Shown here: one piece after another, positions 1 to 47,750 of the stretch
Layout of the letters: each line of letters begins with the position of its first letter
How positions within the stretch are numbered: the first letter of the stretch is position 1
Origin: Gaiellaceae bacterium
GTDB lineage: Bacteria > Actinomycetota > Thermoleophilia > Gaiellales > Gaiellaceae
Direction of reading: 5' to 3'
DNA length: 47,750 nucleotides
NCBI GenBank assembly: GCA_035514455.1
Contig: DATKBA010000046.1
Span: 1-47,750 of the forward strand
Notes under the pieces: model-generated
Databases searched by the model: none
Told to the model about the DNA's origin: nothing
Seen by the model: only the letters and a program-made list of their open reading frames with translations
Made by a program: the position numbers and the translations under genes

Positions 1-1023
1 GCCGCTGATCCCGTTCGGGTACTGCTCCCAGTCGATCGACGGCCACGACTTGATCTGGCGGTCGAGCACGATCGCGAAGTGCTGCGTGATCTTCTGCCCG
101 CCGCCGAGCGTGCGCGAGAGCAGGGCGCCGCGCTGCGCCTCGTCGCGCGTGATCCGGCCGAACTTCTTGGCGCCGTCGTCCGTGAACTGCATCGTCACGA
201 TCGGCTGGCCGGTCGTCGTGTCGTAGTCCTGGCGCGTCCCGTCGAGCTTCAGGTCGCCGCCCGTCATCTCCGGGACGACCTTCTCCGGGTCGGGGTTCGT
301 CGGGTCGAACTTCATCAGGTAGTAGAAGTTCCGGGTCGGGTTGACGACGTCGACGCCGGGACACACGACCTCGCCGACGCCGCAGGTGAGCACGACCGTC
401 TTCGGCGGCACGCCGAAGATGCGCCAGCCCTCCGGCAGCCCGCCTTCCTCCGCGTCGGCTTCCTGCACCACCTTGCTCCGCAGCAGCGCGTCGCGCTCCT
501 GCACGGGGCCGGCGCGCACCTTGCGCTCGTCGTCGAACAGGTACCAGCTCGTCTGCGTGCCCTCCTTCACCAGCGCCTGCTGCCCGGCGAGGAGCTCGTA
601 GAGCGACTGCTTCGCCTCCGGGAAGCGCCCCGCGCCGATCGAGGGCGGCGCGAGGTTGGCCTCCAGGTCGTACAGCTCGAGCTGGGCCGTCTGGCCGAGG
701 ATCCCGATCACCTGCTCCGGGTTCTCGACGCCCGGGAGGTCGATCACGATCTGGTCGTCGCCCTGCTTGCGGATCTCCGGCTCCGCGACGCCGAGCCGGT
801 CGACGCGGTCGCGGAGGATCTCGACCGAGCGGTCGAGGTCGGCGTCCTCGAGCGGCCGGTTCGGCGGCGGCACGGCCTGCAGCGTCACCTCGAGCCCGCC
901 CTGCAGGTCGAGGCCGAGCGTCGGGGACTTGTAGAGCGGCGATCCGGGGACGGCCATCAGGCCGACCCCGATCAGGCCGACGGCGATCAGGGCGACGAGA
1001 GTGAGGTGCGGCTTGCGAGTCAC
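1..1023 (-). CDS. secD: Protein translocase subunit SecD, N-terminal part (gene runs off the left edge)
   Basis: Absent from the ORF track because it is open at the window edge. Reverse-strand reading from GTG at 1023 gives VTRKPHLTLVALIAVGLIGVGLMAVPGSPLYKSPTLGLDLQGGLEVTLQAV...RDRVDRLGVAEPEIRKQGDDQIVIDLPGV...AQLELYD, which is a signal anchor plus the SecD periplasmic head. It lies directly downstream of yajC as in the conserved tgt-yajC-secD order. The listed + ORF 79..1398 is its antisense shadow. Confidence 0.85.
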   Translation of the reverse strand, partial: MTRKPHLTLVALIAVGLIGVGLMAVPGSPLYKSPTLGLDLQGGLEVTLQAVPPPNRPLEDADLDRSVEILRDRVDRLGVAEPEIRKQGDDQIVIDLPGVENPEQVIGILGQTAQLELYDLEANLAPPSIGAGRFPEAKQSLYELLAGQQALVKEGTQTSWYLFDDERKVRAGPVQERDALLRSKVVQEADAEEGGLPEGWRIFGVPPKTVVLTCGVGEVVCPGVDVVNPTRNFYYLMKFDPTNPDPEKVVPEMTGGDLKLDGTRQDYDTTTGQPIVTMQFTDDGAKKFGRITRDEAQRGALLSRTLGGGQKITQHFAIVLDRQIKSWPSIDWEQYPNGISG

Positions 1024-1035
1024 GCGGCAGGCAGG

Positions 1036-1347
1036 TTAGCTGCGGTCGTCCGTCTCCGGCACGGAATCCGGGGCCCGCCGGCCCTCGCTGCCGGGGGTCA
1101 AAATCGCGCCCACGGCACGCCTGGACACGCGCACGCGCGTCCCCGGCGCGATCTCCAGCTCGAGCTCCTCGTCGCCGGCCGAGCGCACCCGGCCGATCAG
1201 CCCGCCGACGGTGACGATCTCGTCGCCGACCTCGACTCCCGCGATCAGCGTGCGCTGGGCCTGCACGCGCTTCCGCTGGGGCATGATGAAGAGCACCCAC
1301 AGCAGGGCGAACATGGCGATGAGAATGATCAGGCCTCCGGGTTCCAA
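1036..1347 (-). CDS. yajC: Preprotein translocase subunit YajC
   Basis: Single N-terminal TM followed by IMPQRKR and VGDEIVTVGGLIGRV, the YajC signature. Position is between tgt and secD. TTG start at 1347 overlaps the tgt stop; the start is not certain. Confidence 0.88.
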   Translation of the reverse strand: MEPGGLIILIAMFALLWVLFIMPQRKRVQAQRTLIAGVEVGDEIVTVGGLIGRVRSAGDEELELEIAPGTRVRVSRRAVGAILTPGSEGRRAPDSVPETDDRS

Positions 1348-2462
1348 GGATCCTCCTGGGGGCCGCCGGCGAGCCGGGCGAGCGCGTCGGCCGTGTAGGC
1401 CTCCAGCTCGCCGCGTTCGATCGCCGCACGTGCGCCCGCGGTCAGTTCGAGTAGGAAGTGCAGATTATGCAGGCTCAGCAGCCGGAGGCCGAGCAGCTCC
1501 TCCTGGTTGACGAGGTGGCGGACGTACGCGCGAGAGAAGCGGGCGCACGCCGGGCAGCCGCAGCCCTCCTCGAGCGGGCGCGGGTCGCGCGCGAAGCGGG
1601 CGTTGCGGAGGTTGAGGCGGCCCGTCGCGGTGAGCGCCGACCCGGTGCGCGCGGTGCGGGTCGGGAGGACGCAGTCGAACAGGTCGATCCCGGCCCCGAT
1701 CACCCGCAGGATCCCCTCCGCGTCGCCGATCCCCATGAAGTAGCGGGGCTTCTCCGCGGGCAGGAGCGGCGCGGCCCAGCCCGTCGCCTCGAACATCTCC
1801 TCGCGGCTCTCCCCGACGGCGAGCCCGCCGAGCGCGTGGCCGTCGAAGCCGAGCGCCGCGATCTCCTCTATCGAGCGGCGCCGCAGCTCGGGATCGGAGC
1901 CGCCCTGGGCGATCCCGAACAAAAGCTGCCCCGGAGCACGCTCGGCCTCGCGTTGGCGCGCCGCCCAGAGCGTCGTCAGCCGCACGGCCTCCTCCAGCTC
2001 GGCCCGGGGCACGCCCGCGGGCGGGCAGATGTCGAACGCCATCGCGACGTCCGAGCCGAGGTTGGCCTGGATCCGCGCCGCGACCTCCGGCGAGAAGCGG
2101 GCGGGCGCACCGTCGTAGACCGAGCGGAAAGTGACGCCCTCGTCGTCGACCCCGAGCAGCGTGTCGCGCAGCGAGAAGACCTGGAAGCCGCCGGAGTCGG
2201 TCAGGATCGGCCCGTCCCAGCCGGAGAAGGCGTGCAGGCCGCCGAGCTCCGCGATCACCTCGTCGCCCGGACGGAAGTGCAGGTGGTAGGTGTTGCCGAG
2301 GACGATCTGCGAGCCGACCGCGCGCAGCTCGTCCGGGTCGAGGCTCTTCACCGTCCCCTTCGTCCCGACCGGCATGAACGCCGGTGTGCGCACCTCCCCG
2401 TGCGCAGTGCGGAGGATCCCGGCCCGGGCGGCGCCGTCGGTGGCGGTGACCTGGAAGCTCAC
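1329..2462 (-). CDS. tgt: Queuine tRNA-ribosyltransferase
   Basis: 377 aa containing TAHGEVRTPAFMPVGT, LGNTYHL, TDSGGFQVFS and the C-terminal zinc motif CGCPAC...H. The GTG start overlaps the Nudix stop (GTGA at 2459-2462). Confidence 0.95.
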   Translation of the reverse strand: MSFQVTATDGAARAGILRTAHGEVRTPAFMPVGTKGTVKSLDPDELRAVGSQIVLGNTYHLHFRPGDEVIAELGGLHAFSGWDGPILTDSGGFQVFSLRDTLLGVDDEGVTFRSVYDGAPARFSPEVAARIQANLGSDVAMAFDICPPAGVPRAELEEAVRLTTLWAARQREAERAPGQLLFGIAQGGSDPELRRRSIEEIAALGFDGHALGGLAVGESREEMFEATGWAAPLLPAEKPRYFMGIGDAEGILRVIGAGIDLFDCVLPTRTARTGSALTATGRLNLRNARFARDPRPLEEGCGCPACARFSRAYVRHLVNQEELLGLRLLSLHNLHFLLELTAGARAAIERGELEAYTADALARLAGGPQEDPWNPEA

Positions 2463-2860
2463 AGCGCGGGAAGGTAGAGGTCGCGGCCGGCGACGAGAAC
2501 GAGATCGCGCGTGAGCGGCACGAAGCGGCAGCGCACGCGCGTGCCGTTCTCGCGCCCCACGCCGGTGACGATGTGTTCCCAGGCGTCGGGGACGTCCACC
2601 GGGGGCGTCGCCTCGAAGAAGTGGCTCTCGTGGACGAAATCTGACTCGAACGATCCCGGCGTCATCCCGACACCGAGTTGCCGGACGAGCGTCACCGCGA
2701 TGCCCGTCTCCTCGGCGACCTCTCTGATCGCCGCCTCCTCCGGCGTCTCGCCGGCCTCGATCCCCCCGCCGGGCACTCCATAGCCGGATGCGCCGTCGAA
2801 GACCAGGAGCTCCCGGCCACGGACGACGTAGACGATCACACGGGTTCGGGTGGTCGGCAC
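2459..2860 (-). CDS. Nudix hydrolase
   Basis: Nudix box GGGIEAGETPEEAAIREVAEETGI. I place the start at GTG 2860 (8 nt after the vapC stop) or GTG 2839. The longer track ORF to 2941 has a Pro/Ser/Arg-rich head that overlaps vapC. The stop overlaps the tgt start. Confidence 0.8.
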   Translation of the reverse strand: MPTTRTRVIVYVVRGRELLVFDGASGYGVPGGGIEAGETPEEAAIREVAEETGIAVTLVRQLGVGMTPGSFESDFVHESHFFEATPPVDVPDAWEHIVTGVGRENGTRVRCRFVPLTRDLVLVAGRDLYLPAL

Positions 2861-2867
2861 GCTCGTC

Positions 2868-3263
2868 CTAGGGTGCGACGATCGTCGTGGCGAAACCGTG
2901 GGCGCGGGAGAGGCGGGTGTCGGTCGTGACGAGCGGCACATCCAGCGCTTCCGCCAGCGCGACGAAGCCGGCGTCCCTTGGGGAGACGTGTGCCCGAAGG
3001 GCCCACATCCGGTCGAAGAGCTGGACGTGCGGATAGCGCCTGATCGGCATGCCGACGAAGACGTCCAGGATCGCTCGGCCCCGCCCGGCGGTCATCGATC
3101 TGCCGAGGACGCGACCGCGTACCACCGCGAACACCTCCAGGTCGACGGCATATGGCGCGTGGAGATTCCATGAGGCGATGTCGAGCTGACTCTCGACCCA
3201 GTCGGCAAGGATTGGTTCGCGGAGCAAGTAGTCCAGCACCGCCGAGCTGTCGAGAACGATCAC
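2868..3263 (-). CDS. vapC: PIN-domain ribonuclease toxin VapC
   Basis: 131 aa starting MIVLDSSAVLDYL (first acidic PIN residue), with later conserved D/E positions (...FVALAEALDVPLVTTDTRL). The start overlaps the antitoxin stop by 4 nt. Confidence 0.85.
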   Translation of the reverse strand: MIVLDSSAVLDYLLREPILADWVESQLDIASWNLHAPYAVDLEVFAVVRGRVLGRSMTAGRGRAILDVFVGMPIRRYPHVQLFDRMWALRAHVSPRDAGFVALAEALDVPLVTTDTRLSRAHGFATTIVAP

Positions 3264-3493
3264 CCGTCGGCGTCGCGCATACGGCGAAGCGTGACCGACG
3301 GAGCCTCGCCATGCTTCAGCGGCGGCATGCGGCGCAGCCGTTCCTTGATCTCCTCCGGGGTCAGCACCTCGGCGACGCGCTCGACCTCCGCGAGCAGATA
3401 GTCCGACAGCGACATTCCACGCTCCGCCGCACGGGACTTCAGCTTGCGGTGCAAGTCGTCCGGGACGTTCCGGATCTGGATCATCTTGGTCAT
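3260..3493 (-). CDS. vapB: Ribbon-helix-helix antitoxin (VapB/FitA-like)
   Basis: MTKMIQIRNVPDDLHRKLKSRAAERGMSLSDYLL is the typical Arc/RHH antitoxin N-terminus. I prefer ATG 3493 over the track start 3523. It is coupled to vapC. Confidence 0.75.
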   Translation of the reverse strand: MTKMIQIRNVPDDLHRKLKSRAAERGMSLSDYLLAEVERVAEVLTPEEIKERLRRMPPLKHGEAPSVTLRRMRDADG

Positions 3494-3497
3494 GCTA

Positions 3498-3517
3498 TGC
3501 ACAGTAAAGCATGTGCA
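3498..3517 (-). promoter_or_regulatory. Inverted repeat TGCACA-N8-TGTGCA spanning a TTTACT -10-like box upstream of vapB (candidate autoregulatory operator)
   Basis: This is the only AT-richer patch in the 34-bp queA-vapB spacer. On the minus strand TTTACT (3503-3508) lies 9 nt before ATG 3493. The arms are 3498-3503 and 3512-3517, and TGTGCACA at 3512-3519 is itself palindromic. Confidence 0.4.
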
Positions 3518-3527
3518 CAACATGTTC

Positions 3528-4457
3528 CTAGAGGACGAGCATCGCGTCGCCGAACGAGTAGAAGCGGTAGCGCTCCTCGACCGCGAGCCGGTACAGCCGC
3601 CGCGTCTCCTCCACGCCGGCGAACGCCATCACGAGCGCGAGCAGGGTCGAGCGCGGCAGGTGGAAGTTCGTCAGCAGCGCGTCGACCCGGCGGAACTCGA
3701 AGCCGGGCGTGACGAAGAGCGACGTGCGACCCTGTAGCACAGTGTCCCGAGCGACCGTCTCGAGCACGCGCACGGTCGTCGTCCCGACCGCGAGGACGCG
3801 CTCCGCGGCGGCGATCCGCTCCCACGCCTCCGGCCGCACCGAGTACCGCTCGCCGTGCAGCTGGTGCTCCTCGAGCGTCGGCGCCGTCAGCGGCCTGAAC
3901 GTGTCGAGGCCGACGTGGAGGGTCACGCGCTCCACGTCGAGCCGGGCGAGCAGCTCGGGCGTGAAGTGGAGGCCCGCCGTCGGCGCCGCCGCCGAGCCGG
4001 CCTCGTCCGCGTAGACGGTCTGGTAGCGGGCCGGGTCGCGGAGCGGCTCGGTGATGTACGGCGGCAGCGGCGCCTCCCCGTCCGGCTCGCCCTCGAGGCG
4101 CACCCGCCAGCGCCCTTCGCCGAGGTGCTCGAGCAGCTCCACCGACCCGTACCGGGCGCCGGCCCGCAGCCGTCGCGTCGGCCGCGCGAGCGCCAGCCAC
4201 TCGCCGCCTCCCTCGTGCTCGAGCAGGAGCACCTCGCCCTTCGGCCGCTCGATCCGGATCCGGGCGGGCACGACACGGGTGTCGTTGACGACCGCGAGCT
4301 CGCCCGACAGCTCCCCGGGCAGGTCGGCAAACGTGCGGTGGCGGACGTCGCCGGTCGCCCGGTCGTACACGAGCAGCCGGGATGCGTCGCGCCGCTCCGC
4401 CGGCTGCTGGGCGACAAGCTCGGGCGGCAGTTCGTAGTCGAGCTCGGTGGACTCCAT
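3528..4457 (-). CDS. queA: S-adenosylmethionine:tRNA ribosyltransferase-isomerase
   Basis: MESTELDYELPPELVAQQPAERRDASRLLV..., GTTTVRVLE and a C-terminal FYSFGDAMLV. I prefer ATG 4457 (TACGCT -10-like box 9 nt upstream) over the track start 4499. Confidence 0.93.
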   Translation of the reverse strand: MESTELDYELPPELVAQQPAERRDASRLLVYDRATGDVRHRTFADLPGELSGELAVVNDTRVVPARIRIERPKGEVLLLEHEGGGEWLALARPTRRLRAGARYGSVELLEHLGEGRWRVRLEGEPDGEAPLPPYITEPLRDPARYQTVYADEAGSAAAPTAGLHFTPELLARLDVERVTLHVGLDTFRPLTAPTLEEHQLHGERYSVRPEAWERIAAAERVLAVGTTTVRVLETVARDTVLQGRTSLFVTPGFEFRRVDALLTNFHLPRSTLLALVMAFAGVEETRRLYRLAVEERYRFYSFGDAMLVL

Positions 4458-4483
4458 CCGACGATGAGCGTAGCCTCCCGCCC

Positions 4484-4915
4484 GTGGACGAGAAGGCACT
4501 CGAACGGGCCAAGGTCCGGATCGCGGAGGCGGCTGCGGGCCGCGTCGCGCCCGCCGAGCTCGAGGCGGCGCTCGAGCGCGCCCGGACGCAGATCGAGGCG
4601 CTCGCCGAGGCCACGGCCGAGCTCGAGGGAGCGCTGCCGGAGAAGATCGGCGCGGCGGTGCACGACGGCCTGCGGGCCGAGGTGCTGCCGGTCGCGCGGC
4701 ACATCGCGGAGATCCGAGGCCTGCTCAACCAGGCGGTCCGCCGCCTCGAGCGGCTCGAAGGCGACCTGCTCGCCGAGCGCCACGCGCGCATCGACGACCT
4801 TGCGCTCCTCGTCGACCTCGTCTCGTCCGGCTGGAAGGGCGTCAGCGACCGGCTCGAGAAGGTCGAGCGCGCCACCGTCGGCGCACCGGTCGTGTCGCTC
4901 CGCGACGCCGGCTAG
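4484..4915 (+). CDS. Hypothetical coiled-coil protein
   Basis: Good GC3 coding bias. GTG 4484 is preceded by TAGCCT (4471-4476) at leaderless distance. The sequence is Ala/Glu/Leu/Arg-rich and heptad-like, and I recognise no family. Confidence 0.5.
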   Translation: MDEKALERAKVRIAEAAAGRVAPAELEAALERARTQIEALAEATAELEGALPEKIGAAVHDGLRAEVLPVARHIAEIRGLLNQAVRRLERLEGDLLAERHARIDDLALLVDLVSSGWKGVSDRLEKVERATVGAPVVSLRDAG

Positions 4916-5080
4916 AGGCTTGATGTGGAATTGGCGCGCTGTGGGGCTGTTCCAGACCAAGCCAGGGCGGCTCGGCGTCCGAGGCGCAGGCCGGGTGCCT
5001 GCGTGAGGACGACGAGGCGGCCTGGCGCCGTGTCTGGGGCGGCCCCACAGACCCGCTCAGGTTTCACATCAAGCCTCTAG
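4912..5080. repeat. 169-bp CTAG-bounded palindromic intergenic element, copy E1 (MITE/REP-like)
   Basis: Terminal inverted repeats CTAGAGGCTTGATGTG (4912-4927) and CACATCAAGCCTCTAG (5065-5080). Internal arms pair (CTGTGGGGC 4939-4947 with GCCCCACAG 5042-5050). An apical hairpin GCAGGC-CGGGT-GCCTGC sits at the exact centre. Both CTAG ends supply the stop codons of the convergent flanking genes. Confidence 0.6.
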
Positions 5081-6462
5081 CTCGGCAGGACGAGCCGGAA
5101 GCGGCTCCCCCTCCCGACCTCGCTCTCCAGCTCGATCCGGCCGCCGAGCGCCATCGCGAGCTCGCGGGCGATCGGCAGTCCGAGCCCGGTGCCGAAGTTG
5201 TCCTTCGACCAGAACGGGCGGAAGATCCGCTCGCGCTCCTCGACCTCAACGCCCGGGCCGGTATCGACCACGTCGACGGTGACCGCCCCGTTGCGGCTCT
5301 GGAGGGCGAGGTCGATCCGGCCGCCGTCGGGGGTCCAGCGGAAGGCGTTCGCAAGCAGGTTGGAGATGATCTGGAGCACGCGGTCGCCGTCGGAGACGAT
5401 CACCGGCGCGGCGGCCATGTCGTGGGTGAACTCGATCCCGCGCCGGCGCGCCTCGTCCGTGAAGGTCGAGTAGGCGCGCTCGAGCAGGCGGCCCATGTCC
5501 ACCTCCTCCGTCAGCACGGTGAACCGGTGCGCGTCGAGCTTCGCCAGGTCGAGCACGTCGCCGACGAGACGTCCCAGCCGCTCCGCCTCGGCGGCGACGA
5601 TCCCGAGCGACTCCTCGGCCGCCTCCGGGTCCGTGACCACGCCCTCGCGGAGGGCGGCGACGTGGCCGCGGATCGCCGTCAGCGGCGTCCGCAGCTCGTG
5701 CGAGACGGACATCAGGAAGTTGCGCTCCAGCTCCTCCGACTCGGCGAGCCTAGCCGTCATCTCGCGGAAGCGGTCCGCGAGGTGGCCGATCTCGCCGCCG
5801 CCCCGCACGTCGGGTACGGGCACGTCGTAGCGGCCCTTCGACACCTCGTCCATCGCGCGCGAGAGCCCGAGCACGGGCTCCGTGATCCGCCGGGAAAGGT
5901 AGAGCACGAGACCGCCGACCACGACCAGCGCGACGATGAACGCGATCGCGAGCCGCGAGAGCAGCTTCACCCACGTCTCCCGCAGCTCCGCCTTGGGCTT
6001 CGCGACGATCAGGTAACCGAAGATCGGGCCCGTGTCGCCGCCGAGCCGCAGCGGGTGGGCGGCCGCGAGGAAGGCTCTGTCCTCGAGCGGCGGCTCGAAC
6101 TCGAAGGTGACGACGCTGCTGCCGCTCAGCTCGATCCCGACGTCGCCGCGGGCGAGGCGCGTCAGCCCCGCGTCCTGACCGGGGAAGAGGGGCGCGCCGA
6201 CGTAGAAGAGCCGGTCGCCGGTCGCCGCCTCGAGCTTCTCGGCGGCGAACGCGGGCGCCGCCTTGTCCTCGTCGGAGGCGCGCAGCGCAGACTCGGCGTA
6301 GAGCGCCGCGATCCCGCGCGCCTCGCGGCGCAGCTCCGCGAGCGACTCGTTGCGCGTGTAGTCCTGGAAGAGGGTGAGCGCGATCAGGCTCGCGACGAGG
6401 CCGGCGAGCGCGATCCCCGCCAGGAAGAGCGCCGGCAGGCGAAAGCGCAGGGAGTCGAGCAT
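5077..6462 (-). CDS. Sensor histidine kinase (2 TM, HAMP, HisKA, HATPase_c)
   Basis: H-box [14 protein letters not shown] and G-boxes DTGPGV...GTGLGLPIAREL. It is the partner of the response regulator at 6640..7347. Confidence 0.9.
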   Translation of the reverse strand: MLDSLRFRLPALFLAGIALAGLVASLIALTLFQDYTRNESLAELRREARGIAALYAESALRASDEDKAAPAFAAEKLEAATGDRLFYVGAPLFPGQDAGLTRLARGDVGIELSGSSVVTFEFEPPLEDRAFLAAAHPLRLGGDTGPIFGYLIVAKPKAELRETWVKLLSRLAIAFIVALVVVGGLVLYLSRRITEPVLGLSRAMDEVSKGRYDVPVPDVRGGGEIGHLADRFREMTARLAESEELERNFLMSVSHELRTPLTAIRGHVAALREGVVTDPEAAEESLGIVAAEAERLGRLVGDVLDLAKLDAHRFTVLTEEVDMGRLLERAYSTFTDEARRRGIEFTHDMAAAPVIVSDGDRVLQIISNLLANAFRWTPDGGRIDLALQSRNGAVTVDVVDTGPGVEVEERERIFRPFWSKDNFGTGLGLPIARELAMALGGRIELESEVGRGSRFRLVLPS

Positions 6463-6471
6463 GGTCCTACC

Positions 6472-6643
6472 CTAGAGGCTTGATGTGGATTGGGAGTGCG
6501 TGCAGGGCGCGCCTGCACCAAGCAGCGCGGGCGACGCGGGCGGGATCAAGGCCGGTGGGCCTTGGTGCCGACCGCGGCGGCCGCGATGCGCCGTGTGCAG
6601 GCGCGCATCCGTGCGTGCTCGCCAATTCGCATCAGGCCTCTAG
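6472..6643. repeat. 172-bp CTAG-bounded palindromic intergenic element, copy E2
   Basis: The left end CTAGAGGCTTGATGTGGA is identical to E1 over 18 nt. The right end is CGCATCAGGCCTCTAG. A central hairpin CAAGGCC-GGTG-GGCCTTG lies at 6547-6564. The element sits between the response-regulator stop (TAG within the right CTAG) and the kinase start 9 nt from the left end. Confidence 0.6.
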
Positions 6644-7347
6644 GCGGCGGGCGCGGGCGAGCGCTCCGGCCCGACCTTGTAGCCGACGCCCCAGACCGTC
6701 ACGATCGGCGACGCCTCGCCGAGCTTGCGGCGCAGCTGCCGCACGTGCACGTCGACGGTGCGCGTGTCGCCGGCGAAGGTGTACCCCCAAACGCGCTCCA
6801 GCAGCTGGTCGCGCGTGAGCACGAGGCCCTTGTGGTCGAGCAGCTCCCAGAGCAGGTCGAACTCCTTCGGCGCCAGCTGGATCTCGTCCTCGCCGACCTT
6901 CACCTCGCGGCGGCCGGCGTTGATCGTGAGCTCGCCGTGGCGCAGCTCCTCCTCGACGTCCCGGCGCCGCTCCGGCGCCGCGCGGCGGAGCACGCTCTTC
7001 ACGCGCGCCACGAGCTCGCGCGGGTTGAACGGCTTGGTCAGGTAGTCGTCGGCGCCGACCTCGAGCCCGATGATCTTGTCGACGTCCTCGTCGCGGGCGG
7101 TCAGCATCAGGATCGGCACGTCCGAGGTCTTGCGCACGCGGCGGCAGATCTCGATCCCGTCGATGTCCGGGAGCATCAGGTCGAGGATGATCAGCGCCGG
7201 CTGCTCGGCCGCGACCTGGGCGAGGGCGGCGCTGCCGGTGGTGACGGCGCGCACGTCGTAGCCCGCGTTCTTCAGGTAGAGCGAGACGAACGACGCGATC
7301 GAGGCCTCGTCCTCGACGACGAGCACGGTCTGGACGCCCGCGCTCAT
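6640..7347 (-). CDS. OmpR/PhoB-family response regulator (WalR/MtrA-like)
   Basis: [11 protein letters not shown]...[10 protein letters not shown]...[10 protein letters not shown]...[10 protein letters not shown], plus a winged-helix C-terminus. ATG 7347 overlaps the upstream stop (ATGA). The track start 7437 adds an Arg/Pro-rich head. Confidence 0.92.
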
Positions 7348-7883
7348 CAGCCTGCGGTCGGGCGGATCGGGCTCTTCTCGCCACGCTCGGGGCCGCCGAG
7401 CTGGAAGCGCTTCGCGAACTCGGGGAGCGGGTCGCACGTGGCCGGCCGCGTCCGGCAGTCCGACCCGTCGAGCGAGTAGAGGCCGGGCTCGAGGGTCTCG
7501 CCCTTGATCGAGCCGAAGCCGCGGCCGACGACCGAGAGGTCGATCCCTCGTCCTTCGATCACGATCCGGAAGCCGCCGCCGATGATCCGGAAGCGCAGGC
7601 CGACGCCGGCGTACTCGATCCCGTTCTCGCCGAAGAACTTGAGCGGCCGGTCGTCGCCGGAGACGACGGGGACATTGGCGTCGTTGGGCGTCAGGTCGAA
7701 GATCCGGACGGTGCCGCGCTCGAGCCGGCCGATCGCGCCGCCGCGCGCCTGGACGATCACCTTGCCGCGGCCGTCCTCGACCGAGAGGGTCCCTTCGCCC
7801 ATGCGCTTCGCCGCCAGCGCGGCGAGCCCGGCGACGGGCAGCGCGAGCGCGAGCAGGGAAACGAGGACGAGGACCTTCCGCAT
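7347..7883 (-). CDS. Secreted hypothetical protein (signal peptide)
   Basis: [25 protein letters not shown] signal peptide followed by a Gly/Arg/Ile beta-rich body. This is the only plausible coding part of the 757-aa track ORF. It is translationally coupled to the response regulator. Confidence 0.7.
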
Positions 7884-8015
7884 GGATCGCAGTATCGACA
7901 CGCGGCGTGTGCCGAGGGTCAGGGTCATGTAAGGAAAGTGTAAACGAGGGCAGGAGATCCCGCGCTGATGCCGTTCTCCCGGCAGGCGACAGCGCCTCCG
8001 TTCTAGGCTGCCGGG

Positions 8016-9275
8016 GTGGACGTCGTCGTCGTCGGGATCTTCCTCGCCGCCCTGATCGTGATCGCCTTCGAGTGGACGCACCGGACGAAGGTCGCGCTGC
8101 TCGGGGCCGCCGCCGTCGTCCTGCTCGGGATCATCGAGGAGCAGCAGGCGATCGAGGCGATCGACTGGAGCACGCTCGGCCTGCTCGTCGGGATGATGGT
8201 GATCGTCGGCCTGACCGAGCGGACGGGCGTCTTCACGTACCTCGCCCTGCGGGTCGCGCAGCTCTCCCGGGGCCGCCCGATGAGGCTCGTGTTCCTCCTC
8301 GCCGGCGTCACCGGCGTGATGTCGGCGTTCCTCGACAACCTGACCGCGATCCTGCTCGTCGTGCCGATCACGCTGCTGCTCGCCGACCTGCTCAAGGTCT
8401 CGCCGATCCCGCTCGTGCTCGTCGAGGTGATCGCGTCGAACATCGGCGGCACCGCGACCCTGATCGGCGACCCGCCGAACATTATGATCGGGACGGCCAA
8501 GCCGGAGCTCAGCTTCCTCGACTTCATCGTCAACCTCGCCCCCGTGGCGATCGTGACGCTGCTCGTCGTCACCACAGGGCTCGCGCTCGCCTTCCGGAAG
8601 CAGCTCGTGATCGAACCGGAGCGACGGCGCGAGGTCGACCGGCTCGACCCCGCGGCCGACATGCGCGGCGCGCCCTACGTGACGCGGTCGCTGCTCGTCC
8701 TGCTCGGGACGATCGTCGGCTTCTTCCTGCACGCGCCGCTGCACATCGAGCCCGCGGTGGTCGCGCTGACGGGGGCGACCGTGATGCTGCTCGTGGCCGC
8801 CGACGACGTCGAGAACGCGCTCGAGCGAGTCGAGTGGGCGACGATCTTCTTCTTCATCGGGCTCTTCGTGATGGTCGGCGGGCTCGAGGAGCGCGGCATC
8901 ATCGACCGCGTCGCCGAGGGCTTCGCCGACCTGACCGGCGGCTCGAGGTCGCTGGAGGCGCTCGTAATCCTCTGGGGCGCCGCGGCCGGCTCCGCGGTGG
9001 TCGACAACATCCCCTTCACGGCCGCCATGATCCCGGTCGTCGACTCGCTCCAGGGGGACGAGTTCGACGACGCGGCCTGGTGGGCGCTGGCCCTCGGCGC
9101 CTGCTTCGGCGGCAACGCGACGATCATCGCGGCCGCCGCGAACGTGGCCGCGAGCGGCGTGCTCGAACGGAGCGGCCAGCCAATCTCCTTCGTACGCTTC
9201 CTCCTGGTCGGGCTGCCCGTCACGGCAGTCTCCCTGGTGATCGCGACCGTGTATCTGATCCTCTTCCAGCTCTAA
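8016..9275 (+). CDS. ArsB/NhaD-superfamily anion permease (CitMHS/YbiR-like)
   Basis: 419 aa and polytopic, with [18 protein letters not shown] and a second repeat [14 protein letters not shown] typical of this fold. TAGGCT lies 6 nt before GTG 8016. Confidence 0.85.
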
Positions 9276-9278
9276 CCG

Positions 9279-9728
9279 ATGAGCAGCCTCCACGACATCG
9301 AGCTGATCCCCGCCTCCGTCGACGTGTCCGCCACGTTCGACGACGCGGCGCGCGCGCTCGCCGAAAGCCGGTTGCCGGCGCTCGCCGTCCTCGACGAGGG
9401 CCACGTCGTCGGGCTCTTCACCGACGAGGAGCTCCTGCTCGGGGTCTCGCCGAAGTACCTCGACGAGCTGCGCCACACCGCGTTCCTCGAGTCGGAGCTG
9501 CCCTCGCTGCGGGAGCGCGCCGCGGCGGTGCGCTCCGAGCCCGTGCGCAAGCACATGCGCAAGCCGATCACGGTCGAGCTCGACAGCAGCTCCCTGCACG
9601 CGTCCGAGCGGTTCGTGCACTGCGACGAGGGCGCGATCGCGGTCGTCGACGACGACGGCCGCTTCGTGGGGATGCTCTCGAGGGCCGAGTTCGCGTACGC
9701 GATGCTGCGGCGCCTGACCGAGTCGTGA
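9279..9728 (+). CDS. CBS-domain pair protein
   Basis: Two CBS motifs (LPALAVLDEGHVVGLFTDEELL and GAIAVVDDDGRFVGMLSRAEF). Starts 4 nt after the permease stop. Confidence 0.85.
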   Translation: MSSLHDIELIPASVDVSATFDDAARALAESRLPALAVLDEGHVVGLFTDEELLLGVSPKYLDELRHTAFLESELPSLRERAAAVRSEPVRKHMRKPITVELDSSSLHASERFVHCDEGAIAVVDDDGRFVGMLSRAEFAYAMLRRLTES

Positions 9729-10924
9729 TCCTCGGCGCCGCGGCCGACGGCGCCGTCGCCGGCGCGCTCGTCGACCTGTTCGTCGTCCTGCTGGCGGCGA
9801 AGCTCGGCGACGAGGTCTTCAAGCGGCTCGGCCAGCCGACGATCGTCGGCGAGATCCTCGCCGGGATCGTGATCGGCTCGTCGGTGCTCGGGCTCGTCGA
9901 GCCGACCGAGACGCTGGAGGTCTTCGCCGAGCTGGGCGTCGTCTTCCTGCTCTTCTGGGTCGGGCTGGAGACGAAGATCTCCGAGCTGGCCGAGGTCGGG
10001 GCGGCGGCGGCGCTCGTCGGCGTGCTCGGCTTCCTGCTGCCGCTCGGCGGCGGGGTCGGGCTCGGCCTGGCGCTCGGCGAGCCGGCCGCGACGAGCATCT
10101 TCATCGGCGCCGCGCTCGTCGCCACCAGCGTGGGGATCACGTCGGCGGTGCTGATCGGGCTGGGCGCGCTGGAGACGAGGCCGGCGCGCGTGATCCTCGG
10201 CGCCGCCGTCGTCGACGACATCCTCGCGATGATCCTGCTCGCCGTCGCGGTCGGGCTCGCCGCCGAGGGAGGCATCGCGGCGACGGAGATCGTGGTCGTC
10301 CTCGCGCTGGCGCTCGGCTTCGTCGCCTTCTTCGGCCTGGGCGGCACGCGCCTGCTGCGCTCGCGCCCGCAGCTGCTCCAGCGGCCGCGCTTCTCCGAGT
10401 CGCCGCTCCTGCCCGCGGTGCTCCTCGCGCTCGGGCTCGCGGCGCTGGCCGCGGAGATCGGGCTCGCGGCGATCATCGGCGCGTTCCTCGCGGGGATGAT
10501 GGTCGCCGAGACGAAGGAGCAGCACCCGATCGAGGCGGAGGTGGAGCCGCTCTACGCGTTCTTCCCGCCCTTCTTCTTCGTCTTCATCGGCCTCCAGGTC
10601 GACCTGGGCGCGTTCGCGGACGCCGACACGCTGCTGCTCCTGGCAGGCGTGACGGCGCTCGCCGTGGCGACGAAGTTCGTGGGCGCGTGGCTCGGCGCAC
10701 GCACGCTCGGCGGCCGCGAGGCGGCGTTCGTCGGCGTCGGGATGGTCCCCCGCGGAGAGGTCGGGATCATCGTCGCCGGGATCGGCCGCACGACCGGCGT
10801 AATCGACACGGAGCTCTTCGTCGTGATCGTGGGGATGTCGATCCTGACGACGCTCGCCGTGCCGCCGCTGCTCCGCATGCTCGCGCCGGCGCCTCCGGTT
10901 CCGCCCGGACCCGCTCAGTCGTAG
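9725..10924 (+). CDS. Cation:proton antiporter (CPA2/Kef-type)
   Basis: GTG 9725 overlaps the CBS stop (GTGA). The product has KLGQPTIVGEILAGIVIGSSVLG and about 11 TM segments. It corresponds to the C-terminal 399 aa of the 1005-aa track ORF. Confidence 0.85.
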   Translation: MILGAAADGAVAGALVDLFVVLLAAKLGDEVFKRLGQPTIVGEILAGIVIGSSVLGLVEPTETLEVFAELGVVFLLFWVGLETKISELAEVGAAAALVGVLGFLLPLGGGVGLGLALGEPAATSIFIGAALVATSVGITSAVLIGLGALETRPARVILGAAVVDDILAMILLAVAVGLAAEGGIAATEIVVVLALALGFVAFFGLGGTRLLRSRPQLLQRPRFSESPLLPAVLLALGLAALAAEIGLAAIIGAFLAGMMVAETKEQHPIEAEVEPLYAFFPPFFFVFIGLQVDLGAFADADTLLLLAGVTALAVATKFVGAWLGARTLGGREAAFVGVGMVPRGEVGIIVAGIGRTTGVIDTELFVVIVGMSILTTLAVPPLLRMLAPAPPVPPGPAQS

Positions 10925-11769
10925 ACGTAGAAGCCGCGGCCGGACTTGCGGCCGAGGAGGCCGGCGTTGCGCATCGCGACGAGGCGGGGCGGCGGCGCCA
11001 TCCGCGCCTCGCGGGTCTTCTCGTAGAGCGCCTCTGACGCGTGCACGTGCACGTCGATCCCGACGAGGTCGACGAGCGCGCACGGCCCCATCGGCCAGCC
11101 GGCGCCGTTGCGCATCCCGGTGTCGAGGTCCTCGGGCGTGACGCGCGCTTCGTCGAGCACGCGGATGCAGTCGTTCAGGAGCGGGATCAGGACGCGGTTG
11201 ACGACGAAGCCGGGCGTATCGTGGCAGCGGATCGGCGTCTTCCCGATCCGCTCGCCGAAGGCGTACGCCGTCTCGAACGGCTCGTCGGCGGTGAGCTCGG
11301 CGCGCACGATCTCGACGAGCGGCATCAGCGGCGCCGGGTTGAAGAAGTGCATCCCGACGACTCGCTCCGGCCGAGCCGTGGCCGACGCGATCTCCGTCAC
11401 GGAGAGCGCCGAGGTGTTGGTCGCGAGCACGGTGTCGGGGCGGCAGATCCGGTCGAGCTCCGCGAAGAGCTCCTGCTTGGGAGCGAGCTCCTCGACGATC
11501 GCCTCGATCACGAGGTCGCAGTCCGCGAACGCGTCCAGCTCGGTGGTGAAGGTCAGGCGGCCGACCGCCTCGTCGCGCGCGGCCTGCTCGAGCTGCCCTT
11601 TCTCGACCTTGCGGGTGAGGAAGTGGCCGATCCGGTCGCGGGCCTGCTCGCCGAGCTCGGCCGTCACCTCCCGGCCGACCGTGTCCACGCCGGCCTCGAT
11701 GCAGAGCTGCGCGATCCCGGCGCCCATCGCGCCAAGGCCGACCACTCCGACTCTTCTCACCTCCGCCAC
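10915..11769 (-). CDS. hbd: 3-hydroxyacyl/3-hydroxybutyryl-CoA dehydrogenase
   Basis: Rossmann motif VGVVGLGAMGAGIA, then NTSALSVTEIA, HFFNPAPLMPLVEIV and GFVVNR. The start is GTG 11769 or 11760, just after the thiolase stop. The rest of the 1536-aa track ORF is shadow. Confidence 0.9.
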   Translation of the reverse strand: MAEVRRVGVVGLGAMGAGIAQLCIEAGVDTVGREVTAELGEQARDRIGHFLTRKVEKGQLEQAARDEAVGRLTFTTELDAFADCDLVIEAIVEELAPKQELFAELDRICRPDTVLATNTSALSVTEIASATARPERVVGMHFFNPAPLMPLVEIVRAELTADEPFETAYAFGERIGKTPIRCHDTPGFVVNRVLIPLLNDCIRVLDEARVTPEDLDTGMRNGAGWPMGPCALVDLVGIDVHVHASEALYEKTREARMAPPPRLVAMRNAGLLGRKSGRGFYVYD

Positions 11770-11780
11770 GGCGCGCGATG

Positions 11781-12929
11781 CTACACGCGCTCGACGACGG
11801 CCGCGATCGCCTGGCCGAAGCCGATGCACATGCAGGCGACGCCGTAGCGCGCGTCGCGGCGCTCGAGCTCGTTCAGGAGCGTCGCCGTGACGCGGGCGCC
11901 GGTGGCGCCGAGCGGGTGGCCGAGCGAGATGCCACCGCCGTTCGGGTTGATGTCGGCGAAGCGGTCCTCGAGGCCGGCGTCGTGCGCGAACTGGAGCACG
12001 ACCGAGGCGAACGCCTCGTTGACCTCGATCACGGCGACGTCGTCCCAGGTCAGGCCCGCCTTGGCGAGCGCCTTCCGGCACGCCTCGGGGTTGCCGTGCA
12101 GCATCCGGTACGGGTCGACGCCGGCGAGCCCGAAGGAGACGAAGCGCGCCCGCGGCTCGAGCCCGAGCCTCGACGCGGCCGCCTCGCTCGTCACGAGCAC
12201 GGCGGCGGCGCCGTCGACGATCTGGCTCGAGTTCCCGGCCGTGACGACGCCGTCGGGGAGGAAAGCCGGCTGGAGCGACGCGAGCTTCTCGGCGGAGGTG
12301 TCCGGGCGCGGCGCCTCGTCGACCGCGAACAGCACGGCGGCCCCGGCGGCACTCACCTCGACGGGAACGATCTCGTTCTCGAAGCGGCCCTCGTCGATCG
12401 CGGCGATCGCCCGCCGGTGCGACTCGAGCGAGTACGCGTCGAGTGCCTCGCGCGACAGCTTCCACTCGGAGGCGAGCGCCTCGGCGGAGATCCCCTGCGG
12501 AACGATCTGCCAGCGCTCGTGCAGCTTGTCGGAGAGGTCGCCGCCGTTCGACCCCATCGGCACGCGCGACATCATCTCGACGCCCGCCGAGACGACGACG
12601 TCGAGCTGCCCCGCCCAGACCGCGGCGGCGGCGTTGAAGTTCGTCTGCATCGAGGAGCCGCACTGGCGGTCGACGGTCGTGCCACACACGGTCTCGGGCC
12701 AGCCGGCCACCATCGGCGCCATCCGGCCGATGTTCCAGCCCTGCTCGCCGATCTGCGTCACGCAGCCCATCTGGATGTCCTCGACCTCCGCCGGATCGAG
12801 GTCGTGCCGGGCTGTGAGGCCGTTCAGGACCTGGGCCGCGAGCTCGTCGCCGCGCGTGCCCGCGAGCGAGCCGTTCCGGCGCCCGATCGGGCTGCGGACG
12901 GCGTCGACGATCAGGGCATCCGAGCGCAC
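11781..12929 (-). CDS. Acetyl-CoA acetyltransferase (thiolase)
   Basis: 382 aa with the active-site Cys context VDRQCGSSMQ and C-terminal motifs NPNGGGISLGHPLGATG and CIGFGQ. Confidence 0.93.
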   Translation of the reverse strand: MRSDALIVDAVRSPIGRRNGSLAGTRGDELAAQVLNGLTARHDLDPAEVEDIQMGCVTQIGEQGWNIGRMAPMVAGWPETVCGTTVDRQCGSSMQTNFNAAAAVWAGQLDVVVSAGVEMMSRVPMGSNGGDLSDKLHERWQIVPQGISAEALASEWKLSREALDAYSLESHRRAIAAIDEGRFENEIVPVEVSAAGAAVLFAVDEAPRPDTSAEKLASLQPAFLPDGVVTAGNSSQIVDGAAAVLVTSEAAASRLGLEPRARFVSFGLAGVDPYRMLHGNPEACRKALAKAGLTWDDVAVIEVNEAFASVVLQFAHDAGLEDRFADINPNGGGISLGHPLGATGARVTATLLNELERRDARYGVACMCIGFGQAIAAVVERV

Positions 12930-12951
12930 ACCCGGAGCATAGACTCACGGC

Positions 12952-14379
12952 GTGGCCACGACGGCGCCTGAGAGGAAGCTGTTGCTCGCCGGCGACTGGA
13001 TCGAGACCGGCGACTGGCTCGAGGTGCGCTCGCCGTACTCCGGAGACGTGGTCGGGCGGGTCGCGAAGGCGGGCGCGGCCGAGGCCCGGCGCGCCGTCGA
13101 CGCCGCCGAGGCGGCAATGAGCGAGCCGCTGCCCGCGCACGAGCGCGCCGCGATCCTCGACCGCGTCGCGGCGCTGCTGGAGGCGCGGCACGAGGACGCG
13201 GCGCAGCTGATCTCGGCCGAGGCGGGCAAGCCGCTGAAGGCCGCGCGCGTCGAGGCCGCGCGGGCCGTCTCGACGTTCACGTTCGCCGCGGTGGAGGCCC
13301 GAAAGCTCGTCGGCGAGACCGTGCCGATGGACGCCTCGCAGGCGGGCAACGGCAAGCTCGCATTCACCCTGCGGCGGCCGATCGGCGTCGTCGGCGCGAT
13401 CTCGCCCTTCAACTTCCCGCTCAACCTGGTCGCCCACAAGCTCGCGCCGGCGCTCGCGGCGGGCTGCGCGGTCGTGCTCAAGCCCGCTTCGCAGACGCCG
13501 TTCTCGGCGCTGCTGCTCGCGGAGCTGATGACGGAGGCGGGTCTCCCTCCCGGCTGGCTGAACGTGCTCGTCGGCCCGGCCGCGGCCATCGGCGACGTGC
13601 TCGTCGAGGACGAGCGCGTGCGCGCGCTGACGTTCACCGGCTCCGGCGAGGTGGGCTGGAAGCTCGCCGAGCGCGCGCCGCGCAAGCGCGTCAAGCTCGA
13701 GCTCGGCAACGCGACGCCCGTGCTCGTCGAGGCCGACGCCGACCTGGAGGACGTGGCGGCCAGGCTGGCGGCGAACGCCTTCGCCTTCGCCGGCCAGAGC
13801 TGCATCTCGGTGCAGCGGATCTACGTGCGGCGGGAGGCCTACGACGAGCTCGTCTCCCGCTTCGTGCCGAAGGTCGAGGCGCTCGTCGTCGGCGACCCGG
13901 CGGATGAGTCCACGGACGTCGGGCCGATGATCGACCGCGACGCACGCGACCGGGTGCTCGCCTGGATCGAGGAGGCACGCGCCGCCGGGGCGGAGATCCT
14001 CACCGGCGGGGAGCTCGAGGGCGAGCTGCTGCCCCCGACCGTGATCGCGGGCGCAGGCCCCGAGCTGAAGATCTCGTGCGAGGAGGTCTTCGGGCCCGTG
14101 TGCACCGTGACCCCGTACGACACGCTCGACGAGGCGATCGAGCTCGCGAACGGCACGCGCTACGGGCTCCAGGCGGGGATCTTCACGCGCGACGTGAAGA
14201 CCGCGCTGACCGCCGCCGAGCGGCTGGAGTTCGGCGGCGTGACGGTGAACGAGGCACCGACGTTCCGGGCCGACCAGATGCCGTACGGCGGCGTCAAGGA
14301 CTCCGGGAACACGCGCGAGGGCCCCGCCTACGCCGTGCGCGAGCTGACCGAGGACCGTCTCGTCGTCTTCGAGCTCTAG
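12952..14379 (+). CDS. NAD(P)-dependent aldehyde dehydrogenase
   Basis: KLELGNATPVLV (catalytic Glu) and FAFAGQSCISVQR (catalytic Cys). TAGACT (12940-12945) lies 6 nt before GTG 12952. Confidence 0.93.
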   Translation: MATTAPERKLLLAGDWIETGDWLEVRSPYSGDVVGRVAKAGAAEARRAVDAAEAAMSEPLPAHERAAILDRVAALLEARHEDAAQLISAEAGKPLKAARVEAARAVSTFTFAAVEARKLVGETVPMDASQAGNGKLAFTLRRPIGVVGAISPFNFPLNLVAHKLAPALAAGCAVVLKPASQTPFSALLLAELMTEAGLPPGWLNVLVGPAAAIGDVLVEDERVRALTFTGSGEVGWKLAERAPRKRVKLELGNATPVLVEADADLEDVAARLAANAFAFAGQSCISVQRIYVRREAYDELVSRFVPKVEALVVGDPADESTDVGPMIDRDARDRVLAWIEEARAAGAEILTGGELEGELLPPTVIAGAGPELKISCEEVFGPVCTVTPYDTLDEAIELANGTRYGLQAGIFTRDVKTALTAAERLEFGGVTVNEAPTFRADQMPYGGVKDSGNTREGPAYAVRELTEDRLVVFEL

Positions 14380-14440
14380 TGTCCGCACGGGCGCGGTCGG
14401 CACGGAATAGCCCGCCGAGGCCGCAAGTAGACTCGCGCCC

Positions 14441-14833
14441 GTGGTGCGCCTTCCGCCCCTCGAGCGACTCCTGCGCCGCGATCCCGCACGCCCGCGTCGC
14501 CGGCCCGCCCCGCCCGCGAGCGAGCTGCGGCGCGAGCGGCGCGCACTGCTGCGGCTGCGCGAGCAGAAGCTGCGCGACCTCGGCGGGCTCTCCCTCGAGA
14601 TGTACCGCCGCGACCGCTTCCGCGAGGACCTGCTGCTCGAGCGCTGCGCCGAGCTGATCGGGCTCGAGGCGAGGATCCACGAGCTCGACGTACTGCTCGG
14701 CACGGCGCGGCGCGCGGCGGGCGTCCCGAAGACCGCCCGCTGCGAGTGCGGCGCCCCACTCCTCTGGGGCTCGCGCTTCTGCGCCACCTGCGGGCGCCCG
14801 GTCGCCGCGGCGGCCCCGGGAGGCGCGCCATGA
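14441..14833 (+). CDS. Hypothetical coiled-coil protein with C-terminal zinc ribbon
   Basis: C-terminal CECGAPLLWGSRFCATCG (CxC...CxxC). TAGACT (14428-14433) lies 7 nt before GTG 14441. The stop overlaps the next start (ATGA). Confidence 0.55.
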   Translation: MVRLPPLERLLRRDPARPRRRPAPPASELRRERRALLRLREQKLRDLGGLSLEMYRRDRFREDLLLERCAELIGLEARIHELDVLLGTARRAAGVPKTARCECGAPLLWGSRFCATCGRPVAAAAPGGAP

Positions 14834-15492
14834 GCTGCCCGCGCTGCGGCGCTCCCGTTCAGGCCGGCCAGGAGTACTGCCTCGAGTGCGGCGTCCGGCT
14901 CGAGCACGACCCGCCCGGCCCCGTCGACCGGGCCGCGGCGACGGTCGCGGAGCGGCACGCCTGGGCGGGGACGTGGCTCGTCCCGGCCCTGCTCGGCCTC
15001 GTCATCGCCGTGCTCGGGACCGGCGCCGCGATCGCGATCTCCGGGAGTGGCGAGGAGGCGGACGCCGTCTCGACCGCGACCGGCGGGAGCCTGACGGTGA
15101 CGGAGGAGACGCCGACGCTGACGGCGCCCGAGCCGGAACCGACGACGGCCGCGACGACGACGGCCGCACCACCCACGACGACGGCGCCGCCCCCGCCGCC
15201 GGTGAACCCGGCCGCGGTGACGTGGCCGCGCGACCGGCGGGGCTGGACGATCGTGCTCCTCTCGCTGCCGCAGGCCAACGGCCGCGCGGCGGCGGCGGAG
15301 CAGGCGACGCGCGCCCGCACGGGCGGGCTCCGCCAGGTCGGCGTGCTCGACTCGTCCCGTTACGCGAGCCTCCACCCCGACTACTACGTCGTCTTCCAGG
15401 GCGTCTACGACAGCGAGCCGGAGGCCTCGAGCGCGCTCCAGCGGGCCCGGACAATCTTCCGCTCCGCCTATCCGCGCGAGATCGTCCCGTAG
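14830..15492 (+). CDS. Membrane protein: N-terminal zinc ribbon, TM, Pro/Thr linker, C-terminal SPOR-like domain
   Basis: MSCPRCGAPVQAGQEYCLECG, then a TM (WLVPALLGLVIAVLGTGAAIAI), then TTAATTTAAPPTTTAPPPPP, then GWTIVLLSLPQANGRAAAEQ...YYVVFQGVYDSEPEASSAL, which resembles a SPOR fold. Confidence 0.7.
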   Translation: MSCPRCGAPVQAGQEYCLECGVRLEHDPPGPVDRAAATVAERHAWAGTWLVPALLGLVIAVLGTGAAIAISGSGEEADAVSTATGGSLTVTEETPTLTAPEPEPTTAATTTAAPPTTTAPPPPPVNPAAVTWPRDRRGWTIVLLSLPQANGRAAAAEQATRARTGGLRQVGVLDSSRYASLHPDYYVVFQGVYDSEPEASSALQRARTIFRSAYPREIVP

Positions 15493-15590
15493 CCGAGGTG
15501 TAGCGAGCCCGGCGACGGGGCACACGCGGACGAAGCGACCTCACCGGAGGCCGATGGTGTTTGCTTTACGGAAAACTTATGTAAGCGACT

Positions 15591-15619
15591 TTGTAACAGC
15601 ACCGGGCTGCCCGTATACT
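15591..15619 (+). promoter_or_regulatory. Sigma-70-type promoter TTGTAA-N17-TATACT
   Basis: The -35-like TTGTAA (15591-15596) and -10-like TATACT (15614-15619) have a 17-nt spacer. They lie in the AT-richest intergenic stretch of the window, about 60 nt upstream of ATG 15682, which has an AGGGAG Shine-Dalgarno. Confidence 0.5.
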
Positions 15620-15681
15620 TGGCGCCGACCACTTCGCCGACACCGTGTTTTCGGCCTGACTGCGGGACAGAACAGGGAGCG

Positions 15682-16143
15682 ATGACCGTCCACATGGAAG
15701 CCCAGCTCGCGCAATTGCAAACGTGCATGTATCAGTACTCGCGGGCGATCTATCGCTCGATCAAGGACCTGATCGACCCGTATGCCGATCCGGCGGTGCA
15801 GCTCGAGTCGCGCCGGGCGGTGCTCGAGCAGTGCGAGCAGACGATGGAGAGGCTCGCCGCCGACCCGCACTACTTCGCGAAGCCCGACCGCGCGCTCTTC
15901 CAGGACATCCGCCGCTTCTTCCCGATCACCGCGCAGGCCCAGGTCGCCTGGGCCGTCAAGGAGGGGGTCGGCGCGGCTGTGGGCTTCATCGAGGAGCAGC
16001 TCGAGGCGGGCGCGCTCGACGGCGGGGTGGCCCGCTGTCGGGCGACGACGCGCAAGGGCAAGCCGTGCCAGCGCACGCCGCTGCCGGAGCGCGACTACTG
16101 CCCGTCGCACCAGCACCTCGAGCGCTCGCTCGCGGCGGCCTGA
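15682..16143 (+). CDS. Hypothetical protein with C-terminal Cys3-His cluster
   Basis: ATG 15682 is preceded by a Shine-Dalgarno, and the composition is coding-like. The C-terminus CRATTRKGKPCQRTPLPERDYCPSH looks like a small zinc-binding, basic nucleic-acid-binding knuckle. The gene lies immediately upstream of pafBC. Confidence 0.6.
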   Translation: MTVHMEAQLAQLQTCMYQYSRAIYRSIKDLIDPYADPAVQLESRRAVLEQCEQTMERLAADPHYFAKPDRALFQDIRRFFPITAQAQVAWAVKEGVGAAVGFIEEQLEAGALDGGVARCRATTRKGKPCQRTPLPERDYCPSHQHLERSLAAA

Positions 16144-16197
16144 CTCCCTGAGCGCGCGGCGCCCGCCGGGCCGAGCCCGCGGTAGAGTCGGGCGCTG

Positions 16198-18216
16198 ATG
16201 TCGCACGACACCGACAAGCTGATCCGCCAGCTCTCGCTGGTCGCGTTCCTGATGGCCGAGCGGCGCCCGCTCACGGCCCGTGACGTGAAGGGGAACGTCG
16301 AGGGCTACTCCGAGATGTCCGACGAGGCGTTCGCGCGCCGCTTCTACTCCGACCGCGCCGAGCTGATCGCGCTCGGCGTCCCTCTCCACTCGCAGCGGGA
16401 CGAGTTCACCGGCGAGGAGCTGTACACGCTCCGCTCGGAGAACTACTTCCTGGACGAGCTGCGCCTCGACGACGACGAGCTCGCCGCGCTCCAGACGGCG
16501 CTCTACATGCTCGAGGGGACGTTCGCCTACGCCGAGCCGCTCCGGCTCGCGCTCCAGAACCTCGCGCTCGGCCGGCCGGGCTTCGACGACGCGCCCACGG
16601 AGACCGCGGCGAGCGTCCAGGTGCGCGACCCGGACTACTCGCCCGAGATGGCGGGTCGGCTCTCCAAGCTCGAGTCGGCGCTCTCGAAGCAGCGCACGAT
16701 CAAGTTCGCGTACTGGTCGCCGCGCCGCGACCAGGTCCGCGAGCGCACGCTCAACCCCTACGCGCTCCGGCGCGACCGCGGCACGTGGTACGTCGTCGGC
16801 CACGACCTCGACCACGACGCGGTGCGCACGTTCAGGGTCTCCCGGATTCGCAGCGACATCCGCTTCGCGACGAGGCGCGAGCGCGACTTCCGGCTGCCCG
16901 AGGGCTTCGACGTCGAGCAGCACCGGGTCGGCGAGGAGTGGCAGCACGGCCCCGTGCGCGGCACGGCCAAGGTCGAGGTGAACGGCGACACGGCCTGGTG
17001 GGTGCACCGCACGCTCAGCGACGCCGGGGCGCTCGTGGACGGCGTCTTCGAGACGGAGTACGCCGCGATCGAGCCGCTCGCCGGCTGGGTGCTGCGCCAG
17101 AACGGCCGCGCCGTCCCGCTCGAGCCGGAAGAGTTGCGCGCCGCCTGCGCCGAGGGCCTGCGGCGCGTTCGCGGGGCCCACGAGGGCGACCCGCCCAAGC
17201 TCGCGCGCGAGAAGGCCGTCGCCGCCCCGGAGCCCGGCTCCGAGCGGCCTGCCCCGCCCGTGGCGCCCGAGCGCTTCGCCGTCCTCCAGGCGCTGCTCGC
17301 CTACCTGCTCGCGGCCTGCGGCGACGGCCGCGACGCCCGCCTCGACGCCGACGACCTCGCGGCGCGCTTCCACATCCCGCGCGAGGATCTCCAGGACCAT
17401 CTCTCCCTGCTCAACCTCGTCAACTTCGGCGGCGGCTGCTACACGGTCTACGCCGAGCTGGAGGGCGACTCGGTGCGCGTCGACAAGGAGCTCTACGGCG
17501 ACGTCTTCCGGCTCGCGCCCCGTCTCACCCCGCTGGAGGCGCGCGCAATCAGGCTCGCGCTCGACATCGTCGGCCCTTCGATCGCGGCCCAGGTGCACAC
17601 GCCGCTCGACCGGGTGCGGAAGAAGCTCGAGGAGACGTTCGGCCAGTTCGAGGACCACCACGCGCCCGAGCCGCACGGCGCGGGCGACGAGGAGCAGCTC
17701 GTGGCGACGCTCTCGGACGCGATCGAGCAGCGCCGGGTCGTCGCGATCGACTACCTCAAGGACGGCGAGGAGAAGCCGTCCGGGCGGCTGATCGAGCCCT
17801 ACTCGTTCGAGCGGGTGCTGCCGCACTGGCTGATCCACTCCTGGGACCGCTCGTCCGGCGGCGAGCGCTCGTTCCGGCTCGACCGCATGCGCTCGGCGCG
17901 GCTGACGGACGAGACGTTCGAGCCGCGCGAGGGCTTCGACCCCCACTTCCTCCAGGACACGCGGCCGGTGCGCGTCCGGTACGGGAAGCCGGTCGCCCGC
18001 TACCGGATCGAGAAGGGCGCCGTCCCGCTCACCGACGGCTCGGCGCTTACGACGCTGCGGGCCGGGCGGCGCGGGGAGTGGTTGGTTTCGGAGATCCTCG
18101 CCGACCGCGGCGAGGCGGTCGTGATCGAGCCCGAGGAGCTCCGGCCCGTGATCGCGAAGCGCGCTGCGCAGCTCCTCCGCGAGCTCCGGCTGACGCGCGT
18201 CAAGCTGCCGGGCTAG
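16198..18216 (+). CDS. pafBC: Fused PafB-PafC WYL-domain transcriptional regulator
   Basis: 672 aa made of two tandem HTH-WYL-WCX units. The first contains KLIRQLSLVAFL...RTLNPYALRRDRGTWYVVGHD...RTFRVSRI. The second contains FAVLQALLAYL...LIEPYSFERVLPHWLIHSWD...RSFRLDRM. Confidence 0.85.
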   Translation: MSHDTDKLIRQLSLVAFLMAERRPLTARDVKGNVEGYSEMSDEAFARRFYSDRAELIALGVPLHSQRDEFTGEELYTLRSENYFLDELRLDDDELAALQTALYMLEGTFAYAEPLRLALQNLALGRPGFDDAPTETAASVQVRDPDYSPEMAGRLSKLESALSKQRTIKFAYWSPRRDQVRERTLNPYALRRDRGTWYVVGHDLDHDAVRTFRVSRIRSDIRFATRRERDFRLPEGFDVEQHRVGEEWQHGPVRGTAKVEVNGDTAWWVHRTLSDAGALVDGVFETEYAAIEPLAGWVLRQNGRAVPLEPEELRAACAEGLRRVRGAHEGDPPKLAREKAVAAPEPGSERPAPPVAPERFAVLQALLAYLLAACGDGRDARLDADDLAARFHIPREDLQDHLSLLNLVNFGGGCYTVYAELEGDSVRVDKELYGDVFRLAPRLTPLEARAIRLALDIVGPSIAAQVHTPLDRVRKKLEETFGQFEDHHAPEPHGAGDEEQLVATLSDAIEQRRVVAIDYLKDGEEKPSGRLIEPYSFERVLPHWLIHSWDRSSGGERSFRLDRMRSARLTDETFEPREGFDPHFLQDTRPVRVRYGKPVARYRIEKGAVPLTDGSALTTLRAGRRGEWLVSEILADRGEAVVIEPEELRPVIAKRAAQLLRELRLTRVKLPG

Positions 18217-19970
18217 GCAGCCGGCAGCCGGAGCGTGAAGGTCGCCCCCTCGCCGGGGCTCGACTCGACCGCGAGCGAGCCGCCGTGGGCCTCGGCGAAC
18301 GACCGCGAGAGGAAGAGCCCGAGCCCCGTGCCGGGCCTGGCGGTCCCGGCCACGCGGCCGAACTTCTCGAAGATCTGGCTGTGGTGCTCGGGCCGGATTC
18401 CCTGGCCGAAGTCGCACACGCGGACGATCACGTGCCCGTCGTCCGCATGGGCCTCGACGCGCACCTCGCCGCCCGAGTCCGAGTACTTGATCGCGTTCGA
18501 GATCAGGTTGTCGACGAGCTGGCGGAGGCGGTCGGCGTCGCCCCGGACGCCGAGCGAAGGCGCCAGCTCGGCGCTGAGGCGGACCTCGTCCTGACCGAGC
18601 TCCGCCGCCGCGACCGAGTCGCGGACGACCTCGGCCAGGTCGACGTCCGAGAAGTGGTAGCTGAACGTCCCCGCCTCGATCCGCGACGTGTCCAGCACGT
18701 CGCCGACGAGCGCCGCCAGCCGCGTCGTCTCGTCGGCGATCACCGCCAGAAACGCCTCGCGCTGGTCGGGACGGAGCTCGCGCCAGCGCTGCTGGAGCGT
18801 ACGCGCCGAGCCGATCACCGCGGCCATCGGGCTGCGCAGCTCATGGGAGACGAGCGAGACGAAGTCGGCGCGCAGCGAGGACAGCCGCCGCAGCTCCTCC
18901 GCAGTGGCGCGCTCGGCCTCGTAGGTGCGCAGGTTCTGGACGGCGGTCGCGACGAGCCTTCCCAGCAGCGTCAGCAGCTCGATCTCCTCCCGGCGAAACG
19001 CATCCGGGTCGGCCCGCGAGAGGGCGAGCGCGCCGATCGAGCGCGTGCCGAGCTGCAGCGGCGCGAGCGCGCGCGAGCGGAGGCCGAGCGCGAGCAGACT
19101 CTCCTCCTCGGGGTATTGCAGGTCGGCGATGTCGGCCCGGTAGACCGTCCTCCCCTCTCCGATCACCTCCTCGAGGATCGAGTCGGCGACGCCGATCGAG
19201 CTCCCCGGGGGGAGAAAGTCGCTCGCGCCGACCCCGGCGGTGGCCATCACGCGCGCGCCGCCCGCCTCGACGAGCAGGATCGCGGCGCGGTCGAAGTCCA
19301 GCAGTCCGCGCAACTCCTGCACGAAGGCCTTGAAGGCGGAGTCGAGGTCGAGCGACGACCCGAGCGCCCGGGCCGTGCGGCTCGTCGCCTCGAGGACGTC
19401 GATTCTGCGCCCCAACTCGTCGCGGAGGCGCTCCGCCTCCTCGGCGCGGGCTTCCGCGCGCTGCGCCTGCCCCCGCTCCATGTCGACGAGCCGGCCGACG
19501 ATGCCGCCGAGGGCGAGCGCGACGACGACGCGGAGGACGAAGGAGTCGTACTGGACGCCGACGCCGAACTGGTCCTCGCGCCAGAGCTCCAGCAACAGGA
19601 GGACCGGCGCGGCGAGCGCGCCGACGAAGAGGCCGCCGCGCAGGCGGAAGAACAGCGCCGCCTCGAGGACGACGAGGAAGTGGAGCGCTCGCAGCTCCTG
19701 CGCGGGCTCCCAGGCGAAGACCAGCATCAGCGCCGACGCGAGAGCGATGTCCGCGACGACGTTGAGGGCCGCTAGGCCGCGCAGGCGGCGGCGCCACCAC
19801 TGGGCGAGGCCGAGCAGCGCCAGCGCCACCGCCGCCTGCGCGCCGAGCAGGGTCCAGGCGGCGGCCTCGTACTCCGCGGACGGGAAGGCGTCCCGGTCGA
19901 GCAGGATCTTCGCCAGCGCGAGCGGCACGAGCGCCAGGCGGACGACGGCCAGGATGCGGATCAGCCTCAT
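18213..19970 (-). CDS. Membrane GAF-domain sensor histidine kinase
   Basis: Starts MRLIRILAVV, has about 5 TM segments, a GAF-like region, the H-box SHELRSPMAAV and an HATPase domain (DFGQGI...GTGLGLFLSRS). ATG 19970 overlaps the queG stop (ATGA). Confidence 0.88.
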   Translation of the reverse strand: MRLIRILAVVRLALVPLALAKILLDRDAFPSAEYEAAAWTLLGAQAAVALALLGLAQWWRRRLRGLAALNVVADIALASALMLVFAWEPAQELRALHFLVVLEAALFFRLRGGLFVGALAAPVLLLLELWREDQFGVGVQYDSFVLRVVVALALGGIVGRLVDMERGQAQRAEARAEEAERLRDELGRRIDVLEATSRTARALGSSLDLDSAFKAFVQELRGLLDFDRAAILLVEAGGARVMATAGVGASDFLPPGSSIGVADSILEEVIGEGRTVYRADIADLQYPEEESLLALGLRSRALAPLQLGTRSIGALALSRADPDAFRREEIELLTLLGRLVATAVQNLRTYEAERATAEELRRLSSLRADFVSLVSHELRSPMAAVIGSARTLQQRWRELRPDQREAFLAVIADETTRLAALVGDVLDTSRIEAGTFSYHFSDVDLAEVVRDSVAAAELGQDEVRLSAELAPSLGVRGDADRLRQLVDNLISNAIKYSDSGGEVRVEAHADDGHVIVRVCDFGQGIRPEHHSQIFEKFGRVAGTARPGTGLGLFLSRSFAEAHGGSLAVESSPGEGATFTLRLPAA

Positions 19971-20974
19971 GCGCCGTCCCGCTCGTCGATCCGGGCGAGC
20001 GCCCAGCGGGCGTGCTCCGCCAGCATCTCGTCGCCGCTCTCCGCGTAGGGCTCCACGGCCGCGCGCTCGGCGGGCCTGCCGGCGTTGCCGGCGGCGACGA
20101 GCGCGTTCCGGCGCAGCCAGCGCGGGTCGTTGCGGGGCACGTACAGGCGGTCGTAGCGCCGGACCAGCTCGTCGCCGTCCGACTCGAGCCAGTCGAGGAG
20201 CGAGACCGACGGCTCGGCTCCTTCGGGCGGCGTGGTGCCCGCGCGCCGCTTCTCGACGCCCCGGTTCCACGGACAGACGTCCTGGCAGATGTCGCAGCCG
20301 TAGACGAGGGCGCCGAGCTCCTCGCGGTAGGGCTCGGGGATCGCGGCGGGCGCCTGCGTCCAGTAGGAGAGGCAGCGGGCCGAGTCGAGGACGCCCGGCT
20401 CGGCGAGCGCATCGGTCGGGCAGGCGTCCAGGCAGAGCGTGCAGGAGCCGCAGCCCGCCTCCAGCGGCGCCGACGGCTCGACCTCCCGGTCGGAGACGAG
20501 CGTGCCGAGCACGACCCACGAGCCGTGCCGCCTCGTGATCGCGAGCGTGTTCTTCCCGTAGAACGCGATACCCGCGCGCACGGCGCCCTCGCGGTCGACG
20601 TGGTCGTTCTCGTCGACGAGGACGCGGTACGAGCCGCCCAGCCGCCGGCCGAGCTCGTCGAGCTTCGCCCGCAGCTCGGCGTAGCGGTCGGACCAGGTGT
20701 AGCGCGCGAGCCGGCCCTCCCCGGGGCCCGGCCCCGGCGCGGGCGCGTAGTAGCAGAGCGCCGCGGAGACGACCGTCCGCGCGCCCGGGAGCAGGTCCTC
20801 CGGATGGCAGGAGATCTCGGGGCGGCGCGTCGTGAAGCCCATCGTCGCGAAGAGGCCGCGCGCCTTGCGCTCCCGGATGTGACGCTCCGTCTCCTGGTAC
20901 GGCTTGGCCGGGGCGGCGCCGACGGCGTCGAGGCCGAGCTCGGCGGCCACGCGTTCCAGCTCGGCAGATGTCAT
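19967..20974 (-). CDS. queG: Epoxyqueuosine reductase
   Basis: CGSCTLCLDACPTDA and CDICQDVCPWN ferredoxin motifs and a C-terminal HEAT-like tail. Starts MTSAELERVAAELG at ATG 20974. Confidence 0.9.
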   Translation of the reverse strand: MTSAELERVAAELGLDAVGAAPAKPYQETERHIRERKARGLFATMGFTTRRPEISCHPEDLLPGARTVVSAALCYYAPAPGPGPGEGRLARYTWSDRYAELRAKLDELGRRLGGSYRVLVDENDHVDREGAVRAGIAFYGKNTLAITRRHGSWVVLGTLVSDREVEPSAPLEAGCGSCTLCLDACPTDALAEPGVLDSARCLSYWTQAPAAIPEPYREELGALVYGCDICQDVCPWNRGVEKRRAGTTPPEGAEPSVSLLDWLESDGDELVRRYDRLYVPRNDPRWLRRNALVAAGNAGRPAERAAVEPYAESGDEMLAEHARWALARIDERDGA

Positions 20975-20990
20975 GACAGGATTGTGCCCC

Positions 20991-21944
20991 GTGAAGGCGA
21001 TCCGCATCCACGAGGACGGTGGCCCGGAGGTGCTGCGGTACGAGGACGCTCCCGACCCCGTCGCAGGGCCGGGCGAGGTGCTCGTCTCGCTGCGGGCGGC
21101 CTCGGTCAACCATCTCGACCTCTGGGTTCGCAAGGGGCTCCCTTCGGTGCCGAAGCCGCGCATCCTCGGCGCGGACGGCTCGGGCTTGCGGGTCGACACC
21201 GGCGAGCGCGTCGTGATCAACCCCGGTCTCGAGCACGGCGCGGTGATCACGGTCGTCGGCGAGCACACCGACGGGACGCACGCGGAGCTGATTGCGGTGC
21301 CGGAGGAGAACGTCTTCCCGCTCGACGACGCGCTCGACTTCGAGACCGCGGCTGCGTTCCCGCTCGTCTTCGAGACCGCGTACCGGATGCTCGTGACGAA
21401 GGCCGGGCTCCGGGACGGCGAGTGGGTGCTGATCTGGGGCATCGGCGGCGGCGTCGCGACGGCAGCGTTCGAGATCGCGCGCACGCTCGGGGCGCGGACG
21501 CTCGTCACCTCCGGCTCGGATGCGAAGCTCGAGCGGGCCCGCGAGTGGGGCGCCGACCTCGCCGTCAACCACGCGACGGGTGACGTCGTCGCCGCGGCGA
21601 AGGAGGCGGGCGGGATCGACGTCGTCGTCGAGACCGTCGGCGAGGCGACGTGGGCACGTTCGCTCGCCGCGGTCAAGCCGGGCGGCCGGGTCACCGTGTG
21701 CGGCGCGACGAGCGGGCCGAACCCGCCGGCGCAGCTGCACCGCTTCTGGTGGAAGCAGCTGACCGTCTACGGCTCGACGATGGGCACGCGCGACGACTTC
21801 CTCGGCGCCTACGAGCTCGTGCGGAGCGGGCAGGCGCGTGTGCACGTCGACTCGACCTTCCCGCTCTCCGAGGCCCGCGCGGCCCACGAGCGGATGGAGC
21901 GGGCCGAGCAGCTCGGCAAGATCGTGCTGACGATTCCCGAGTAG
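20991..21944 (+). CDS. Zinc-type alcohol dehydrogenase / quinone oxidoreductase (MDR family)
   Basis: VKAIRIHEDGGPEVL..., a GIGGGVATAAFEIA nucleotide-binding loop, and a C-terminal GKIVLTI. I prefer GTG 20991 because ATG 20973 would overlap the divergent queG start. Confidence 0.88.
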   Translation: MKAIRIHEDGGPEVLRYEDAPDPVAGPGEVLVSLRAASVNHLDLWVRKGLPSVPKPRILGADGSGLRVDTGERVVINPGLEHGAVITVVGEHTDGTHAELIAVPEENVFPLDDALDFETAAAFPLVFETAYRMLVTKAGLRDGEWVLIWGIGGGVATAAFEIARTLGARTLVTSGSDAKLERAREWGADLAVNHATGDVVAAAKEAGGIDVVVETVGEATWARSLAAVKPGGRVTVCGATSGPNPPAQLHRFWWKQLTVYGSTMGTRDDFLGAYELVRSGQARVHVDSTFPLSEARAAHERMERAEQLGKIVLTIPE

Positions 21945-21947
21945 GGC

Positions 21948-22247
21948 TTACCCGAAGCCGAGGATGAACTTCGCGTCGTCGGACATCTTGTCCGGCGTCC
22001 ACGGCGGATCGAAGGTCAGCTCGACCTCGACCTCCTCCACGCCCTCGACCGCGGCGGCCGCCTCGTGGATCGACTCCTGGATCATCTGGCCAGCCGGGCA
22101 GCCCATCGAGGTGAGGGTGTGGATCACCTTCACCTTGGGGCCGTCGATCTCGACGTCGTAGAAGAGGCCGAGCTCGACGATGTCCATCCCGAGCTCCGGG
22201 TCCTCGACCGTGTGCAGCGCCTCGACGATCTCCTCGCGGGTTGCCAT
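21948..22247 (-). CDS. DUF59 / SufT-like Fe-S assembly protein
   Basis: MATREEIVEALHTVEDPELGMDIVELGL...TLTSMGCPAG...PPWTPDKMSD is the canonical DUF59 (MIP18) pattern. I prefer ATG 22247 over the track GTG 22280. Confidence 0.85.
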   Translation of the reverse strand: MATREEIVEALHTVEDPELGMDIVELGLFYDVEIDGPKVKVIHTLTSMGCPAGQMIQESIHEAAAAVEGVEEVEVELTFDPPWTPDKMSDDAKFILGFG

Positions 22248-22265
22248 GGGCCCGAGTGTAGCCAA

Positions 22266-22280
22266 GTGACACAGCGTCAC
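22266..22280. promoter_or_regulatory. Palindrome GTGAC-N5-GTCAC, copy 1, 19 nt upstream of the DUF59 gene start
   Basis: GTGACACAGCGTCAC read directly from the sequence. It has the same half-sites as the larger palindrome at 22332-22360. Confidence 0.35.
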
Positions 22281-22331
22281 TAGCCTCTCGGCCCGCCCGA
22301 ACGGCTTCGTTGCGCGCGACGAAGACGAAAG

Positions 22332-22360
22332 AGCGCTTGTGACACTGTGTCACAAGCGCT
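22332..22360. promoter_or_regulatory. 29-bp perfect palindrome AGCGCTTGTGACAC-T-GTGTCACAAGCGCT (operator or terminator hairpin) at the 3' end of glpX
   Basis: 14-bp arms around a single central nucleotide. It contains GTGAC-N5-GTCAC and abuts the glpX stop codon at 22360-22362. Confidence 0.45.
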
Positions 22361-23334
22361 CAACCGAGCAGGCGGACCTCTTCCTTCCGGTCGCGGGCGA
22401 AGAAGTGGATGCTCTCGGTGAAGCGCACCCAGTTGCAGCGCATGCACATCACGAGCGAATGGGTGCGCGCGCTGTCGGCGAGGAAGCGGACGCCGCGGAG
22501 CAGGTCGCCGTTCGAGACGCCCGTGGCGACGACGATCACGTCGCCCGAGGCGAGGTCGTCGGAGGAGAAGACGCGGTTGACGTCGTCGATCCCGTGCGCG
22601 GCCGCGTCCTCGATCTCGCTGCGGGTCGTCGGCCAGAGCTGCGCCTGCAGCTCGCCGCCAAGGCAGCGGAGCGCCGCCGCGGAGAGGATCGCCTGCCGCG
22701 TGCCGCCGATCCCGACCGCGAGGTGGTCGTTGGTGCCGCGGATCGCGGCCGAGATCGACGCGGTCACGTCGCCGTCCTGGATCAGCTTGATCCGCGCGCC
22801 GGCGGCACGGATCTCTTCGATCAGGTCGTGATGGCGAGGCCGGTCGAGCACGAGCGCGGTGATGTCGTTCGTGTTCCGGCCGAACGCCTTGGCGATCGCG
22901 TCGACGTTGTCCGCCATCGGCCGGACGAGGTCGATCCGGCCGCGGGCCCGCGGGCCGACGGCCATCCGGCGCATGTACATGTCGGGCAGCCGCAGGAGCG
23001 AGCCGGGCGAGCCGACCGCGATCATCGACATCGCGCCGTTGCCTCCCCGCGCAACGACGCCGCGTCCCTCCAACGGGTCGACTGCGAGGTCGACCGCCTC
23101 GCCGCCGGCGCCGATCTCGGTGCCGGCCGGGAGCAGCTCGCCGTCCTCCGGCCCGATGACGACCGTGCCGGAGATCGGCAGCTGCGAGAGGCCGGCCAGC
23201 AGCGCTCCCTCGGCTGCGTCCTCGGCGGCGTCCTGGTCGTCCCGCCCGAGCCAGCGGGCGCCCGCGAGCGCCGCCCACTCCGTCGAGCGCGCGAACAACG
23301 CGCAGGGGCAGCCGACGAACGTGCCCTCGCTCAC
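22360..23334 (-). CDS. glpX: Class II fructose-1,6-bisphosphatase family protein (GlpX)
   Basis: AVDPLEGRG, LDRPRHHDLIEEIRAAGARIKLIQDGDV, GIGGT and ATGVSNGDLLRGVR align by eye with actinobacterial GlpX. GTG 23334 overlaps the upstream stop (GTGA). Confidence 0.88.
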   Translation of the reverse strand: MSEGTFVGCPCALFARSTEWAALAGARWLGRDDQDAAEDAAEGALLAGLSQLPISGTVVIGPEDGELLPAGTEIGAGGEAVDLAVDPLEGRGVVARGGNGAMSMIAVGSPGSLLRLPDMYMRRMAVGPRARGRIDLVRPMADNVDAIAKAFGRNTNDITALVLDRPRHHDLIEEIRAAGARIKLIQDGDVTASISAAIRGTNDHLAVGIGGTRQAILSAAALRCLGGELQAQLWPTTRSEIEDAAAHGIDDVNRVFSSDDLASGDVIVVATGVSNGDLLRGVRFLADSARTHSLVMCMRCNWVRFTESIHFFARDRKEEVRLLG

Positions 23335-24251
23335 CGCCGCACCCCCTCGGCGGCCCGCTCCGCCTGCTCGAGCACGAGGTTCATCACGGCCGCGACCGTG
23401 TCGCCGTGCCGCTCGTTCTCGATCACGGGAACATCGTTCCGGGCGGCGCGCTCGAGCAGGTACTCCTGGATCATCCGGATCTCCGGCAGGCCCTCGAGGT
23501 AGCGGTCGAACGGCCGCACCCCGTCCGAGGCGTCGTCGCGGATCCAGAAGTGAGTCCGGTGGATCTCCTCGTCCCGGATCGCGAGCACGCAGTGAACGAC
23601 GAGGGCGCCGCGTAGCTCCGTCGTGATCATCCCCGGGACGAGGTGCACGCCCTCGAGCACCATCGACCAGCCCTCGTCCAGGGCCCGCTGGAGCGCAGCC
23701 TCGACGCCGGTGAGGACGTTCCGCGTCTGGTCGAGGAACCCGAGCAGCGCCGCGTCGCCGGACTCCTCCTCCTCGGCCTTCGTCAGCCCGAGGCCCGCCT
23801 CGAAGCTCGAGTAGTGGATCGACGGCATGAACTCCTTCGCGAAGAACGCGCGCATCGTCTGGCGGACGAAGTCGGTGGACGTCACGCGCGTGATCCCGAG
23901 CCGGTAGGCGACCTCGGTCGCGACCGTCGACTTGCCGGTGCCGGTGCCGCCGCCGACGAGCAGGATCACGGGCAGGTCGAGCTCCTGCAGGTCGCGGTAG
24001 CGGCGCAGCTGGCGGACCGCCCAGGCGCCCTGATCGCCCCCGAGCAGGTCGGACGCGAGCTCGCGGAGGCGGTCGAGGTCGACGGAGACCTCGTCGCGCT
24101 GCGCGAGGTCGCTCTCGGTGCGCCGCGCGAGCTCGTACGCCTGGTCCGCACGGACCCCGACCGCGGTCAGCGCACGCGTGAGCACGCCCTTCGAGAACGG
24201 CGTCTCGCCGCTGCCGAGAAATCCCCGTTCGCCCTTCCGCTGCTCGCTCAC
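23331..24251 (-). CDS. 2-phosphoglycerate kinase-like P-loop kinase
   Basis: 306 aa with an N-terminal ATP-cone-like segment (PFSKGVLTRAL...AYELA), the Walker A motif LLVGGGTGTGKSTVA and TSTDFVRQ, as in the archaeal 2PGK family (COG2074). Assignment is from recollection and needs an HMM check. Confidence 0.72.
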   Translation of the reverse strand: MSEQRKGERGFLGSGETPFSKGVLTRALTAVGVRADQAYELARRTESDLAQRDEVSVDLDRLRELASDLLGGDQGAWAVRQLRRYRDLQELDLPVILLVGGGTGTGKSTVATEVAYRLGITRVTSTDFVRQTMRAFFAKEFMPSIHYSSFEAGLGLTKAEEEESGDAALLGFLDQTRNVLTGVEAALQRALDEGWSMVLEGVHLVPGMITTELRGALVVHCVLAIRDEEIHRTHFWIRDDASDGVRPFDRYLEGLPEIRMIQEYLLERAARNDVPVIENERHGDTVAAVMNLVLEQAERAAEGVRR

Positions 24252-25495
24252 GCCGTCGCCTCCGCCGCCAGGCGCAGCAGTTCGGCGTCGAGGTCCTCGC
24301 CGCCGGCCGGAAGCACGTCGCTGCCGGCGAGCACGACCTCTGCGCCACGCTCGTGTGCGGCCTCGGCGACGACGTCGATCGCGGCCGCCTTCAGCTCGAC
24401 GAGATACACCTCGGCCTCGACCCGCCCCAGCTCCGCGCGCAACGCGGCGCGGTCGGCGAGGCTGCCCGAGACGTGGACGACGTCCGCCCCGTGCTCGTCG
24501 CGGAGGTGCGCGGCGAAGCCATCGTGCGCAGCCGCCGGAGCGGTCGAGAAGAAGGCGACCGTACGGCCCTCGACGGGCGCGGCCGGCGCGGGCCGCAGCG
24601 TGACGCCGAGCACGCGGGGCGCGAGCTCCGCCGCCCGGTCGCGCAGCCGCTCCCAGCCCGACCCTTCCTCCGCCATCGTCAGCAGCACGAGGTCCGAGAT
24701 CAGGTGGCGGAAGCCGTTCAGGTAGCCGGTCACCACCGCCGCGTCCTGCTGGGCGTTGACGACGAGGATCCGGCGGCGCGTCGCCACGGGCGGGATCGCC
24801 GCGCCGCTGCCGTCGAAGATCACGAGCTCGGGGTCGAGCCCGGCCGCGAGCTTCGCGCCCTCGTGGACGTTCGAGACCGCCACCGAGCCGGCGAGGCCGC
24901 CGCCGCAGCGGCGGCAGCCGACCGTCTCCACGCCGGCGAGCGCCGCCGTCTCGAGGTAGTCGGATGCGGCGTGCCGGCCCGAGCGGGAAAGCTCCAGCAG
25001 CGCGTCGACGTCGGGCGGGACGCTCGCCACCTCGGGCTCGGGCGGGCCGCCACGCCCCATCGCGACGACGACCACCTTCCGGTCGCGCGCGTAGAGCCGC
25101 GCCGCATGGGCCGTGATCGCCGTCTTGCCGACGCGCTTGCCCGTCCCGACGATCCCGATCGACGGGAGCGGGAACGGCTCGAGCACGGGCGGGTCGAAGC
25201 GGAAGTCGGAGCCGACGTACGGCAGCCCGGCCGCGAGCACGCGGCTCGCGAGCCGGAAGCGCTCCACCGGGCCGAGCACGGGCTCGTCCGAGAGGTCGAC
25301 GACGAGCTCGGGCCGGTGCTCGGCCAGGGCGGCGTCGAGGTCGTCCGCCAGCGCGACGCCGTAGTCGGCGTCGTCGCGGAGCTTCTCGCCGCCGCCGACG
25401 AGGTGCGCCGCGACGAACTCGTACGGCAGCTCCTCGAGCGCCGCCTTCACCACCGGCGCGTAGTGCTCCCCGTCGATGAGCGCGATCGCCCTCAT
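24248..25495 (-). CDS. cpgS: Cyclic 2,3-diphosphoglycerate synthetase-like protein
   Basis: 415 aa starting MRAIALIDGEHYAPVVKAAL, with the P-loop IGIVGTGKRVGKT, matching my recollection of archaeal cDPG synthetase. ATG 25495 overlaps the upstream stop (ATGA). The rest of the 613-aa track ORF is shadow. Confidence 0.72.
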   Translation of the reverse strand: MRAIALIDGEHYAPVVKAALEELPYEFVAAHLVGGGEKLRDDADYGVALADDLDAALAEHRPELVVDLSDEPVLGPVERFRLASRVLAAGLPYVGSDFRFDPPVLEPFPLPSIGIVGTGKRVGKTAITAHAARLYARDRKVVVVAMGRGGPPEPEVASVPPDVDALLELSRSGRHAASDYLETAALAGVETVGCRRCGGGLAGSVAVSNVHEGAKLAAGLDPELVIFDGSGAAIPPVATRRRILVVNAQQDAAVVTGYLNGFRHLISDLVLLTMAEEGSGWERLRDRAAELAPRVLGVTLRPAPAAPVEGRTVAFFSTAPAAAHDGFAAHLRDEHGADVVHVSGSLADRAALRAELGRVEAEVYLVELKAAAIDVVAEAAHERGAEVVLAGSDVLPAGGEDLDAELLRLAAEATA

Positions 25496-26301
25496 GACCG
25501 CGTCGTCACCTCGTCCTCGATCCGGCCGGTGTACTTCTCGTACTCGAACGTGTCGAGCGAGAACTGGATGATCCGCTCCTGGCCGTGGAACGGGTGCTTG
25601 CGCCAGATCGTGACGTGGCTGCCCGCCGCCTCGACGACGTTGTAACAGGGCCGCGTGTTGCCGCGGAGGCGCAGCGACGAGACCGTGCCCGTGTTGACGA
25701 CGAACAGATCCTCGAGCCTCCACGCGTACGGCACGTGCTTGTGCCCGGAGAGGACGAGGTGGACGCCCGCGCGCTGCAGGGTCTCGATCGTGTCGCCCGC
25801 GTCGTAGATCACGTTGCGCTCCCGCCCCGTCCCCGGGACCGGCAGCAGGTGGTGGTGGCAGACGAACACCTTCAGCCACGCTTCGTGGTCGAACTGCTCC
25901 TCGATCCAGCGATAGCGGCCGCGGCCGATCTGGCCGTGGTCGAGGTCGGGCTCGGTCGAGTCGACAGCGACGACGCTGACGCCCCCGACGCGCAGCACCG
26001 AGTTGCGCTCGCCGAAGAGCTGCTCGAAGTGGACGTAGCCGACGTTGCGGGAGTCGTGGTTGCCCGGGATCACGACCATCGCCTCGCACTCGACCTTGTC
26101 GAGATAGCGGCGCGCCTCCTCGTACTCGTGCTTGAAGCCGAAGGTGGTCAGGTCGCCGGAGCAGACGACGATGTCCGGCCCGAGGTCGTTGACCTCGCTG
26201 ATCGCCCGCTCGAGCAGGCCGGGGACGAAGTACTGGCCGCCGCAGTGGAGATCGGACAGGTGCGCGATCGTGAACGTCGTCCCCTTGGCCGGCTCGGACA
26301 T
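25492..26301 (-). CDS. Calcineurin-like metallophosphoesterase
   Basis: All motifs are present: HLSDLHCG, SGDLT, GNHD, CHHH and GHKH. TATGCT (minus strand, 26308-26313) lies 6 nt before ATG 26301. Confidence 0.88.
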   Translation of the reverse strand: MSEPAKGTTFTIAHLSDLHCGGQYFVPGLLERAISEVNDLGPDIVVCSGDLTTFGFKHEYEEARRYLDKVECEAMVVIPGNHDSRNVGYVHFEQLFGERNSVLRVGGVSVVAVDSTEPDLDHGQIGRGRYRWIEEQFDHEAWLKVFVCHHHLLPVPGTGRERNVIYDAGDTIETLQRAGVHLVLSGHKHVPYAWRLEDLFVVNTGTVSSLRLRGNTRPCYNVVEAAGSHVTIWRKHPFHGQERIIQFSLDTFEYEKYTGRIEDEVTTRS

Positions 26302-26327
26302 GAGCAGAGCATAGGAACTTCGGTCAG

Positions 26328-26729
26328 GTGCCGTCCGGGGGCGCAGCTACCTTGGAGGTCGTGCTCCGGCAGCAGCCCGCGTTCCGCGCCTTCGCCGGCG
26401 CGGTGCAGCCCAGGTTCGTCAACGAGGTCGAGCTCGAGTGCGCGAAGCTGCTCGACTTCTACGGCGTGCCGTGGGAGTACGAGCCGACGACGTTCGTGCT
26501 CGAGCGGGACGCCGACGGCCGCGTCACCAGCGCGTTCACGCCCGACTTCTACCTGCCCGAACAGGACCTCTACGTCGAGGTCACCGTGATGCGCCAGTCG
26601 CTCGTGACGCGCAAGAACCGCAAGCTGCGGGAGCTGAAGCGCCTCCACCCGGAAGTCAAGGTCAAGCTCTTCTACCGGCGCGACATCGAGCGCCTCGCCC
26701 AGCGATTACGCCTCCAGCTCGCGTCCTAG
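26328..26729 (+). CDS. Hypothetical protein, possibly a restriction-endonuclease-like (Vsr/DUF559-like) fold
   Basis: Diverse coding-like composition. The FTPDFYLPEQDLYVEVT core resembles the D...ExK-type nuclease strand pair. An alternative start is GTG 26361, with TACCTT 7 nt upstream. Confidence 0.6.
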   Translation: MPSGGAATLEVVLRQQPAFRAFAGAVQPRFVNEVELECAKLLDFYGVPWEYEPTTFVLERDADGRVTSAFTPDFYLPEQDLYVEVTVMRQSLVTRKNRKLRELKRLHPEVKVKLFYRRDIERLAQRLRLQLAS

Positions 26730-27328
26730 CCGACCGCCTCGCGGCCGACGGCCACCCGATCGGGGAGGTCTACCTGACGCGGGAGGAGATCACGCGCCGC
26801 GTGGGCGAGCTCGGCGCCGAGCTCGCCGGCGCCTACGCGGGCCGCGAGCCGCTGCTCGTCGGCCTGCTCAAGTCGAGCGCGGTCTTCCTCACCGACCTTT
26901 CGCGCGCCCTCCCGGTCCCGCACACGATCGACTTCCTCGAGCTCGCCGCGTACGGGAGCGGCCGCGCCGGCGCGGTCAAGCTGCTCAAGGACCTGGACAC
27001 CTCGATCGTCGGGCGCGACGTGATCGTGGTCGAGGACGTCGTCGACACCGGCCTCACGCTCAACTTCCTCGCCCGGACGCTCTCACTGCGCGACCCGGCG
27101 AGCCTCACCGCCGTCACGCTGCTCGACCGGCCCTACCGGCGCCTGGTCGACGACGTTCCGCTCGACTACGTCGGCTTCACGGTGCCGGACGAGCTCTTCG
27201 CGGGCTACGGCCTCGGCCTCGACGAGCGCTGGCGGTCGCTGCCCGACGTGCATCTCGTTGTGACGGCCGAACTCCCGCAGCACCTGACCGGCGACGCCTA
27301 CCGGCCGCCGGGCGCCGCGGCCGCCTAG
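26705..27328 (+). CDS. hpt: Hypoxanthine phosphoribosyltransferase (start codon unresolved)
   Basis: GEVYLTREEITRRVGELG, LLKSSAVFLTDLSRALPVP and the PRPP loop VIVVEDVVDTGLTL. There is no in-frame ATG/GTG/TTG between 26471 and the conserved N-terminus, so I give ATT 26705 as a placeholder start. Confidence 0.75.
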   Translation: MTPPARVLADRLAADGHPIGEVYLTREEITRRVGELGAELAGAYAGREPLLVGLLKSSAVFLTDLSRALPVPHTIDFLELAAYGSGRAGAVKLLKDLDTSIVGRDVIVVEDVVDTGLTLNFLARTLSLRDPASLTAVTLLDRPYRRLVDDVPLDYVGFTVPDELFAGYGLGLDERWRSLPDVHLVVTAELPQHLTGDAYRPPGAAAA

Positions 27329-27331
27329 AGC

Positions 27332-28528
27332 CTAGAGGTAGCCCATCGGGTCGACCGCAGCGCCGTTCACGCGCACCTCGAAGTGCACGTGCGGCCCGGT
27401 CGAGTGCCCGGTGTTGCCGGAGTACGCGATCAGCTGACCCTGCATCACCTGCTGGCCCACGCCGACGGTGACGGTCGCGTTGTGCCCGTAGGCGGTCGAG
27501 AGGGCTCCGCCGTGGTCGACCACGACCAGGTTCCCGTAGCCGCCCATCCAGCCGGCGACGATCACGGTCCCGGCGGCGGAGGCCACGACCGGCGTGCCGT
27601 TGGGGACGGCAAGGTCGATTCCCTCGTGCATCCGGCCCCAGCGCCACCCGTAGCCGCTCGTGAGAATCCCGTGCACCGGCCAGACGAAGCCGGACGCCGA
27701 GACCGAGCCGGTCGGGGCGACGAAGGCGGTCGACGAGCTCTGGGCGGAGCGGATCCGCGCGGCGAGCGCGGCGCTCTGCGCCTGCAGCTCGGCCATGTGC
27801 TCGAGCGCGTGCTCCTTGTCCTCCTGCACCCCCGCGAGCGTCTCGCGCTTGCTGCGGCGCGCGGTGGCGAGCTCCCTCTGGCTCCAGGCGAGCCGGTCGC
27901 GGACGGCGCGCTGCTCGGCTGTGCGGGCAGCCACCGTGCGCGTCGTCGCCGCCACCTCCTTGCGGGTGCGGCGCGTGGCGTTCCGGGTCTCCTGCATCTG
28001 CAGCTTCGCGCTCTTGACCTCGGCCGCGATCCGCTTGTCGTGGCGGCCGATGTCCTCCAGGTACTCGAGGTGGTCGAGCATGTCGGCGAAGCTCGACGCC
28101 TCGAGCACGACGCTGAGCGGGGACGTCTCGCTCGAGGTGTAGATCTCGATCAGGCGCTTATTCAGGCGCCCGACCGCCTCCTTGTGCTGATCCTGGAGGA
28201 AGACCAGCTTGCGCGTCTGGAGCCGGTAGAGCTGGTTGAGGCGGTCGAGCTTGCGCTGGTGGAGCGCGAGCACCTCCTCGAGCTGGTCGAGGCGCGACGA
28301 CGCTACGTCGACGTCGTCCTGGAGCGCATCGATCTTCGCGCTGACGGCCTCGATCTCCGAGGTCAGCACGCCCTCGCGCTGACGTGCCGCCTCGATCTTG
28401 TCCTCGAGCACGTCGATGCGCGCGTCGAGGACCCGCTTCTTCTCCGTGACCCCCTCCTGCCCCAGGGCAGGGGCGGCGACGACGAGCAACGAGGCCAGGA
28501 GCAGGCCGATGGCGAGACGGGTGCGCAT
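27332..28528 (-). CDS. Secreted M23 peptidase with N-terminal coiled coil (EnvC-like)
   Basis: Signal peptide, about 250 aa of coiled coil, then HEGIDLAVPNGTPV and GNTGHSTGPHVHFEV. Confidence 0.92.
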   Translation of the reverse strand: MRTRLAIGLLLASLLVVAAPALGQEGVTEKKRVLDARIDVLEDKIEAARQREGVLTSEIEAVSAKIDALQDDVDVASSRLDQLEEVLALHQRKLDRLNQLYRLQTRKLVFLQDQHKEAVGRLNKRLIEIYTSSETSPLSVVLEASSFADMLDHLEYLEDIGRHDKRIAAEVKSAKLQMQETRNATRRTRKEVAATTRTVAARTAEQRAVRDRLAWSQRELATARRSKRETLAGVQEDKEHALEHMAELQAQSAALAARIRSAQSSSTAFVAPTGSVSASGFVWPVHGILTSGYGWRWGRMHEGIDLAVPNGTPVVASAAGTVIVAGWMGGYGNLVVVDHGGALSTAYGHNATVTVGVGQQVMQGQLIAYSGNTGHSTGPHVHFEVRVNGAAVDPMGYL

Positions 28529-28621
28529 CCGGAGGTAGTTTCGTCGGGCGGTCGGCCGTCCCTCCCGGGCGCGGCACTGGCCCCAGTGTAGCGCCGATCC
28601 TGCCGAAACCTATTGTCGGCG

Positions 28622-28795
28622 CTACTGCGGGCCGGGCTCGGGCACGACGACCGGGCCGGGCCGATCGCCCTCGTCCGGCGGCGGGTACGGCTCCGGCAGC
28701 GTCGGCGGCTCGGGCGGCGTGCCCTCGTCCGGCGGCGGATAGGGCTCCGGTACCGGACGAGGGGTCTGCGGCGGCTGCGGCTCGATCGGCTCCAT
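28622..28795 (-). CDS. Possible proline-rich mini-protein with internal PEPYPPPDEG repeat
   Basis: Strong GC3 bias in frame and ATG 28795 (track GTG 28804). The 10-aa unit PEPYPPPDEG occurs twice. No homology recognised. Confidence 0.3.
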   Translation of the reverse strand: MEPIEPQPPQTPRPVPEPYPPPDEGTPPEPPTLPEPYPPPDEGDRPGPVVVPEPGPQ

Positions 28796-28804
28796 GCGCC
28801 CCAC

Positions 28805-29131
28805 CTACCCCGGCGGAGGCGCCTTCACACGCTGCGCGCCCGCGGCGCGCGGCTCGAGCGCCCGCAGCGCCTCCGCGGCCTCGCGCCGCAACGGGCCGAC
28901 GAGGGCGCGGTAGTCCGTGTCCGAGACGCGGCCGGCGCGGTGGTCGAGCTCGAGCTCCTTGAGGGCGGCCAGAGCCCGGTCGCGCGTCTCGGCGAGCTCG
29001 AGGCGGCGGCGCTCGAGCTCGCCCGGCTCGTCGAGGAGCCCTGGCCCGTCGTCCGGGCGGAGGTACGGAAGCGCGACGAGCACGACGCAGGCCGCGGCCA
29101 GGAGCGCTCCGAGCAGCAGCGCGAGGCTCAC
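28805..29131 (-). CDS. Membrane-anchored coiled-coil protein downstream of ccmF (no CXXC motif)
   Basis: GTG 29131 overlaps the ccmF stop (GTGA). VSLALLLGALLAAACVVLVALPYL is a TM segment, followed by an Arg/Glu/Leu helical tail. This is the C-terminal piece of the 1017-aa track ORF. Confidence 0.55.
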   Translation of the reverse strand: MSLALLLGALLAAACVVLVALPYLRPDDGPGLLDEPGELERRRLELAETRDRALAALKELELDHRAGRVSDTDYRALVGPLRREAAEALRALEPRAAGAQRVKAPPPG

Positions 29132-31122
29132 GGCCGGGCCGGCACGTCGGTGCCCTGATACCGCAGCGCGAGCCGCCGCTGCTCGCGGGCGTCCGGCCAC
29201 ATGGTGATCAGGGCGCCGAAGAGGAAGACGAAGCCGGCGAGCCAGAGCAGGTTGACGAGCGGCTTGACGAAGACGCGGAGGAAGACCGTTCCGTCGGGAT
29301 TGATCTGCTCGGCGATCACGAACAGGTCGGTGCCGGTGAGGAGGTCCGTGCGGATGCCCACCTCGTTCGAGACCTGGCGCTCGACGGTGTAGGCGTTCTT
29401 GCCGGCCTCGAGCACGCCGAGCTCGTCGTCGCCGCGTGCGACCTCGAGCCGCGCGCGCACGAGGGTCGCGTTGGCGCCCTGCCGTTCGACCAGGTCCGTG
29501 TAGGTCAGCCGGTAGTCGCCGACGGAGAGTGTCTCGCCGCGGGCGAGCCGGCCCTCGGAGACCGTGTCGTAGGCGCTCGCGCCGGCGATCCCGATCGCGA
29601 GCAGGACGATCGCGGCGTGGACGACGTAGCCGCCGTAGCGGCGCCGGTTCCTCCCGACGAGCGCGGAGAACGCCGCGGGCCAGGTGCCGCCGGCGAGCGC
29701 CCGCCGCGCCCGCGTCCCCCGCGCGAACTCGAGCCCGATCGAGGCGAGCACGAACGCCGAGAACGTGTAGGCGATCAGGCCCGGGATCGACGAGCCGGCG
29801 CCGAGGGAGAGCAGCGCGGCCCCCGTCGCGAGCGCGATCGCCGCCGGCCACGCGAACGCCGCGCCGAGCCCCCGCAGCGACGCGCGCCGCCACGCGATCA
29901 GCGGCCCGATCCCCATCAGCAGCAGCAGCGGCAGGCCGAAGACCTTCAGGAAGAAGTTGTAGTAGCCGGGCCCGACGATCCGCGCCTCGCCGACGACCGC
30001 CTCGTGGACGATCGGGTAGAGGACACCCCAGAGAATCGTCAGCGTCAGGGCGACCAGGAGCAGGTTGTTGTAGAGGAAGCTCGCCTCCCGGGAGACCAGC
30101 GACTCGAGCTTCGCGCGCGTTCGCAGGAGCGGCAGCCGGACGAGCACGAGCGCGAGCGAGCCGACGACGACGAAGGTGAGGAAGCCGAGGAACCAGGCCC
30201 CGATCGGGCTCTCGGTGAAGGAGTGGACCGAGCTGAGGATGCCGGAGCGCGTCAGGAACGTGCCGAAGATCGAGAGCGCGAAGGCGAGGATCACGAGCAG
30301 CATGTTCCAGAGCCGGAGCATCCCGCGCTTCTCCTGGACCATGACCGAGTGCAGGAACGCCGTCGCCGCGAGCCACGGCATCAGCGCAGCGTTCTCGACC
30401 GGGTCCCAGGCGTAGAAGCCGCCCCAGCCCACCTCCTCGTACGCCCACTTCGAGCCGAGGATCTGGCCGACGCCGAGCGCGGTCCAGGCGACGAGCGTGG
30501 CGCGCCGCGTGGTCACGATCCAGCGCTCGTCGGTGCGGCGGGCGAGCAGGGAGCCGATCGCGAAGGCGAACGGGATCGTCAGCCCGACGTACCCGAGGTA
30601 GAGGAAGATCGGGTGCGTGAGCATGTACGGGTTCTGGAGGCTCGGGTTTAGCCCCCGCCCGTCGTCCGGCGCCGCCTGCGTCGCGAAGGGGCTCGAGACG
30701 AAGACGAGCATGAAGGAGAAGAACAGCATCACGGTCGCCAGCACGGGCACGACCCAGACGGTCAGGTCGCGCGAGGAGCGGCGGTTGAGGAGCACCGCGG
30801 CGGCGCTGTAGATCGTCAGCAGCAGGAGCCAGAACAGGAGCGATCCCTCCTGCCCGCCCCAGAGGGCCGCGAGCGTGTAGAGGATCGGCAGCTGGTCGCT
30901 CGTGAGCTGCCAGACGTAGACGAAGCCGTAGTCGTTGCGGGCGAAGGCGGCCAGCAGCACGAGCGTGGCGACGAGCGTCGTCGCGAACGTGAGCAGGAGA
31001 GCCGTCTGTGCCGAGTCGGCGAGCCGGCGGCGGCGCGTCCTCGCCGCGATCGCGCCCGCGACGAGCGCGTAGAGAACAAGCCCGAGCGTGGCTGCGAGCG
31101 CGGCGCGGCCGAGCTCGGGCAT
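29128..31122 (-). CDS. ccmF: Cytochrome c-type biogenesis protein CcmF (heme lyase)
   Basis: 664 aa and polytopic, with the WWD-type motif GWGGFYAWDPVEN and conserved His-containing loops. Confidence 0.93.
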   Translation of the reverse strand: MPELGRAALAATLGLVLYALVAGAIAARTRRRRLADSAQTALLLTFATTLVATLVLLAAFARNDYGFVYVWQLTSDQLPILYTLAALWGGQEGSLLFWLLLLTIYSAAAVLLNRRSSRDLTVWVVPVLATVMLFFSFMLVFVSSPFATQAAPDDGRGLNPSLQNPYMLTHPIFLYLGYVGLTIPFAFAIGSLLARRTDERWIVTTRRATLVAWTALGVGQILGSKWAYEEVGWGGFYAWDPVENAALMPWLAATAFLHSVMVQEKRGMLRLWNMLLVILAFALSIFGTFLTRSGILSSVHSFTESPIGAWFLGFLTFVVVGSLALVLVRLPLLRTRAKLESLVSREASFLYNNLLLVALTLTILWGVLYPIVHEAVVGEARIVGPGYYNFFLKVFGLPLLLLMGIGPLIAWRRASLRGLGAAFAWPAAIALATGAALLSLGAGSSIPGLIAYTFSAFVLASIGLEFARGTRARRALAGGTWPAAFSALVGRNRRRYGGYVVHAAIVLLAIGIAGASAYDTVSEGRLARGETLSVGDYRLTYTDLVERQGANATLVRARLEVARGDDELGVLEAGKNAYTVERQVSNEVGIRTDLLTGTDLFVIAEQINPDGTVFLRVFVKPLVNLLWLAGFVFLFGALITMWPDAREQRRLALRYQGTDVPARP

Positions 31123-31524
31123 CTAGTCGGTCTTCTTGGCCGTGTACTTCGACGGGCACTTCGTCACGAGCGAATCCTTCTTCGCGACGAACGTGCCGTT
31201 GCGGAGCTCGCCCTTGACGGAGACCTCCCGGCCGGCCCGGAACTGGTCCGAGACCGAGCCCGTGTAGAGAACCGCGACCGTCCTGGTCGAGCCCCCCTTG
31301 ATGTCCCGGAGGCGGAAGCGGAGGCCGCCGGCGTACGAGTCGCCCTTGTACCCGGGCTGGACGCGCCCCACGAGGGAGATCGTCCCCGTCTGGCCGCGCA
31401 ACTCGCTCGGCGAGACCGACGGCGTGCCGCCGCCGGCGATCGACGTGTAGAGGAGGAAGACCGCGAGCACCGCCGCGACCGAGAGCGCGACGATCAGCCT
31501 CGCCGGATTGCGCTTCCGTGCCAC
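31123..31524 (-). CDS. ccmE: Heme chaperone CcmE, CxxxY variant
   Basis: N-terminal anchor plus OB-fold (ISLVGRV...VKGEL). The C-terminal heme-binding position reads KCPSKY instead of the canonical HxxxY. Confidence 0.9.
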   Translation of the reverse strand: MARKRNPARLIVALSVAAVLAVFLLYTSIAGGGTPSVSPSELRGQTGTISLVGRVQPGYKGDSYAGGLRFRLRDIKGGSTRTVAVLYTGSVSDQFRAGREVSVKGELRNGTFVAKKDSLVTKCPSKYTAKKTD

Positions 31525-31542
31525 TCCGTGATCGTAGCTCGG

Positions 31543-31785
31543 CTAGACGGTGCGGGGCGCCGGTTCGCGCCGGCCGGGCACGCGGTACCCGTGATCGTGG
31601 CAGAGGGAGCCGGGCGCGTCCTCGGTCAGCGCGTCGCAGTAGCCCTTGCCGTACGCGGCCCGCATGAACGCGGCCACGACCTCGAGGTTCCACTCCGCGA
31701 CCTCGGCGGCCTCGCGCCAGAGGTCGACGAGCCGGAGGTCGATGTCGAGTTCGAGCAGATCGATGCGGGTCGGTGCGCTTGCCAT
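31543..31785 (-). CDS. Hypothetical 80-aa protein
   Basis: ATG 31785. The composition (MASAPTRIDLLELDIDLRLVDLWREAAEVAEWNLEVVAAFMRAAYGKGYCD...) is coding-like. No family recognised. Confidence 0.45.
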   Translation of the reverse strand: MASAPTRIDLLELDIDLRLVDLWREAAEVAEWNLEVVAAFMRAAYGKGYCDALTEDAPGSLCHDHGYRVPGRREPAPRTV

Positions 31786-31895
31786 GTCGAAAAGGGTAGG
31801 ACCCCCGTCGGACGACACGGCCTCTCCCCGTCCAGAACGGACAGTCGGGGTCTGGCACGAGCCTGACACCGGGGTGTCCGTTACGGTCAGGGCCG

Positions 31896-32723
31896 ATGGA
31901 GCGGATTCGGATCGGGCCGGCACGCTGTCCTTCCCGGGAGTCGCCCGAGCTCGCCGTCGAGCTCCTGCTCGAGCGCGGCTACACCGCCTGCGAGCTCGAC
32001 CTGGAGAGCGGCTTCTGGCTCGACTACCCGTGGGCGGAGCGGCTCGGCGGGCTCGCCCGCGAGGCCGGGGTCGCGCTCTCGGTGCACGCGCCGCTGTTCG
32101 CGTTCCCCGGCCACCCGGACGCGAAGAAGTCGAAGATGGCCCTCGGCGCGCTCGACCGCAGCGCCGGGATCGCGGCCGCCGCCGGCGCCGAGGTGGTCGT
32201 GATCCACCCCGGCTTCTGGCTCGGCCGCGAGCGCGCGCAGGCGATCGAGGACGTGGTCGCCTGGCTGGGCGCCCTGCGGGAGCGGCTCGAGCAGAAGGAC
32301 CGGCTCGTCGCGTTCGGCGTCGAGGTGATGGGCCGCGTCAGCGAGCTCGGCTCGATCGACGACGTGCTCGAGATCTCCGCGCTCGCGCCGTGGGTGCGGC
32401 CCGTGATCGACTTCGCGCACATGCACGCCACCTCCGACGGCGCCTTCACCGACGTCGAGGCGTTCGCCGCGGTGCTCGAGGCCGCGGACGGCGTGCTCGC
32501 ACCCGGCGCCCCCTTCCACATCCACTTCTCGGACATCGCCTGGGCGAACCGGAACGAGACGAAGCACCTGCCCTACGGAGAAGGGAGCCTGCGTGCGGAG
32601 CCCCTGCGGGATGCGCTCGCCCGCTTCGAGCGGCCGGCGACCGTGATCTCGGAGTCGCCCGACGAGGCCTCGTCGCAGGCGATCCGGGCCGTGCTCTACG
32701 CGGGAGCCAGCGCCGCGTCGTAG
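31896..32723 (+). CDS. Xylose-isomerase-like TIM barrel / AP endonuclease family 2 (endonuclease IV-like)
   Basis: 275 aa with metal-ligand contexts SVHAP, VVVIHPG, IDFAHMHA and HIHFSDI. TACGGT lies 8 nt before ATG 31896. Confidence 0.78.
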   Translation: MERIRIGPARCPSRESPELAVELLLERGYTACELDLESGFWLDYPWAERLGGLAREAGVALSVHAPLFAFPGHPDAKKSKMALGALDRSAGIAAAAGAEVVVIHPGFWLGRERAQAIEDVVAWLGALRERLEQKDRLVAFGVEVMGRVSELGSIDDVLEISALAPWVRPVIDFAHMHATSDGAFTDVEAFAAVLEAADGVLAPGAPFHIHFSDIAWANRNETKHLPYGEGSLRAEPLRDALARFERPATVISESPDEASSQAIRAVLYAGASAAS

Positions 32724-35623
32724 CCTGCGAGCTCCGATTCGATCTCCTCGGCCTCCTCGACCCGCTCGCGCTCGCGCAGGAACCGCGCCAGCGCCGCCAG
32801 CAGCTCGCGGCGGATCAGCCTGAGGTCCTTCCCCTCGACGATCTCGACCGCGTCGCGCAGGAGCGCCTCCGCCTCCTCATCCCGTCCCTGCGCCGCCCGG
32901 ACGATCCCGAGCGCCATCCGCGTCGTCGCGCGGGAGATCGTGTCGTGCGACCCGACCGTCTCGCGCGCCTCCAGCGCGTAGCGCTCGGCCTCGTCGACCT
33001 TGCCCCGGGCGACGAGCACCTGGGCGAGCCCGCGCTGGCTCTCGCAGAGAGTGCCGCGGTCCTCGAGCGGCTGGAGGATGCGGATCGCGTCGCGGAAGCG
33101 CCGATCGGCCGCGGTCAGGTCGCCACGGCGCCGCTCGACCCAGCCGTAGTGGTTGCTCACCCGCGCGAGCGCCCACGCGTTGCCGGACTGGGAGAAGTGC
33201 TCCTCGGCCCGGTCGAGCCCCGCTGCCGCCTCGTCCAGCCGGCCGCGCAGCGCGTCGATGCGCGCCTGCGAGACGAGCGCCCAGCCGAGCGCGGTGATGT
33301 TGCCGCTCTCCTCGGCGAGCTCGACCGCCTCGCGAACGAGCGAGGAGGCGCGGTCGAGGTCGAGCCGCGCGATCGCAGAGCTCGCCAGCTCGTCGGCGGC
33401 ACTCGCCTCGAGGTCCTTGCGGCCGGTCTGCCTCGCCACCTCGAGCGCCTTCCCCGTCCAGCGCTCGTCGTCGTCGAGGTCGCCGAGCCACCAGCCGATC
33501 CGGGCGCGCATCGAGAGCGCCTCGTAGCGGTCCTCGGGCTTCGCGTCCTCGAGCAGCACGAGCGCCTGCTCGACGAGCTCGCGGCCGCGCGGAAGGTCGG
33601 CGTCGCGGAGAAGGGCGTTCTCGGCGAGGCCCGTCAGGGCGAGGCCCTGCAGCCGGGTTTCGCCGGCTGCCGACGCCTCGTTGAAGACGCGCTCCATCTC
33701 GACGGCCTGAGCCGGCAGGTCGGCGATTCGCCTGGCCGCGCGCGCGGCGAGGAAGCGCCGCTGCAGCGTCGGCTCGAGCTCGACGGCCCGCACGAGCAGG
33801 CGGCGCGCGGACTGGTTCGCCTCGCGGGCGAGCGCGCGGCGTCCCGCCTTCTCGAGCGCCTCGGCGGCGCGCGCCGCGAGCTCCGGAGGCGCGGACCCGT
33901 CGAGCTCCTCGTGCAGCGTGGCCGCCTGGTCGAGGTGGTAGGCGCGGATCTCGACGAGCTCCTCGCCGGCCGTCTCGCGCAGCCAGTCGGCGACGAGCTG
34001 GTGCAGCTCGGCGCGCGCGCCCTTGGCGAGGCCCGCGTAGGCGACGTCGCGGATCAGCACGTGCTTGAACCGGTAGGCGCGCTCGCCGGAGATCGAGGAG
34101 CGGCCCTCGCGGATGACGAAGTCGCGCTGGAGGAGGTCGTCGAGCACCGGCTTCAGCTCGTCGAGCTCGGGCATCAGGTGGGCGACGGTGCCCTCCCAGA
34201 AGATCCGGCCAACCACCGAGGCGCGCTGGAGAACCCGCTTCTCGTTCCGGGGCAGCCGGTCGATGCGGGCCGCGATCATCGCCTGGAGCGTGTCCGGGAT
34301 CCGCTTCGACGAGGTCCCGCCCTCCAGCAGCATCCGGGTCGTCTCCTCGACGAAGAGCGGGTTGCCCTCGGTCTTCTCGAGCAGCGCCGTCCGCTCGGCG
34401 CTCGAAAGCTCCCGGTCCGCGAGCAGCGCGTCCAGCAGCTCCTCGCTCTCGGCGGGGGCGAGCGGCTCGAGCTCGATCGCGGTCGCGCGCAGCCGGCCGC
34501 CGCCCCAACCCGGCCGGATGTCGAGCAGCTCCGGGCGCGCGAGGCAGACGATCAGCAGCGGCGCGTCCTTGACGCGCTCGGCGAGGTGCTCGACCAGCTC
34601 GAGCAGCGGCTCCTCGGCCCAGTGCACGTCCTCGAAGACGAGGATCAGAGGCTGCGCGTCGGCCAGCTCGGCCGCCCACTCGCGCGCCGCCCACGCGATC
34701 TCCTGCTGGCTGCGCTCGGTCTCGATCCCCTCGAGCACGCCTGCCGCGAGCGCGAGCAGGTCGGCGACCGCGTCGTCGCCGCAGCACGCGCGCAGCTTGC
34801 CCACCGCCTCCTGGACGGGGTCGTCGTCCGTGATCCCGGCCGCGACCTTGACCATCTCGGCCACCGGCCAGTAGGTGACGCCCTCGCCGTAGGGCAGCGA
34901 CCGGCCGACGAGGATCGTCGCACCCTCGACGCCGTCGACGAACTCGCGCGCGAGCCGGCTCTTGCCGACGCCCGGCTCCCCGTAGATCGTGAACAGGTGC
35001 GCCCGCCGGTCGCGCACGACCCGCGCGAGCGTGTTCTCGAGGAGCTCCAGCTCATAGTCGCGGCCGACGAACCCCGCCGCGACGGAGGGCGCGCGGCCGT
35101 CGCTCTCGAGGAGGCCGGTGAGCCGCCAGGCGAGCAGCGGCTCGCCGAAGCCCTTCAGGTCGAGCGGGCCCACTTCCTCGGTGTCGACCGTGCCGAGCGT
35201 CAGGCGGCGCGCGAACGGGCCGACGAGGATCTCGCCCGGCTGCGCGGCCTGCTGCAGGCGGGCGGCGACGTTGACGGCCTCCCCGGTCGCGAACGTCGAC
35301 TCGGCCTCGTCCGCGACGACCTCCCCCGCCTCGACGCCGAGACGCGCCTCGAGGCCGAGGCCGTGCACCGAGTCGAGGATCGCCGACGCCGCCCGCAGGG
35401 CGCGCTCGGCGTCGTCCTCGTGTGCCTGCGGGATCCCGAAGGCGGCCATCACGGCGTCGCCGGCGAACTTCTCGACGATCCCGCCGTGGGTCGCGATGCA
35501 GTGGGAGACGTGCTCGAAGAAGGAGTTGACGCGGCGGCGGACGACCTCCGGATCGCGCGCGGCGACGAGCTCCGTCGAGCCGACGAGGTCGACGAAGAGC
35601 ACGGTTGCGAGCTTGCGTTCCAC
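32696..35623 (-). CDS. Class III adenylate/guanylate cyclase domain fused to a STAND/AAA ATPase and TPR repeats
   Basis: The N-terminus VLFVDLVGSTEL...KFAGDAVMAAFG...GEAVNVAARL is a cyclase domain. Next comes the Walker A motif IYGEPGVGKSRLA, and then about 550 aa of TPR-like helical repeats. No C-terminal HTH is seen. Confidence 0.88.
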   Translation of the reverse strand: MERKLATVLFVDLVGSTELVAARDPEVVRRRVNSFFEHVSHCIATHGGIVEKFAGDAVMAAFGIPQAHEDDAERALRAASAILDSVHGLGLEARLGVEAGEVVADEAESTFATGEAVNVAARLQQAAQPGEILVGPFARRLTLGTVDTEEVGPLDLKGFGEPLLAWRLTGLLESDGRAPSVAAGFVGRDYELELLENTLARVVRDRRAHLFTIYGEPGVGKSRLAREFVDGVEGATILVGRSLPYGEGVTYWPVAEMVKVAAGITDDDPVQEAVGKLRACCGDDAVADLLALAAGVLEGIETERSQQEIAWAAREWAAELADAQPLILVFEDVHWAEEPLLELVEHLAERVKDAPLLIVCLARPELLDIRPGWGGGRLRATAIELEPLAPAESEELLDALLADRELSSAERTALLEKTEGNPLFVEETTRMLLEGGTSSKRIPDTLQAMIAARIDRLPRNEKRVLQRASVVGRIFWEGTVAHLMPELDELKPVLDDLLQRDFVIREGRSSISGERAYRFKHVLIRDVAYAGLAKGARAELHQLVADWLRETAGEELVEIRAYHLDQAATLHEELDGSAPPELAARAAEALEKAGRRALAREANQSARRLLVRAVELEPTLQRRFLAARAARRIADLPAQAVEMERVFNEASAAGETRLQGLALTGLAENALLRDADLPRGRELVEQALVLLEDAKPEDRYEALSMRARIGWWLGDLDDDERWTGKALEVARQTGRKDLEASAADELASSAIARLDLDRASSLVREAVELAEESGNITALGWALVSQARIDALRGRLDEAAAGLDRAEEHFSQSGNAWALARVSNHYGWVERRRGDLTAADRRFRDAIRILQPLEDRGTLCESQRGLAQVLVARGKVDEAERYALEARETVGSHDTISRATTRMALGIVRAAQGRDEEAEALLRDAVEIVEGKDLRLIRRELLAALARFLRERERVEEAEEIESELAGYDAALAPA

Positions 35624-35629
35624 CCCGTG

Positions 35630-35672
35630 ATTGTAGTTACGAGGGTCGGCCTCACCGAGCTTGCGCTAGCGT
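35630..35672. promoter_or_regulatory. Back-to-back leaderless -10 boxes: TACAAT (minus, 35630-35635) and TAGCGT (plus, 35667-35672)
   Basis: Each hexamer lies exactly 6 nt upstream of its start codon (GTG 35623 minus, ATG 35679 plus) in a 55-bp divergent spacer. No Shine-Dalgarno is present on either side. Confidence 0.5.
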
Positions 35673-35678
35673 CAGCGC

Positions 35679-37025
35679 ATGCTCGACCCCAAGGCATTCA
35701 AGGCCTACGACGTCCGCGGCGTCCACCCGTCCGAGCTGGACGAGGAGGGCGCGTACGCGATCGGCCGCGCCTACGTCGAGCAGTTCGAGCCGCGCCGGAT
35801 CGCCGTCGGCCGCGACATGCGCGTCTCCTCCCCCTCGATGGCGGCCGCGCTGGTCGAAGGCGCGCGCGACGGCGGCGCCGACGTCCTCGACCTCGGGATG
35901 GTCGGGACGGAGATGCTCTACTTCGCCGTCGGCGAGCTCGGGCTCGAAGGCGGCGTGTGCGTGACCGCCTCGCACAATCCCAAGGAGTACACCGGGATGA
36001 AGATCGTCCGCGCCGGCGCGCTTCCGGTCGGCGGCGAGTCGGGCCTGTTCGACGTGCGCGACCGGGCACTCGGGCTTGTGTCTGATAGACACAAGGCTCC
36101 GTCGCGCGGCTCCGTCGAGGAGCACGACATCTGGCCGGCGTTCGTCGAGAAGGTGCTCTCCTTCGTCGACCTCGAGGCGCTGCGGCCGCTGCGCGTCGTG
36201 ATCGACGCGGCGAACGGGATGGCCGGCGCGATGCTGCCGCCGGTGCTCGAGCGCCTGCCGATCGAGGCCGTCACCTGCTACTTCGAGCCCGACGGCACCT
36301 TCCCGAACCACGAGCCGAACCCGCTCCTGCCCGAGAACCGCGAGTTCATCATCGCCAAGACGCGCGAGGAGGGCGCCGACTTCGGGGTCGCGTACGACGG
36401 CGACGCCGACCGCTGCTTCTTCGTCGACGACACCGGCGAGTTCGTCCCGGGCGACTTCGTGACCGCGCTCCTGGCCGAGACGATCCTCGCCAAGGAGGGC
36501 GGCGGCAAGGTGATCTACGACGTGCGCGCGAGCCGGGCGGTGCCCGAGACGATCGAGCGCGCCGGCGGCACGGCGCTCGTCAACCGCGTCGGCCACGCGT
36601 ACATCAAGCACCGGATGCGCGAGGAGGGCGCCGTCTTCGGCGGCGAGGTCTCGGCCCACTACTACTTCCGCGACTTCTCCCAGGCCGACTCGGGCGTCGT
36701 CCCCTTCCTCCTCCTGCTCGAGCTCGTCTCGAAGCGCGGGCGGAAGCTGTCGGAGATCCTCGCCCCCTACCGCGAGCGGTTCTTCCTCACCGGCGAGATC
36801 AACACGCCGGTTGCCGACGTGCCGCAGAAGCTCCGGGAGCTGGAGGAGCGCTACGCCGACGGCCGCATCACGCATCTCGACGGGATCTCCGTCGACTACG
36901 ACGACTGGCACTTCAACGTCCGCCCGTCCAACACCGAGCCGCTGCTGCGGCTCAACCTGGAGGCGTCCTCGCAGGCGCTGCTGGACGAGAAGCGGGACGA
37001 GGTGCTGGGGCTGATCCGCTCGTGA
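35679..37025 (+). CDS. manB: Phosphomannomutase/phosphoglucomutase
   Basis: Phosphoserine loop TASHNPKEYTGMK, metal loop GVAYDGDADRC, and sugar and phosphate loops are all present. Confidence 0.93.
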   Translation: MLDPKAFKAYDVRGVHPSELDEEGAYAIGRAYVEQFEPRRIAVGRDMRVSSPSMAAALVEGARDGGADVLDLGMVGTEMLYFAVGELGLEGGVCVTASHNPKEYTGMKIVRAGALPVGGESGLFDVRDRALGLVSDRHKAPSRGSVEEHDIWPAFVEKVLSFVDLEALRPLRVVIDAANGMAGAMLPPVLERLPIEAVTCYFEPDGTFPNHEPNPLLPENREFIIAKTREEGADFGVAYDGDADRCFFVDDTGEFVPGDFVTALLAETILAKEGGGKVIYDVRASRAVPETIERAGGTALVNRVGHAYIKHRMREEGAVFGGEVSAHYYFRDFSQADSGVVPFLLLLELVSKRGRKLSEILAPYRERFFLTGEINTPVADVPQKLRELEERYADGRITHLDGISVDYDDWHFNVRPSNTEPLLRLNLEASSQALLDEKRDEVLGLIRS

Positions 37026-37480
37026 ACCCCGAGCTTGGCCGCGTCACCGACCGGAAGCCGCCGTTCAAGTACTCGGCGATCGCCCGCGTGTGGTTCTCGG
37101 ACACGGACGCGCAGGGAGTCGTCTACTACGGCCGCTACCTGCCGTACTTCGACCACGCGCGCACGGAGTACCACCGCCACCTCGGCGGGTCGGGCCCCTG
37201 GATCGCCGGCCGCGACTTCGTCATGCGCGCGTCGTCGGTCGAGTACCACGCGCCGGCGCGCTTCGACGACCTGCTCGAGATCTTCGTCCGGCTGGCCCGG
37301 ATCGGCCGGACGAGCGCGACCTACGAGTGCGCCGCCTACCGGATGGCCGACGACGAGCTGATGGTGACGGCGACGCAGACGCTCGTCCTGATCGACGTCG
37401 CCGAGCGCCGCGCGGCCGAGATCCCGCAGGCCTACCGCGAGCTGATGCGCTCCTTCGAAGGCGACGACCTCGAAGCGTGA
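37022..37480 (+). CDS. 4HBT-fold acyl-CoA thioesterase (YbgC/FadM-like)
   Basis: VWFSDTDAQGVVYYGRYLPYFDHARTEY hotdog motif. GTG 37022 overlaps the manB stop (GTGA). Confidence 0.85.
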   Translation: MNPELGRVTDRKPPFKYSAIARVWFSDTDAQGVVYYGRYLPYFDHARTEYHRHLGGSGPWIAGRDFVMRASSVEYHAPARFDDLLEIFVRLARIGRTSATYECAAYRMADDELMVTATQTLVLIDVAERRAAEIPQAYRELMRSFEGDDLEA

Positions 37481-37556
37481 GCCTCGGGCTCGGGATCTCT
37501 CCCAACACCGCCCGTCACCGAACCGGGAGCGAAGCGACCCTTCAGGGGTCTTGCGC

Positions 37557-37588
37557 GGAACGGGATCTGCTCCCGCAGATCCCGTTCC
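37557..37588. other. Perfect 14-bp stem / 4-nt loop hairpin GGAACGGGATCTGC-TCCC-GCAGATCCCGTTCC in a 330-bp intergenic region
   Basis: Read directly from the sequence. A second stem follows (GCGCCCGTCC 37612-37621 with GGACGGGCGC 37638-37647). There is no downstream U-tract on either strand. Confidence 0.4.
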
Positions 37589-37712
37589 CTGCGCCAAAAA
37601 ACCAGGGCGGCGCGCCCGTCCGAGATGTGGCCTCTCTGGACGGGCGCCGCAGCTGCCCGCGACCCCTCTCCCCTTGCCTTTCTCGTTGTAGTGAGATCCG
37701 CGGCGGCGTCCA

Positions 37713-37762
37713 TCCCTTGATCGAGGTAACCCCCTCGTTCGAGGGACGATCCCTCGTTCGAG
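37713..37762 (+). promoter_or_regulatory. Three direct 13-mer repeats TCCCT(T/C)G(A/T)TCGAG at 18-19 bp spacing
   Basis: TCCCTTGATCGAG (37713-37725), CCCCTCGTTCGAG (37731-37743) and TCCCTCGTTCGAG (37750-37762). They lie 50-100 bp upstream of the mprA-like start. Confidence 0.4.
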
Positions 37763-37773
37763 TGATTCGCGTT

Positions 37774-37792
37774 TCTTAGGCCGCTCTCATCT
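37774..37792 (+). promoter_or_regulatory. MprA-box-like direct repeat pair TCTTAGGC-CGC-TCTCATCT at the -35 position of the mprA-like gene
   Basis: 8-mer + 3-nt spacer + 8-mer, so the period is 11 bp. It ends 7 nt before a CACAAT -10-like box (37800-37805), which lies 6 nt before GTG 37812. Confidence 0.4.
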
Positions 37793-37811
37793 CCATCCGC
37801 ACAATGGTCCC

Positions 37812-38486
37812 GTGAAGATCCTCGTCGTCGACGACGACCCGGCCGTCCGGGAGTCGCTCCGCCGCGCGCTCCAGCTGGAGGGCTACGACGTCGAGCTCGC
37901 GGGCGACGGCGAACAGGCGCTCGAGCGGGTGGGCGCGGACGGGATCGACGCGCTCCTCCTCGACGTCTCGATGCCCCGGCTGGACGGGCTCGAGGCCTGC
38001 CGGCGCCTGCGCAGCGCCGGCAACGCCCTCCCCGTCCTCATGCTGACCGCCCGCGACGAGATCGAGGACCGGGTCGCGGGGCTCGACGCCGGCGCGGACG
38101 ACTACGTGGTCAAGCCGTTCGCGCTCGAGGAGCTGCTCGCCCGCCTGCGCGCGCTGCTCCGCCGGGTGACGCCGCAGGACGAGAGCGAGGTCCTCCGCTT
38201 CGCCGACCTCGAGCTCGACCCGGCGACGCGCGAGGTGCGAAGGGCGGGCGACCCGATCGAGCTGACGAGGACCGAGTTCTCGCTGCTCGAACTGTTTCTC
38301 CTCAACCCGCGCCAGGTGCTCACGCGGTCGGTCATCTTCGAGCGCGTCTGGGGGTACGACTTCGGCTTCGGCTCGAACTCGCTCGACGTCTACATCGGCT
38401 ACCTGCGCCGCAAGACGGAGGCGGGCGGTGGACCGCGGCTGATCCAGACGATCCGCGGCGTCGGCTACGCCCTCCGCGAGGCATGA
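37812..38486 (+). CDS. mprA: OmpR-family response regulator, MprA-like
   Basis: [19 protein letters not shown]...[12 protein letters not shown]...LTARD...[25 protein letters not shown]...[13 protein letters not shown]...IRGVGY aligns closely along its whole length with M. tuberculosis MprA as I recall it. Confidence 0.9.
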
Positions 38487-39826
38487 GCTTCCGCGCCCGC
38501 CTCACCGTCGCCGCCGCGGCGGCGGTCGCCGTCGCGGTCGTCGCGGCCTCCGCGCTGACCTACGTGCTCGTGCGCAACGAGCTGCGCAACCAGGTGGACG
38601 AGACGCTGCGGACGCGGGCGGCTGCGCTCCCCAGCCTGCGCCTGCTCGGCGATCCCGACGGGGAGCAGTTCCTCGGCATCCCGCCGGAGCGCTTCGGCGG
38701 CGTCGCCGTCTTCACCCAGCTCGTGCGCGCCGACGGCGAGGCGATCACGCCGCCGCGGACGACGGCGGAGCTGCCCGTGTCGGAGCGCGCGGAGCAGGCG
38801 GCCCGGGGCGAGATCGACGAGGCGTTCTTCGAAGAGGCCCGCGTGCTGGGCACGCACGTGCGCATCCTCACCCTGCCGCTCCGCGACGGCGGCTATGCGC
38901 TCCAGGTCGCGCGCTCGCTGGAGGAGATGGACAGCGTGCTCGACCGCATGCGCCGCTACCTGCTCGCGATCGCGCTCGCCGGGATCGGCCTCGCGGCCGG
39001 GCTGGGGCTGCTCGTGGCGCGGGCGGTGCTCGCGCCCGTGCAACGGCTGACGCGCACGGCCGAGGAGGTCTCGGAGACGCGCGACCTCTCCCGCCGGATC
39101 GACACCTCGGGCACGGACGAGCTGTCGCGGCTCGCGGCGACCTTCAACACGATGCTGGGAGCCCTCGAGGACTCGGCGCGCGCGCAGCGACAGCTCGTCT
39201 CGGACGCGTCGCACGAGCTGCGTACACCGCTGACGAGCCTGCGCACGAACATCGAGGTGCTCAGCCGCGACGAGGCCCTGCCGCCGGGCGACCGCGAGCT
39301 GCTCCTGCGCGACGTCACCGAGCAGCTGACGGAGATGACCGGCCTGATCGCGGAGCTCGTCGAGCTCGCCCGTGGCGACCAGGCGCCCCGCGAGCCGGAG
39401 GACGTCCGGCTCGACCTCGTCACCGCCGACGCGATCGAGCGAACGCGCCGCAACCGGCCGGGCGTGGAGTTCAGAGCGGAGCTGGAGGAGTCGCCCATCC
39501 GCGGCGTCCCCCTGACGATCGAGCGCGCGGTCTCGAACCTGCTCGACAACGCGGCCAAGTGGAGCCCGCCGGGCGGCGAGGTGCACGTCTCCGTCCGCGG
39601 AGGCGAGGTCGTCGTGCGCGACCACGGTCCCGGGATCGACGAGGTCGACCTCCCGTTCGTCTTCGACCGCTTCTACCGGGCGTCCTCCGCGCGCGGCCTG
39701 CCCGGCTCAGGGCTCGGCCTCGCGATCGTCCGGCAGGTGGCGGACGCCCACGGCGGCACGGTCACGGCGGAGCGCGCCGAGGGCGGAGGCACCCGGATGC
39801 GCCTCACCCTGCCCGGGGACTCTTAG
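38483..39826 (+). CDS. mprB: Sensor histidine kinase, MprB-like (2 TM, HAMP, HisKA, HATPase)
   Basis: ATGA overlap with the regulator. H-box [14 protein letters not shown]. HATPase region DHGPGI...[12 protein letters not shown]. Confidence 0.9.
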
Positions 39827-39861
39827 GCACTTCTTAGCCGCGTCTCAGGCCGGGCTTAGGA
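39821..39861 (+). promoter_or_regulatory. Array of four 8-mer direct repeats (T/G)CT(T/C)AG(G/C)(C/A) with exact 11-bp phasing (candidate MprA-type binding array)
   Basis: TCTTAGGC 39821, TCTTAGCC 39832, TCTCAGGC 39843 and GCTTAGGA 39854. The CTYAG cores start at 39822, 39833, 39844 and 39855. The array lies between the kinase stop and the LTXXQ gene. Confidence 0.5.
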
Positions 39862-39915
39862 ACGGCTGCTCTCCTGGGAGACGAGAGACAGCACGCCCAC
39901 GAGAAGGAGCAGACG

Positions 39916-40605
39916 ATGAAGAAGAGGACGAAGATCGCGCTCGGGGCCGGAACGGCGCTCGCAGTCGTCGGAGCCGGCGGCGCCCTCGCGGCGGGCCAGC
40001 TCTCGCCGAGCACGGAGAGCAAGGCGATCGTCGAGGACGCGGCCGAGCAGCTCGGCGTCGAGCCGGCGAAGCTGAGCGACGCGCTCAGGCAGGCGCTCGC
40101 GAACCGCCTGGACGAGGCTGTCGAGGCGGGCACGCTGACCGAGGCGCAGGCGGAGCGGATGAAGCAGCGCCTCGAGGCGAGCGACTTCCCGCTCTTCGCG
40201 GGGCCGATGCTCGGCCATCGCGGCGGGCCGGGCGGGCACGGCCTCGGTCGCGGCGCGAAGCTCGACGCCGCCGCGTCGTTCCTCGGCGTCACCGAGGCGG
40301 AGCTCCGTGAGGCGCTCCAGGGCGGCAAGACGCTCGCCGAGATCGCGAAGGACGAAGGGAAGACGGCCGAGGGGCTCGCCGACGCGATGGTGGCCGCAGC
40401 GGCGGAGCGCCTCGACGAAGCGGTCGCGGACGGCCGGCTGACGAAGGCGCAGCGCGACGAGCTGGTCGCCTCGCTCGAGGAGCAGACGACGGCGATCGTG
40501 AACGGAGAGCGGCCGGCGTTCCGCGGCAAGCGCGGCTTCGGCATGGGCGGCGGGCCGGGCTCCGGCTTCCGCGCCGGCCCCTCGGAGCTGCCGCCGGCGG
40601 CCTAA
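39916..40605 (+). CDS. Secreted protein with two LTXXQ motifs (CpxP/Spy/ZraP-like) and an internal duplication
   Basis: GAAGGAG Shine-Dalgarno 7 nt upstream. Signal peptide MKKRTKIALGAGTALAVVGAGGALAA. Two related helical units each carry the motif: RLDEAVEAGTLTEAQAERMKQRLE and RLDEAVADGRLTKAQRDELVASLE. Confidence 0.75.
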   Translation: MKKRTKIALGAGTALAVVGAGGALAAGQLSPSTESKAIVEDAAEQLGVEPAKLSDALRQALANRLDEAVEAGTLTEAQAERMKQRLEASDFPLFAGPMLGHRGGPGGHGLGRGAKLDAAASFLGVTEAELREALQGGKTLAEIAKDEGKTAEGLADAMVAAAAERLDEAVADGRLTKAQRDELVASLEEQTTAIVNGERPAFRGKRGFGMGGGPGSGFRAGPSELPPAA

Positions 40606-40771
40606 GAGCTTCTAACGTGATGAGGCCTCGTCGCCGGGGTGCGCTGGGTGGTGCGAGGCAAGGACGCAGGGAGCGTCGATATACAGGTATATCGGCGCGA
40701 CCGAGGACGCCGCATCGCGCCGCCCAGCGTGCTCCGGCGACTCAGAGCTTCATTGCGTTAGGAGCTCTAAG
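40602..40771. repeat. 170-bp palindromic intergenic element, divergent copy E3
   Basis: The ends are CTAAGAGCTTCTAACGTGATGAGG (40602-40625) and CTTCATTGCGTTAGGAGCTCTAAG (40748-40771), an imperfect TIR pair. The arms pair (GCGCTGGGTGGTGCGA with TCGCGCCGCCCAGCG). A central hairpin CGATATA-CAGG-TATATCG lies at 40677-40694. Both ends include the stop codons of the convergent genes. Confidence 0.5.
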
Positions 40772-42824
40772 CGGCGGCGTCGAGGACGCCGCGGACCTCG
40801 GCGACGAGCTCGCTCGACGTGAACGGCTTCTCGATGAAGGCCGCCCCCTCGCCGAGCAGGCGGTCGAGCGCCGCGGCGTCCTGGCTGTACCCGGACATCA
40901 GGACGACACACAGGCCGGGACGACCGCGGCGCAGCCGGTCGGCGAGCTCGCGGCCGCTCATGCCGGGCATGACCAGATCGGTCACGAGCACGTCGACGGC
41001 GCCGACGGTGCCGAACAGCCGCTCGGCCTCCTCCCCCGACGACGCGGACACGACCACGTAGCCGGCGAGCTCGAGCATGCGGCGGGCCATGTCGCGGACG
41101 GCGCTCTCGTCCTCGACGAGCAGCACCGTCTCGCTCCCGAGCGCGAGCCGCGACTCCTCGGCACCGGTCGGCTCGGCGGCGTCCTCGGACGCGACCGGCA
41201 GCCGGATCTCGAAGCTGGAGCCGAGGCCGGGCCTGCTGGAAACCGAGATCTCGCCGCCGCTCTGCGCGACGATCCCGTGCACGACCGCGAGCCCGAGGCC
41301 GGTGCCCTTCCCCACCTCCTTCGTCGTGAAGAAGGGCTCGAACGCGTGCGCCCTCGTCTCCTCGGTCATGCCGGCGCCCGTGTCGGAGACGGTCAGGAGG
41401 ACCTGGTCCGCGTCGTTCGCGGTCGCGATCGAGATCGTGCCGCCGCTCGGCATCGCGTCGCGGGCGTTCAGGACGAGGTTCGTCACGACCTGCTCGAGCT
41501 GGCCGGGGTCGGCGCGGACGAGCGCCGGCCGGCTGTCGAAGGCGAGGCGCAGCTGAACCTGCTCGCCCGCCAGCCTGGACAGCATCCGCCCGGCGTCGCC
41601 GACGACGACGTTGAGGTCGACGACGCGCGGCGCGAGCACCTGCCGGCGGCTGAACGCGAGCAGCTGGCGCGTCAGCTCCGCGGCGCGCTGAGCGGCCCGG
41701 CGCACTTCCTCGATGTCGCCGCGGACCGGGTGCTCCGCGGCGAGCTGGTTGAGCGCGAGGTCGCTGTAGCCGTCGATCGCGGTGAGGAGGTTGTTGAAGT
41801 CGTGTGCGACGCCGCCGGCGAGCCGGCCGACCGCCTCGAGCTTCTGCGCCTGCTGCAGCCGGTCCTGGAGCCGGCGCTGCTCGACCATCTGCTCGAGCAG
41901 CCGCAGCTGTGTATGGCCCTGGCGGGCCGCGAGCAGCAGGACGAGGAACAAGAGCGCCACCCGGTCGGGGGTCTCGAGCGGCTCGCGGCCCGCGACGCCG
42001 ATCCCGACGCCGACGAGCGCGAGCAGGATCAGGGCGGCCGACGGGGCGAGGGCACGCGCGCGCACGCCGATCCAGCCGCGTCGCCCCCGCCAGCCGGCAG
42101 GGGTCGCCGCCGCCCAGCCGAGTCCGGCGAAGCCGACGAGCCAGAGCGGGTCGAGCAGCCCGCCGGTGGAGTAGCTGTCACCCAGGTACGTGTAGCCCGC
42201 GTCCCCGATGCACATGGCGAGGAGCGCGAGCGAGGCGAGCTCGAGGCGGGCCCGGTCGCGCCACCCGTCGAGCATGAGCGCGGCCAGGAGGACGCCGAAG
42301 AGGAAGATCTCGCTCGGCGGGTAGACGACGGCGTAGACGGTGTCGAGCCCGCCGCCCTCGAGCGTGAGCAGCGGCTCGAGGACGAACTCGATCCCGAAGA
42401 AGCCCGCGAAGCCCGCGACGAGCGCGAAGTCGAGCGCGCGGCCGAGGCTCCACGGCAGGCGGTCGCGCGGCCAGACCGCGACCGCCGCCCCGAGCAGGGG
42501 CACGGCGAGCCAGAAGCCGACATCCGCGAGCGCGAACACGGGCGAGTCGAGCCCCTGCACGACCTCCTGGTACGTCCAGATCGCCTGCCCGGCGGCCCAG
42601 GCGAACGATCCCGCGGCGAAGAGCGCGAACGACTTCCGCAGATGCGAGTTCTCGGGACGCCTGTACGCGGCGACGCACGCGACACCGGCGAGGAGCGCGG
42701 CGAGGAGCCAGAGCGCGTCGATCGCGCCGATCCGCAGCCCGTCGGGCAGCGGCGTCGCGAGCCACGCGGCTGCGAAGAGCGCCGACGTGAGCACGAGCGC
42801 AGGACGGAGCAGGCGTCGGGTCAC
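40767..42824 (-). CDS. Hybrid sensor histidine kinase (polytopic N-terminal sensor, HisKA, HATPase, C-terminal receiver)
   Basis: About 8 TM segments, the H-box VAHDFNNLLTAI, an HATPase domain (DTGAGM...GTGLGLAVVHG), and a receiver (VLLVEDESAVR...VTDLVMPGMSG...LMSGY...IEKPF). Confidence 0.9.
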   Translation of the reverse strand: MTRRLLRPALVLTSALFAAAWLATPLPDGLRIGAIDALWLLAALLAGVACVAAYRRPENSHLRKSFALFAAGSFAWAAGQAIWTYQEVVQGLDSPVFALADVGFWLAVPLLGAAVAVWPRDRLPWSLGRALDFALVAGFAGFFGIEFVLEPLLTLEGGGLDTVYAVVYPPSEIFLFGVLLAALMLDGWRDRARLELASLALLAMCIGDAGYTYLGDSYSTGGLLDPLWLVGFAGLGWAAATPAGWRGRRGWIGVRARALAPSAALILLALVGVGIGVAGREPLETPDRVALLFLVLLLAARQGHTQLRLLEQMVEQRRLQDRLQQAQKLEAVGRLAGGVAHDFNNLLTAIDGYSDLALNQLAAEHPVRGDIEEVRRAAQRAAELTRQLLAFSRRQVLAPRVVDLNVVVGDAGRMLSRLAGEQVQLRLAFDSRPALVRADPGQLEQVVTNLVLNARDAMPSGGTISIATANDADQVLLTVSDTGAGMTEETRAHAFEPFFTTKEVGKGTGLGLAVVHGIVAQSGGEISVSSRPGLGSSFEIRLPVASEDAAEPTGAEESRLALGSETVLLVEDESAVRDMARRMLELAGYVVVSASSGEEAERLFGTVGAVDVLVTDLVMPGMSGRELADRLRRGRPGLCVVLMSGYSQDAAALDRLLGEGAAFIEKPFTSSELVAEVRGVLDAAA

Positions 42825-42861
42825 GCCCGGGTGATCGGCCGTGGGCCGCGCGAGATGAGCG

Positions 42862-45066
42862 TCAGCTCGGCGTGACGCGGTAGGCGTCGAAGACGCCCTC
42901 GAGGTTCCGCAGCACGGTCAGGAGCGAGCGGAGCTCCTTCAGGTCGCCCACCTCGGCGGTGTACCAGTTGCGCGCCATCCCGTCCTCGACGACGCCGCCG
43001 TAGGAGACGATGTTGGCGCCGTGCTCGGCGAAACTGCGGGCGACGTCCTCGAGCAGGCGGGCGCGGTCGAACGAGTCGACGGCGATCTGGACGCGGAAGC
43101 TCGACGTCGTCGCGAGCCCGTCCCACTCGACGGGCGTGAACCGCTCCGGGTTCCGCTTCAGCGCCTTCGCGTTCGGGCAGTCCTCGCGGTGGATCGTGAT
43201 CCCCCGGCCGAGCGAGATGTAGCCGAGGATCGGGTCGCCGGGCACGGGCGTGCAGCACTTGGCGAGGCGGACGAGCACGTCCTCGATCCCCTGCACGCGG
43301 ATGCCGAGCGTGTCGCCGGCGACCGTCGAGCGGGCCTTCGGCGGCTTCAGCGGGACGACTGCCTCCTCCGCCACCTCCTCGGTCTTGAGCCGGTTCAGCA
43401 CCTTGTTCACGATCAGGTTCGTCTGCAGCTTTCCCGCGCCGAGCGCGACGTAGAAGTCCTCGGCCTTGCGGAAGCCCGTCTCGCGGATCACCTGGGCGAG
43501 CACGGCCGAGCCCTGGAGCTTGCGGTAGGGCAGGCTCTGCGCCTTCAGCGCGTTGTCGAGCAGCTCGCGGCCCTTCGCCTCGGTCTCGCCGCGCGTCTCG
43601 CGCTGGAACCACTGGCGGATCTTGTTGCGCGCCCGCGAGGAGGCGGCGAGGCTCATCCAGTCGCGCGAGGGCCCCCGGCCCGACTTCGAGGTGAGGATCT
43701 CGACGAAGTCGCCGTTCTTGAGCCGGTAGTGGAGCGGGACGATGCGGCCGTTGATCTTCGCCCCGACCGTCTTGTGGCCGACGTCGGTGTGCACGGCGTA
43801 CGCGAAGTCGATCGGCGTCGCGCCGGCCGGCAGCGTCTTCACCTCGCCCTTCGGCGTGAAGACGTAGACCTCGTCGTCGAAGAGGTCGGTGCGGAACGTC
43901 TTCATGAACTCGCGCGGGTCGGCCTCGTCCTGTTGCCAGTCCATCAGCGACTTCACCCAGGTCAGCCATTCGTCGTCGGTCTTGCCCTTGCCGCGCTTGT
44001 AGAGCCAGTGCGCGGCGATCCCGTACTCCGCCTCCTCGTGCATGTCGCGCGTGCGGACCTGGATCTCGAGCGGCGTCCCCTCGGGCCCGATCACGGTCGT
44101 GTGCAGCGAGCGGTAGCGGTTGAACTTCGGCATCGCGATGAAGTCCTTGAACCGCCCGGGCATGGGCTTCCAGAGCGAGTGGATCAGGCCGAGCGCGCCG
44201 TAGCAGTCGCGCGTCCCCTCGTCGCCGGAGCGCTCGACCGTCACCCGCATCGCGGTCAGGTCGTAGATCTCGTTGAACTCGCGGCCCTTCTTCGCCATCT
44301 TGTCGTAGATCGAGTAGAAGTGCTTCGCGCGGCCGGCGATCTCGGCGGGGATGTCGACCTTGGCGAGCTCGGCGCCGAGGATCTGCCCCGCCTTCTCGAC
44401 GGCCGCCTCCCGGTCGGCCCTCCGGTCGGCGACCATCGCCTTGATCTCGGCGTACTTGCGCGGATGGAGGATCTCGAAGGAGCGGTCCTCGAGCTCCCAC
44501 TTCATCGCGTGGATGCCGAGCCGGTGCGCCAGCGGCGCGTAGACCTCGAGCGTCTCCTTGGCCTTCCGCACCTGCGCCTGCTTGCCCTGGTACTCGATCG
44601 TGCGCATGTTGTGGAGGCGGTCGGCGAGCTTGATCAGGATCACGCGGACGTCCTGCGCCATCGCCACGATCATCTTCCGGTAGTTCTCTGCGTCGGACTG
44701 CTCGCGCGTCTGGAAGCTCGTCCGCGTCAGCTTGGTGACCCCCTCCACGAGCTGGGCGATCTCGTCGCCGAACTCGTTGCGCACGTCCTCGGGCTCGACG
44801 CCCGTGTCCTCGACGACGTCGTGCAGGAGCGCGGCGGCGAGCGACTGCTCGTCGAGGTGGAGCTCGGCGCAGATCTTCGCCGCGGCCCACGGGTGGTGGA
44901 CGAACGGCTCCCCCGAGCTGCGCGTCTGGCCCTCGTGGGCGCGCGCCGCGAAGTGGAACGCCCGCGCGAGCAGCTCCCTGTCGACACCGGGGTTGTACCC
45001 CTCGACGGCCGCGATCAGCTCGTCGACGAGGTCCTGGTGATGACGTTCGATGTCGACGACAGCCAT
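42862..45066 (-). CDS. rel: Bifunctional (p)ppGpp synthetase/hydrolase
   Basis: HD domain (HHPWAAAKI...LLHDVVEDT), synthetase domain (YRSLHTTV), and TGS and ACT regions. I prefer ATG 45066, with TACCAT 6 nt upstream, over the track start 45126. Confidence 0.95.
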   Translation of the reverse strand: MAVVDIERHHQDLVDELIAAVEGYNPGVDRELLARAFHFAARAHEGQTRSSGEPFVHHPWAAAKICAELHLDEQSLAAALLHDVVEDTGVEPEDVRNEFGDEIAQLVEGVTKLTRTSFQTREQSDAENYRKMIVAMAQDVRVILIKLADRLHNMRTIEYQGKQAQVRKAKETLEVYAPLAHRLGIHAMKWELEDRSFEILHPRKYAEIKAMVADRRADREAAVEKAGQILGAELAKVDIPAEIAGRAKHFYSIYDKMAKKGREFNEIYDLTAMRVTVERSGDEGTRDCYGALGLIHSLWKPMPGRFKDFIAMPKFNRYRSLHTTVIGPEGTPLEIQVRTRDMHEEAEYGIAAHWLYKRGKGKTDDEWLTWVKSLMDWQQDEADPREFMKTFRTDLFDDEVYVFTPKGEVKTLPAGATPIDFAYAVHTDVGHKTVGAKINGRIVPLHYRLKNGDFVEILTSKSGRGPSRDWMSLAASSRARNKIRQWFQRETRGETEAKGRELLDNALKAQSLPYRKLQGSAVLAQVIRETGFRKAEDFYVALGAGKLQTNLIVNKVLNRLKTEEVAEEAVVPLKPPKARSTVAGDTLGIRVQGIEDVLVRLAKCCTPVPGDPILGYISLGRGITIHREDCPNAKALKRNPERFTPVEWDGLATTSSFRVQIAVDSFDRARLLEDVARSFAEHGANIVSYGGVVEDGMARNWYTAEVGDLKELRSLLTVLRNLEGVFDAYRVTPS

Positions 45067-45244
45067 GCACACATGGTACTCGGCGCGTCCACGGACGAAT
45101 CTCCCCCGCAGGAGTGTCCGTTGCACCGGCGAACGATGCCGCCCATGCCCTTCTCAGCACGCCGCCGCGAGCGCAAGGCGCTCAAGCTGGCGCGGCTCCT
45201 GGTCGCGCTCGACGAGTCGGCCCGGGAGGCGCGGCCCGCGTCTC

Positions 45245-47116
45245 CTAGGCGGCGCGCGGCAGCTCGAGCGACGCTCCGGCCAGCAGGGCTCTGAACGCCT
45301 CCGACTCGTAGAGCTGGCGCCGCGCCCCGGCCGCGAGCTCGAGCTCGGCGAAGATCGCGCGGGCGTCGGCGGTCCACGCCTCCTCCCCGGCCTGCCACAG
45401 CTCCGCCAGGCCGGCGCGCAGCTCCTCGTAGCCGTCGGGCGCATCGAAGAGCCGGCGGACGACGAGCTGGGGCGCGATCGTCCCGTTCCAGCGGTTCTCC
45501 TTCAGGCGGCAGGCGATGTCGTAGCGGACGGGGCGGCGCACGCGGTCGAGCTGGGGGCCGAGCCCGAACGCGATCGCGGTGCCGGCGTCGCGGCCGTGCT
45601 GGCGGACGCGGAAGCGGAGGTGCTTGCCCTCGCCGACGACGCCCGGCTGCACCGCCTCGCAGGCGGGGACGAGCAGCGTCACGTCCGGGTTGCCGAGGCC
45701 GAAGGGCGCCAGCCGTTCGAGCTCGGTGGCGAGGCCGAGGGTGAGCGCGGAGCCGGGGACGATCGCGTCGATCCTCGTCACGGGCGCGAGGTCCTCGTCG
45801 ACGAGGTCGGCGTCGGCGTGCGCGGCGAACGCGGCGGCGAAGGCGTCCAGGTTGGCGGGGTCGATCGAGAGGCCGGCGGCGGCGCGGTGGCCGCCGAAGC
45901 GGTTCAGGTGCTCCGAGCAGGCGGCGAGCGCGCCGTGCAGGTCGAAGGCGGGGAGCGAGCGGCCCGACCCCTTCCAGTCGCCCTCGGTGCCGGCGATCAG
46001 CACGACCGGCCGGTTGAAGCGCTCGACGAGCCGCGAGGCGACGATCCCGATCACGCCCTCGTGCCAGTCCTCGCCCCAGATCACGTAGCCGCGCCGGTTC
46101 CGCCTCGCCTCCGGCCACGACTCGACCTCGGCGACGGCGGCGCGCAGGATCCGGTTCTCGACGGCCTGCCGGTCCTGGTTCAGCGTCTCGAGCTCGGCCG
46201 CGAGCCGCCTGGCCTCCTCGGCGTCGGCGGTCAGCAGGAGCTCGAGCGCGGCGTCCGGGCGGCCGAGCCGGCCGGCGGCGTTGATCCGCGGCGCGAGCCG
46301 GAAGCCGACGGTTGCGGCGTCGACGGCGGCCGGGTCGACGCGGGCGTTCCGCATCAGCGCCTGGAGGCCGAGCCGCTGCGTCCGCGCGAGCGCGCGCAGC
46401 CCGGCGATCGCGAGCGAGCGGTTCTCGTCGAGCAGCGGCACGACGTCGGCGATCATCGCGAGCGCGACGAGGTCGACGTACGGCGCGATGTCGACGCCGA
46501 GCGCCTGCGCGAGCTTGCAGACGACGCCCGTGCCACACAACTCCGGAAACGGATAGTCCGACGGCCGGGTCGCGACGACCGGGCAGTCGGGCAGCGCCGC
46601 GCCCGGCCGGTGGTGGTCGGTCACGATCACGTCGAGCCCGCGCGCCTTCGCGTCCGCGACCTCCTCGACCGCGGTGATCCCGCAGTCGACGGTGAGCAGG
46701 AGCGCGCAGCCTTCGTCGGCGAGGCGCGAGATCGTGTCGCCGGAGACCCCGTACCCTTCCTCGAAGCGGCTCGGCAGGTGCCAGTCGACGTCGGCGCCGA
46801 GCCCGCGCAGCATCAGGACGGCGAGCGCGGTGGCGCAGATCCCGTCGACGTCGTAGTCGCCGTGCACGCAGATCCGCTCGCCGGCGGCGATCGCGGCCCG
46901 GATCCGCTCGACCGCGACAGCCATGTCGCCGAGCAGGAGCGGGTCGTGCGGCTCGATCTCGCCGCGGACGAACGCCCGCGCCGCCTCGACGTCGCGGTAG
47001 CCGCGGCGGACGAGGATCGAGGCGGTGATCTCCCCCACCTCGAGCGCGTCCGCGAGCGTCTTCACGTCCGCGTAGTCGACGGGGTCGATCGTCCAGGTGC
47101 CATCGCGCATCGGCAC
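45245..47116 (-). CDS. recJ: Single-stranded-DNA-specific exonuclease RecJ
   Basis: DHH motifs VHGDYDVDGI, TVDCG and VTDHHRP, plus a DHHA1 region (GGHRAAAG). Confidence 0.93.
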   Translation of the reverse strand: MPMRDGTWTIDPVDYADVKTLADALEVGEITASILVRRGYRDVEAARAFVRGEIEPHDPLLLGDMAVAVERIRAAIAAGERICVHGDYDVDGICATALAVLMLRGLGADVDWHLPSRFEEGYGVSGDTISRLADEGCALLLTVDCGITAVEEVADAKARGLDVIVTDHHRPGAALPDCPVVATRPSDYPFPELCGTGVVCKLAQALGVDIAPYVDLVALAMIADVVPLLDENRSLAIAGLRALARTQRLGLQALMRNARVDPAAVDAATVGFRLAPRINAAGRLGRPDAALELLLTADAEEARRLAAELETLNQDRQAVENRILRAAVAEVESWPEARRNRRGYVIWGEDWHEGVIGIVASRLVERFNRPVVLIAGTEGDWKGSGRSLPAFDLHGALAACSEHLNRFGGHRAAAGLSIDPANLDAFAAAFAAHADADLVDEDLAPVTRIDAIVPGSALTLGLATELERLAPFGLGNPDVTLLVPACEAVQPGVVGEGKHLRFRVRQHGRDAGTAIAFGLGPQLDRVRRPVRYDIACRLKENRWNGTIAPQLVVRRLFDAPDGYEELRAGLAELWQAGEEAWTADARAIFAELELAAGARRQLYESEAFRALLAGASLELPRAA

Positions 47117-47144
47117 TCGACGGTACGGGCGGGGTCGGACGGAG

Positions 47145-47330
47145 CTAGCGCTCGTCGGGCGCGCCGCGCCGCATGATCGACTCGCGGATGATCTTCACCC
47201 AGAGCAGGATCACGCCGGCGAGGAGGCCGAGCGCGGCGATCGCGATCGGCGTGTAGATCGCCATCTCCGAGAGGGAGTACTTCGTCACCCAGGTGCCGAG
47301 GAGCCAGATCGCCAGAACGACGACGGTCAT
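47145..47330 (-). CDS. Possible small two-TM membrane protein
   Basis: MTVVVLAIWLLGTWVTKYSLSEMAIYTPIAIAALGLLAGVILLWVKIIRESI. This is the only hydrophobic, coding-like part of track ORF 47145..47696, whose upstream part is antisense to the next gene. Confidence 0.45.
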   Translation of the reverse strand: MTVVVLAIWLLGTWVTKYSLSEMAIYTPIAIAALGLLAGVILLWVKIIRESIMRRGAPDER

Positions 47331-47378
47331 CGGGAGCACGAGCTGCCGGTCCACGGGGGGAGGGTACCCTTCGCCCCG

Positions 47379-47750
47379 ATGGACGAGGCGAACTACGCGT
47401 CCGGCGACGAGTTCGTCGTCGAGTTCCTCGGCTACCGGTTCGGCTTCAACGCCGACGACTTCGAGGAGCGCGTCACCGCCGCGGCCGTCCGGCTCGGGCT
47501 GATCAGCTCGAACGACCTGGACGAGGAGGAGACCGCCGACCTCGTCGAGCTCGCCGCGGACGGCCGCATCGCCGACCCGCGCAGCCTGCTCGGCAGCTAC
47601 CTCGTGCGGCACTGGGAGCGCGTCGGCCTGCTCGAGGGCGAGTCGCTCGTCTACTGGCTGCGCAAGCTCGTCTTCCGCGGCGCCTGGCTCGACCACCGCG
47701 TCAAGGAGGGGCTGCTCGAGGTCGCCTGGGACGAGGAGAGCGGCGACTTC
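47379..47750 (+). CDS. Hypothetical protein, N-terminal part (open at the right edge)
   Basis: Absent from the ORF track because it is open-ended. From ATG 47379 there are 124 codons without a stop, with strong GC3 bias and diverse composition (MDEANYASGDEFVVEFLGYRFGFNADDFEERV...). TACCCT lies 8 nt upstream. Confidence 0.6.
   Translation, partial: MDEANYASGDEFVVEFLGYRFGFNADDFEERVTAAAVRLGLISSNDLDEEETADLVELAADGRIADPRSLLGSYLVRHWERVGLLEGESLVYWLRKLVFRGAWLDHRVKEGLLEVAWDEESGDF

Follow-up and report, generated by a model that had tools for sequence, protein, structure and literature searches.

A coupled Gaiellaceae operon as a putative bacterial form of the cyclic 2,3-diphosphoglycerate module

Introduction

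The locus described here raises the question of whether a mesophilic soil actinobacterium may carry an operon for cyclic 2,3-diphosphoglycerate (cDPG), a solute so far reported only from heat-loving methanogens. The genes in question were located on a contig of a Gaiellaceae bacterium (DATKBA010000046.1, positions 1 to 47,750), and this whole stretch of 47,750 nt is referred to below as the window. The original prediction, made from the sequence, had described them as a leaderless, translationally coupled four-gene unit with “archaeal-type” cDPG genes. It had further stated that no characterised bacterial cDPG pathway was known to its author, and in the literature searched we likewise found no paper describing one. 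Bacterial homologues of cDPG synthetase (cDPGS) are already annotated automatically under this name by JGI and NCBI; the new aspects concern the linkage of a particular metallophosphoesterase (MPE) subfamily to cDPGS, the variability of the GlpX gene and the remodelling of the GlpX active site.

Results

Both the open reading frame listing and a GC3-based coding score delimited exactly four minus-strand genes between positions 22360 and 26301, in agreement with the predicted gene set and coordinates (Table 1). The genes are chained by start/stop overlaps, ATGA at 25492-25495 and GTGA at 24248-24251 and at 23331-23334, which were found in the sequence as predicted, together with the TATGCT box 6 nt before the first ATG. 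Overlaps of 4 nt were also present in at least eight other gene pairs of the window and, being frequent in this genome, mark operon membership and are not remarkable per se. Reading of the sequence revealed no Shine-Dalgarno motif before the ATG of the MPE gene, and GGAGG is placed 7 nt 5' of the GTG of the gene for the 2-phosphoglycerate kinase (2PGK) family protein. Of 78 related Gaiellales loci, 71 carry a TANNNT hexamer at a distance of 5-8 nt from a downstream in-frame start, and in 49 of these the spacing is precisely 6 nt, the background frequency of this motif being 0.0007 per position; the TATGCT -10 box thus exceeds chance expectation. The operon is closed by a hairpin with a T-rich tail, the sole terminator-like site within positions 21800-26800. 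Taken together, the overlaps, the hairpin and the recurrence of TANNNT in Gaiellales back the claim of one leaderless, coupled transcription unit.

Table 1. Coordinates of the operon features in the window
Feature	Position	Strand	Remarks
-10-type promoter hexamer TATGCT	26308..26313	-	6-nt spacer to first ATG (26301); putative leaderless transcript start
MPE, 269 aa	25492..26301	-	Pfam Metallophos 1.3e-17; candidate cDPG hydrolase or 2,3-diphosphoglycerate phosphatase
cDPGS homologue, 415 aa	24248..25495	-	phmmer E=2.3e-82 to PDB 8ORU/8ORK (Methanothermus fervidus cDPGS)
2PGK family protein, 306 aa	23331..24251	-	NCBIfam PRK04220, 267 bits
GlpX-like protein with remodelled active site, 324 aa	22360..23334	-	Pfam FBPase_glpX 1e-102
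Terminator-like hairpin	22331..22361	-	14-bp stem, 3-nt loop, then TTTCGTCTTC; overlaps glpX-like stop codon

Gene identities were in concordance with the prediction, the Metallophos, 2PGK and GlpX assignments being obtained with Pfam and NCBIfam and that of cDPGS with the PDB search, so that the membership of the two central proteins in the cDPGS and 2PGK families was confirmed. Judged by its sequence, the 415-aa protein is a true homologue of cDPGS, with 45% identity to the Methanothermus fervidus enzyme. All 11 mappable ligand residues published for the latter (PMC10690619) are conserved (E45, K46, K145, R146, K149, T150, D208, E305, T353, E404 and K406), including the 2,3-diphosphoglycerate (2,3-DPG) contacts E45, K145 and R146 and the Mg ligands T150 and D208 of the M. 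fervidus complex. The precomputed Pfam family of the protein is PF27272 (CpgS_N), and the previously quoted peptides MRAIALIDGEHYAPV and GIVGTGKRVGKT were found in its translation. Matches to the family were present in at least 532 species genomes, the best 80 of which, by similarity to the window protein, all belonged to Gaiellales or other Thermoleophilia, and the Actinomycetota sequences formed their own clade, not nested inside methanogens. The label “archaeal-type” was therefore overstated.

The 306-aa protein, composed of an ATP-cone-like N-terminus (a weak match in Pfam) and a P-loop kinase, is by its profile match a full-length member of the 2PGK family: it covers positions 14-296 of the 306 in PRK04220, with a score below the equivalog cut-off of 343 bits. 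It is 31-42% identical to the cDPGS-adjacent kinases of Coriobacteriia, Cloacimonadota, Thermococcus and Asgard loci. As the family also includes mevalonate-3-phosphate 5-kinase and the score falls below the cut-off, 2-phosphoglycerate is a putative substrate, assigned by family membership.

The MPE carries the canonical motifs SDLH, GDLT, GNHD, HHH and GHKH and is only distantly related to its nearest solved structures (E~2e-7 for Rv0805 and GpdQ); no membrane domain was matched in it by Pfam or NCBIfam profiles. MPEs linked to cDPGS group as one subfamily with near-invariant residues (e.g. G123, G126, P154, P156, R160, E161 and R213). Within this subfamily, the window protein shares 50-57% identity with the cDPGS-adjacent MPEs of Rubrobacter, Coriobacteriia and locus L088; for the MPEs that occur in tandem in Cloacimonadota and Asgard loci the identity drops to 25-32%, with best E values of 5e-44 and 3e-34.

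Genes for MPE, cDPGS and 2PGK occur in identical order in 80 of 80 Gaiellales loci. As synteny within the order extends over the full 20-kb neighbourhood, well past the cluster, this conservation is weak evidence when taken alone. The linkage of the MPE subfamily with cDPGS and 2PGK, however, spans Thermoleophilia, Rubrobacteria, Coriobacteriia, Cloacimonadota, Thermococcus-like and Asgard archaea, in arrangements such as MPE-cDPGS-GlpX-like (Rubrobacter xylanophilus), MPE-cDPGS-2PGK-FSA (Coriobacteriia and relatives), cDPGS-2PGK-CBS-tandem MPE (Cloacimonadota) and GDPD-cDPGS-2PGK-tandem MPE (Asgard). In a metagenome sample, a subfamily MPE adjoined cDPGS in 26 of 34 informative loci outside Methanobacteriales and in none of 14 Methanobacteriales-like loci; 2PGK was co-located with cDPGS in 26 of the 34. 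Roughly one in three Gaiellales clusters (~26/80) has no GlpX gene, and FSA/transaldolase stands in for it in Coriobacteriia-type loci. The conserved unit is thus one of three genes, MPE, cDPGS and 2PGK, with GlpX as a lineage-variable accessory: of the four-gene module proposed originally, the first three members stood and the fourth did not.

The GlpX-like protein scored 267.9 with TIGR00330, just over the cut-off of 259.3, and is 41.5% identical to Mycobacterium tuberculosis GlpX. In comparison with the latter it retains Y114, R159, R161, D181 and D183 and shows the substitutions T84->R91, E51->P62 and E208->Q214. Residue roles were taken from published work (PMC5892879, PMC5485559, PMC10289334), and the T84A and T89A mutants of true class II fructose bisphosphatases (FBPases) are inactive. 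In 57 cluster-linked GlpX-like copies, the position of the catalytic Thr is occupied by R (41), S (12), A, G or L, and by T in none. With its catalytic Thr gone, along with two metal/activation residues, the protein is a remodelled paralogue for which a canonical FBPase role is improbable, and its earlier label of a sugar bisphosphatase is unlikely to hold in the sense of an ordinary FBPase.

Discussion

We consider it reasonably likely, with a probability of about 0.6, that this leaderless coupled Gaiellaceae operon represents the bacterial version of a cDPG module of three genes that occurs in Bacteria and Archaea, complemented by a lineage-variable accessory gene. Following family membership, the 2PGK homologue would phosphorylate 2-phosphoglycerate to 2,3-DPG, from which the cDPGS homologue, as its homology and conserved ligand residues suggest, would form cDPG by ATP-dependent closure of an intramolecular pyrophosphate. 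The MPE may then hydrolyse cDPG to 2,3-DPG, or dephosphorylate 2,3-DPG, and so draw down the pool. The GlpX-like protein, which keeps sugar-phosphate binding residues without the FBPase nucleophile, would most likely serve as a partner that binds a ligand or has a regulatory role, or work as a phosphatase on a changed substrate, a housekeeping FBPase role being improbable.

We infer that the MPE subfamily is the strongest candidate for an enzyme of cDPG hydrolysis or turnover because it adjoins cDPGS-2PGK across phyla; its superfamily includes enzymes cleaving phosphoanhydride and phosphodiester bonds. The earlier idea that the MPE belongs to the pathway was strongly reinforced by this adjacency in several bacterial phyla and archaea. 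For a mesophilic soil host, a molar thermoprotectant would be a less plausible role of the product than a reserve of phosphate, carbon or energy or a protectant against stress. Against the proposal it counts that a synthetase and a hydrolase encoded in the same operon would drive a futile cycle if their activities were not controlled, and that Methanobacteriales, the sole group with measured cDPG hydrolase activity, show no cDPGS-adjacent MPE. Furthermore, reviews restrict cDPG occurrence to hyperthermophilic methanogens (PMC10690619).

The module might instead control 2,3-DPG, which 2PGK would make, for example as the cofactor of a cofactor-dependent phosphoglycerate mutase or as a regulatory metabolite, with cDPGS and MPE buffering or removing it and cDPG remaining minor and transient. 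We regard this as rather unlikely, even though cDPG is not listed in Rubrobacter solute surveys, synthetic and hydrolytic enzymes are paired in the operon, the need of a mesophilic host for a molar thermoprotectant is not obvious and 2PGK so frequently accompanies cDPGS outside Methanobacteriales. The full conservation of the cDPGS ligand residues and the retention of the gene across large evolutionary distances argue that the cyclisation step itself is under selection, and cofactor-level 2,3-DPG is usually supplied without a dedicated kinase.

It is still less probable that the cDPGS-like and 2PGK-like enzymes use another phosphorylated acid or alcohol to yield a distinct cyclic pyrophosphate or phosphoanhydride, processed by the MPE and the GlpX-like protein. 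The sub-cut-off score of the kinase and the mevalonate-3-phosphate 5-kinase in its family would accommodate this, as would the cDPGS identity of only 45% to the characterised enzyme, the sugar-6-phosphate-type binding triad and changed catalytic residues of the GlpX-like protein, and partner genes differing by lineage (GlpX-like, FSA, CBS, GDPD). The 2,3-DPG contacts and Mg ligands of the M. fervidus enzyme are, however, all identical here, and in related loci a Thermococcus-type 2PGK that passes the equivalog cut-off (401 bits) shares the same cDPGS-2PGK-CBS-MPE architecture.

Merely inherited gene order without common function, the MPE being an ordinary cyclic-nucleotide phosphodiesterase (CpdA/Icc, its JGI name) and GlpX a housekeeping gluconeogenic class II FBPase (its NCBI name), is very improbable: the Gaiellales synteny, the position of Rubrobacter and Coriobacteriia clusters directly upstream of rho and the old Gram-positive order of glpX or tal beside rho (Bacillus subtilis) would fit it, but the MPE reaches 31.5 bits where the CpdA equivalog model has its cut-off at 225, its linkage with cDPGS and 2PGK recurs in the unrelated contexts of Cloacimonadota, Thermococcus-like and Asgard loci, it is better conserved between actinobacterial classes (50-57%) than cDPGS (45-50%) and 2PGK (39-42%), the GlpX-like protein does not have the Thr whose replacement by Ala inactivates the true enzymes, and the annotated FBPase of G. 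occulta adjoins fba, in a different context.

Regarding known systems, the GlpX-like protein shares the fold of class II FBPases (M. tuberculosis 6AYY, Escherichia coli 3D1R, Francisella tularensis 7JS3), and retains their metal site (DPxEG), the triad of a Tyr and two Arg for the 6-phosphate, and the DGD motif; the catalytic Thr (T84, T90 and T89, respectively) is replaced by Arg, and both the apical metal ligand (GEGE motif) and E208 are lost. The MPE has the calcineurin-like fold and canonical motifs in common with class III cyclic-nucleotide phosphodiesterases and GpdQ (Rv0805, CpdA/Icc) and is distant from them, belonging to a subfamily with its own near-invariant residues and, unlike them, a distinct conserved genomic partner.

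The two biosynthetic enzyme families are those of M. fervidus and Methanothermobacter, whose 2PGK shares its full-length architecture with the 306-aa protein. In Methanobacteriales the cDPGS gene is solitary, with neither 2PGK nor MPE beside it and a RimB-like gene as its usual downstream neighbour, whereas the Gaiellaceae system is a coupled operon of a mesophilic soil actinobacterium with MPE first, GlpX-like last and cDPG as the predicted product. To our knowledge, no gene has ever been assigned to the cDPG hydrolase activity of Methanothermobacter thermautotrophicus. This activity was described as membrane-bound or soluble (van Alebeek 1994, Sastry 1992, via PMC1224877), in an organism where cDPG is described as a carbon and phosphate store (review PMC1224877). 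The window MPE, as a putative hydrolase genomically tied to cDPGS, may correspond to this missing degradative step.

Operon architecture and transcription signals

Four minus-strand genes, coding in this order for a metallophosphoesterase (MPE), a homologue of cyclic 2,3-diphosphoglycerate (cDPG) synthetase (cDPGS), a 2-phosphoglycerate kinase (2PGK)-family protein and a GlpX-like protein related to class II fructose-1,6-bisphosphatases (FBPases), are best explained as a bacterial cDPG operon of synthesis and turnover genes, to which we assign a probability of about 0.6. The operon is one coupled transcription unit and is probably leaderless. The gene boundaries of the original prediction were exactly recovered by ORF listing and codon-position G+C scoring, and reading of the sequence located the start/stop overlaps ATGA, GTGA and GTGA where they had been placed. 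The overlaps indicate an operon and are no oddity in themselves, because at least eight other gene junctions within the window share 4-nt overlaps. On the same reading, Shine-Dalgarno-like runs (GAGG, GGAGG, GAGGGGG) precede the three internal starts and none was seen before the first ATG, that of the MPE gene.

Features of the operon and of other parts of the window
Feature	Position	Strand	Length	Basis or remark
MPE gene	25492-26301	-	269 aa	ORF listing and codon-position G+C score
cDPGS gene	24248-25495	-	415 aa	ORF listing and codon-position G+C score
2PGK gene	23331-24251	-	306 aa	ORF listing and codon-position G+C score
GlpX-like gene	22360-23334	-	324 aa	ORF listing and codon-position G+C score
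TATGCT hexamer	26313-26308			6 nt upstream of the first ATG
Terminator-like hairpin	22361-22331			14-bp stem and T-rich tail; overlaps last stop codon (GlpX-like gene)
Antisense ORFs, rejected	24353-25645, 22339-23502, 23643-24725	+	360-430 aa	
Small divergent ORF	26328-26729	+	125-133 aa	alternative start 26352
WYL-domain protein	16198-18216	+	672 aa	
Cyclase/AAA/TPR protein	32696-35602	-	968 aa	
CBS-pair protein	9279-9728			between two transporters

The TATGCT hexamer, predicted as a leaderless-type box, was likewise seen in the sequence. A scan for the sigma-70 consensus returned no promoter; this consensus is uninformative for an actinobacterium of 72% G+C, and comparative conservation was therefore used. 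A TANNNT box, in the forms TACACT, TAGACT or TATGCT, precedes an in-frame start of the first gene by 5-8 nt in 71 of the 78 related Gaiellales loci compared, with a spacing of exactly 6 nt in 49 of these 71 and a background frequency of 0.0007 per position. The conserved box and its spacing fit a leaderless operon transcript, and as a feature the promoter box is better supported than the overlaps. A riboswitch or leader RNA was rejected, with neither Rfam families nor tRNAs found in the window and the transcript apparently leaderless. The long antisense ORFs were not accepted as genes, because their coding scores either were low or did not reach the threshold for listing; such ORFs commonly arise as artefacts in DNA of 72% G+C.

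The operon is flanked by unrelated housekeeping genes: on one side those for a DUF59 Fe-S assembly protein, an alcohol-dehydrogenase-type oxidoreductase, QueG, a GAF histidine kinase and a PafBC-like WYL protein, and on the opposite side a small unknown ORF, a phosphoribosyltransferase, an M23 peptidase and CcmF/CcmE. The G+C content is 72% throughout the window, with a flat profile across the cluster, and the nearest relatives of the window proteins belong to Gaiellaceae metagenome-assembled genomes (Actinomycetota, Thermoleophilia).

The two biosynthetic enzymes

The local Pfam and NCBIfam copies, both of which lack a cDPGS model, gave no match for the 415-aa protein, and its identity was set via the PDB and via precomputed PF27272 assignments carried by close homologues. 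In phmmer, residues 3-390 aligned to 6-426 of the Methanothermus fervidus cDPGS (PDB 8ORU) at E = 2.3e-82, with a global identity of 45% and with the N-terminal domain and P-loop core covered. The M. fervidus ligand residues contact 2,3-diphosphoglycerate (2,3-DPG), Mg2+ or ADP, with E45 and K46 coming from the partner subunit (PMC10690619). All 11 that could be mapped are identical in the window protein: E45, K46, K145, R146, K149 and T150 correspond to E37, K38, K120, R121, K124 and T125, and D208, E305, T353, E404 and K406 to D179, E276, T318, E367 and K369. The published "P335" was left out of this count, as it is Phe under the numbering offset used; the nearby P337 is conserved as P302. 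Full-length homology and the retained ligand residues bear out the prediction of a cDPGS-like protein, and on these alignments the 415-aa protein can be taken as a cDPGS homologue whose ligand set is intact. A search at E<=1e-30 among 1.84 billion representatives places 272 clusters (50% identity) in the family, and relatives occur in at least 532 GTDB species genomes. PDB 9SXB, the third PDB entry of the family, was considered as a bacterial cDPGS and rejected, being of Thermococcus type.

The 306-aa protein matches the NCBIfam 2PGK model PRK04220 over positions 14-296 of 306 (E = 1.7e-79, 267.4 bits), and its residues 17-89 weakly match the ATP-cone, ahead of the P-loop GGGTGTGKS. The model of the related mevalonate-3-phosphate 5-kinase scored much lower (87 bits). 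The prediction of a 2PGK-like protein is thus sustained by a full-length family match (COG2074/PRK04220), and the protein is filed as a family member only, because its score lies below the equivalog cut-off of 343 bits; this shortfall also counts against the overall explanation. The kinases neighbouring cDPGS in all bacterial and Asgard loci score 307-313, also below 343, and a Thermococcus 2PGK reaches 401. The function of the 306-aa protein may be read from its linkage to cDPGS.

Conservation of the gene cluster

A genome scan was run from a 17-sequence cDPGS alignment, and neighbourhoods were compared for the best 80 of at least 532 genomes. All of these best 80 loci, with 57-83% identity, belong to Gaiellales or other Thermoleophilia, and the order MPE-cDPGS-2PGK is the same in every one of them. 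About 26 of the 80 clusters lack the GlpX-like gene, and there the DUF59 gene directly follows that for 2PGK. However, the whole 20-kb region is syntenic within Gaiellales; conservation within this order was rejected as sufficient proof of functional linkage, and distant taxa were therefore examined.

Other elements of the window recur in these relatives. The small divergent ORF is kept at the same position in essentially all Gaiellales loci and is absent from Rubrobacter, Coriobacteriia, Cloacimonadota and archaeal loci; it belongs to no Pfam family, has weak similarity to phage T7 endonuclease I (PDB 3CAE, E = 0.0016) and carries at its 5' end a conserved DNA motif, GGTAGC-N7-CCCGGACGG, which may be coding or regulatory. 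The 672-aa protein, with two WYL domains, a WCX domain and a PafC-type HTH, resembles a fused PafBC-like regulator and is conserved in Gaiellales, where it lies at the border of the syntenic block. The gene of the 968-aa protein, in which an adenylate/guanylate cyclase domain is joined to an AAA ATPase domain and TPR repeats, is also present in the syntenic relative L001.

In Rubrobacter xylanophilus DSM 9941 (CP000386.1, 1672700-1688028) the arrangement is argS-MPE-cDPGS-GlpX-like-rho, with no 2PGK within the cluster region examined. The order MPE-cDPGS-2PGK-FSA/transaldolase-rho is shared by a Coriobacteriia genome, genome OW818687 and a JGI contig, the FSA gene overlapping that for 2PGK by 4 nt at the Coriobacteriia locus. 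The order is cDPGS-2PGK-CBS-MPE on a Cloacimonadota contig, where CBS is a CBS-pair protein and the MPE a 499-aa tandem duplication, and GDPD-cDPGS-2PGK-MPE on an Asgard (Borrarchaeum-like) contig with a tandem MPE of 511 aa. A Thermococcus paralvinellae-type contig has cDPGS-2PGK with a 4-nt overlap and without MPE, and in Methanothermobacter and Methanobacterium cDPGS stands alone, followed by a RimB-like gene.

A further 80 diverse loci came from a metagenome scan that used an Asgard-like sequence as seed. Among the 34 that were not Methanobacteriales-like and had enough flank, cDPGS was adjoined by an MPE of the same subfamily in 26, 2PGK was present in 26, and neither occurred in 6; among the informative Methanobacteriales-like loci, MPE or 2PGK occurred in 0 of 14. 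Thermococcus-like metagenome loci (62-70% identity) mostly had cDPGS-2PGK-CBS-tandem MPE. As judged from gene order, the conserved unit is the triad of 2PGK, cDPGS and MPE, found in both domains; the four-gene module originally proposed has to be reduced to these three. Hydrolase activity has been measured in Methanobacteriales, yet no MPE is linked to cDPGS at the loci compared there, which speaks against the overall explanation. It is also in this group that cDPG was discovered and studied, and its dispersed genes may explain why the third partner is absent from the literature found.

Several neighbours are particular to certain lineages. The RimB-like gene follows cDPGS on the same strand in two loci (L085, 7405-7935; L086, 7400-7987; weak PF05618 match) and in 11 metagenome loci (e.g. 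L095, L097, L104-L109), and may be a lineage-specific partner in Methanobacteriales. A CBS gene lies between 2PGK and tandem MPE in Cloacimonadota-like and Thermococcus-like loci (L087, L107, L115, L117, L124, L130-L132, L138, L143, L150, L159), a placement which suggests that the module is controlled by nucleotides or energy charge. The CBS protein of the window itself, 13 kb off, is probably unrelated to it. Outside Gaiellales the actinobacterial module is situated just upstream of rho-rpmE-prfA-prmC (R. xylanophilus L082, further loci L083, L084 and L088, and about 13 metagenome loci), the last gene before rho being GlpX-like or an FSA/transaldolase passing TIGR00875. The order tal/glpX-rho is known from Firmicutes, and by analogy the adjacency of GlpX or FSA may partly be inherited gene order.

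Origin of the genes

The genes had been called archaeal-type. In a rough neighbour-joining tree of cDPGS, calculated without support values, Gaiellales, Rubrobacter, Thermoleophilia and Coriobacteriia form one clade, to which neither Methanobacteriales nor a mixed Cloacimonadota/Thermococcus/Asgard group belongs, and the designation went too far. Recent horizontal transfer from methanogens was rejected on this separate Actinomycetota clade and on the flat G+C of the cluster; the clade thus argues for old residents of deep-branching Actinomycetota and not for a recent archaeal import.

The metallophosphoesterase as candidate hydrolase

The MPE matches PF00149 (Metallophos) with 65.3 bits at a cut-off of 21.5 and has the metal-binding motifs SDLH, GDLT, GNHD, HHH and GHKH of the superfamily pattern DxH, GD, GNHD/E, H, GHxH. 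Residues G49, D50, G80, D83, H149, H150, G186 and H187 are at least 94% conserved among 133 aligned subfamily domains, that of the window included. The JGI name CpdA/Icc (3',5'-cAMP phosphodiesterase) was rejected as a superfamily-level transfer, since the protein scores 31.5 bits with the CpdA model PRK11148 and fails its equivalog cut-off of 225 bits. The nearest solved relatives, Rv0805 and GpdQ, are distant (E~2e-7).

The MPEs of the compared loci all fall into one subfamily. Within it, the window protein shares 50-57% identity with those of Rubrobacter, Coriobacteriia and the actinobacterial locus L088, whereas in the same Rubrobacter/Coriobacteriia-type comparisons the values are lower for cDPGS (45-50%) and 2PGK (39-42%). 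Its identity to each half of the tandem MPEs is 25-32% (best E 5e-44 and 3e-34), and it is far closer to these tandem forms than to any solved MPE. We know of no gene assigned to the cDPG-degrading enzyme. The MPE subfamily is the strongest lead and the obvious protein to test as cDPG hydrolase; that it has this activity we would put at somewhat below even odds.

The GlpX-like protein

The 324-aa protein matches Pfam FBPase_glpX strongly (1e-102) and passes TIGR00330 marginally (267.9 vs 259.3 bits), which the Rubrobacter cluster copy fails (248 bits). Studies of the M. tuberculosis, E. coli and F. tularensis enzymes (PMC5892879, PMC5485559, PMC10289334) have defined the catalytic set of class II FBPases as D27, E51, D79, D82, T84, Y114, R159, R161, D183 and E208 in M. 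tuberculosis numbering (PMC5892879, PMC10289334). T84 is essential, the Thr-to-Ala mutant being inactive and the Thr-to-Ser mutant partly active (PMC5892879, PMC10289334). The window protein, 41.5% identical to M. tuberculosis GlpX, keeps D79, the 6-phosphate triad Y114/R159/R161 and D181 and D183 of the DGD motif, and has Glu at the D82 position, as does E. coli. It differs by T84 to R91, E208 to Q214, D27 to E38 and E51 to P62, the last in a degenerate, shortened GEGE motif.

These changes extend to the cluster-linked copies. The catalytic Thr position is Arg in 41 of 57, Ser in 12 and otherwise Ala, Gly or Leu, with Thr in none; Glu is retained at E51 in a single copy, and Gln replaces E208 in 55 of 56. 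At the site of the Thr, Leu occurs in the Rubrobacter copy, and Leu and Ala in two metagenome copies. Identities of 70-87% within Gaiellales argue for functional genes and not for decaying ones. The prediction of a GlpX-family sugar bisphosphatase was therefore right as to family; the loss of the catalytic Thr, E51 and E208 tells against the activity. Because the catalytic constellation is incomplete, the protein was not filed as an FBPase, and this label is probably wrong. In Gaiella occulta the annotated FBPase adjoins fructose-bisphosphate aldolase, a different context (G. occulta genome paper), which hints at a separate canonical FBPase. We read the GlpX-derived paralogue as either a putative non-hydrolysing binder of a phosphorylated ligand or an enzyme with a shifted substrate. 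It may be speculated that Thr to Arg and Glu to Gln would make the pocket less negative and suit a polyanion such as 2,3-DPG or cDPG.

A proposed cDPG cycle and its significance

In the proposed cycle, the 2PGK homologue would convert 2-phosphoglycerate (2PG) to 2,3-DPG, from which the cDPGS homologue would form cDPG, ADP and Pi with ATP, so that cDPG would be made from 2PG at a cost of two ATP. The MPE would mobilise the pool by reopening the cyclic pyrophosphate or dephosphorylating 2,3-DPG. Accessory genes elsewhere (CBS pair, FSA, GDPD) suggest energy-charge regulation and a link to triose and hexose phosphates. The families of cDPGS and 2PGK and the tie to the MPE thus remain from the original prediction; the four-gene unit does not, and the "FBPase" label is probably wrong.

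A broader reading, which we consider rather unlikely, is that of an ancient cross-domain cycle of 2PGK, cDPGS and MPE with synthesis and regulated hydrolysis, in which the MPE is the hydrolase and the Thr-less GlpX-like protein a sensor or pseudoenzyme, or a 2,3-DPG/cDPG phosphatase. If it were true, cDPG would be a phosphate, carbon and energy reserve or a stress protectant in mesophilic bacteria that are abundant, among them the Gaiellales of soil, Coriobacteriia and Cloacimonadota, and the GlpX-derived protein would tie its pool to gluconeogenesis.

Returning to the bacterial cDPG operon, it should be added that its two biosynthetic enzymes are of known families and that JGI and NCBI already label bacterial homologues cDPG synthetase automatically, including that of the 2006 R. 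xylanophilus genome. New are the host range and the operon form of an established pathway, predicted here from its genes, together with two partner proteins. The literature searched yielded no paper on a bacterial cDPG pathway, a linked MPE or a Thr-less GlpX paralogue, and the G. occulta genome paper makes no mention of cDPG genes. Current papers call cDPG exclusive to hyperthermophilic methanogens (PMC10690619), which counts against the overall explanation; sequence and gene linkage would challenge this textbook restriction and offer a testable candidate for the hydrolase. Mesophilic bacteria widely carry the two biosynthetic genes, and one of the commonest soil actinobacterial orders is among them; thermoprotection alone therefore cannot answer what cDPG is for. 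The compound is also of commercial interest as an extremolyte. Furthermore, proteins that are annotated as class II FBPase but lack the catalytic Thr may carry a wrong label, with consequences for metabolic reconstructions of gluconeogenesis and the Calvin cycle in their lineages.

Operons that code for both the making and the degrading of a reserve compound are known, among them ppk-ppx, the glg genes and cphA-cphB. In M. thermautotrophicus, cDPG has been proposed to serve as a carbon and phosphate store with rapid turnover on a gluconeogenic branch, degraded by a hydrolase that is inhibited by K+ and phosphate (reviewed in PMC1224877). The bacterial cycle proposed here agrees with that older proposal of a carbon and phosphate store (PMC1224877).
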